30,540 bases of DNA, taken from positions 6,272 through 36,811 of the forward strand of contig CAYNBU010000003.1 of assembly GCA_964395925.1 (NCBI GenBank), written 5' to 3'. Below, one piece after another: positions 1-30,540 of the stretch (position 1 is the stretch's first letter; the number at the start of each line of letters is the position of its first letter). The translations under genes and the position numbers were made by a program. Below the pieces are notes generated by a model, which saw only the letters and a program-made list of their open reading frames with translations, had not been told where the DNA came from and ran no database searches. The DNA is from an uncultured Candidatus Saccharibacteria bacterium. GTDB taxonomy: Bacteria; Patescibacteriota; Saccharimonadia; Saccharimonadales; JAUPVS01.

Positions 1-64
1 TTGCTGCTCAGGGCATAAAATGGTAAGCTTATGTTTAGAGCCAGAGGGGATAAAAAATACAGAC

Positions 65-820
65 ATGATGCAAACCATAGCGGTATTAAACCAAAAAGGC
101 GGGGTAGGTAAGACTACGACCGCTATTAACCTTGCCGCATACCTCAATAAAATGGGCAAGTCGGTACTTTTAGTAGATCTCGACCCCCAAGGGAACGCCA
201 CAAGTGGCCTTGGTCGCGACAAAGCTGCTATCGAAGCCGGTACTTACGAACTTTTATTGGGTAATGTAGAGCTCAGCCAAACCCTACAAATCATTAGCGA
301 TGGTTTTTATTTGCTGCCTACCAATGCTAACCTCGCCGCGGTAGAAGTTGAACTCGTAAATCTCCCCAACAGGGAATATGCTCTGCGCGAGGCCATAAGA
401 AATGCCGACTACGACTACATTATTATCGACTGCCCACCTGCGCTGGGGCTGCTTACCATCAATGCGCTTACTGCCGCCACAACCATTATTATTCCGGTTC
501 AGGCCGAATATTACGCGCTCGAAGGCCTTGGTCAGCTGCTGCAAGTGTTCCAAAGCGTGCGGAAAGGGCTCAACCCACATCTCGAAATTATGGGCGTAGT
601 TATCACGATGTACGATAGCCGCACAAGTTTGTCGGGCCAGGTGGTTACCGAAGTTAAAAAGCATTTTGGAGACAAAGTATTCAAGACCGTTATCCCGCGC
701 AACGTGCGTTTGGCAGAGGCCCCAAGTTACGGTAAGTCGGTTGCCGACCACGATAAATGGTCGAAAGGGGCTCGTGCATATAAACAACTGGCCAAGGAGG
801 TGGTAGAACGTGGCAAATAG
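65..820 (+). CDS. parA: ParA/Soj family chromosome partitioning ATPase
   Basis: Deviant Walker A KGGVGKTT, plus DLDPQGN, IIDCPP and PRNVRLAEAPSYG motifs. Start moved from the ORF-track position 20 to ATG 65 (or 68) because family similarity begins at MQTIAV. Overlaps the parB start. Confidence 0.95.
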   Translation: MMQTIAVLNQKGGVGKTTTAINLAAYLNKMGKSVLLVDLDPQGNATSGLGRDKAAIEAGTYELLLGNVELSQTLQIISDGFYLLPTNANLAAVEVELVNLPNREYALREAIRNADYDYIIIDCPPALGLLTINALTAATTIIIPVQAEYYALEGLGQLLQVFQSVRKGLNPHLEIMGVVITMYDSRTSLSGQVVTEVKKHFGDKVFKTVIPRNVRLAEAPSYGKSVADHDKWSKGARAYKQLAKEVVERGK

Positions 821-1697
821 TAATAAACAAACAGGATTGGGTCGGGGTTTTGATGCGCTCATTCCTCAAGACTTTGACAACACATTACTGGTAGATGAGC
901 AAGATCGCATACAAAAACTACTCATTACTGACATTACGCCCAACAGAGGCCAACCACGGAGTACATTTGATAAACAGCTACTCCAGGAGCTTGCAGATTC
1001 TATAAAAGAACACGGTATTTTACAGCCTATAATCGTACGGGCTGCCCCTGGCGGCGGCTACAGCATTGTGGCTGGCGAACGACGTTGGCGTGCTGCTCAG
1101 CTTGCGGGGCTCGAACATATTCCGGCAATCGTGCGTACCATGGAAGACATGCAGCAAGTGCAGATTGCGCTCGTCGAAAACGTCCAGCGTGTCGATCTTT
1201 CGTTGTTGGAACAAGCTGCTTCAATTCAGGCGCTTTGTAACCAGTTTGGTATGACGCACCAAACAATTGGTGAAAAGCTTGGTAAGGCCGAGTCAACCAT
1301 CCGTAATATTGCCCGGTTGCTCGACTTGCCGGCTCCTGCCCAAGAAGCGATGCGTGACGGTCTTATAAATGAAGGTCATGGCCGTGCCATCTTAGCGATT
1401 AAGGCGTATCCCGAGAAACAAGCCGAACTACTACGGCTTATCCTTGCCAATCACTGGACGGTTCGCCAGGCAGAGCAGTTTGCGATTGCCGTAAAGAAGG
1501 GTGATCAAGATGGTAAGGTTGCTCGCCAGAAAGCGCAAGCCACAACTCCCGAAACCGAAAAGCTTAGTAAAAAAATCGGTAAGCAAGTGAGCATTCGTCG
1601 ACTCGCTAAGGGCGGTAAGCTCGAAATTGCTTTCGCCAGTGACGAAGACCTCGAAAAGCTTATCGAATTGCTCAGTAAATTGAAGGCGAAAAGCTAA
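810..1697 (+). CDS. parB: ParB/Spo0J partitioning protein
   Basis: GLGRGFDALI N-terminal ParA-activating peptide, QPR, GILQPIIVR, GERRWRAA (CTPase box), ENVQR and an HTH region. GTG start. Its stop overlaps the lepB stop (convergent, 1694-1697). Confidence 0.95.
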   Translation: MANSNKQTGLGRGFDALIPQDFDNTLLVDEQDRIQKLLITDITPNRGQPRSTFDKQLLQELADSIKEHGILQPIIVRAAPGGGYSIVAGERRWRAAQLAGLEHIPAIVRTMEDMQQVQIALVENVQRVDLSLLEQAASIQALCNQFGMTHQTIGEKLGKAESTIRNIARLLDLPAPAQEAMRDGLINEGHGRAILAIKAYPEKQAELLRLILANHWTVRQAEQFAIAVKKGDQDGKVARQKAQATTPETEKLSKKIGKQVSIRRLAKGGKLEIAFASDEDLEKLIELLSKLKAKS

Positions 1698-2377
1698 AAT
1701 ACTTCTGCATCACTAAACGGGTAGATGCGCAGCCCAAGTTTGCCAACGATGTCGTGTGCAGGAACAGGCCCAAAATATCGTGAATCGAGCGAGTTGTGGC
1801 GGTTATCGCCGGCCACGAACACCTCTCCTTCGGGAACGGTAAGATCGACATTGCCGGGTGTATCGGTAATCACGGAACCGTAGGGAAGGGTTTTATCGGG
1901 AGAAAAGCCTTCGGGGTGCTCATCGTTAAATACGGTGAGCACACCATCACGCACTACAACGCGCTCGCCTGGTAGAGCAACCACTCGCTTAATGAGTTGT
2001 TTATTGGCGTCGCCTTCAAGGGCGGCTCCATCTGTGTGATTAAAGATAACAATATCACCCCTGTTAGGAATGTAGTCATGGCGGGTAATGCGAGACCACG
2101 TGCGCGGAACCTTCCACACAATAAGCCGATCGGCGTTATGCAGCGTATCTTGCATGCTCGGCCCGTCAACTTGGTATGACTGGAATACGAACATAGTCAA
2201 AAAGATTGCAATCAGGGGCGCCAAAACCAACAGGGCAATGGTCGAGGCTATACTTTTAAAGCCCTCTTTTGAGGGTTGTTCTGGCTGCTGTTCTTCTGGA
2301 GTGAGTTGCTCAATCTGAGGTTGCTCGGGGGCCGGAGTGACAGCAGGTGGTTCGGGGGCTGGCGTTGTTGGTTCCAT
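1694..2377 (-). CDS. lepB: Signal peptidase I
   Basis: One TM segment, then VDGPSM (catalytic Ser), LIKRVV (catalytic Lys) and GDNRHNSLDSRYFG. Pro/Glu/Gln-rich N-terminal tail. Confidence 0.95.
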   Translation of the reverse strand: MEPTTPAPEPPAVTPAPEQPQIEQLTPEEQQPEQPSKEGFKSIASTIALLVLAPLIAIFLTMFVFQSYQVDGPSMQDTLHNADRLIVWKVPRTWSRITRHDYIPNRGDIVIFNHTDGAALEGDANKQLIKRVVALPGERVVVRDGVLTVFNDEHPEGFSPDKTLPYGSVITDTPGNVDLTVPEGEVFVAGDNRHNSLDSRYFGPVPAHDIVGKLGLRIYPFSDAEVF

Positions 2378-2388
2378 TACAGCTTTTC

Positions 2389-2448
2389 ACTATACGCTAT
2401 TTTTTGCATACTGCACATGTTTACGTGCAGGACATAAGCCGGTATACT
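2389..2448. promoter_or_regulatory. Divergent promoter region lepB / LCP with a 20-bp quasi-palindrome
   Basis: Plus strand: TTTACG (2420-2425)-N17-TATACT (2443-2448). Minus strand: -10 TATAGT (2389-2394). Inverted repeat CTGCACAT-GTTT-ACGTGCAG at 2411-2430 with one mismatch. Confidence 0.5.
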
Positions 2449-2462
2449 ACGTTTCGCGTATC

Positions 2463-4082
2463 ATGGATAATTTTAGACGACCTAAACCCAAGAAGCGCGG
2501 CAGTACTCTCGACGGATTTTTAAACTCCACAAAAAACTCATCAGTGGGTAACCTCGGAAACTTTCGTCGGCCGCAAAACATCACCGGAACCAGAAGAAAG
2601 CTGGGCGGTGATTTCGCGCAGTCTGATGGGTTCGTCACTAAAACTCGTTCTACCGTTCCGGGCTCAAGCAAAGCTATATCGGCAAACCTCAGCGGTGCAG
2701 TTACTCCCACAGAAGAAAAGACCACAATCCCGGGGGCTCGCGACTTGGGTAAGAAAAACAAGAAAGAAAAGAAACCTCGAAGCAAGTGGCGTACCCTTGC
2801 AAAACGAACGGTAATTTCGTTGGTAGTAGTTATGATGCTTGGCGGTGGGTACGTCGGCGCCAAGGCATTCCTAAACTCACGTAAAGTTTTGCAGGGTGGT
2901 GGCGAGGCGGCTGCGCTCGAGGCCGATGTTGATCCATCTCGGCTCAATGTTGAGGGCGACGGCCGTATTAACATCTTATTACTTGGTCGTGGCGGGGCAG
3001 GCCATGAAGGCCCCGATCTTACCGACACTATGCTGATTGCAAGTATCGACCCCATTCATAAAGAAGCAGCATTGGTGAGCATCCCGCGCGATTTGTGGGT
3101 TAAATCGGCCAAGACAGGCGGCTTCAGCAAAATAAATGCTGTATATGCTAACGCAAAAAGTGCCGCATCAAATAACGAAGATGCCGAAAAAGTTGGCCAG
3201 GAGGCCGTCGAAAAGACGGTAGAACAGGTATTTGGGATTCCTATTCACTATCACGGTATGATCGATTTCGAAGGCTTCCGCCAGGCAATTGATACGGTTG
3301 GCGGTATCGATGTAAATGTGCAAGAACAGTTGTATGATCCATCGGTCGCCTGGGAAAATGGCTGGAACCCGTTGATCGCTGCAGTTGGGCAGCAGCATTT
3401 CGATGGTAAGAAGGCGTTGTTGTACGTACGTTCCCGTCATGGCAGCGCTGGTGGTGACTTTAGCCGCGGCCAACGCCAGCGCGAAGTAATTATTGCGCTC
3501 AAAGACAAGGTGCTGTCGGCGGGTACCTACAGTAACCCCGTTAAGGTCACGCAGTTGCTCGATGCCTTTGGTGGGCACATCCAGACGAACTTCAGTCAAA
3601 AAGAGCTTATGGCCCTGTACTCAATCGTCAAAGATATCCCGGGTGACAAAGTTGCCTCTGTTGGCTTAACCGATCCACCACACGACTACTTTACGACCGA
3701 CATGATTTCAGGTCAGTCGGTGGTGGTACCGAAGGCTGGTATTGGTAATTACGCCGAGTTGCAGAATTACATCCGAAACACCCTCAAAGATGCTTACATT
3801 CGTGATGAAAACGCCAACATTGCCGTGCTCAACGGTACTGATGTTGCAGGCTTGGCGACCGACAAAGCAAACATGCTCAAGTCGTACGGATACAACGTTG
3901 GCACCGTAGGCGACTCACCAGTGAAGAATAACTCCAAAACAGTGATCGTTGACATGCGTGATGGCCAGAAGAAATACACCAAGCATTACTTACAAAAACG
4001 CTTTGGCGTCACTGCCACCACCAAACTTCCCGACGGAATAGATGCAGGAACTGCCGACTTTGTTATAATAGTAACTCAGTAA
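2463..4082 (+). CDS. LCP (LytR-CpsA-Psr) family glycopolymer transferase with C-terminal LytR_C domain
   Basis: Basic, low-complexity N-terminus, one TM helix, then NILLLG, TDTMLIAS, SIPRDLWV, YVRSRH and DFSRGQRQ motifs; C-terminal AVLNGT..GLA LytR_C signature. Start moved to ATG 2463 because 2337 overlaps lepB and its promoter. Confidence 0.9.
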   Translation: MDNFRRPKPKKRGSTLDGFLNSTKNSSVGNLGNFRRPQNITGTRRKLGGDFAQSDGFVTKTRSTVPGSSKAISANLSGAVTPTEEKTTIPGARDLGKKNKKEKKPRSKWRTLAKRTVISLVVVMMLGGGYVGAKAFLNSRKVLQGGGEAAALEADVDPSRLNVEGDGRINILLLGRGGAGHEGPDLTDTMLIASIDPIHKEAALVSIPRDLWVKSAKTGGFSKINAVYANAKSAASNNEDAEKVGQEAVEKTVEQVFGIPIHYHGMIDFEGFRQAIDTVGGIDVNVQEQLYDPSVAWENGWNPLIAAVGQQHFDGKKALLYVRSRHGSAGGDFSRGQRQREVIIALKDKVLSAGTYSNPVKVTQLLDAFGGHIQTNFSQKELMALYSIVKDIPGDKVASVGLTDPPHDYFTTDMISGQSVVVPKAGIGNYAELQNYIRNTLKDAYIRDENANIAVLNGTDVAGLATDKANMLKSYGYNVGTVGDSPVKNNSKTVIVDMRDGQKKYTKHYLQKRFGVTATTKLPDGIDAGTADFVIIVTQ

Positions 4083-4831
4083 TGCAGGCAAAGTTACAAA
4101 AGATCAAACCCAAGAATGGTGTAGCCCACGTTTTTCACCTGGCGCTGGTGATTTCATTGCCAATTTTAGTGTATATTGCGGTGCGTATTCACTTTGCTCA
4201 GGTGGCACTGCTATTAATCCTTATTAGTAAGTGGCGCATGTTTGCCGTGAAGCCACGTCACTGGCCAGCTAACATTCGCGCTAACGCCATCGATATTATT
4301 GTTGGTGTATCTCTGTTGATCTTCATGATGCAGAGCGGCTCTCAGATGTTCCAGCTGGTGTGGGCGTTGGCGTATGCTATCTGGCTACTCTTCATAAAAC
4401 CAAACTCGCAGGTATGGGCGGTGGGTGCACAGGCGATTATTGGGCAATTCTTGGGCCTCACGGCGCTGTTTTTACGCTTTGGTGACATAAACGCCGGCTT
4501 CCTTATTATCGCCAGCTGGGGCATTTGTTACCTGGCCGCTCGTCATTTCTTGGCTGCCTTCGACGAACCACAAACCAGACTCCTGGCATACCTGTGGGGG
4601 TATTTTGCAGGTGCACTGGTGTGGGTGCTAAGCCACTGGCTCTTGTTCTACGGCCCCATTGCTCAAGTAACCCTGATGATTAATGTCATCGGCTTTGGTT
4701 TAGCAACGCTGTACTACCTGGCAGAAACCGACCGCTTATCGAAGTTCTTCCAACGCCAGATCGTGTTCATCATGCTAGCTGTTATTGTTATTCTGATTGT
4801 ATTCTCAGACTGGGGCGACAAGACCATCTAG
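4082..4831 (+). CDS. Hypothetical integral membrane protein (~8-9 TM)
   Basis: Multiple hydrophobic segments. TAATG overlap with the LCP stop and a 1-nt gap to htrA. No family recognised. Confidence 0.75.
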   Translation: MQAKLQKIKPKNGVAHVFHLALVISLPILVYIAVRIHFAQVALLLILISKWRMFAVKPRHWPANIRANAIDIIVGVSLLIFMMQSGSQMFQLVWALAYAIWLLFIKPNSQVWAVGAQAIIGQFLGLTALFLRFGDINAGFLIIASWGICYLAARHFLAAFDEPQTRLLAYLWGYFAGALVWVLSHWLLFYGPIAQVTLMINVIGFGLATLYYLAETDRLSKFFQRQIVFIMLAVIVILIVFSDWGDKTI

Positions 4832-4832
4832 C

Positions 4833-5987
4833 ATGAAGAAACCACCGCATATCCCTATTTCACGAGCGCAAGTTTTATTGGTGATACTCATCTTGGGTTT
4901 CAGTGTTAGTGCCGGCTTCTTGGGTGGATGGTTTGGTGCCACCAGCCGGTTTAATAATTTGAGTCAGTCACAGCAACAACAGGTTGTTTCTTCCGAAAGT
5001 GAACTCATTAGTCAGATTGCTAAAGATGTTGGGCCTAGCGTCGTTTCAATTAACGTAGTCAGCCAGAACAACCGCACCGATTACTTTGGTCGCTCGATTG
5101 GCGAAGAAACCAGCGCTGGCACCGGCTTTATCATCAGCACCGATGGCATTGTGGTAACCAACCGTCACGTGGTGGCTGCCGAAGACTCTAAAGTAAGCAT
5201 TGTGCTCGACGACGGCACCTTGCTTGACGATGTGACCGTTATTGGCCGAACTGGCGAAAGTGACCCGCTCGACGTGGCCTTCCTCAAAATCAATGACGCC
5301 AAAGGCAAAAAGCTCAAGGCAGTTAAGTTGGGCGACTCCAGCCAGATGGAAGTGGGCGACAAGGTGGTAGCTATCGGCAACGCTCTGGGTCGGCTCCAGA
5401 ACACGGTTACATCAGGCATAATTTCGGGTTACGGCCGCGATGTGCAGGCGGGTAGCAGCCGATCGCTCGAATCGTTGCAAAACCTCTTCCAAACAGATGC
5501 GGCTATCAACCAAGGTAATTCTGGCGGGCCACTGGTAAATATGAATAGTGAGGTGATCGGCATTAACACGGCAGTCGCTGGCGATGCCCAGAATATCGGC
5601 TTTGCTATCCCTATAGACGATGTCAAAGGCCTGATCGAAGGGGTACTCGCGACCGGCAAGTTTGAACGAGCTTTCTTGGGAGTCCGATATGTTTCGATCA
5701 CCGAAGATTACGCCGAACAGTATGATCTGCCGGCTAAACAGGGTGCATACGTGGTGCCATCATCAGACGGGCAGGTGAGCATTGTGCCTGACAGCCCTGC
5801 TGCTCATGCGGGCATTCGCGAAGGCGACATTATCACCAAAATTAACGATATACCCATTGACGAAGACAACAACCTCACCAGTGTTCTTGGCAGGTTCAAA
5901 GTAGGGCAAAAGGTGACAATCACCCTCTTGCATGATGGCAAAGAGCAACACGTTGATGTTATGCTCACCGCTGCACCACAGAACTAA
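4833..5987 (+). CDS. htrA: HtrA/DegP-type S1C serine protease with one PDZ domain
   Basis: N-terminal TM, TNRHVV (His), DVAFLKI (Asp), INQGNSGGPL (Ser), FAIP, and a C-terminal PDZ (PDSPAAHAGIREGDII). Start placed at ATG 4833, just after the upstream stop. Confidence 0.93.
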   Translation: MKKPPHIPISRAQVLLVILILGFSVSAGFLGGWFGATSRFNNLSQSQQQQVVSSESELISQIAKDVGPSVVSINVVSQNNRTDYFGRSIGEETSAGTGFIISTDGIVVTNRHVVAAEDSKVSIVLDDGTLLDDVTVIGRTGESDPLDVAFLKINDAKGKKLKAVKLGDSSQMEVGDKVVAIGNALGRLQNTVTSGIISGYGRDVQAGSSRSLESLQNLFQTDAAINQGNSGGPLVNMNSEVIGINTAVAGDAQNIGFAIPIDDVKGLIEGVLATGKFERAFLGVRYVSITEDYAEQYDLPAKQGAYVVPSSDGQVSIVPDSPAAHAGIREGDIITKINDIPIDEDNNLTSVLGRFKVGQKVTITLLHDGKEQHVDVMLTAAPQN

Positions 5988-6003
5988 ACACCAGAGGTAC
6001 GAG

Positions 6004-6032
6004 TTGACATTTTAGCGAAAGTATGCTAATAT
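6004..6032 (+). promoter_or_regulatory. Sigma70-type promoter, predicted leaderless transcript
   Basis: TTGACA (6004-6009)-N17-TAATAT (6027-6032) with an extended -10 TG at 6024-6025. ATG lies 7 nt downstream and there is no SD. Confidence 0.75.
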
Positions 6033-6039
6033 ACTACGC

Positions 6040-6768
6040 ATGGATAAAACACCAGCAAACCCCAAAGAAAACTCGAAAGAAAAACTGTTCCCGTACTCTC
6101 GAAAGAAAGTAGCAGCCGGTGCAATCGCCGCGACCGTAGCAGTGGCTACCATTGGTGCCGCGGTTGCGCAAACCACTCCACGAACAGTGTTGCGCCCCTC
6201 AATTGAGGCCGAAAAACCCGAGTCTTTAACTGATAGAGCCGAGAAGGCAGCACAAGGCTTTGCGGCTCAAATTCTTAATATAAGTACTGCTGGCGAAGAC
6301 AGACAGGTGTATCGGCAGCAAAATAAAGGGGGCGGTGTCACTTATACCGTTGAGATCGGCACTGGCGCACTGGTTGGCAGCGATTACGGTTTGTACAGCC
6401 TAAGTTTTAGTGGTGAGCCTGGTGCCGATGGTGTGCTTGATGCTGATGAGGTGAATTCGCTCTACATTGTTATGGACACAATGACTGGTAATATGAAAGA
6501 TACCCCAGAGGGTGAACTGTATTCATTCCAGATGGATCGTGCGGGTGATAACGATAACGGTTGGTACGTAGTAGTTGACCAGGCTACTAAAGGCACTGAA
6601 CGAATTGTAGGTCACTACACTACGCTCGATGTCGCCGGCGAAGACGGCAAGGGTAATGTATATGCCATGACCCCCGAGAACCTCGAGGCAATTACAGGTC
6701 AAGCTCAAGTAATACTTGATTGGGCGAAAGAAGCAGCGCCTGTTAACTACGCTCCTAATACGAACTAG
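6040..6768 (+). CDS. Hypothetical membrane-anchored or exported protein
   Basis: 242-aa ORF. Basic RKK followed by an Ala/Val-rich hydrophobic helix, then an acidic, beta-rich domain. Strong dedicated promoter. Convergent 14-nt overlap with prmC. Confidence 0.75.
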   Translation: MDKTPANPKENSKEKLFPYSRKKVAAGAIAATVAVATIGAAVAQTTPRTVLRPSIEAEKPESLTDRAEKAAQGFAAQILNISTAGEDRQVYRQQNKGGGVTYTVEIGTGALVGSDYGLYSLSFSGEPGADGVLDADEVNSLYIVMDTMTGNMKDTPEGELYSFQMDRAGDNDNGWYVVVDQATKGTERIVGHYTTLDVAGEDGKGNVYAMTPENLEAITGQAQVILDWAKEAAPVNYAPNTN

Positions 6769-7573
6769 TTAAGCGAAAGACTTGAATAAAATCTTCGGCA
6801 CGCAGCACGGAATACCCGTGCTGTTGTGCTATGTCGGCCAAGGCGGCGTGCTGGAAGGGCAGTGATTCGGTGAGCACGTGGCCGGCGCGGTATTCTTGCT
6901 GTTCGAGTTGTGCAAACAGGGTGCGGTATAAGTCGAGCCCGTCTTGGCCACCGAAGATTGCGAGTCGCGGTTCTATGGTGGCTGCCTGGTTAACCTGATA
7001 ATCGTTCGGTACGTAGGGCAGGTTGGCTAAAATTACGCTGTTTTTTGGCACCTGCAAGCCTGCAATGAGGTTGGTTTCTTTGAGGTCAACGGTAGCGGCG
7101 TGCAATTTGCAGTTTTGGCGGGCAACTGCCAGGCAGGCCGGGTCGATGTCGGTAGCAATAACTTGCACCGTGCCGAGCTCGGTGGCCGCGGTGATGGCCA
7201 GCGCGCCCGAGCCGGTGCCGACATCAACTACGGTTTTGCGCGCTTTGGCCGGCAGTTTTTTGAGCAGATCGATCATGGTTTCGCTCTCGGGGCGAGGTTC
7301 CAGCACAGCTGGTGTTACAAAGAAGTCACGGCCGTAAAACTCAGTTTTACCCCTGATGTAAGCCAGTGGTTCGTGCTCGGCACGGCGAGCCAGTTGCTCG
7401 GCCAGCAGTTTTTGTTGTTCGTTGGTGAGTGTGGTTTCGGGATGAGCCAACAACTGAGCACGATCGGTGTGCAAAGCATCTTCTAAAAGTACCAATGCAT
7501 CCAGGCGCGCGGTGCCCACGCCGCCGCTCGTAAGCTGCGCAGTTGCCTCGGCCAGCCATTGTTCAACGGTCAC
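6755..7573 (-). CDS. prmC: Release factor glutamine N5-methyltransferase (HemK/PrmC)
   Basis: EPLAYI.G, VLEPRPESE, SAM motif DVGTGSGAL and NLPY (NPPY variant). Immediately downstream of prfA. GTG start. Confidence 0.93.
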   Translation of the reverse strand: MTVEQWLAEATAQLTSGGVGTARLDALVLLEDALHTDRAQLLAHPETTLTNEQQKLLAEQLARRAEHEPLAYIRGKTEFYGRDFFVTPAVLEPRPESETMIDLLKKLPAKARKTVVDVGTGSGALAITAATELGTVQVIATDIDPACLAVARQNCKLHAATVDLKETNLIAGLQVPKNSVILANLPYVPNDYQVNQAATIEPRLAIFGGQDGLDLYRTLFAQLEQQEYRAGHVLTESLPFQHAALADIAQQHGYSVLRAEDFIQVFRLTSSY

Positions 7574-7579
7574 CGCAGG

Positions 7580-8644
7580 TCACTCCGCCTGCATCAGGTC
7601 GTGTTCGGCCCTTTGCAGCTGTTCGACGAGATCGTCGATGTCGCCAGCCAATGCGCCCGGAATGTTGCTGCGGCTGTAGCTAATACGGTGGTCGGTAATG
7701 CGGTCTTGCGGGAAGTTATAGGTACGGATCTTCTCGGAGCGGTCGCCTGAGCCAATCAGTTTTTTGCGGGCGTCGGAGAGTTCTTTTTGCTCTTCTTCAA
7801 GCTTGGCGGCCAGCAAACGAGAACGCAGCACGCTCATGGCTTTCGCTTTGTTTTTTATCTGGGATTTCTCGTCTTGGTTCGAAACTACCAGGCCGGTTGG
7901 AATATGCGTAATGCGTACGGCTGAGTCGGTGGTGTTCACCGACTGGCCACCGTGGCCGCCGCTGCGGTAGACGTCGATCCGCAAATCGGAAGGGTTAATT
8001 TCGATGTCGGATTCTTCGGCTTCGGGCAGCACGGCAACGGTGACGGTGGAGGTGTGCACGCGACCTTGGCTTTCGGTAGTGGGTACGCGTTGCACCCGGT
8101 GTACGCCGGCTTCAAATTTGAAAGTACGGAAGGCATCGAGGCCGCGGATGGCAAAAATTACTTCTTTAAACCCGCCGACTTCGTTGGCACTTTCGCTTAA
8201 TAGTTCGAGTTTAAACCCGCGGCGTTCTGCCAGGCGGGCATACATGCGGTACAGCTCACCAGCAAATAAACTGGCTTCGTCACCACCGGCGGCGGCGCGG
8301 ATTTCGATAATACAGTCGCGCTCGTCGTTGGGGTCTTTGGGTGTGAGCGCCTCTTCGAGCTTGGCATTTACGGCGGCCAAGGTAACCTCAAGCTCAGAAA
8401 GTTCGGCACGGGCCATTTCGGCCAGTTCAGCGTCAGCGCCAGCTGCGAGTTCGGTGGCGTCGCTTTGTGCTTTGAGTGCGCCGGCACGAGCCTCAAACAG
8501 CTCAACAACCGCTTCAAGTTCGCTCTGTCGCTTGGCTAGCTTCGGATATTCGGACGTGCTGAAAATAGCCGGATCCTGCAAACGGGCTTGCAGGGCGGTG
8601 AGTTCCTCTCGTAGTGCGGCTTCTTTGTTGCTCGTACTGCTCAT
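7580..8644 (-). CDS. prfA: Peptide chain release factor 1
   Basis: GGQ motif ([17 protein letters not shown]), RF1-type PxT anticodon loop (RVPTTE), GVHRVQR and IRTYNFPQ. Confidence 0.97.
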
Positions 8645-8985
8645 TGTAATAGTAACCTTAGTTTTTGAGTCGTTTCATTAAGTGCTACCGCGGGTGCTTT
8701 AGTTGCGCGGCGTATCTTGCGAACTTGCCAGTCGAGTGTTTTAACTTGGTCGGCCAGAATGACACCGTCAATGGTAGCAGCCTGCACACGCACTTCAAAA
8801 GGGTAGCCCTTGATCTTTGTAGTTATTGGACACGCAAGCAGGAGTGAGGAGCGGCTGTTGTAATCTTTTGGCGACAATACCAAGGCGGGGCGTTGACCTT
8901 TTTGCTCGTGCCCAAGCGCCGGGTTAAAGTCTAGCCAGACAATATCGCCACGGTCGGGTATATATGCGGGCATGACCTTTACCAC
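8641..8985 (-). CDS. mazF: MazF/PemK family endoribonuclease toxin
   Basis: [27 protein letters not shown] and [20 protein letters not shown]. Start is GTG 8985 or ATG 8973. The TGA stop overlaps the prfA ATG (ATGA). Confidence 0.93.
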
Positions 8986-9239
8986 AACTCTTTGCCTACT
9001 GGCTCACCCCAGTCAGTTTCACCATGACGGTTGTCGGGATGTATGTCTGCAATAAGTTGCTTGAGGGATGGTGTGGGCAAAGCCTTCTTAGGGGTGCTTG
9101 GAGTCAAAATAATAGTATTGCCGCGAACACCTACGGTTACTTCTTGGTGAGCGTGCCATTGTGCGGCAGACAGCACCTTTTTTGGCAGGCGGATACCAGT
9201 GCTATTTCCCCAATTTTGAGTTTTTTGCGTTATCTTCAT
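8979..9239 (-). CDS. mazE: MazE (AbrB/SpoVT-fold) antitoxin
   Basis: QNWGNSTGIRLP AbrB signature and C-terminal L..LI..I.PDN.H.ETDWG.PVGKELW typical of MazE. Directly upstream of mazF. Confidence 0.92.
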   Translation of the reverse strand: MKITQKTQNWGNSTGIRLPKKVLSAAQWHAHQEVTVGVRGNTIILTPSTPKKALPTPSLKQLIADIHPDNRHGETDWGEPVGKELW

Positions 9240-9278
9240 AGTATATACAAGTATATACTATCTGAATCACCTATACAA
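9239..9278 (-). promoter_or_regulatory. mazEF promoter with palindromic operator
   Basis: Minus strand TTGTAT (9273-9278)-N17-TATACT (9250-9255). A perfect inverted repeat TAGTATATAC-AA-GTATATACTA (9239-9260) covers the -10, the predicted +1 and the start codon. Confidence 0.75.
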
Positions 9279-9325
9279 GAAAAACCGCCAGCGATTACGT
9301 CGACAGTTTTATGCGGATAGAGTAA

Positions 9326-9667
9326 CTATTTTACTTCGGCTGCTTCAGCAGGAGCTTCGGCTTCGTCTTCTTTTTTGGCACGAACTTTGCCAGCGCTCTT
9401 CATGCGAGCTTGGCGAGCCTTTTCGGCAGCCTGTGCGCGAGCCTTAAACTTGTCGACGCGACCTTCGATGTCGAGTACGCGTTCTTCACCAGTAAAGAAT
9501 GGGTGAGAGCTGCTGCTAATATGAACTTTTACCAGTGGGTATTCGGTACCTTCGTAGGTGATGGTTTCTTCGGCGTCAACCGTCGAACGGGTGAGGTACT
9601 TGGTGCCGTCGTTGAGGTCTTCGAACACAACAGGGCGATAGTTTTTGGGGTGTAGATCTTTTTTCAT
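9326..9667 (-). CDS. rpmE2: 50S ribosomal protein bL31 type B (Zn-free) with Ala/Lys/Glu-rich C-terminal extension
   Basis: [35 protein letters not shown] and GRVDKF. No Cys. Confidence 0.95.
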
Positions 9668-9744
9668 GATAATCCTTGCTCGATTAGTTTACCGGTTAGC
9701 AGTGAGCGAGGCTGCAGTCGGTCGTGCCATAATGCACAAAACTA
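9668..9744 (-). ncRNA. Candidate cis-regulatory structured leader of rpmE2
   Basis: Nested helices found by eye on the minus strand: TAGTTT/AAACTA, GTGC/GCAC, ACCG/CGGT, GCAG/CTGC. A loop is complementary to the SD region. The 5' end coincides with the predicted +1. Confidence 0.55.
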
Positions 9745-9750
9745 GAGGCT

Positions 9751-9779
9751 AGTATACACCTCTGTTGGTAAATCGTCAA
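9751..9779 (-). promoter_or_regulatory. rpmE2 promoter
   Basis: Minus strand TTGACG (9774-9779)-N17-TATACT (9751-9756). Confidence 0.8.
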
Positions 9780-9787
9780 GACAGGGG

Positions 9788-9816
9788 TTGCAGAAAATAG
9801 CCCTCTCTGTTACAAT
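9788..9816 (+). promoter_or_regulatory. rpsB-tsf promoter
   Basis: TTGCAG (9788-9793)-N17-TACAAT (9811-9816), back-to-back with the rpmE2 promoter. Confidence 0.75.
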
Positions 9817-9822
9817 GAACCC

Positions 9823-9925
9823 ACTAACAAAGTAATCAGTTTGGGATGCAATCCTCCTTTGTTCAACCCGTGTAGGGCAGCAAAGGTACCCAAATGAAGA
9901 TCAAGGATGCAAGGAGAAAACACCC
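9823..9925 (+). promoter_or_regulatory. Structured ~100-nt 5' leader of rpsB (candidate uS2 autoregulatory site)
   Basis: TTTGGG(9840-45)/CCCAAA(9889-94), CCTTTG(9856-61)/CAAAGG(9881-86) and CCC/GGG apical hairpin. SD AAGGAG at 9911-9916. Position matches the known S2-controlled rpsB leader. Confidence 0.55.
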
Positions 9926-10660
9926 ATGGCTACAAATAATGTAGACGTCAAACAACTATTAGAGGCTGGTGCGCATTTTGGGCACAAGAGCAGCCGTTGG
10001 CACCCAAAGATGGCGCCATACATTCACAGCAAGCGCGGCGGCAGTCACATTATTGACCTCACCATCACTGCTGAACAGCTCGAAAAGGCACTGAGCTTTA
10101 TCGAACAAATCGCACAAGACGGCAAGCAAGTCGTATTTGTGGGTACCAAGCGCCAGGCGCAGGGCATCCTCAAAACCGCAGCCGAAGCAACCAATATGCC
10201 ATATGTCACTGAGCGTTGGCTCGGTGGTATGCTCACGAATCGCAACACCATTGGCGGTCGTATCAAGCACCTCAAAGACCTCGAAGAAAAAATGGAATCA
10301 GGCGCCTTGGCAGCGAAATACAATAAGCTCGAGGTGCAGCGCTTCCAAGAAGAGATCGAAGAAATGAACCACAACTACGGTGGTATCAAAGATATGAACG
10401 CCAAGCCTGGTGCATTGTTTGTTGTTGACATCATCAAAGAAGATAATGCGGTGCGCGAAGCAACTAAGCTGGGTATTCCAATTGTGGCGATTGTCGACAC
10501 TAATACCGACCCAACCAAGGTTACCTACCCAATTCCTGCAAACGATGATGCTATCAAGACTATTCAGCTGATTGTTGATTATGTCGTTAGTGCAATCAAC
10601 ACCGGTAAAGCAAAAGTTAAAACCGTGAAACCAGATAAAGACGAGGTGGAGGCAAAATAA
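9926..10660 (+). CDS. rpsB: 30S ribosomal protein uS2
   Basis: LLEAGAHFGH...WHPKM.PYI, FVGTKRQA, RWLGGMLTN, IVDTNTDP and PANDDA. Confidence 0.98.
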   Translation: MATNNVDVKQLLEAGAHFGHKSSRWHPKMAPYIHSKRGGSHIIDLTITAEQLEKALSFIEQIAQDGKQVVFVGTKRQAQGILKTAAEATNMPYVTERWLGGMLTNRNTIGGRIKHLKDLEEKMESGALAAKYNKLEVQRFQEEIEEMNHNYGGIKDMNAKPGALFVVDIIKEDNAVREATKLGIPIVAIVDTNTDPTKVTYPIPANDDAIKTIQLIVDYVVSAINTGKAKVKTVKPDKDEVEAK

Positions 10661-11256
10661 TGGCAGTTAATATCGAAGATGTAAAACGACTCAAGAACCT
10701 AACGGGTGTTGGTTTGACCGACGCGAAAGTTGCGCTCGACGAAAACAACGGTGACTTCGACAAAGCTTTAGAAGCTATGCGCAAAAAAGGCCTTACCAAA
10801 GCCGAAAAGCGCGGTGAACGCGAAGCGCGCGCCGGGCTGGTTGGCACGTACGACCACGATGGTCGCATCGGTGTACTGGTAGAAGTAAACTGCGAAACCG
10901 ACTTTGTTGCTCGCAACGAAGTATTTGTGAACTTAGTGAAAGACGTAGCCATGCACATTGCTGCATCTGCACCGCAGTACGTGAGCATCGACGACATTCC
11001 TACCGAAGAAGTCGACAAAGTAAAAGCCGAGTTTGCCGAGAAGGCCAAAGCCGAAGGCAAGCCAGCCGACATGATCGACAAAATCGTTGAAGGCATGGTG
11101 AAGAAGCACTTTGCAGAACGCTGCCTGCTCGACCAGCCCTATGTGAAGAACCCCGACCAAACGGTTGGTGCATTCGTGAAAGAACACATCGCCAAGCTTG
11201 GCGAAAACATCGTGGTGCGCCGCTTTAGCCGTATTGCTCTCGGCGAAATCTCTTAA
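10660..11256 (+). CDS. tsf: Elongation factor Ts (short 198-aa form)
   Basis: VKRLKNLTGVGL.D.K.AL, EVNCETDFVA and RRFSR. TAATG overlap with rpsB. Confidence 0.97.
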   Translation: MAVNIEDVKRLKNLTGVGLTDAKVALDENNGDFDKALEAMRKKGLTKAEKRGEREARAGLVGTYDHDGRIGVLVEVNCETDFVARNEVFVNLVKDVAMHIAASAPQYVSIDDIPTEEVDKVKAEFAEKAKAEGKPADMIDKIVEGMVKKHFAERCLLDQPYVKNPDQTVGAFVKEHIAKLGENIVVRRFSRIALGEIS

Positions 11257-11262
11257 GAGCTC

Positions 11263-11300
11263 TTGACATAAAGTGTATGTATATGATACATTTTATGTAT
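11263..11300 (+). promoter_or_regulatory. RHH-relE promoter with two inverted repeats
   Basis: TTGACA (11263-68)-N18-TACATT (11287-92) with extended TG. ATG lies 6 nt later. Inverted repeats ACATA-N5-TATGT (11266-80) and ATACAT-TTT-ATGTAT (11286-11300). Confidence 0.65.
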
Positions 11301-11574
11301 GAGTAATGCACGAACTCGCACCATTAATATCACCGTACCGCGTGAGTTGCTCAAGCAGGTTGATGCTTTGGCCAAACGCGATTACACAAGTCGCAGCGAC
11401 ATAATCCGCCAGGCACTACTGGATAAGATTCGTCGCCCAGCAAACCGTCAGTTAGACGAATGGGGAGATCCAATCGGCGAAAACTGGCAAACGGTTGTAG
11501 ATTTTCGCGATAAAAATGGCAGCGGCGTGCCTATAGAAGACCTTATTGCAGCTATCGATGAACATGTGAAGTAA
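11299..11574 (+). CDS. Ribbon-helix-helix (CopG/NikR-like) antitoxin
   Basis: TINITVPRELLKQVDALA....SRSDIIRQAL RHH pattern and acidic C-terminus. Lies 8 nt upstream of a RelE-like gene. Confidence 0.85.
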   Translation: MSNARTRTINITVPRELLKQVDALAKRDYTSRSDIIRQALLDKIRRPANRQLDEWGDPIGENWQTVVDFRDKNGSGVPIEDLIAAIDEHVK

Positions 11575-11582
11575 TTTCTGTT

Positions 11583-11831
11583 ATGGCAGATAAAATAAAT
11601 AAATTCCTAGCGAGTCTTTCAAAAGACAAGTTGCTATACGTTCGGGGGTATCTTGATAGAATCAGATTAAACGATACTGCTGGTATGGACATAAAACCTA
11701 TAAAGGGTCACAAAGGTGTGTACCGCGTACGAGCTGGGAGGTATAGAATAATTTTTATGCCCACTGGCTCCAAGAGTGCAGAGGTATTGCATGTTGGTAA
11801 AAGAGATGAGCGAACCTATCGCGATTTCTAG
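11583..11831 (+). CDS. relE: RelE/StbE family toxin
   Basis: 82 aa and basic, with DIKPIKG..GVYRVRAGRYRIIF and V.HVGKR...Y RelE-superfamily motifs. About 41% GC by hand count. Confidence 0.88.
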   Translation: MADKINKFLASLSKDKLLYVRGYLDRIRLNDTAGMDIKPIKGHKGVYRVRAGRYRIIFMPTGSKSAEVLHVGKRDERTYRDF

Positions 11832-11871
11832 GCAATAACGGTATACTAGCAGCAGGTTAATAAAGGAATCT

Positions 11872-12435
11872 ATGGAACCAAATCAAATCATCGAAACAAG
11901 CAAAACTAAACTGCAAGCTGCATTGGCGCACTTTCAGGAAGAGCTGAAAAAGCTGCGCACTGGACGAGCCCATGCCGGCATGCTCGACGGCGTAACAGTC
12001 GAAGTGTATGGTACCGAAATGCCGCTCAACCAAACCGCAAACATCAGCGCACCCGAGGCCCAGCTCATTCAGGTTACGCCGTTCGACCCAAACAACATCG
12101 CGGCTATTTCGGCTGCCATTCGCGACAACCAAAGCTTGGGGCTCAACCCGAGCGACGATGGCCATGTGGTGCGCATTCCCATTCCGGCACTCACCGAAGA
12201 GCGCCGCCGCGACATTACGAAACAGGTTGGTGCCAAGCTCGAAGACTACATGATCAGCTCGCGGAGTATCCGCCACGACGCGCTCGACCTCATCAACCAG
12301 GCCAAAAAAGACAAAGACATCGGCGAAGATGACGCCAAGCGCCTGAGCGCTCAGGTAGAAGAGGCCATGAACGCTACCAAGCTCCAGGCCGAAGCTGCCG
12401 CCAAAGCCAAAGAAGCCGAAATTATGACGGTTTAA
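11872..12435 (+). CDS. frr: Ribosome recycling factor
   Basis: LKKLRTGRA...LD.V.VEVYG, LGLNPSDDG and IP.LTEERR. SD AAAGGA at 11862-67; own -10 TATACT at 11842-47. Confidence 0.97.
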   Translation: MEPNQIIETSKTKLQAALAHFQEELKKLRTGRAHAGMLDGVTVEVYGTEMPLNQTANISAPEAQLIQVTPFDPNNIAAISAAIRDNQSLGLNPSDDGHVVRIPIPALTEERRRDITKQVGAKLEDYMISSRSIRHDALDLINQAKKDKDIGEDDAKRLSAQVEEAMNATKLQAEAAAKAKEAEIMTV

Positions 12436-12464
12436 GCCAATACTTAGGCTATAATAGAACGAAC

Positions 12465-13157
12465 ATGTCAGAGACTACTGAAATACTGCCCACGCACATC
12501 GGGTTCATCTTAGATGGAAACCGCCGGTGGGCCAAGGCCAACGGCAAACCGACCTTTGAAGGTCATCGCCAAGGCCTCGAAACTTTGAAAGAAGTTTCGC
12601 TGGCAGCTTTCGATAAGGGTATCGACTATGTTTCGGCCTACGCGTTTTCGGAAGAGAACTGGCAGCGAACTCAAGAAGAGGTTTCGTACCTCATGGGCTT
12701 GACCATTAAGGCTATGACCAAACATTTGAACACGTTTCACGATGCTGGGATTCGCTTGGTGATGCTTGGTTCGCGCAATCGGCTCGACAAAAAAGTGCTA
12801 AAGGCCATCGACGAGGCAATCGAAACAACCAAAAACAACACACGCGGTACGTTGGCATTGTGCTTCAACTACGGCGGCCATCAAGAAATCGCTGCGGCCG
12901 CCCAGGCATTGGTTGACCAGAACGAACAAACCATTACGCCAGAAAAGTTAGCACAGCATTTGTATGCTCCCGAAATTCCGCCCGTCGACTTAATTATTCG
13001 TACCTCTGGCGAGCGTCGTATTAGTGGATTTATGTTGTGGCGCGCAAGTTACTCAGAACTGTATTTTACCGATGTAATGTGGCCCGATTTTTCGGTAAAA
13101 GATCTTAATGCTGCCTGCAGTGACTACGCGCATCGCCAACGGAGATTCGGAGCTTAA
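12465..13157 (+). CDS. uppS: Undecaprenyl diphosphate synthase (cis-prenyltransferase)
   Basis: HIGFILDGNRRWA, YAFSEENWQR, FNYGG and IIRTSGE.RISGFMLW. Confidence 0.96.
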   Translation: MSETTEILPTHIGFILDGNRRWAKANGKPTFEGHRQGLETLKEVSLAAFDKGIDYVSAYAFSEENWQRTQEEVSYLMGLTIKAMTKHLNTFHDAGIRLVMLGSRNRLDKKVLKAIDEAIETTKNNTRGTLALCFNYGGHQEIAAAAQALVDQNEQTITPEKLAQHLYAPEIPPVDLIIRTSGERRISGFMLWRASYSELYFTDVMWPDFSVKDLNAACSDYAHRQRRFGA

Positions 13158-14285
13158 ATGTCGCTATTCTTGATTATCTTGGGGCTGCTTTTGTTTGTCG
13201 GTTTGGTGATTGTGCACGAAATTGGTCACTTCATTGCCGCACGTCGAAATGGCATCGAGGTAGAAGAATTCGGTATTGGATTCCCGCCGCGCGCTAAAGT
13301 TGTTACCAAAAAACACGGAACGATCTTTAGCGTGAACTGGTTGCCGCTTGGCGGGTTCGTCAAGCTCAAAGGCGAACACGACAGCGACACCGAGCCTGGC
13401 AGTTTTGGAGCCGCAAGTTTTGGCGCAAAAGTGAAGGTTATGGTTGCGGGCGTAGTTATGAACCTTATTGCCGCTTTCGGAATCCTTACATTAGTTGCGC
13501 TGATTGGTATGCCAAAGATTATCGACAACCAATTTACGGTGTCGAACGATAGCAAAGTCATAAAGCAGCAAGTGCTGGTTGGCTATGTGGAGCCCGATTC
13601 ACCAGCAGCGCAGGCAGGTATTGTGGCCCGCGACGAAGTACTTACTATTGGTGCACCAGGTGAAGAGCCGGTAACGATCACCAGTAAAGAACAACTACCT
13701 GAGGTTACCAAAGAGTTCGAAGGCCAAACGGTTGAAATCACCCTCAAGCAAGGGAGTGAAACAGTCACCAAAACTGCGGCGTTGCGCTCAACTGCCGAAG
13801 TCGAAGCCAGCAAAGAAACAGACACTCCCAAGGGCTATCTGGGCCTCAGCCCCACCGAATACACGTTGACGCGGGCAACCTGGTCGGCGCCAATTGTAGC
13901 GCTTGGCCTCATGAAGCAGCTCACCATTGCCACGTTGCAGGGCTTAGGCTCGGCACTAGCACATCTGTTTACGGGTAACGCAGCAGAGGCGAGCAGTCAG
14001 GTTGCTGGCCCGGTAGGAGTGTTTGTGCTCATCAAAGATGGCAGTTTACTCGGTATCCAGTTTATTTTGCTCATTATTGCGGTCATTTCACTCACACTTG
14101 CCATCATGAACATTTTGCCGATACCTGCGCTCGATGGAGGGCGACTATTCATCATGGTATTCTTCCGCCTTATTCGCCAACCGCTAACGCCCAAGAAAGA
14201 AGAAACCATCAACGGTATTGGCTTTGCAATCCTCATGCTGCTGTTTGTAGTTATTACGTTTGTGGATATTAAACGGTTCTTCTAG
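13158..14285 (+). CDS. rseP: RseP-type site-2 (M50) metalloprotease with PDZ
   Basis: HEIGH zinc motif, EEFGIGF, LPLGGFVKL, PDZ (PDSPAAQAGI) and NILPIPALDGG. Confidence 0.93.
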   Translation: MSLFLIILGLLLFVGLVIVHEIGHFIAARRNGIEVEEFGIGFPPRAKVVTKKHGTIFSVNWLPLGGFVKLKGEHDSDTEPGSFGAASFGAKVKVMVAGVVMNLIAAFGILTLVALIGMPKIIDNQFTVSNDSKVIKQQVLVGYVEPDSPAAQAGIVARDEVLTIGAPGEEPVTITSKEQLPEVTKEFEGQTVEITLKQGSETVTKTAALRSTAEVEASKETDTPKGYLGLSPTEYTLTRATWSAPIVALGLMKQLTIATLQGLGSALAHLFTGNAAEASSQVAGPVGVFVLIKDGSLLGIQFILLIIAVISLTLAIMNILPIPALDGGRLFIMVFFRLIRQPLTPKKEETINGIGFAILMLLFVVITFVDIKRFF

Positions 14286-14287
14286 AT

Positions 14288-15085
14288 ATGAGTGAAAGTG
14301 AGCCCCCCAAAGAAGCGGTAAAGCCAGAGGCAAGCAGCGCTCGTAAACCGCCGACCATTACGTGGGGGCCGATTGCGGCGATTGTAGTTTCGGTGCTGCT
14401 GTACTTTGGTTCGCAGATTATCGGGAGTTCCATATTACTGGTTGTGGGCCAGCTGCAGGGCATTTCAGGCGACCAACTCAACAGGTGGTTCGAACAAACC
14501 GGCCCGCAGTTTTTGTACATAGCCTCGGTGGAGTTTATTACGCTGAGCGGCTTGGCACTATTCTTACATACACGAAAAGCCGGGTTCCGCACGTTGGGGC
14601 TGGTAAAGCCTGCCTGGAAGGATCTAGCCTGGGCGCTGACTGGCTTTGGTATTTATTTTCCGGCGCTGATTGCCACCACCATTGCGGTGAAGCTGTGGTT
14701 CCCGGGGATTGACCTCGACCAGGAGCAGCAGATCGGGTTCCAGGCAGCACACGGCTTCTGGCCGCTGCTCCTAGTATTTGTGAGCTTAGTTGTGCTTCCG
14801 CCCGTGACCGAAGAAATCGTCACCCGCGGGTTCTTGTATTTGGGCCTCAAATCAAAACTCAAACGCTACTGGGCGATTATTATCACCAGTGCAATTTTTG
14901 CCATTGCACATTTGCAATTTGGGAGCGGCGCACCACTGTTATGGTCGGCAGCCATCGACACCTTTATTTTGTCGGTAATCCTCATTTACGTGCGCGAAAA
15001 GACGGGCGCGCTGTGGGCGTCTATTGGGCTGCATATGATCAAAAACGGCCTAGCTTTCTGTACCCTATTTCTTTTTGCAAAGTAA
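14288..15085 (+). CDS. CPBP (Abi/CAAX) intramembrane glutamic protease
   Basis: Multi-TM, with EEIVTRG (EExxxR), FAIAH and H...N motifs. Confidence 0.88.
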   Translation: MSESEPPKEAVKPEASSARKPPTITWGPIAAIVVSVLLYFGSQIIGSSILLVVGQLQGISGDQLNRWFEQTGPQFLYIASVEFITLSGLALFLHTRKAGFRTLGLVKPAWKDLAWALTGFGIYFPALIATTIAVKLWFPGIDLDQEQQIGFQAAHGFWPLLLVFVSLVVLPPVTEEIVTRGFLYLGLKSKLKRYWAIIITSAIFAIAHLQFGSGAPLLWSAAIDTFILSVILIYVREKTGALWASIGLHMIKNGLAFCTLFLFAK

Positions 15086-15102
15086 TAAGGTAGGATGGTG
15101 GT

Positions 15103-15168
15103 ATGAGCTGCAAATCATGCGTAGAACTCATCGTAGCGACACCGCCAATTATGGAGGTGGATGTTTAG
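15103..15168 (+). CDS. Candidate proS leader peptide MSCKSCVELIVATPPIMEVDV (21 aa)
   Basis: Translated by hand; absent from the ORF track. Tandem Pro codons CCG CCA at 15142-15147. The stop TAG lies inside the 5' strand of a hairpin that competes with a terminator. Preceded by AGGA (SD-like) and TAGGAT (-10-like, 6 nt upstream). Confidence 0.5.
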   Translation: MSCKSCVELIVATPPIMEVDV

Positions 15169-15195
15169 TTTTTTATAGATAAAACCTAAACATCA

Positions 15196-15220
15196 CCCCT
15201 CGAAACCCGAGGGGATTTTT
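15196..15220 (+). terminator. Intrinsic terminator / attenuator upstream of proS
   Basis: CCCCTCG-AAACC-CGAGGGG followed by ATTTTT, ending 19 nt before the proS GTG. Confidence 0.7.
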
Positions 15221-15239
15221 AGTAGAAAGGAAGACCAAC

Positions 15240-16493
15240 GTGCGTGTAACAGAACTGTTCACCAAGACCCGCAAGCAGGCGCCAGCCGACGAAGTGTCGA
15301 AAAATGCCCAATTGCTCATCAAAGCCGGATTTATCCATAAAGAAATGGCAGGCGTCTATGCCTATTTGCCGCTTGGTCTCCGCGTCCTCGAAAATATCAA
15401 GGCAATTATCAGAGAAGAAATGAACGGGGTTGGTGGTCAGGAGCTCTTGATGACCAGCTTGCAATCCAAAGAAACATGGGAAGTCACCTCACGATGGGAT
15501 GACGAAGTTGTTGATGTTTGGTTTAAGTCGCAACTTAAAGATGGCACTGACGTAGGGTTTGGTTGGTCGCACGAAGAACCAATTGTTAATATGGTCAAGC
15601 AACAGCTGAGTAGCTACAAGGATCTGCCGATTAACGTGTATCAATTCCAGACTAAGCTTCGTAACGAGCTTCGTGCAAAAAGTGGCATCATGCGCGGCCG
15701 CGAATTCCTCATGAAAGACATGTACTCGTGTAGTGTCAGCGAAGAGCAGCACGAGAAGTTTTATCAAGCAACAATCGAAGCATATAACCGTATTTTTGAT
15801 CGTTTAGGCATTGGCGAAGATACGTATGTGACTTTTGCTAGCGGTGGAGCATTCACACAGTTTAGCCACGAATTCCAAACGGTGTGTGAAGCCGGTGAAG
15901 ATGTAATCTACTTAGACGAAGAACATAACATTGCGGTGAACGAAGAGGTGCTCAACGACGAAACGCTCAACAAGCTTAATGTTAAAAAAGAGGATCTCAA
16001 AAAAGTAAAAAGCGCCGAAGTTGGCAACATTTTTAACTTCGGAACACATAAAAGCGAACAGATGAACTTCACCTTTACCAACGAGGCAGGCGAGCGCGAA
16101 TTTGTGCATCTTGGCTCGTATGGTATTGGTGTCACCAGAGTAATGGGCGTGATTGTCGAAAAGCTTGCCGATGAAAAAGGCCTGGTATGGCCAGCCAACA
16201 TTGCACCGTTTCAGGTATACCTTGCACGGCTTGGTGACAAACCGGAGGTTGTCAAAGCGGCCGACGACCTGTATCATCAACTGCAAGAAACAAATATTGA
16301 GGTTCTGTACGACGATCGTGATGTCCGGCCCGGCGAGAAATTCGCCGACGCCGAGTTAATTGGTATCCCGTATCGAGTAGTGATCAGCGAAAAGACAGTC
16401 GCCGAGGGTAAAGTTGAACTCAAGGCTCGCACCGATTCCGACAGTACGTTGGTAACTACAGAAGAGATCCTCAAGATCGGTAAGAGTAAGTAA
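15240..16493 (+). CDS. proS: Proline--tRNA ligase, short bacterial type without full INS editing domain
   Basis: LLIKAGFI, GVYAYLPLG, motif 2 QTKLRNE.R...G.MRGREF.MKD.YS, motif 3 GSYGIGVTR and anticodon domain DDR...GEKF.DA.LIG.P. GTG start with SD GAAAGGAAG. Confidence 0.96.
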   Translation: MRVTELFTKTRKQAPADEVSKNAQLLIKAGFIHKEMAGVYAYLPLGLRVLENIKAIIREEMNGVGGQELLMTSLQSKETWEVTSRWDDEVVDVWFKSQLKDGTDVGFGWSHEEPIVNMVKQQLSSYKDLPINVYQFQTKLRNELRAKSGIMRGREFLMKDMYSCSVSEEQHEKFYQATIEAYNRIFDRLGIGEDTYVTFASGGAFTQFSHEFQTVCEAGEDVIYLDEEHNIAVNEEVLNDETLNKLNVKKEDLKKVKSAEVGNIFNFGTHKSEQMNFTFTNEAGEREFVHLGSYGIGVTRVMGVIVEKLADEKGLVWPANIAPFQVYLARLGDKPEVVKAADDLYHQLQETNIEVLYDDRDVRPGEKFADAELIGIPYRVVISEKTVAEGKVELKARTDSDSTLVTTEEILKIGKSK

Positions 16494-16518
16494 CAGAGTA
16501 ATCAGAAGGGTAAAAATT

Positions 16519-16980
16519 ATGAACAAAGCATTTCACTTAACCAAAGAAGGCAAAGCCGAATTAGAAGCAGAATTACAGGAGCTTATCGCCCAGCGCGGCC
16601 CCGTTGCAGAACGCATTAAGTCGGCTCGTGAATTTGGTGACTTATCCGAAAACGCCGAATACACCTCTGCATTGCAAGAGCAAGAGAAGGTCGAAAGCCG
16701 CATTGCCGAAATCGAGCACATCCTGCAAAATGCCGAAATCATCACCAAGCCGCGCGGCGACAGCAAGGTACAGCTTGGCTCAAGCGTAAAGCTGAAGGGC
16801 GAAGCAGGTAAGGCCAAGGAATTCCAGGTTGTTGGTACTGTTGAGGCCGACCCACTCAACGGTAAGATCTCTGACGAATCACCAATCGGCCAAGCGCTGA
16901 TGGGCAAAAAAGTCGGTGACGCAGTCGAAATCAAGACTCCGGTCGAAACTGCAACCTACAAAGTCGTCGAAATTTCGTAA
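16519..16980 (+). CDS. greA: Transcription elongation factor GreA
   Basis: AREFGDLSENAEY and ISDESPIGQAL.GKKVGD. Confidence 0.97.
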   Translation: MNKAFHLTKEGKAELEAELQELIAQRGPVAERIKSAREFGDLSENAEYTSALQEQEKVESRIAEIEHILQNAEIITKPRGDSKVQLGSSVKLKGEAGKAKEFQVVGTVEADPLNGKISDESPIGQALMGKKVGDAVEIKTPVETATYKVVEIS

Positions 16981-17002
16981 ATCTCCAGTATACTAATACC
17001 TA

Positions 17003-18526
17003 ATGGCAACACTGAAAGAACTGCGCGACGAGCGCTTGCGAAAGCTTGATGAGCTTAAAGAACTGGGCGTTAACCCGTATCCGGCTGATTCGCATCGTAC
17101 CCACACCGTAAATGCTGTAACCGATGACTTCGACAAACTCGAAAACAAGGTAGTCACTATTACGGGGCGTGTTAAGTCGATCCGCAAGTTTGGCAAGCTC
17201 GCTTTTGTGGTCGTCGAAGACCAAACCGGAGCCGTGCAATTGTTCTGGCGTCATAACGATAGTGTTCAAGTCGACCATACCAACAGCGAAATCGGTTTAG
17301 GCGAACTCAATTTGTTAGATGCTGGCGACTTTGTTGAGGCAACCGGCCCGGTTATCAAAACGCAAACTGGCGAAATCTCGGTAGAGGTGCAGAGGGTACG
17401 CTTGCTAACTAAGAGCCTACGACCGCTGCCAACTGAGCAAGACGGGTTCACCAACAAAGAAGAACGTATGCGTCGCCGCTATGTCGACATGAATGTTAAC
17501 AAAGATGTATATGAGCGATATTTGCGACGTAGCACATTTTGGCAGGCAACTCGGGACTTCTTGCTTAAGGAGGGTTTTGTTGAGGTTAATGTTCCGGTGC
17601 TCGAAAATACCGCTGGTGGTGCTGATGCTAACCCGTTTGTGACACATATGGATGCCCTCGATCAAGATTTCTACCTGCGTATCAGCCAAGAACTCCCACT
17701 CAAACGGCTACTCGGTGCAGGCTACGAAAAAGTTTTCGATATTGGCCCACGCTTCCGTAACGAAAACTACAGTGACGAACATCTACCAGAGCATATTGCT
17801 ATGGAATGGTATTGGGCCTACGCCGATTGGGAAGACGGCATGGAATTAACCGAACGTATGGTTCGTGCTATCGCCGACAAAACCTGGGGTACTCGTAAAT
17901 TCAAGCTCATGAACGGCCAAGAGGTTGATCTTGGTAAGGATGGCGAAGCGTTCCCACGTGTTAGTTTTGTGCAGACTGTTAAAGACAATTACGGCATTGA
18001 TATATTCGACTGCACACTCGAACAGGCACAGACTGAACTCAAAAAAGCTGGGCTCGAAGTTGAAAAACACGACAATATCGGCCGTGTTATCGATAAACTC
18101 TGGAAGAAGATTCGCGTGACGCTCCCTGGCCCTGCATTCTTGATTGACATTCCTGTATTCTTGCAGCCACTTGCTAAGGCAAGCCGCAAAGATCCGCGTC
18201 TTACAGAACAATTTAACTTGCTTCTTGGCGGTACCGAAGCGTGTAAAGCTTATTCAGAGCTTAATGACCCAGTCGATCAGCTTGGGCGTTTTACCGAACA
18301 ACAGGCTTTGCGTGACGCAGGTGACGACGAAGCCCAGATGCTCGATATCGACTTTGTAGAAATGCTCGAATACGGCATGCCGCCAGCCTGTGGCCTGGGC
18401 TATACCGAACGCTTATTCTGGGTGCTCGAAGGCGTAACCGCCCGCGAAGGCGTGCCATTCCCGCAGCTCCGCCGCGAAGTTGACCAAGTCACAAAAACCA
18501 TTTATCCCGAAATTAAATTCGATTAG
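17003..18526 (+). CDS. lysS: Lysine--tRNA ligase (class II)
   Basis: OB-fold (GRV..IR.FGKL.F), GGADANPFVTH, YLRISQEL.LKRL, FRNE, YSELNDP and LEYGMPP..GLG. Confidence 0.97.
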   Translation: MATLKELRDERLRKLDELKELGVNPYPADSHRTHTVNAVTDDFDKLENKVVTITGRVKSIRKFGKLAFVVVEDQTGAVQLFWRHNDSVQVDHTNSEIGLGELNLLDAGDFVEATGPVIKTQTGEISVEVQRVRLLTKSLRPLPTEQDGFTNKEERMRRRYVDMNVNKDVYERYLRRSTFWQATRDFLLKEGFVEVNVPVLENTAGGADANPFVTHMDALDQDFYLRISQELPLKRLLGAGYEKVFDIGPRFRNENYSDEHLPEHIAMEWYWAYADWEDGMELTERMVRAIADKTWGTRKFKLMNGQEVDLGKDGEAFPRVSFVQTVKDNYGIDIFDCTLEQAQTELKKAGLEVEKHDNIGRVIDKLWKKIRVTLPGPAFLIDIPVFLQPLAKASRKDPRLTEQFNLLLGGTEACKAYSELNDPVDQLGRFTEQQALRDAGDDEAQMLDIDFVEMLEYGMPPACGLGYTERLFWVLEGVTAREGVPFPQLRREVDQVTKTIYPEIKFD

Positions 18527-18529
18527 ATT

Positions 18530-18985
18530 ATGACAAAAACAGCCCCAATTGTCGTGATATGCTCCAGCGCAGCATTCTACAAACATGTCTGCGAGCTTGC
18601 AGATCAGCTTGAGGCTCAGGGCTTTACCGTCGTTATTCCAGCTACGGCGCGCAAAATGCAGGCCAGCAATAACTTTGACGTATCTGCTAACAAAACCTGG
18701 TACAAAAATCCGGCCGACTTTACCAAAAAGCAACAACTCATGGATGGACACTTCGCCGAAATCGCCGCGGGCGATGCGATCTTGGTAGTGAACGACAAAA
18801 AGCACGGCGTAGAAGGTTACATTGGCCCGAACGTACTCATGGAAATGGCGATTGCATACTATCTAAAGAAGCCAATCTACATATTGCACAATGTCGCATC
18901 CGAAGTAAGCGTGTACGAAGAGGTGATGGGTATGCAAGCCACACAACTGAGCAGCAACATACAGAACCTGGAGCTCAAAAAATGA
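18530..18985 (+). CDS. Nucleoside 2-deoxyribosyltransferase-like (NDT/TIR-like fold) protein
   Basis: N-terminal ICSS strand, GDAILVVN, and G.N.LMEMAIAYYLKKPIY resembling the NDT G...E.G.A....KP motif. Fold-level call only. Confidence 0.6.
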   Translation: MTKTAPIVVICSSAAFYKHVCELADQLEAQGFTVVIPATARKMQASNNFDVSANKTWYKNPADFTKKQQLMDGHFAEIAAGDAILVVNDKKHGVEGYIGPNVLMEMAIAYYLKKPIYILHNVASEVSVYEEVMGMQATQLSSNIQNLELKK

Positions 18986-19350
18986 CCATGCCCACCGACG
19001 AAGAATTCGACGTCATAATGAGCAAAGCGCTCGACAGCTTGCCCCAAAAGTACACCTCACGCATGACGAACGTTGCCATTATTTACGCCGACGAACCAAG
19101 CCAAGAACAACGCGAAGAACTCAAACTCCGCGACAACCAAACCTTGTTTGGATTGTACCAAGGCGTTCCGTTACCAGCCCGCGGCGGGCGAGAACCGCTC
19201 TTTCCCGACAAAATTACTATTTTTAAAGTACCGCTCACCATGGCCAGCAGCACGCCCGAAGAGCTGCAGAAAAACGTCCGGCACACGCTGTGGCACGAAA
19301 TGGCGCACTACTTTGGCCTCGACCACAAACGCATCCACGAACTCGAATAG
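18982..19350 (+). CDS. Minimal zincin-like metallopeptidase (Zincin_1/DUF1025 type)
   Basis: LFGLYQGVP, PDKITIF and HEMAHYFG (HExxH). ATGA overlap with the upstream gene. Confidence 0.85.
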   Translation: MTMPTDEEFDVIMSKALDSLPQKYTSRMTNVAIIYADEPSQEQREELKLRDNQTLFGLYQGVPLPARGGREPLFPDKITIFKVPLTMASSTPEELQKNVRHTLWHEMAHYFGLDHKRIHELE

Positions 19351-19424
19351 GGTGCTTGTGCTTGCATTCGCCAGACTTTTGGGGCATTATGAGCCTATAG
19401 AGACCAAATTAAGGAGGGAACTAC

Positions 19425-19973
19425 ATGGCAAAAAATAATGATAACCTCGCCGTCGCTTGGTGGGCACTGACACTTCGTGGTATCGCCGCGATTTTGTTCG
19501 GTATCGCCGCAGTGTTTTGGCCAGGCCTAACACTCGTAACATTGGTATATCTGCTCAGCGCATTTGTACTGGTTGCTGGTGTTATTAATGTTGTACAAGG
19601 TGCTGTTTCAATTGGCAAGCACCGCTCATGGGCTCTTACTTTGGTATTGGGCTTAGCAGAAGTCGGTGTTGGTTTGTACTTGGTACGTCACCCGAACGTT
19701 ACGTTCAGCGTGTTTATTTTGGTAATCGGCTTGCTCTTTGTAGCGCGCGGTATTATCGAAGTAGTTGCAGCGCTTGCGAACGACTTGGGTTCAGCAACAT
19801 CACGCACGCTAACCGTAATCGCTGGTATCGTAGCTTTCTTGGTTGGTATCATCTTGCTCTTCCAACCAGAAGCTGGTGGTATCGCTTTCGTCTGGATCCT
19901 TGGCTTATACGCCTTGGTCACCGGGCCATTGCTGATCGCACTTTCACTTGATGTGAAGTCGACTCTCGAGTAA
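19425..19973 (+). CDS. HdeD/DUF308 family membrane protein
   Basis: WWALTLRGIAAILFGI.A..WP, six TM segments in a 2x3 repeat. SD AAGGAGG. Confidence 0.85.
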   Translation: MAKNNDNLAVAWWALTLRGIAAILFGIAAVFWPGLTLVTLVYLLSAFVLVAGVINVVQGAVSIGKHRSWALTLVLGLAEVGVGLYLVRHPNVTFSVFILVIGLLFVARGIIEVVAALANDLGSATSRTLTVIAGIVAFLVGIILLFQPEAGGIAFVWILGLYALVTGPLLIALSLDVKSTLE

Positions 19974-20016
19974 AAACTACAAACTATTAGCAGTTCCGGT
20001 CTCTAAAACCAAAACT

Positions 20017-20048
20017 AACCAGCCGCCAAACGAAGCGGCTGGTTTTTT
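20017..20048 (+). terminator. Intrinsic terminator after hdeD
   Basis: 10-bp stem AACCAGCCGC/GCGGCTGGTT with an 8-nt loop and T-run. A-rich 5' flank, so possibly bidirectional. Confidence 0.85.
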
Positions 20049-20088
20049 GTTTGCCGACATGTCCGGCGACTTATGGTACAGTGGGTGC

Positions 20089-20877
20089 ATGGCTAAAAAA
20101 TCTAAAATCACTTTCGAGAGTTTGAACAAATGGAACCTGGTGCTGGCAGCTTTGCACTTCGTGCAAGGTATTGCAGTACTGATCTTAAGCACTAATAATA
20201 GTTTGCCCGTTAACACCAGCTTCTTGTCGCTTGACACATTAGCCTCACAGAGTGGCAACCCGGTTTTGGTAACGGCGAGTCGTCACTTGTTCGATGTAAA
20301 CTTGGCGTATCTTGTGGCGTTGTTCTTCTTTGTCTCGGCCGCAGCACACCTCATTATTGGCACCGTGTACCGCAAGACATACGAGGATAACCTGAAGAAG
20401 GGTATTAACAAGGCTCGCTGGTACGAATACAGCGTGAGCGCCAGTGTTATGATGGTTTCAATTGCGTTGCTCAGCGGTGTGTACGACCTTTCAACCTTGC
20501 TCGCGATCTTCGCACTCGACTTCGTCATGAACATGATGGGCTTAGTCATGGAGGTATGGAACCAGAAGAACGGCAAAACAACCTGGCTCAGCTACGTTAT
20601 TGGCTGCGTGGCCGGCATTGTGCCATGGATCATCTTCGCTATTTACGTATTTGGTGCAAGCGTATACGGCAGCGGCCAGATCCCAACCTTCGTATATTGG
20701 ATCTACGCCAGCATGTTCGTATTCTTCAGCAGCTTCGCGCTCAACATGTTTTTGCAGTACAAGAAAGTCGGCAAGTGGGCAGACTACTTGTACGGCGAAC
20801 GCATGTATATGATCCTGAGCTTAGTGGCCAAGTCGGCACTGGCGTGGCAGATCTTCTTTGGCAGCCTTCGCCCGTAA
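20089..20877 (+). CDS. Heliorhodopsin (HeR)
   Basis: Seven TM helices. LHFVQ (H23/Q26), SAAAH, RWYEYSVSAS (Arg, counterion Glu, Ser), MNMMGLVME and GERMYMILSLVAK (retinal-binding Lys). Start placed at ATG 20089, which gives H23 as in HeR 48C12 and follows extended -10 TGg-TACAGT (20074-82) by 6 nt. Confidence 0.93.
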   Translation: MAKKSKITFESLNKWNLVLAALHFVQGIAVLILSTNNSLPVNTSFLSLDTLASQSGNPVLVTASRHLFDVNLAYLVALFFFVSAAAHLIIGTVYRKTYEDNLKKGINKARWYEYSVSASVMMVSIALLSGVYDLSTLLAIFALDFVMNMMGLVMEVWNQKNGKTTWLSYVIGCVAGIVPWIIFAIYVFGASVYGSGQIPTFVYWIYASMFVFFSSFALNMFLQYKKVGKWADYLYGERMYMILSLVAKSALAWQIFFGSLRP

Positions 20878-20891
20878 CCAATAAATTCTAG

Positions 20892-20920
20892 TTGTAAAAG
20901 ATAAGCATTACCGGTATATT
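20892..20920 (+). promoter_or_regulatory. Promoter of the trypsin-like protease gene
   Basis: TTGTAA (20892-97)-N17-TATATT (20915-20). Confidence 0.6.
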
Positions 20921-20949
20921 TGGGGTATTACTACGTGAGCGGGAAAATA

Positions 20950-23313
20950 ATGACAAAACCGGTAAAAAAAGCGCACCCCAAAAAGGGCGGGCATAAGAAG
21001 ATCCCTATCCACCCGCGGCACGCAAAACCGTATCGCAAACGCCATTACGGTTTGCTTATTATCTCGGTCGTAGCACTGCTGGTGTTGTTCGGTTTGCTCG
21101 TACAGTTCCGATACAAAGTTGACAGCGGTATACGGAGTGCCCGTAACTTTATTGCCGACAGCTTACGTACCGACGAAGAAAACGAAGCAGTCGTTAATTC
21201 AAGCTACGGGTTTAGCTTTACCTATGATCCTAAGCTCTTCTATGTCAGCGCCGTTGACGGTTCGACAGGCGAGCTCTACACCAGCGAAGACCTGCAGATT
21301 TCTCGCCCATACCAAACACTTCGGCTCTCTTCTACTTCGGTGAATGCCACCGATGCCCAAAGCGGACTTACCATTGACTACGTACTTGCGGTAAATGTTT
21401 CGGATCCAAGCCAACTTGAAGCTACAGAAAAACAGCTCGTGGTCGATAAACAGAATGCAGATTCAACGCTTACCAAAATAGACTCACAAATGGTGACCAT
21501 TGGCGGTAAGCAATTCTTAAAGACAACGTGGAAACAGCAACCCAAAGACGCCATAGTTTCGCGCTTTACTAATGAATTCACTACTTACATAACTGCTGTA
21601 AACGGCAAGGCATTGATTATTAAAGCAAGTTACGGTGTCGATGGCCAGCCAACGGACGTCTTTAACGACACGATTACCTCGTTTACTTTTGGGCAGAGTG
21701 CTCGAGTTCCGTCTGTTTCTTCTGCTGAGGTCGCAGCTAAAGTAGAAGCCTCGCGCTCTATACTCGATTCGCTCCTTGGCACCCAACTTGCACAAGCTGC
21801 TACGCAGGGGCAATCTGCCGAGCAAACGAGTGCATTGTATGCACCTGCAGTAGTTAAAGTATTCAACGTGTTCTGTATGGATATCCAGATCGACAAAAAA
21901 CCATACCTCAATGGTGCTTGTAGCGGTGCGAGCGGGTCAGGCTTCTTTATTAGTAGTAACGGTTATATTGCAACCAACGGGCATGTCGTAAACGCAAATC
22001 CCAAAGATATTGTAATTTATGATGCACTGAGCTATATGCTAAAAGGTAACTCGCAGTACTTTAAAGTCCTGGTGGCTCTGTCTGGCCTGAGCGATAGTGA
22101 CTTGGCAACCGCGAAGACGCAAGATGAAGCGCTCGACATGGCGGTTGATAAGTTCTATCAAATCCCTGATTCTCGGTTCACTACGGTTAACGGCGTTCAC
22201 AACCTGCTTGTTGACCTGAATGACAAGCAGCCCGACACCAAAGAGCTCATCAACCTCACTAACGCGCGTAAAGAGTACCCAGCAAGCGACAATATAAAGC
22301 GTGCTAAGATTGTGGCGCAAGATTATCGTATGCTCGATGGCATTACGCAGTTCCATAACTCAGACGTGGCAATCATCAAGATCGACGGCAACGATTATCC
22401 CGTTGCAAAACTCGGGAATATTAGCGAAGCAGGGCAGGGGACAAACTTGGCGGTGCTTGGGTTCCCCGGTATAGCTGGCAATAACGGTTTGATTGACTCG
22501 AGCCAAAGTAAAGTGACACTTACCACGGGTAAAGTTTCGGCGGTTAAGAATGCGGCCGGAAGTGATAAAAAGCTCATCGAAACGGACGCCACAATTGGTC
22601 ATGGTAACAGCGGCGGGCCAGTATTTTCGGAAGCAGGTAATGTCGTAGGAATCGCTACCTATACCGCAGACGGCGGCGGCTCTGGTAATGGAACGTTTAA
22701 TTATATTCGCGACATTCAAGACATTAAGGACCTTGCCGCAGAGTCGGGCATTCGGCTTGATGCCGCAAGCCCCACCCAAAGCGAGTGGCAAAAGGCGATT
22801 GCCTTGTTCTACAATGCACGGTACTCAAAGGCCCTAAAGAGTTTTAGTATGGTGCAGGATCTCTACCCGCAACATCCGACAGCAGCCGATTTTATCGCTA
22901 ATTCTCAGCAGAAAATTGCAAATGGTGAAGACGTGAAAGACTTTCCGGTGGCTATCGTACTTATTGCGGGTATTGTCGTGGCCTTCATTGGAGCAGGAGT
23001 TGCAGCTTTCTTGATTATCCGTCATCACGGCAAACATCAGCTCTATAAGGTTGCTTCTGGCCAGGCTGTTGCTGCCCCCGCCGGGTTTGGTAACCTTACT
23101 GATAGTGTGACTATTCCAGCAATCTCCCAGGGTGCCGAAGGACCTGCGCCACAGCAAGCCGCCCCAGCACCTTCGGTGGCTCCTGCCGAGCCTACACCAC
23201 CAGTCGAGCCTACGCCAGCGCCGCCCCAGCCGCCCGTTTATCGCCAGCCACAGACTCCTCAGCAATCACTGACGCCTCCTACAGAGCAACCCCCAACACC
23301 ACCTGCAGCCTAA
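20950..23313 (+). CDS. Membrane-anchored trypsin-like (S1) serine protease, no PDZ
   Basis: GSGFFI, TNGHVV (His), DVAIIKI (Asp) and GHGNSGGP (Ser). N-terminal basic tail plus TM, C-terminal TPR-like helices, second TM and Pro/Gln-rich tail. Start placed at ATG 20950. Confidence 0.85.
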   Translation: MTKPVKKAHPKKGGHKKIPIHPRHAKPYRKRHYGLLIISVVALLVLFGLLVQFRYKVDSGIRSARNFIADSLRTDEENEAVVNSSYGFSFTYDPKLFYVSAVDGSTGELYTSEDLQISRPYQTLRLSSTSVNATDAQSGLTIDYVLAVNVSDPSQLEATEKQLVVDKQNADSTLTKIDSQMVTIGGKQFLKTTWKQQPKDAIVSRFTNEFTTYITAVNGKALIIKASYGVDGQPTDVFNDTITSFTFGQSARVPSVSSAEVAAKVEASRSILDSLLGTQLAQAATQGQSAEQTSALYAPAVVKVFNVFCMDIQIDKKPYLNGACSGASGSGFFISSNGYIATNGHVVNANPKDIVIYDALSYMLKGNSQYFKVLVALSGLSDSDLATAKTQDEALDMAVDKFYQIPDSRFTTVNGVHNLLVDLNDKQPDTKELINLTNARKEYPASDNIKRAKIVAQDYRMLDGITQFHNSDVAIIKIDGNDYPVAKLGNISEAGQGTNLAVLGFPGIAGNNGLIDSSQSKVTLTTGKVSAVKNAAGSDKKLIETDATIGHGNSGGPVFSEAGNVVGIATYTADGGGSGNGTFNYIRDIQDIKDLAAESGIRLDAASPTQSEWQKAIALFYNARYSKALKSFSMVQDLYPQHPTAADFIANSQQKIANGEDVKDFPVAIVLIAGIVVAFIGAGVAAFLIIRHHGKHQLYKVASGQAVAAPAGFGNLTDSVTIPAISQGAEGPAPQQAAPAPSVAPAEPTPPVEPTPAPPQPPVYRQPQTPQQSLTPPTEQPPTPPAA

Positions 23314-23338
23314 GCACTTTTCCTGTAGAATATAGGCA

Positions 23339-23974
23339 ATGAGGCATATCATTTTTGATTTCGATGGTACGTTGGCAGACAGTTTGCCCGTGGTTATTCG
23401 TATTGCACAAGAACTTGTACCCGACGTAGACCTCAGTGAAAAAGAGGTTGCTATGCTGCGCAATATGTCAGCCCGCGACATTATTAAGTACAGTGGCATA
23501 CCGTATTGGCGGCTGCTCCGGCTTATCATAAAAGGTAAGCGGCTACTGGGGCAGCGTCTTGACGAGCTTACAGTATTTCCTGGTATTCCAGAGGTGCTGA
23601 AGGGTCTTCATAAGCAAGGTTACCAAATTTCGGTAGTGAGTTCGAATACCGAAGCAACTATTAACAAGGTGTTGAAGCGTGAAAAAATCGATAGCTATGT
23701 ATCGGGGGTGTATGGCAATCTTGGCCTGTTCAATAAGGCTCGAGCTTTTAAAACAGTATTGCGTGACCAAAAGGCCAGCCCGCGTGATGCAGTATATGTT
23801 GGTGACGAAGTGCGTGATATCGAAGCTGCCAAACGTGGAGGGATTCCTATAATTTCGGTAACCTGGGGATATAACGGCGAAGCAATTCTTAAAAAATATC
23901 ATCCAACGTATATGGCTCATACGCCGCAACAATTGCTTAAAATTATTCAGGAGCATGAGCAGGGCGGCGCATGA
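23339..23974 (+). CDS. HAD-superfamily phosphatase (phosphoglycolate phosphatase-like)
   Basis: Motif I FDFDGTLADS, motif II SSN, motif III K and motif IV VGDEVRDI. Confidence 0.9.
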   Translation: MRHIIFDFDGTLADSLPVVIRIAQELVPDVDLSEKEVAMLRNMSARDIIKYSGIPYWRLLRLIIKGKRLLGQRLDELTVFPGIPEVLKGLHKQGYQISVVSSNTEATINKVLKREKIDSYVSGVYGNLGLFNKARAFKTVLRDQKASPRDAVYVGDEVRDIEAAKRGGIPIISVTWGYNGEAILKKYHPTYMAHTPQQLLKIIQEHEQGGA

Positions 23975-24660
23975 GGCTTCATCGTTTTTATATCGGCTCA
24001 AGCCCCGCGCTCGAGCACTATATCGAAGTAACCGACTCGCAGGTACTCAACCAATGGCAACGGGTGCTCCGGTATCGGCCTGGCCAGCAGGTGATTTTAT
24101 TTGACGACCAACAGCACGAACGCCTCTACGGCATTACCGAACTTGCTAAAAAATCAGCCAAGCTCGAGCTCATAACTAATTTAGAGGCAAAAGTCCCTGA
24201 TCGCGAAGTGTACCTGTTCTGGAGTTTGCTCAAAAAAGATAAAAATGACTGGGTGTTGCAAAAGTGTACCGAACTTGGCGTGAGCCATTTTGTGCCAATT
24301 TTGGCGGAGCGTTCCGAAAAGACTGGGTTCAATGTTGAACGGGCTCAAAAAATAGTGATCGAAGCAGCAGAGCAGTGCGGGCGCGCCGACATTCCTACGG
24401 TACATGAGCCGTTGCTGCTGCAGGCAGCAGTACATGAATATGCGCCAAAAGTACCATTGTTTGTATGTGAGCAACACGAATTAACAAAGCAAAAGAAGCC
24501 CAACTACAAAGAGGCCGGCGTGTTGATTGGCCCCGAAGGCGGCTGGAGCGACGCCGAGAAACAGCTCTTCATGACTCAAGAAGTTGGTAAATTACACCTT
24601 GGCGACTTCACATTACGGGCCGAAACAGCCTGTGTTATTGCCGCGCATCAGCTCTTGTAA
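23971..24660 (+). CDS. rsmE: 16S rRNA m3U1498 methyltransferase
   Basis: RVLR, QKCTELGV, EAAEQCGR, IGPEGGWS and LRAETA SPOUT motifs. Confidence 0.95.
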   Translation: MRLHRFYIGSSPALEHYIEVTDSQVLNQWQRVLRYRPGQQVILFDDQQHERLYGITELAKKSAKLELITNLEAKVPDREVYLFWSLLKKDKNDWVLQKCTELGVSHFVPILAERSEKTGFNVERAQKIVIEAAEQCGRADIPTVHEPLLLQAAVHEYAPKVPLFVCEQHELTKQKKPNYKEAGVLIGPEGGWSDAEKQLFMTQEVGKLHLGDFTLRAETACVIAAHQLL

Positions 24661-24690
24661 AAATAACGCTTTTGCTTTATAATAGTAAAA

Positions 24691-25122
24691 ATGGGTTTTA
24701 AGACCGAACTGCAAGCCGAAATTGCTTTTATGGCCCAAGTTGCCAATATACATAAGCCGACTCAGGAGCTCGTGCCACCTGCAGAACCGCCGTATACTGA
24801 GCTTGATTTTGATCTGCCTGAATTTGCGGTGCAGAAGCGCCTCAACGACGGTGATGTAGAAGCGGCGTTTACGGCTGCTTATGAACTTGATCCAACCTAT
24901 GCGTCAGTTAATCACGTGCTTACCGTGTTGTATCCGCATGATTCTACCAAGGCGCTCGAAGCCGCGCATTTCTTGGCCGGTAGTATTCCTGCACCCATAC
25001 AAATAGAAGACCCGGTGTATCAATCAACGGTGTACGAACTGATCAAAATGGCTCACGAGGCGTACCAAATACGCGAACAAAACGCGTTAACTATAGGTCA
25101 GATTGCTCTCGACCAGGTATAA
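24691..25122 (+). CDS. Hypothetical acidic, helical protein
   Basis: 143-aa ORF filling the gap. TATAAT (24678-83) lies 7 nt before the ATG. No family recognised. Confidence 0.65.
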   Translation: MGFKTELQAEIAFMAQVANIHKPTQELVPPAEPPYTELDFDLPEFAVQKRLNDGDVEAAFTAAYELDPTYASVNHVLTVLYPHDSTKALEAAHFLAGSIPAPIQIEDPVYQSTVYELIKMAHEAYQIREQNALTIGQIALDQV

Positions 25123-25133
25123 TACCTGCTAGC

Positions 25134-25913
25134 ATGGCAGGGAACTATTGGCGGGAACGATCGCAACCATACAAACCGGGGCAAACAACACCCTTTAAGG
25201 TCAGTCGTAGCAAGATTGAGCTGTTTAAGCAGTGCCCGCGCTGTTTCTGGCTCGATGTACGGCTCAAAATTAAGCGCCCCAGCAGCCCGCCGTTTAACAT
25301 CAATAAAGCCATCGACGAACTGTTTAAAAAAGAATTCGACCGCTATCGTGCCGAGGCCAAGCCGCACCCGCTGATGGTCGAAAACAGCATCAAGGCAATC
25401 CCGTATACGCATGACGATCTGGAGACCTGGCGCCATAACTTTACCGGTGTAACCACATTGCATAAGCCAACGAACCTGCATGTTTTTGGCGCCATCGACG
25501 ATGTATGGGTCAACGACGACCACGAGCTGATCGTGGTAGATTACAAAGCTACCGCCAAAGACAAAGAAGTGAACATCGACTCTGACTGGCAGATCAGCTA
25601 CAAGCGCCAGCTGGAGGTCTATCAATGGCTGTTACGCCAAAATGGGTTTGCCGTGAACGACACCGGCTACTTTGTGTACACCAACGGTCGCATCGATCTT
25701 GATGGTTTTAACGACCGGGTCGAATTCCGCACCAAAGTCATTCCGTACACCGGCAGCGACGCCTGGATCGAGCAAACGTTACTCGATATGAAAGCTTGCA
25801 TGGAAGGCGACATGCCCGCCATCGGCACGGCGGCTATGGGCGGCCCGTGCGACTTCTGCACCTACGCTCGGTCGCGTACCGAACTTACGCTGGCGGCTAT
25901 TAAACGTAAGTAA
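25134..25913 (+). CDS. PD-(D/E)XK nuclease, Cas4/AddB-like with four Cys
   Basis: SRSKIELFKQCPRCFW, GAIDD...VVDYK (D..DxK), QLEVYQWLL (QxxxY) and C-terminal PCDFC. Confidence 0.85.
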   Translation: MAGNYWRERSQPYKPGQTTPFKVSRSKIELFKQCPRCFWLDVRLKIKRPSSPPFNINKAIDELFKKEFDRYRAEAKPHPLMVENSIKAIPYTHDDLETWRHNFTGVTTLHKPTNLHVFGAIDDVWVNDDHELIVVDYKATAKDKEVNIDSDWQISYKRQLEVYQWLLRQNGFAVNDTGYFVYTNGRIDLDGFNDRVEFRTKVIPYTGSDAWIEQTLLDMKACMEGDMPAIGTAAMGGPCDFCTYARSRTELTLAAIKRK

Positions 25914-26140
25914 ATTACCCCCACACCGGCTCGCGCCGCGCGCGAGGTGGAACTCTGCGAACGGTCAGGTCAACGTGAACAACGGGTGCTCACACCTCGT
26001 ACCCAGCAATTGCAAAACAGAACCATGAAGCGTATCTCGAAACGGCTGAATCTGCAAAATATTTCGAGCTACCAGGGCCTAGTACGAACCCTTGGCAACA
26101 AGCGGCAGCGCACAGCTTTTCGGTGGCTGGCACCATCTGT
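25914..26140. ncRNA. Unassigned structured intergenic segment (candidate ncRNA or cis element)
   Basis: ~230 nt without a credible CDS in an otherwise very compact region, with several hairpins. No family identified. Confidence 0.3.
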
Positions 26141-26142
26141 AC

Positions 26143-26171
26143 TTGACTTTAAAGTCACTTTAAAGTAATAT
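26143..26171 (+). promoter_or_regulatory. phd-vapC promoter with tandem palindromic operators
   Basis: TTGACT (26143-48)-N17-TAATAT (26166-71), ATG 6 nt later. ACTTTAAAGT occurs twice (26146-55, 26157-66); the first copy lies within the perfect 14-bp palindrome TGACTTTAAAGTCA. Confidence 0.8.
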
Positions 26172-26177
26172 GTAGTC

Positions 26178-26456
26178 ATGAAAGCAACCACAATTTCGCT
26201 GCAAGAAGTTCGTAAAGATCCGCTTACCTTTTTGCGCCGACTCAAGCGCGGCAGCACCATTACAGTTATTTATCACTCCAAGCCGCTCACGACGGTAGTG
26301 AGCGTTGATGCGTCTTCTCCAAAGAAATATAAGGGGAAGGGCGTCGTGGCAAAAGCAGTGCGGGCACGCGCGACAGCTCAGCATACCGTCGACCCCACAC
26401 GGCCTATAAAAGAACTCTACACCGAAAGCATCGCAGAGAAGCATGGTATTTCTTGA
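26178..26456 (+). CDS. Phd/YefM family antitoxin
   Basis: TISLQEVRKD...FL..L..G.TITVIYHSKPL..V Phd fold pattern. 14-nt overlap with the PIN gene. Confidence 0.8.
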   Translation: MKATTISLQEVRKDPLTFLRRLKRGSTITVIYHSKPLTTVVSVDASSPKKYKGKGVVAKAVRARATAQHTVDPTRPIKELYTESIAEKHGIS

Positions 26457-26835
26457 TGCGAACATTCTCCTAGAAGTTGTGCTTCCGGGGCGGGCACAGC
26501 AGCAGCGGGTTGAGGCACTGCTGAGTAGCTTGCGTGAACCAACCGCTATCTCTATGCTTACCGTGCATCTTGTGTTGCATTTTGGCACCAAGCTTGGCAT
26601 ACAACAAGCACTGCTCTTTGATATTATTGACGCCACCAAAGTGCTCGATCTGACCGAACAAGACTACGCTTGGGCACGCGCTAACCAACAAGGAAACGAT
26701 TTTGAGGACGCACTGCAGATGGCGGTCGCGGTGCGTAATGGATGTGCTAGATTCCTCACGTTAGATAAGGCGTTGGCCAAACAGTATCCGTCTTCACTGA
26801 TCACGGTTGAGTGCCCGTCATCAGATAGCGTATAA
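26443..26835 (+). CDS. vapC: PIN-domain (VapC-type) toxin
   Basis: VFLDANILL, DFEDAL..AVA and FLTLDK PIN motifs. Confidence 0.88.
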   Translation: MVFLDANILLEVVLPGRAQQQRVEALLSSLREPTAISMLTVHLVLHFGTKLGIQQALLFDIIDATKVLDLTEQDYAWARANQQGNDFEDALQMAVAVRNGCARFLTLDKALAKQYPSSLITVECPSSDSV

Positions 26836-26836
26836 T
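26807..26836 (+). promoter_or_regulatory. serS promoter embedded in the vapC 3' end
   Basis: TTGAGT (26807-12)-N18-TATAAT (26831-36). The TAA of TATAAT is the vapC stop. serS ATG lies 6 nt later, no SD. Confidence 0.65.
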
Positions 26837-26842
26837 GACCCT

Positions 26843-28138
26843 ATGCTAGACATTCAGTTTATCCGAGACAACCCCGACCTGGTCGCCCAAAAATCCCAAC
26901 AAAAAGGCTACACAGTAGATATCACTAAGCTCCTGAAGCTCGACGAGCAGCGCCGTGACCTACAACAAAAAGTAGAAACCGTGCGAGCAGAGCGTAACGA
27001 CATCGCGGCTCAAATGAAGGGCGGCAAGCCCGACCCTAAACTCGTGGAGCAGGGGAAGCAACTCAAAGCGCAACTCGCGCAACTCGAAGAACAACTTGCG
27101 CCCGTTGAACAAGCATACTTGGAGCTCCTCAAAACGGTGCCGAACATGCCGCTCGACGAAGTCCCGGTTGGCGCAACCGAGGACGAAAACGTGGTGGTGA
27201 AGGCAGTGGGCGAGCAACCAAAGTTTGATTTTGAACCAAAGAACCATGCCCAAATCGCCGAAGCAAAAGGTTGGCTCGACAAAGAGCGCGGTGCTAAAAT
27301 TGCTGGTGCCCGTTTTGTGTACACTATGGGCGACCTGGTGCGGCTGGAATTTGCGCTCTGGCAATACGGGCTTGATGTCGTCGGCGACGAAGCTGTTTTG
27401 AAGAAGATCATTACCGACAATAATTTACAAGTAAGCAGCAAGCCGTTCCAGCCGATACTTCCGCCAGCCGTAGCCAAGAAAGCAGTTTTTGAGGCAACGG
27501 GTCGGCTCAACAAAGAAGAGCAGACCTATAAAATCGAAGACGAAGACCTCTGGCTGAACGCCAGTGCCGAGCACACTATTGCGCCGATATATCTCAACGA
27601 AATCCTTCCCGAAGAAGCATTGCCGATTCGCTACGCTGGCTACACCACGGCCTTCCGCCGCGAAGCAGGAACGTATGGTAAAGACACCGAAGGCATCTTC
27701 CGCTTGCACCAGTTTAATAAACTCGAAATGGAAAGCTTTAGCACCGCCGAAACATCGTACCAGGAACATCTCTTTCAGGTAGCCATCCAAGAGTATCTAA
27801 TGCAACAACTTGGTTTGCCGTATCACGTGCTCGAAAAGTGTACCGCGGATATTGGCCGCCCAAATGCCAAAGGTGTTGATATCGAAGTGTGGCTGCCAAG
27901 CCAGCAGACGTATCGCGAAACACATACGGCTGACCATATTACCGACTACCAAACTCGTGCCATGAAGACTCGCGTACGCCGAAAAGACGGTCGCATTGAG
28001 CTTGCACAAACAAACGACGCGACCATCTTTTCGCAGCGACCACTTGTAGGCATTATCGAAAACTTCCAGACCAAAGAGGGTAATGTGAAAGTTCCAAAAG
28101 TACTACAACCGTATATGGGAGGCAAAGAGCAGATATGA
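26843..28138 (+). CDS. serS: Serine--tRNA ligase
   Basis: MLDIQFIRDNP, coiled-coil arm, PN.P..EVP.G, SAEH, motif 2 FRREAG..G.DT.GIFRLHQFNKLE, and ENFQ...G.V.VPKVL.PYM. Start placed at ATG 26843. Confidence 0.97.
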   Translation: MLDIQFIRDNPDLVAQKSQQKGYTVDITKLLKLDEQRRDLQQKVETVRAERNDIAAQMKGGKPDPKLVEQGKQLKAQLAQLEEQLAPVEQAYLELLKTVPNMPLDEVPVGATEDENVVVKAVGEQPKFDFEPKNHAQIAEAKGWLDKERGAKIAGARFVYTMGDLVRLEFALWQYGLDVVGDEAVLKKIITDNNLQVSSKPFQPILPPAVAKKAVFEATGRLNKEEQTYKIEDEDLWLNASAEHTIAPIYLNEILPEEALPIRYAGYTTAFRREAGTYGKDTEGIFRLHQFNKLEMESFSTAETSYQEHLFQVAIQEYLMQQLGLPYHVLEKCTADIGRPNAKGVDIEVWLPSQQTYRETHTADHITDYQTRAMKTRVRRKDGRIELAQTNDATIFSQRPLVGIIENFQTKEGNVKVPKVLQPYMGGKEQI

Positions 28139-28497
28139 TTCAAAAAATCGAAATCAACGGCGTACACGCCGAAGTCGACGAAGATCTAAAGAAATACATA
28201 CTCAAGAAAATCGGTGGGCTTGATAAGTACATGAGCAAACACACTCGTGTTTCGGCCCATGCCGAAGTAAAGATTAAAGAGAGTAAAGCCAAAGACAAGC
28301 GCCAACATACCTGCGAGGTCGTTTTATATTTGCCGCATGAGGCGATTACCACGCACGAAACTACCATGAACATCTATGCGGCGGTCGATATCGTCGAAGC
28401 AAAACTCCGTAATCAGCTCAAAAAGTACAAAGAAACGCACGAGTCGGTGAAGCTCCGTCAGCGGGTAATTGCCCGAATGAAACGCCAAACGCCGTAA
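28135..28497 (+). CDS. hpf: Ribosome hibernation promoting factor (short HPF/RaiA)
   Basis: EVDEDLKKYI.KKI..LDKY and NIYAAVD....KL..QL.KYK. ATGA overlap with serS; hpf-secA synteny. Confidence 0.9.
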   Translation: MIQKIEINGVHAEVDEDLKKYILKKIGGLDKYMSKHTRVSAHAEVKIKESKAKDKRQHTCEVVLYLPHEAITTHETTMNIYAAVDIVEAKLRNQLKKYKETHESVKLRQRVIARMKRQTP

Positions 28498-28585
28498 AAT
28501 TGTGTTTTTTACCTGAATTTCGGGTAAGATTAGGCTACAATAAGAAGCACACCAAAACCTGTAAGTGAGGGAATACCATCCGACT

Positions 28586-30540
28586 ATGAAAAAAGTCTTG
28601 AAACGAGTGCTCGGAGATCCGCAAGCTAAAACCATTAAGCGAATGCGTAAACGCGTCCGCGATATTAATGCACTGGCACCTAAGTATAAGAAGATGAAAG
28701 AGGCGGAGCTCAAAAAGCAAACCGCCAAACTGCAAGACCGCCTCAAAAAAGAATCGCTCGATGCCATTTTGCCCGATGCCTTTGCGCTGGTGCGCGAAGC
28801 AGCCGACCGCGCCTTGGGTATGCGTCACTTCGATGTACAGTTGATTGGTGGTATGGTGCTGCACGAAGGTAACGTTGCCGAAATGAAGACCGGTGAGGGT
28901 AAGACGCTGGTAGCAACACTGCCGGTATACCTGAACGCCATTACCAACAAGGGTGTACACGTCGTTACGGTGAACGACTATCTGGCACAGCGCGACGCCG
29001 GCTGGATGGCCGAAGTATACAGCTACTTAGGGCTTACCACCGGTGTTATCATTGCCGACGAATCATACATTTACGACGCCAAATACCTCAACGACAAGCA
29101 CTTCGACAAGCGGTTTTATCACCTTAAGCCATGCACGCGCCAAGAGGCCTACAATGCCGATATTACGTATGGAACCAACAACGAATTCGGGTTCGACTAC
29201 CTGCGTGACAACATGGTCCGCGAAGTCGACCAACTTCGCCAACGTGAACTGCACTTTGCTATCGTCGACGAAGTAGACTCCATCTTAATCGACGAAGCCC
29301 GTACACCGCTTATTATTTCGGCGCCATCAGTTACCAGTGCCGACTCGTACTTGCAGTTCACCAAAGTTGTTCGTCAGCTTAAAAAAGATGATCACTACGA
29401 AGTCGACGAAAAACAAAAGGCCGCAGTGCTTACCGACGATGGTGTCGAAGAGGTCGAACGAATTCTGGGTATCGATAATCTATATGGCACCGACAACATT
29501 CGTACTATTTATCATCTCGAACAAGCCTTGCGTGCTCAAGCACTCTTCAAGCGCGACAAAGATTACGTAGTCAGTAACGACGGCGAAGTGGTGATTGTCG
29601 ACGAATTCACCGGCCGTTTGCTGCGCGGACGTCGCTATAACGAAGGCTTGCACCAAGCTATTGAGGCCAAGGAAGCAGTAGATGTTCAAGAAGAGTCGAT
29701 GACACTGGCGACCATTTCGTTCCAGAACTATTTCCGTTTGTACGAAAAACTCTCGGGTATGACTGGTACCGCCGAAACCGAAAGCGAAGAATTCCACCAG
29801 ATTTACAAACTCGACGTCGTTGAAGTGCCTGCTAACAAGCCGATGAGTCGTATCGATCGCCCCGATCGTATATATAAGACCGAAAAGGGTAAGTTTGCAG
29901 CAATCCTCAACGAAGTTCGGATGTTGCACCAAAAAGGCCAGCCAGTGCTTATTGGTACCGCTTCGATCGAGAAGAACGAAATTATGGCACGCTTGCTCAA
30001 AAAATCTGGTATCCCGCACGAAATCTTAAATGCCAAGAACAACGAGAAAGAAGCCCAAATCGTTGCCAAGGCGGGTGAAAAGGGAGCCGTTACGCTGGCC
30101 ACCAACATTGCCGGCCGTGGTACCGACATCGTGCTGGGCGAAGGCGTAAAGGAGCTCGGCGGTCTGTTCATCTTGGGTTCTGAACGCCACGAATCCCGTC
30201 GTATTGATAACCAGCTGCGTGGACGTGCTGGTCGCCAGGGCGACCCGGGTGTTACACAGTTCTTTGTGAGTACCGAAGATGACCTGATGCGCGTGTTCGG
30301 CGGCGACCGCATTGCGGGCATGATGGCTCGCATGAACGTCCCCGATGATATACCAATCGAAAACCGCATTATTTCGCGCAGCCTCGAATCGGCCCAAGAG
30401 AAGGTCGAAGGCCATAACTTTGATATGCGTAAAAACGTGGTCAAATACGACGACGTAATGAACCGCCACCGTAAAGCAACGTACGCCATGCGTAAAGAAA
30501 TTTTGCACCAAGCCGATATCAGCAAACGCATCAAGATCTA
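28586..30540 (+). CDS. secA: Preprotein translocase ATPase SecA (3' end beyond the window)
   Basis: Read by hand because it is missing from the ORF track as incomplete. [66 protein letters not shown] and [18 protein letters not shown]. An in-frame GTG at 28565 is an alternative start. Confidence 0.97.

Follow-up and report, generated by a model that had tools for sequence, protein, structure and literature searches.

The 5' untranslated region of rpmE in the Saccharibacteria DNA analysed here carries a conserved RNA structure, which is composed of a helix (P3), an asymmetric internal loop (ACU/UAAC), a second helix (P4) and a pseudoknot. This core observation is real and lies well past chance; it was established by comparison of about 60 Saccharimonadales rpmE leaders and not from the single sequence. 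It is close to certain that the leader is a functional cis-acting RNA of rpmE. We class it as a ribosomal protein leader (r-leader) for L31, with a new pseudoknotted architecture and in a phylum where none is known. From the analogies discussed below, it probably serves as a structurally distinct autoregulatory operator, with bL31 as the ligand and translation as the step that is repressed.

The rpmE locus and the parts of its leader

The window, by which we mean the whole stretch of 30,540 nucleotides that was analysed, belongs to a 0.77 Mb genome assembly that is 97% complete. The rpmE product scores 111 bits against the NCBIfam type B L31 model NF002462 (cut-off 86). The gene is single-copy in this genome, and its type-B product is the sole L31 there; rpmE is presumed to be the gene regulated by the leader and bL31 the ligand. 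The leader lies in the spacer of 258 bp between rpmE and the divergent rpsB, which starts at 9926 on the plus strand (Table 1). The rpmE promoter has a -35 element TTGACG (9779-9774), a 17-nt spacer and a -10 element TATACT (9756-9751) on the minus strand, and its spacer contains a conserved AACAGAGG box (9766-9759). In leader-bearing relatives, the same TTGAC-17-TAnnnT promoter nearly always lies 11-34 nt 5' of P3; in leaderless relatives it stands directly ahead of the rpmE ATG.

Table 1. Features of the rpmE leader and its gene, in window coordinates
Feature	Coordinates	Strand	Description
rpmE	9326..9667	-	Type-B (non-zinc) ribosomal protein bL31, 113 aa; AUG 9667-9665
Shine-Dalgarno (SD) AAGGA	9673..9677	-	Begins right after the pseudoknot 3' strand; 5 nt before AUG
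Pseudoknot 3' strand GAGC	9678..9681	-	Covaries with the P4 loop
A-rich linker AAACUAAUC	9682..9690	-	Holds conserved AACUAA (9689-9684) and the first-pass P1 3' strand (9690-9685)
P3 3' strand CGGU	9691..9694	-	Covariation
Junction J4/3 UAAC	9695..9698	-	3' side of internal loop, near-invariant; variants UAAU (L062), UACC (L149)
P4 3' strand CUGC	9699..9702	-	Covariation
P4 loop CCUCGCUCA	9703..9711	-	Pseudoknot 5' strand GCUC (9707-9704) in its 3' part
P4 5' strand GCAG	9712..9715	-	Pairs with CUGC 9702-9699
Junction J3/4 ACU	9716..9718	-	5' side of internal loop, invariant or near-invariant in alignments A1, A2 and A3
P3 5' strand ACCG	9719..9722	-	Pairs with CGGU 9694-9691
P2 hairpin GUGC-AUUAUG-GCAC	9724..9737	-	GUGC 9737-9734 with GCAC 9727-9724; optional, lineage-specific
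First-pass P1 5' strand UAGUUU	9739..9744	-	Opposite AAACUA 9690-9685
Sigma-70-type rpmE promoter	9751..9779	-	10/12 consensus positions

The helices P1 to P4 that the first-pass annotation had drawn can all be placed on the minus strand where it put them. The same is true of its loop match, in which seven of the eight positions of the P4 loop segment CCUCGCUC (9711-9704) are complementary to GAGCAAGG (9681-9674). The 91-nt leader alone gives little indication of structure. Its single-sequence fold is no better than that of shuffled sequences (z = -0.36), and the P1-P4 junction (-15.2 kcal/mol) differs from the nested minimum-free-energy fold (-18.2 kcal/mol). Rare variants of the J3/4 ACU (GCU, CCU and UCU) occur among the relatives. 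The A-rich linker is conserved in its 'AACU..AA' columns (alignments A2 and A3); its AACUAA may serve as a pseudoknot minor-groove strand, a P1 strand or a protein contact. A 13-codon open reading frame (AUG 9732 to UAA 9691, minus strand) overlaps P2-P4 and was considered as a leader peptide. It was rejected, since relatives lack the frame.

The first-pass annotation had further suggested that the element would gate mazEF-prfA-prmC if read-through occurs. There is no terminator in the rpmE leader, so the element could act only on the rpmE ribosome-binding site (RBS). Any effect on prfA-prmC would thus be indirect, with prfA mostly following rpmE directly. Among leader-bearing loci this gene order is seen in 39 of 51, and among leaderless loci in 80 of 89; prfA starts about 400 nt past the rpmE start in relatives. 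The window has mazE and mazF (NCBIfam matches; 8641-9239) between rpmE and prfA. Genes of the maz type occupy this position in only 3 of 140 loci, which, together with the order in relatives, points to a recent local insertion.

Two other features of the rpmE-rpsB spacer were observed. (T)AACAGA(G/T) boxes are repeated on the minus strand at 9759-9766, within the rpmE promoter spacer, and at 9805-9812, overlapping the rpsB -10. In some relatives (the L034, L044, L052 and L065 regions) two to three copies lie about 10-11 bp apart, 5' of the -35. The box is kept in both leader-bearing and leaderless rpmE promoters, and within the window it is found at no promoter-like site except this spacer. 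It may be a transcription-factor site. The rpsB 5' UTR (9805-9925, plus strand; -10 TACAAT, 9811-9816) is also conserved across Saccharimonadales. By eye, its pattern reads '..AAUUAAGCAG, UUUGGG, .., AAUCCUCC, UUUG, .. CCGUGUAGG ..' in the 5' part and 'CAAAGG, ACCCAAA, YGAAGA .. AAGGAU .. AUG' in the 3' part. UUUGGG/CCCAAA (UUCGGG/CCCGGA in L008) and CCUUUG/CAAAGG are apparent nested helices, and the anti-SD-like AAUCCUCC seems to face AAGGAU, which is conserved. No consensus structure for this region came out of RNAalifold when a MAFFT alignment was used, its single-sequence z value is -0.37, and no Rfam family matches it. It is a candidate S2 (rpsB-tsf) leader.

Covariation of P3, P4 and the pseudoknot

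Loci of rpmE were fetched from 60 relatives. RNAalifold recovers P3 and P4 from the aligned leaders unaided, with compensatory changes at five of the eight pairs. In alignment A2, 96.3% of the P3/P4 pairs are kept, as against 84.3% after shuffling. Double changes were counted in 49 cells compared with 15 in shuffled alignments (reached in 0 of 500), and controls with slid partners are paired at only 15-45%. Compensatory changes occur at three of the four P3 pairs, and 95.8% of the P3 cells are paired among 48 leaders. For P4 the figure is 97.9%; its third pair exchanges A-U and G-C (29 versus 18 sequences), and its fourth covaries too. P4 variants such as GCAC/GUGC and GCAAG/CUUGC are seen.

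The pseudoknot was examined on 48 distinct leaders aligned to a covariance model (R2, described below). This model contains no pseudoknot, and the alignment is therefore not fitted to one. Columns 20-24 (loop) and columns 89-91 and 96-97 (tail) are paired at 75.5%, versus 66.0% when shuffled (0 of 500) and 19-49% in slid controls, and double changes occur at all five pairs. An alignment-free test, scored by Watson-Crick run length and by duplex energy, shows that each loop favours its own tail over the tails of other leaders (0 of 20000 permutations). The pairing of the window, GCUC:GAGC, is replaced in relatives by GCCC:GGGC, GGCU:AGCC, AGCU:AGCU, GGCC:GGCC, UGGC:GCCA, GCAC:GUGC, GUCC:GGAC, GACC:GGUC, GACUC:GAGUC, ACCC:GGGU or GUUC:GAAC. 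The arrangement is that of an H-type RNA pseudoknot, in which a hairpin loop pairs with a single strand elsewhere; compensatory changes have preserved this pairing through at least 10 distinct complementary pair sets. Altogether, 10 of the 13 pairs in P3, P4 and the pseudoknot show changes on both sides. G-U pairs in P3 and the pseudoknot identify the structured strand as the rpmE-sense strand.

The covariation expected from the first-pass model was thus found for P3, P4 and the core pseudoknot (GCUC/GAGC) and is missing for P1. Cognate P1 segments pair no better than non-cognate ones and do not covary. The conservation of the P1 5' strand is accounted for by the promoter/start region, because its RGUU(A) is also present in leaderless relatives. 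The leaderless form reads '-10, N4-6, RGTT, ATG' and the leader form '-10, N4-6, RGTT, A..leader..ATG'. The P1 5' strand may be partly untranscribed. P2, an optional and variable inserted hairpin, is limited to the window, its close relatives and a small number of further lineages. Most leaders have 11-18 nt from the -10 to P3, which leaves no room for P2, and in L008, L049, L061, L067 and L041 the site is filled by different hairpins of unrelated sequence. The proposed three-way junction is therefore local at best, as P1 shows no covariation, P2 is lineage-restricted, and it is P3, the internal loop, P4 and the pseudoknot that are conserved.

The coupling of this structure to the RBS is close. 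The P4 loop is able to form a pseudoknot helix of 4-7 bp in 47 of 48 leaders, and the gap between its loop strand and the P4 3' strand is 0-3 nt. The tail strand lies 0-5 nt from an SD-like purine run in 46 of the 48 (0-2 nt in 38 of these 46) and ends 8-21 nt 5' of the AUG (median about 12-13 nt). In L043 and L065, insertions of 130-160 nt separate the P3 3' strand from the segment with AACUAA and the pseudoknot partner; despite these insertions, the partner still adjoins the SD. L066 has no pseudoknot partner, and there P3 itself adjoins the SD.

The pseudoknot was originally read as pairing into the SD and occluding it. Of this proposal, GCUC (9707-9704) with GAGC (9681-9678) covaries, and the extension CCU:AGG (9711-9709 with 9676-9674) into the SD is not kept among the leaders. 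For the most part the SD is left unpaired, and the conserved helix stops short of it, ending 0-2 nt before the SD in the 38 leaders noted above. Direct occlusion by pairing is thus not a conserved feature. The term switch is not supported either, as no conserved alternative pairing was found among the leaders. A pairing of the 5' GGUUA with UAACC was considered; both of its strands are invariant.

Distribution across genomes and relation to known leaders

In a first split of 30 rpmE loci, 20 are nearly leaderless (ATG about 12 nt past the -10) and 10 have a leader with the conserved core 'G ACU GCRG, loop, CYGC UAAC C'. A covariance model of this core (R1, 8 bp) was run across the order Saccharimonadales and matches 37 of 151 genomes, around a quarter, once per genome with one exception. 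The exception is a metagenome-assembled genome (G090, 4% contamination) with two different rpmE genes (L045 and L061), and a different version of the leader precedes each of them; the bin probably mixes strains. All 30 matches that were fetched lie directly upstream of rpmE, 52-76 nt before its start, or 216 nt in L043, which has an insertion. Presence of the leader is largely consistent by family (3/3 in f19, 3/3 in f31, 0/24 in f64 and 0/5 in f50), and in the family of the window it is mixed, by genus. A collection of 80 loci gathered by similarity of the bL31 protein gave the same picture. Eleven have the leader, always directly upstream of rpmE, and in the other 69 the ATG is 7-13 nt past the -10 at every locus where a promoter was identifiable. 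The nearly leaderless rpmE of most Saccharimonadales (L002-L030, L079-L158) lacks an SD and otherwise has the same promoter. With about three quarters of the order having a near-leaderless rpmE, the control appears to be dispensable.

A richer covariance model (R2) was built from 37 sequences. It found no true member in about 250 Patescibacteria genomes from other orders and classes. Weak matches outside the order (20-22 bits) lie inside coding genes, before rpsC or away from any rpmE, and were dismissed as false. When 185,579 species genomes were scanned blindly for the pattern, 10 strong matches (46-57 bits) came up, all in Saccharibacteria and all directly before rpmE; the many matches in other phyla, none above 28 bits, are attributed to chance. 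No copies near rplE, prfA or any gene other than rpmE were found in the genomes searched. The element thus occurs exclusively before one ribosomal protein gene, next to its RBS, with a conserved secondary structure supported by covariation, as is expected of an r-protein leader. An r-leader is the most economical reading. The first-pass suggestion of a lineage-specific, structured cis-element in the rpmE 5' UTR is borne out, as is a pseudoknot with its 3' strand next to the SD.

A cmscan of the whole window against Rfam 15, which the first-pass annotation had proposed as a check, gave no match at gathering scores, and no family matches the leader. At E<=10, the region 9500-10100 yields just a noise match to sroE, away from the leader. 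Five L31 leaders have been predicted, in Actinobacteria, Coriobacteria, Corynebacteriaceae, Firmicutes and Gammaproteobacteria, and all are single hairpins (Eckert & Weinberg 2020, PMC7247131). The present element shares the rpmE 5' UTR location of the Rfam L31 leaders and has neither a match to their models nor the single-hairpin architecture. It resembles the four from outside Gammaproteobacteria in being supported by covariation, in standing solely before rpmE, in being restricted to one lineage and in having a ligand inferred from the lone downstream r-protein gene (PMC7247131). None of the published L31 leaders is reported from Patescibacteria/CPR, and none matches the leader of the window even at E<=10. 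Our literature searches found no r-leader or structured RNA described for Saccharibacteria/CPR.

In E. coli, translation of rpmE is repressed by bL31, which acts on a stem-loop in the 5' UTR and depends on its N-terminal residues 2-8 (PMC7297116). The type-B paralogue L31p represses in the same manner and likewise requires its N-terminus (PMC9825181). The gammaproteobacterial leader and the present one are both 5' UTR cis-elements just before the SD with the encoded bL31 as presumed ligand (PMC7297116), and both have an A/U-rich stretch adjoining the structured part. The present bL31 retains, as MKKDLHPK, the Lys-rich N-terminus on which repression depends in E. coli. However, the E. coli operator is one stable stem-loop, whereas the present leader combines a pseudoknot with a stem of two helices and an invariant internal loop, and it has no sequence or covariance-model similarity to the E. 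coli leader (Rfam L31-Gammaproteobacteria). Regulation has been demonstrated in E. coli, while the leader described here is known from sequence and precedes a gene for a type-B protein that is the only L31.

Proposed regulation of rpmE and alternative explanations

The proposal that bL31 represses its own translation draws on E. coli bL31, on L31p, on the five predicted rpmE leaders and on the bL31 N-terminus MKKD(L/I)HP, which is conserved in relatives. The P4/pseudoknot helix, rigid and probably coaxially stacked, would be held against the RBS. Free bL31 in excess over ribosomes would bind the leader fold, probably by recognizing the G-C-rich P4 and the internal loop with its invariant sequence, and the Lys-rich N-terminus is the likely RNA-binding part of the protein. 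Binding would stabilize the pseudoknot, and the 30S subunit would be kept off the SD or trapped unproductively. The outcome would be negative feedback on bL31 synthesis, where we infer both the ligand and the sign of the regulation.

The E. coli operators of rpsO (S15) and of the alpha operon (S4) are built on a similar principle. In these, a hairpin loop pairs beside the SD, and the r-protein stabilizes the resulting pseudoknot, which blocks or traps the 30S subunit even though part of the SD stays unpaired. As the SD of the rpmE leaders is also mostly unpaired, we liken the predicted action to that of the S15 and S4 operators (steric block or entrapment) and not to simple sequestration of the SD. 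These operators differ from the rpmE leader in the protein involved and are unrelated to it in sequence and helix layout, and no Rfam S15 or S4 leader model matches.

Several observations speak against a bL31 operator. About three quarters of the order do without the leader, the SD is usually unpaired, and a comparison of the bL31 proteins of leader-bearing and leaderless genomes found no discriminating residue. Where bL31 contacts rRNA is poorly defined (PMC7297116). We searched for mimicry of rRNA by the leader and found nothing convincing in a comparison limited to 5S, since the assembly of the window has no detectable 16S or 23S rRNA. The genome's own 5S rRNA (L069:507-621, contig C10) has only a superficial similarity to the leader, as judged by eye.

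It is barely credible that the conserved feature is not an RNA at all and reflects a DNA-level site (a promoter or a transcription-factor operator) or chance. Such an origin would fit the unremarkable energy of the single-sequence fold (z = -0.36) and the conserved AACAGA boxes in the same intergenic region, but it is already contradicted by the covariation, with compensatory changes on both sides at 10 of 13 pairs. G-U pairs are moreover tolerated on one strand only, and the pseudoknot pairing is kept across variable spacers and across the 130-160 nt insertions. The RNA might also be structural and bind no ligand, either as constitutive protection of the 5' end from RNases or as a means of offering the SD and an A-rich standby/enhancer site to the 30S subunit, without feedback. 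The unpaired SD beside the helix and the conserved AACUAA linker ahead of it would suit this role, and the existence of leaderless relatives suggests that feedback is not essential. We nevertheless consider it rather unlikely, since a stabilizing hairpin would need neither an asymmetric internal loop that is nearly invariant nor an invariant P4 sequence, and constraint of this kind usually marks a specific binding site.

For a pseudoknot of this size the count of invariant nucleotides is high enough to fit a small-molecule aptamer as well, which is a further point against the bL31 operator. Small pseudoknot riboswitches have an anatomy that resembles that of the leader: the fold is compact, about 17 core nucleotides are invariant, and the RBS is adjacent. 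A riboswitch-like sensor of a small molecule or ion (e.g. a nucleotide alarmone or a metal) could set the translation of rpmE and perhaps, by polarity, that of prfA-prmC; prfA follows rpmE directly in 39 of 51 leader-bearing loci, which possibly form a translation-factor operon. Riboswitches, however, normally control several ligand-linked genes over a wider range, and this motif is tied to one gene family in one order. It matches no Rfam riboswitch model even at E<=10, is neither shared among several ligand-linked gene families nor recognized by a known aptamer model, and has been freely lost in sister lineages. We regard such a sensor as improbable, and likewise give little credence to its broader form, a very small pseudoknot aptamer that would respond to a metabolite, ion or signal derived from the ribosome, set expression of rpmE-prfA-prmC and represent a riboswitch class born in and confined to CPR. 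The leader may instead be an operator for a different protein, such as another ribosomal protein (e.g. uL5, the partner of bL31), the RF1 encoded downstream, an RNA chaperone or an RNase. The position of prfA after rpmE at most loci and the suggestion that ribosomal partners such as L5 might assist repression by bL31 (Aseev et al., PMC7297116) would agree with this. We hold it to be unlikely, as the element is present at the rpmE RBS only, with no copy near rplE, prfA or another gene in the genomes searched.

Almost no gene regulation has been characterized in Patescibacteria/CPR. If the leader is indeed an operator for bL31, it would be, as far as we have found, the first covariation-supported cis-regulatory RNA for an r-protein gene in these organisms. 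It would also be a sixth architecture for recognition by bL31, a small and largely disordered protein, unrelated to the other five and the first to be pseudoknotted. Because bL31 has no well-defined rRNA site, a compact RNA, about 45-60 nt long and with an internal loop that does not vary, offers an attractive system to study how the protein reads RNA. Within one order, the same promoter leads either to a leader or to a near-leaderless rpmE, which would make this order a natural experiment in the gain and loss of translational feedback.

What the first reader, a model, noticed from the sequence alone, without database searches (positions are those of the whole stretch)
15091..15242. Hidden Pro-Pro leader peptide and antiterminator/terminator pair: candidate ribosome-mediated attenuator of proS
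Seen: uORF 15103-15168 encodes MSCKSCVELIVATPPIMEVDV with CCG-CCA at 15142-47. Its last codons and stop, GGTGGATGTTTAG (15156-68), pair with CTAAACATCACC (15186-97; 12 bp, one bulged G, extendable via GG 15153-54 to CC 15198-99). That helix captures the C-run needed for terminator CCCCTCG/CGAGGGG-ATTTTT (15196-15220), 19 nt before the proS GTG. The geometry is classical: a ribosome reaching the stop covers the antiterminator arm, so transcription terminates; a ribosome stalled at the Pro codons ~10 nt upstream leaves it free, so proS is read. Established: leader-peptide attenuation controls E. coli pheST and trp, whereas Firmicutes proS uses T-boxes, and leaderless sORF attenuators are known in mycobacteria. 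Inference: an organism that probably cannot make proline senses Pro-tRNA charging (or EF-P status) this way. I know of no described proS attenuator of this kind in CPR but cannot search. The uORF may itself be leaderless (TAGGAT 6 nt upstream).
Basis: partly seen in the sequence, partly recalled or inferred. Interest (0 to 1): 0.85.

Follow-up and report, generated by a model that had tools for sequence, protein, structure and literature searches.

The report
Proline-sensing leader attenuator before proS
A 21-codon mini-gene with proline codons and a switchable terminator hairpin sit just before the prolyl-tRNA synthetase gene of this Saccharibacteria genome and recur in its relatives, so the ribosome itself most likely reports the supply of charged proline tRNA: a textbook mechanism, at a gene and in a lineage where I found no description of it.

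Summary
The window has uORF 15103-15168 with Pro codons at 15142-47, a central hairpin, a G-run that can extend that hairpin onto the C-run of terminator 15196-15214 (U-tract 15216-20), and proS 19 nt later.

Two corrections:
- The 13-bp central hairpin coexists with the terminator; only 5 outer pairs compete with it.
- The G-run can also pair with the Pro codons themselves (15140-47 with 15152-59). This gives the classical four-segment design.

Comparison supports attenuation:
- All 9 genomes of the family keep the -10 box, Pro codons in the uORF frame, a stop in or beside the G-run, and the terminator.
- In the 7 aligned leaders the start lies 6-8 nt after the box, the conserved Pro codon lies 11-13 nt before the G-run, and the antiterminator covaries.
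- Across at least 14 families, all 42 curated uORFs before proS or its operon contain Pro.
- In the same order, hisG leaders carry this layout with His codons, and some chorismate mutase leaders carry Tyr codons.

No RNA data could be obtained, so the transcription start, termination and proline response are inferred. I found no published description. This scan noted the same device three times before, in other Saccharibacteria genomes. Verdict: new member of a known kind.

The parts
15091..15096 (+). -10 promoter box TAGGAT. It also reads as an SD-like AGGA 7 nt before the uORF ATG.
   Evidence: The aligned box is TAGCAT or TAGGAT in all 7 aligned family leaders. The uORF start follows 6 nt later in 6 of them and 8 nt later in G005. 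Other families have TAcAAT or TAgAAT boxes 4-12 nt before the uORF start. The transcription start is inferred, not measured.
15103..15168 (+). Leader peptide gene of 21 codons, probably leaderless, with stop TAG at 15166-68
   Evidence: ORFs of the same kind precede proS in the relatives.
15142..15147 (+). Pro codons CCG CCA. CCG 15142-44 is the codon conserved in all 7 aligned family leaders.
   Evidence: One search shows invariant CC.C columns. The Pro codon is in frame in all 7 and lies 11-13 nt before the G-run (read).
15140..15147 (+). Segment 1: pairs with the G-run (1:2 helix, anti-antiterminator)
   Evidence: Minimum-energy folds. In the RNAalifold consensus, the CC of the Pro codon pairs with GG in 7 of 7 sequences.
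15152..15172 (+). Segment 2: G-run 15153-59 plus the 5' arm of the central hairpin. It contains the uORF stop.
   Evidence: The block is conserved in the alignment.
15181..15201 (+). Segment 3: 3' arm of the central hairpin (15181-94) plus the C-run 15196-15201, which is captured by the G-run in the antiterminator
   Evidence: In 9 of 9 leaders of this class the G-run pairs with 3-5 of the 6-9 bases of the terminator's 5' arm.
15196..15220 (+). Intrinsic terminator: stem 15196-15202/15208-15214 and U-tract 15216-20
   Evidence: A terminator stem is predicted in all 7 aligned relatives, with some aligned pairs broken.
15226..15242 (+). proS ribosome-binding site (GAAAGGAAG) and GTG start at 15240
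   Evidence: class II core domain plus anticodon-binding domain. The start aligns with residue 1 of the relatives' proteins.

Best explanation
This is a classical four-segment leader-peptide transcription attenuator of proS that senses charged tRNA-Pro.

Transcription probably starts at or next to the A of ATG 15103, 7 nt after the -10 box. A ribosome translates the 21-codon leader.

- Pro-tRNA plentiful: the ribosome runs to TAG 15166-68 and covers the G-run (15153-59). The C-run stays free, the terminator 15196-15214 forms, and transcription stops at about 15220.
- Pro-tRNA scarce: the ribosome waits with CCG 15142-44 in its A site. This melts the 1:2 helix and leaves the G-run at its leading edge. 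The G-run extends the already formed central hairpin onto C15196-C15201. The terminator stem cannot nucleate, and RNA polymerase reads into proS.
- No translation: segment 1 pairs with the G-run and the terminator forms.

Shown here: the sequence elements, their conservation, covariation, reading-frame constraint, and the match between codon and gene. Inferred: the transcription start, translation of the uORF, termination, and the response to proline.
For: Structure in the window:
- All elements are present and fold better than shuffles.

Family conservation:
- All 9 genomes of the family have the device. Seven have it directly before proS. G004 has it before an ORF129-proS operon. G008 has it before an upstream ORF resembling the amino-acid-kinase gene of L029, then proS.
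- The Pro codon is the only invariant codon in the body of the uORF. It lies 11-13 nt before the G-run. In G002 the stop lies in another frame of the conserved block, yet a 1-nt indel keeps the Pro codon in frame.
- The inner antiterminator helix differs in sequence between genomes but stays paired. The G-run to C-run pairing is present in 9 of 9 leaders, with dG -12 to -20 against -9 to -12.6 for the terminators.

Wider sample:
- 108 proS upstream regions of the order are bimodal: 76 are 58 nt or shorter and 32 are 80 nt or longer.
- A start-codon rule that ignores content gave 34 ORFs of at least 13 codons in 68 long leaders. Of these, 33 contain Pro.
- All 42 curated uORFs contain Pro. Pro makes up 11.7% of their residues against 4.5% in the proteome.
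- In the single-hairpin variant, the 5' arm is read as CCG GCN in the eight leaders compared by eye (sequences), while the 3' arm falls in different frames. So the RNA hairpin is conserved and the frame of the Pro codon is fixed.

Codon tracks gene:
- hisG leaders have the same layout with 2-4 His codons (15.6% His).
- Chorismate mutase leaders have YY or YYY (20% Tyr).
- Fisher test of Pro against His in proS versus hisG leaders: p = 1e-8.

Other points:
- There is no room for a promoter in the 19 nt between the U-tract and the GTG.
- No P5C reductase domain was found in this 97%-complete genome.
Against: - There is no RNA evidence.
- The leader has only two Pro codons.
- The geometry is tight. 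With CCG in the A site, a leading edge at about +12 reaches G15154. With CCA in the A site it would cover most of the G-run, which would favour termination.
- The CC of the Pro codon also pairs with the G-run, so RNA pairing alone could explain part of its conservation.
- The terminator state is the more stable one at equilibrium.
- About two thirds of the proS genes sampled have a short upstream region with no such leader. Some of these carry it further upstream, before an operon.
- The statistics treat related genomes as independent, and the 42 uORFs were partly hand-curated.
Confidence: 0.75

Rival explanations
1. The uORF and the switch are real but report general translation capacity (ribosome supply, coupling with RNA polymerase) rather than proline specifically. 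Any slowing in the leader would open the gene.
For: There are only one to four Pro codons per leader, and just 5 of 42 have PP. The switch depends on where the ribosome sits, whatever the cause.
Against: Pro is the one residue kept in every proS leader, at a fixed distance from the G-run. The hisG and chorismate mutase leaders swap in His and Tyr codons, which a non-specific sensor would not need.
Confidence: 0.1
2. The leader is an RNA switch read by a trans factor, such as ProRS itself or uncharged tRNA-Pro. The CCN triplets are kept only because they pair with the G-run, and the ORF is incidental.
For: The CC of the conserved Pro codon pairs with GG in 7 of 7 sequences. A related Patescibacteria genome has a sub-threshold T-box-like match before proS (45 bits against a cut-off of 93).
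Against: Rfam found no family in the window or the leader. The ORF is open from a start 4-12 nt after the -10 box in most long leaders. The frame of the Pro codon is kept through an indel in G002. The stop always lies in or next to the G-run.
Confidence: 0.07
3. The Pro-Pro pair senses EF-P activity or polyproline stalling rather than tRNA charging.
For: The window and G003 have adjacent Pro codons. An EF-P N-terminal domain is encoded in the genome.
Against: Most relatives have a single Pro or a P-x-P pattern; only 5 of 42 have PP. A stall with Pro in the P site would place the ribosome 3 nt further on, over the G-run. That would favour termination, not read-through (coordinates).
Confidence: 0.04
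4. The hairpin is simply the terminator of the upstream CPBP protease gene, and the ORF is a chance ORF.
For: The terminator lies downstream of the CPBP gene, which ends at 15085.
Against: It lies 111 nt past that stop, behind a conserved -10 box and uORF, with no room for a proS promoter after it. The whole layout is conserved, even where a different gene lies upstream. Only about 10 of 331 intergenic regions of this genome show a box, ORF and terminator pattern at all.
Confidence: 0.03

Closest known systems
Classical leader-peptide attenuators of enterobacterial amino-acid operons (trpL, hisL, pheL, leuL, thrL)
   Same: A short translated leader carries codons of the regulated amino acid in segment 1. 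There are 1:2, 2:3 and 3:4 alternative helices, an intrinsic terminator just before the structural gene, and a stop placed so that a finishing ribosome masks segment 2. The his mechanism is as summarised in PMC8129111.
   Different: It regulates a tRNA synthetase, not a biosynthetic operon. It has only 1-4 regulatory codons. The leader ORF appears to start at the transcript's 5' end with no Shine-Dalgarno. Segments 2 and 3 share a stable central hairpin, and only 5 outer pairs switch. There is no sequence homology.
pheM leader of the E. coli pheST operon
   Same: A leader peptide with cognate codons attenuates transcription of an aminoacyl-tRNA synthetase gene.
   Different: A different amino acid, lineage and sequence. 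pheM has a run of Phe codons and a normal ribosome-binding site.
Proline-codon leader ORFs mgtL and mgtP of Salmonella mgtA and mgtCBR (PMC3641672)
   Same: Pro codons in a short leader ORF make ribosome progress, and so the leader RNA fold, depend on proline or Pro-tRNA supply.
   Different: They control Mg2+ transport and virulence genes in enterobacteria, act together with other signals, and are unrelated in sequence and context.
T-box leaders (RF00230) before proS in Firmicutes
   Same: The same gene and the same logic: uncharged tRNA-Pro leads to antitermination. T-box is listed as the known element in the proS context in PMC2836559.
   Different: The window has no specifier loop, T-box sequence or Rfam match. 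The sensor here is a translating ribosome, not direct binding of tRNA.
Leaderless cysteine-responsive small-ORF attenuators of mycobacteria
   Same: A leaderless small ORF with cognate codons governs the genes downstream.
   Different: A different phylum and amino acid. I did not check their mechanism in the papers held here.

Membership tests
Leader-peptide transcription attenuator (trpL/hisL/pheM type) | Short ORF in the leader, conserved as an ORF | tested here: met
   21 codons in the window. ORFs of 13-26 codons start 4-12 nt after the -10 box in most long proS leaders.
Leader-peptide transcription attenuator (trpL/hisL/pheM type) | Codons cognate to the regulated gene within the ORF | tested here: met
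   The Pro codon is invariant in 7 of 7 family leaders. All 42 uORFs contain Pro, at 11.7% of residues. His appears in hisG leaders and Tyr in chorismate mutase leaders.
Leader-peptide transcription attenuator (trpL/hisL/pheM type) | Intrinsic terminator between the leader ORF and the structural gene | tested here: met
   7-bp G+C-rich stem plus ATTTTT at 15196-15220. It is conserved in the relatives. This is a sequence-level test only.
Leader-peptide transcription attenuator (trpL/hisL/pheM type) | Antiterminator mutually exclusive with the terminator | tested here: met
   The G-run captures 5 of 7 bases of the terminator's 5' arm in the window, and 3-5 of 6-9 in 9 of 9 leaders of the class. 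The inner helix covaries.
Leader-peptide transcription attenuator (trpL/hisL/pheM type) | Geometry: a stalled ribosome frees segment 2 and a finishing ribosome masks it | tested here: inconclusive
   The stop lies inside segment 2 in the class, so that half is met. The conserved Pro codon is 11-13 nt before the G-run, right at the expected leading edge of the ribosome. The second Pro codon of the window, 8 nt before it, would mask the G-run.
Leader-peptide transcription attenuator (trpL/hisL/pheM type) | Read-through rises when the cognate charged tRNA is limiting | not testable with these tools
   No RNA or reporter data.
T-box riboswitch (RF00230) | Stem I with specifier loop and the conserved T-box sequence; match to the covariance model | tested here: not met
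   No Rfam match at the gathering score in the window. Only chance-level microRNA and snoRNA hits at E up to 10 in 14950-15400.
mgtL/mgtP-type proline leader ORFs | Leader ORF with Pro codons upstream of Mg2+ transporter or virulence genes of enterobacteria | tested here: not met
   The downstream gene is a class II prolyl-tRNA synthetase. The organism is a Saccharibacteria genome (record titles). The resemblance is in logic only.

The most novel reading that the evidence does not exclude
Saccharibacteria may use a family of leaderless leader-peptide attenuators as their main amino-acid sensing system, in place of T-boxes. Examples seen here are Pro for proS and its operon, His for hisG-hisE, and Tyr for chorismate mutase.

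The family would include a minimal variant, found in at least 12 taxonomic families. In it the sensed Pro codon is itself the first codon of the 5' arm of the only hairpin. In some of these leaders a second Pro codon lies in an anti-Shine-Dalgarno stretch. That would combine direct ribosome occlusion of a terminator with unmasking of the proS ribosome-binding site.
Probability: 0.4. Interest if true: 0.72.

Novelty: new member of a known kind. Interest (0 to 1): 0.58.

Why it matters
Almost nothing is known about gene regulation in the ultra-small, host-dependent Patescibacteria (CPR). This element gives a concrete, testable regulatory device. Its logic can be read from sequence: the cell measures charged tRNA-Pro with its own ribosome and adjusts the one enzyme that charges it.

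That fits an organism that seems unable to make proline and must take it from a host. The sister elements with His and Tyr codons suggest a small regulon of the same design.

It also adds proS to the few synthetase genes known to be under leader-peptide control. And it offers natural examples of leaderless regulatory ORFs outside the actinobacteria.

Tried and rejected
- Rfam at the gathering score over the window, and at E up to 10 over 14950-15400: nothing relevant.
- A 16-base motif scan of genome contigs returned mostly chance hits in unrelated phyla and was of no use.
- My guess that several long proS leaders of other Patescibacteria are T-boxes got no gathering-level support. Only one sub-threshold match was found, in L172.
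- The idea that the 13-bp hairpin is itself the antiterminator was rejected, because it coexists with the terminator in the minimum-energy fold.
- EF-P or polyproline sensing was rejected as the conserved feature, since PP occurs in only 5 of 42 uORFs.
- Masking of the proS Shine-Dalgarno by the uORF was tested. There is no signal in the window's class (mean z +0.6) and only a partial one in the single-hairpin class, where 6 of 28 have z below -2.
- Six literature searches found no proS leader-peptide attenuator and no leader-peptide attenuation in Saccharibacteria.

Full report
**What is in the window.** The gene order is uppS, rseP (M50 protease), a CPBP/Rce1-like protease ending at 15085, a 154-nt gap, proS (GTG 15240-16493; class II core plus anticodon-binding domain), greA, then lysS. 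The gap holds:
- TAGGAT at 15091-96;
- six bases later, an ATG opening a 21-codon ORF (15103-15168) with CCG CCA at 15142-47;
- a terminator-like hairpin, stem 15196-15202/15208-15214 followed by ATTTTT;
- then only 19 nt, containing GAAAGGAAG, before the proS start.

The leader folds better than all 200 dinucleotide shuffles (z = -3.47). Rfam finds nothing.

**Anatomy, refined.** I folded the presumed transcript in stages.
- A 13-bp central hairpin (15160-72 with 15181-94) is present in every state.
- The switching part is the G-run at 15153-59.
- Before segment 4 is made, the best fold extends the central hairpin. G15154, A15155, G15156, G15157 and G15159 pair with C15201, U15200, C15199, C15198 and C15196. 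This sequesters 5 of the 7 bases of the terminator's 5' arm.
- In the full leader, the best fold instead pairs the G-run with 15140-47, the stretch that contains both Pro codons, and the terminator forms.

So this is the classical four-segment layout:
1. Pro codons.
2. G-run plus hairpin arm, containing the stop codon.
3. Hairpin arm plus C-run.
4. G-rich arm plus U-tract.

The terminator state is about 4 kcal/mol more stable than the enforced antiterminator state. As in other attenuators, the antiterminator must therefore win kinetically.

**Who the organism is.** The window lies in a 0.77-Mb genome that is 97% complete. The closest ProRS genes in public genomes are labelled Candidatus Saccharibacteria or Saccharimonadales.

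**Comparative test within the family.**
- Seven of the nine species genomes of the same family have a leader of 146-189 nt directly before proS. They align into conserved blocks: the stop of the CPBP gene, the -10 box (TAGCAT or TAGGAT), a CC.C block, the G-run block, the C-run, the terminator 3' arm and the T-run. An ATG or GTG follows the box by 6 nt (8 nt in G005).
- In all seven, the CC.C block is read as a Pro codon in the frame set by the promoter-proximal start. It lies 11-13 nt before the G-run.
- In G002 the stop is a TGA in a different frame of the conserved block, yet a one-base indel keeps the Pro codon in frame.
- RNAalifold's consensus shows the terminator and the 1:2 helix. The CC of the Pro codon is paired to GG in 7 of 7 sequences.
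- Folding segment 2 to segment 3 alone gives the G-run to C-run pairing in 9 of 9 leaders of this class, two of them from other families. The inner helices differ in sequence but stay paired. Energies are -12 to -20 kcal/mol against -9 to -12.6 for the terminators.
- The remaining two genomes of the family carry the same device further upstream. In G004 it precedes a 129-codon ORF that overlaps proS. In G008 it precedes a 260-277-codon ORF, followed by proS, whose N-terminus resembles the L029 gene that Pfam places in the amino-acid kinase family.

**Comparative test across the order.**
- 310 of 401 sampled genomes have this type of ProRS.
- In 108 upstream regions the gap is bimodal: 76 are 58 nt or shorter and 32 are 80 nt or longer.
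- I pooled these with 80 loci from public genomes and 78 from metagenomes, giving 68 non-redundant long leaders.
- I applied a rule that ignores content: best -10 box, then the first ATG or GTG 4-12 nt later. It yields 34 ORFs of at least 13 codons, and 33 of them contain Pro.
- After curation there are 42 uORFs before proS or its operon. All contain Pro. Pro is 11.7% of their residues against 4.5% in this genome's proteins.
- By contrast, of the other nine uORFs of the box, ORF and terminator kind found anywhere in this genome, four have no Pro.
- Most leaders outside the family are a simpler variant: one G+C-rich hairpin whose core stem begins at an in-frame Pro codon (xxx CCG GCC, or ATG CCC), with the stop at or just after the hairpin.
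- In that variant the 5' arm is read the same way (CCG GCN) in the eight leaders I compared by eye (sequences), whereas the 3' arm is read in different frames depending on loop length. So selection is on the RNA hairpin and, separately, on the frame of the Pro codon.

These counts treat related genomes as independent and should be read as descriptive.

**Independent support: the codon tracks the gene.** A scan of this genome for the same layout found two more cases.
- *hisG-hisE.* Before a hisG-hisE fusion (Pfam) there is TACAAT, six bases, then a 19-codon ORF with H-L-H. An antiterminator holds the stop codon and overlaps a terminator.
  - hisG occurs in 24 of 301 genomes of the order.
  - Seven of their leaders encode a complete conserved peptide with two to four His codons, followed by the same kind of switch. 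Three further leaders show the motif in truncated upstream sequence.
  - His is 15.6% of those residues against 2.2% in the proteome.
- *Chorismate mutase.* This genome has a 23-codon leader with four Tyr codons. Three other genomes have YY or YYY leaders.
- *Contrast.* Pro against His counts in proS versus hisG leaders differ with p = 1e-8.

A structural RNA with an incidental ORF would not change its codons to match the downstream gene.

**How it most likely works.** See the best explanation for the full account. Three caveats remain.
- The conserved Pro codon sits right at the limit. With CCG 15142 in the A site, the ribosome's leading edge (about +12 by toeprint convention, own knowledge) reaches about 15154.
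- A ribosome waiting at the second codon, CCA, would cover most of the G-run.
- The Pro codon also takes part in the 1:2 helix, so RNA pairing contributes to its conservation.

Because only 5 of 42 uORFs have adjacent prolines, polyproline or EF-P sensing is not the conserved function. No P5C reductase domain was found in the genome, which is consistent with dependence on imported proline. tRNA-Pro genes with anticodons UGG and GGG were found.

**What is known.** Full-text searches found no leader-peptide attenuator of proS and none in Saccharibacteria. The closest known systems are:
- the classical amino-acid operon attenuators;
- pheM-pheST;
- the proline-codon leader ORFs mgtL and mgtP (PMC3641672);
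- T-box leaders of proS (listed for the proS context in PMC2836559).

One related Patescibacteria genome has a sub-threshold T-box-like match in its proS leader.

This scan has noted the same device three times before, in other Saccharibacteria genomes: e1-2041767, e1-2124871 and e1-2052332. My results agree with those notes, and I saw operon-leader versions of the same kind myself.

**Limits.** No transcript, ribosome or reporter data were available. Everything about the transcription start, termination and proline response is inference from sequence and comparison.

**Verdict.** This is a real, conserved feature. It is a new member of a known kind of regulator, moderately interesting in itself and more so as part of an apparent Pro, His and Tyr set.

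Noticed in passing
L111:100-275 (G000 contig C2): The leader of a hisG-hisE fusion gene has TACAAT, then six bases, then a 19-codon ORF with H-L-H. An antiterminator contains the stop and overlaps a terminator. At least ten hisG leaders in the order show the conserved His motif (two to four His codons in the seven complete peptides) and the same kind of switch.
   Followed up: yes
L111:270-420: The typical HisG N-terminus is encoded from ATG 270/273, in a different frame from the long ORF that starts at 328. This is either a frameshift (pseudogene) or an assembly error.
   Followed up: no
L112:520-660, minus strand (G000 contig C7): The chorismate mutase gene is preceded by TTGACA-17-TATATT and a 23-codon ORF with four Tyr codons. 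UUCGGCGG in that ORF is complementary to the 5' arm and loop of the terminator that follows. Three other genomes have YY or YYY leader ORFs before their chorismate mutase.
   Followed up: partly
L002, L007, L010, L012, L020, L057, L059, L083, L156, L323, L377, L382 (upstream of proS): A single-hairpin variant of the proS leader occurs in many other families. The Pro codon is the first codon of the hairpin's 5' arm, the stop falls at or just after the hairpin, the tail is only moderately U-rich, and there is no separate antiterminator. How ribosome position is turned into on or off here is unclear.
   Followed up: partly
L002, L006, L012, L039, L057, L382: In 6 of 28 single-hairpin leaders, a stretch of the uORF is strongly complementary to the proS Shine-Dalgarno region (z below -2; perfect 8-9 bp in L002 and L012). 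In L012 and L057 it includes a Leu-Pro codon pair. This hints at a translational component. The window's class shows no such signal.
   Followed up: partly
L022 and L025 (upstream of proS): Two genomes share a different conserved proS leader motif (aattttct.. gcgatactc). It has no Pro uORF and no Rfam match.
   Followed up: no
L172:497-633: A sub-threshold T-box match (45 bits, cut-off 93, E = 7e-9 for that stretch) lies in the 385-nt proS leader of a related Patescibacteria genome.
   Followed up: partly
L004, L029, G008 (L431/L034) and window 15121-15147: The leader peptides share more than proline. A motif close to F-E-(I/L)-D-V-P-(T/K)-P recurs in three genomes of two families, and the window reads V-E-L-I-V-A-T-P-P. 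This could reflect a nascent-peptide effect or pairing of segment 1.
   Followed up: no
G000 whole genome; L418: The EF-P central domain (PF01132) gave no match in this genome. An EF-P N-terminal domain is encoded in an open frame of only 95 codons on contig C1.
   Followed up: no
window 15088-15105: The -10 box TAGGAT also reads as AGGA 7 nt before the uORF ATG. The uORF could therefore also be translated on transcripts that read through from the rseP-CPBP genes.
   Followed up: no
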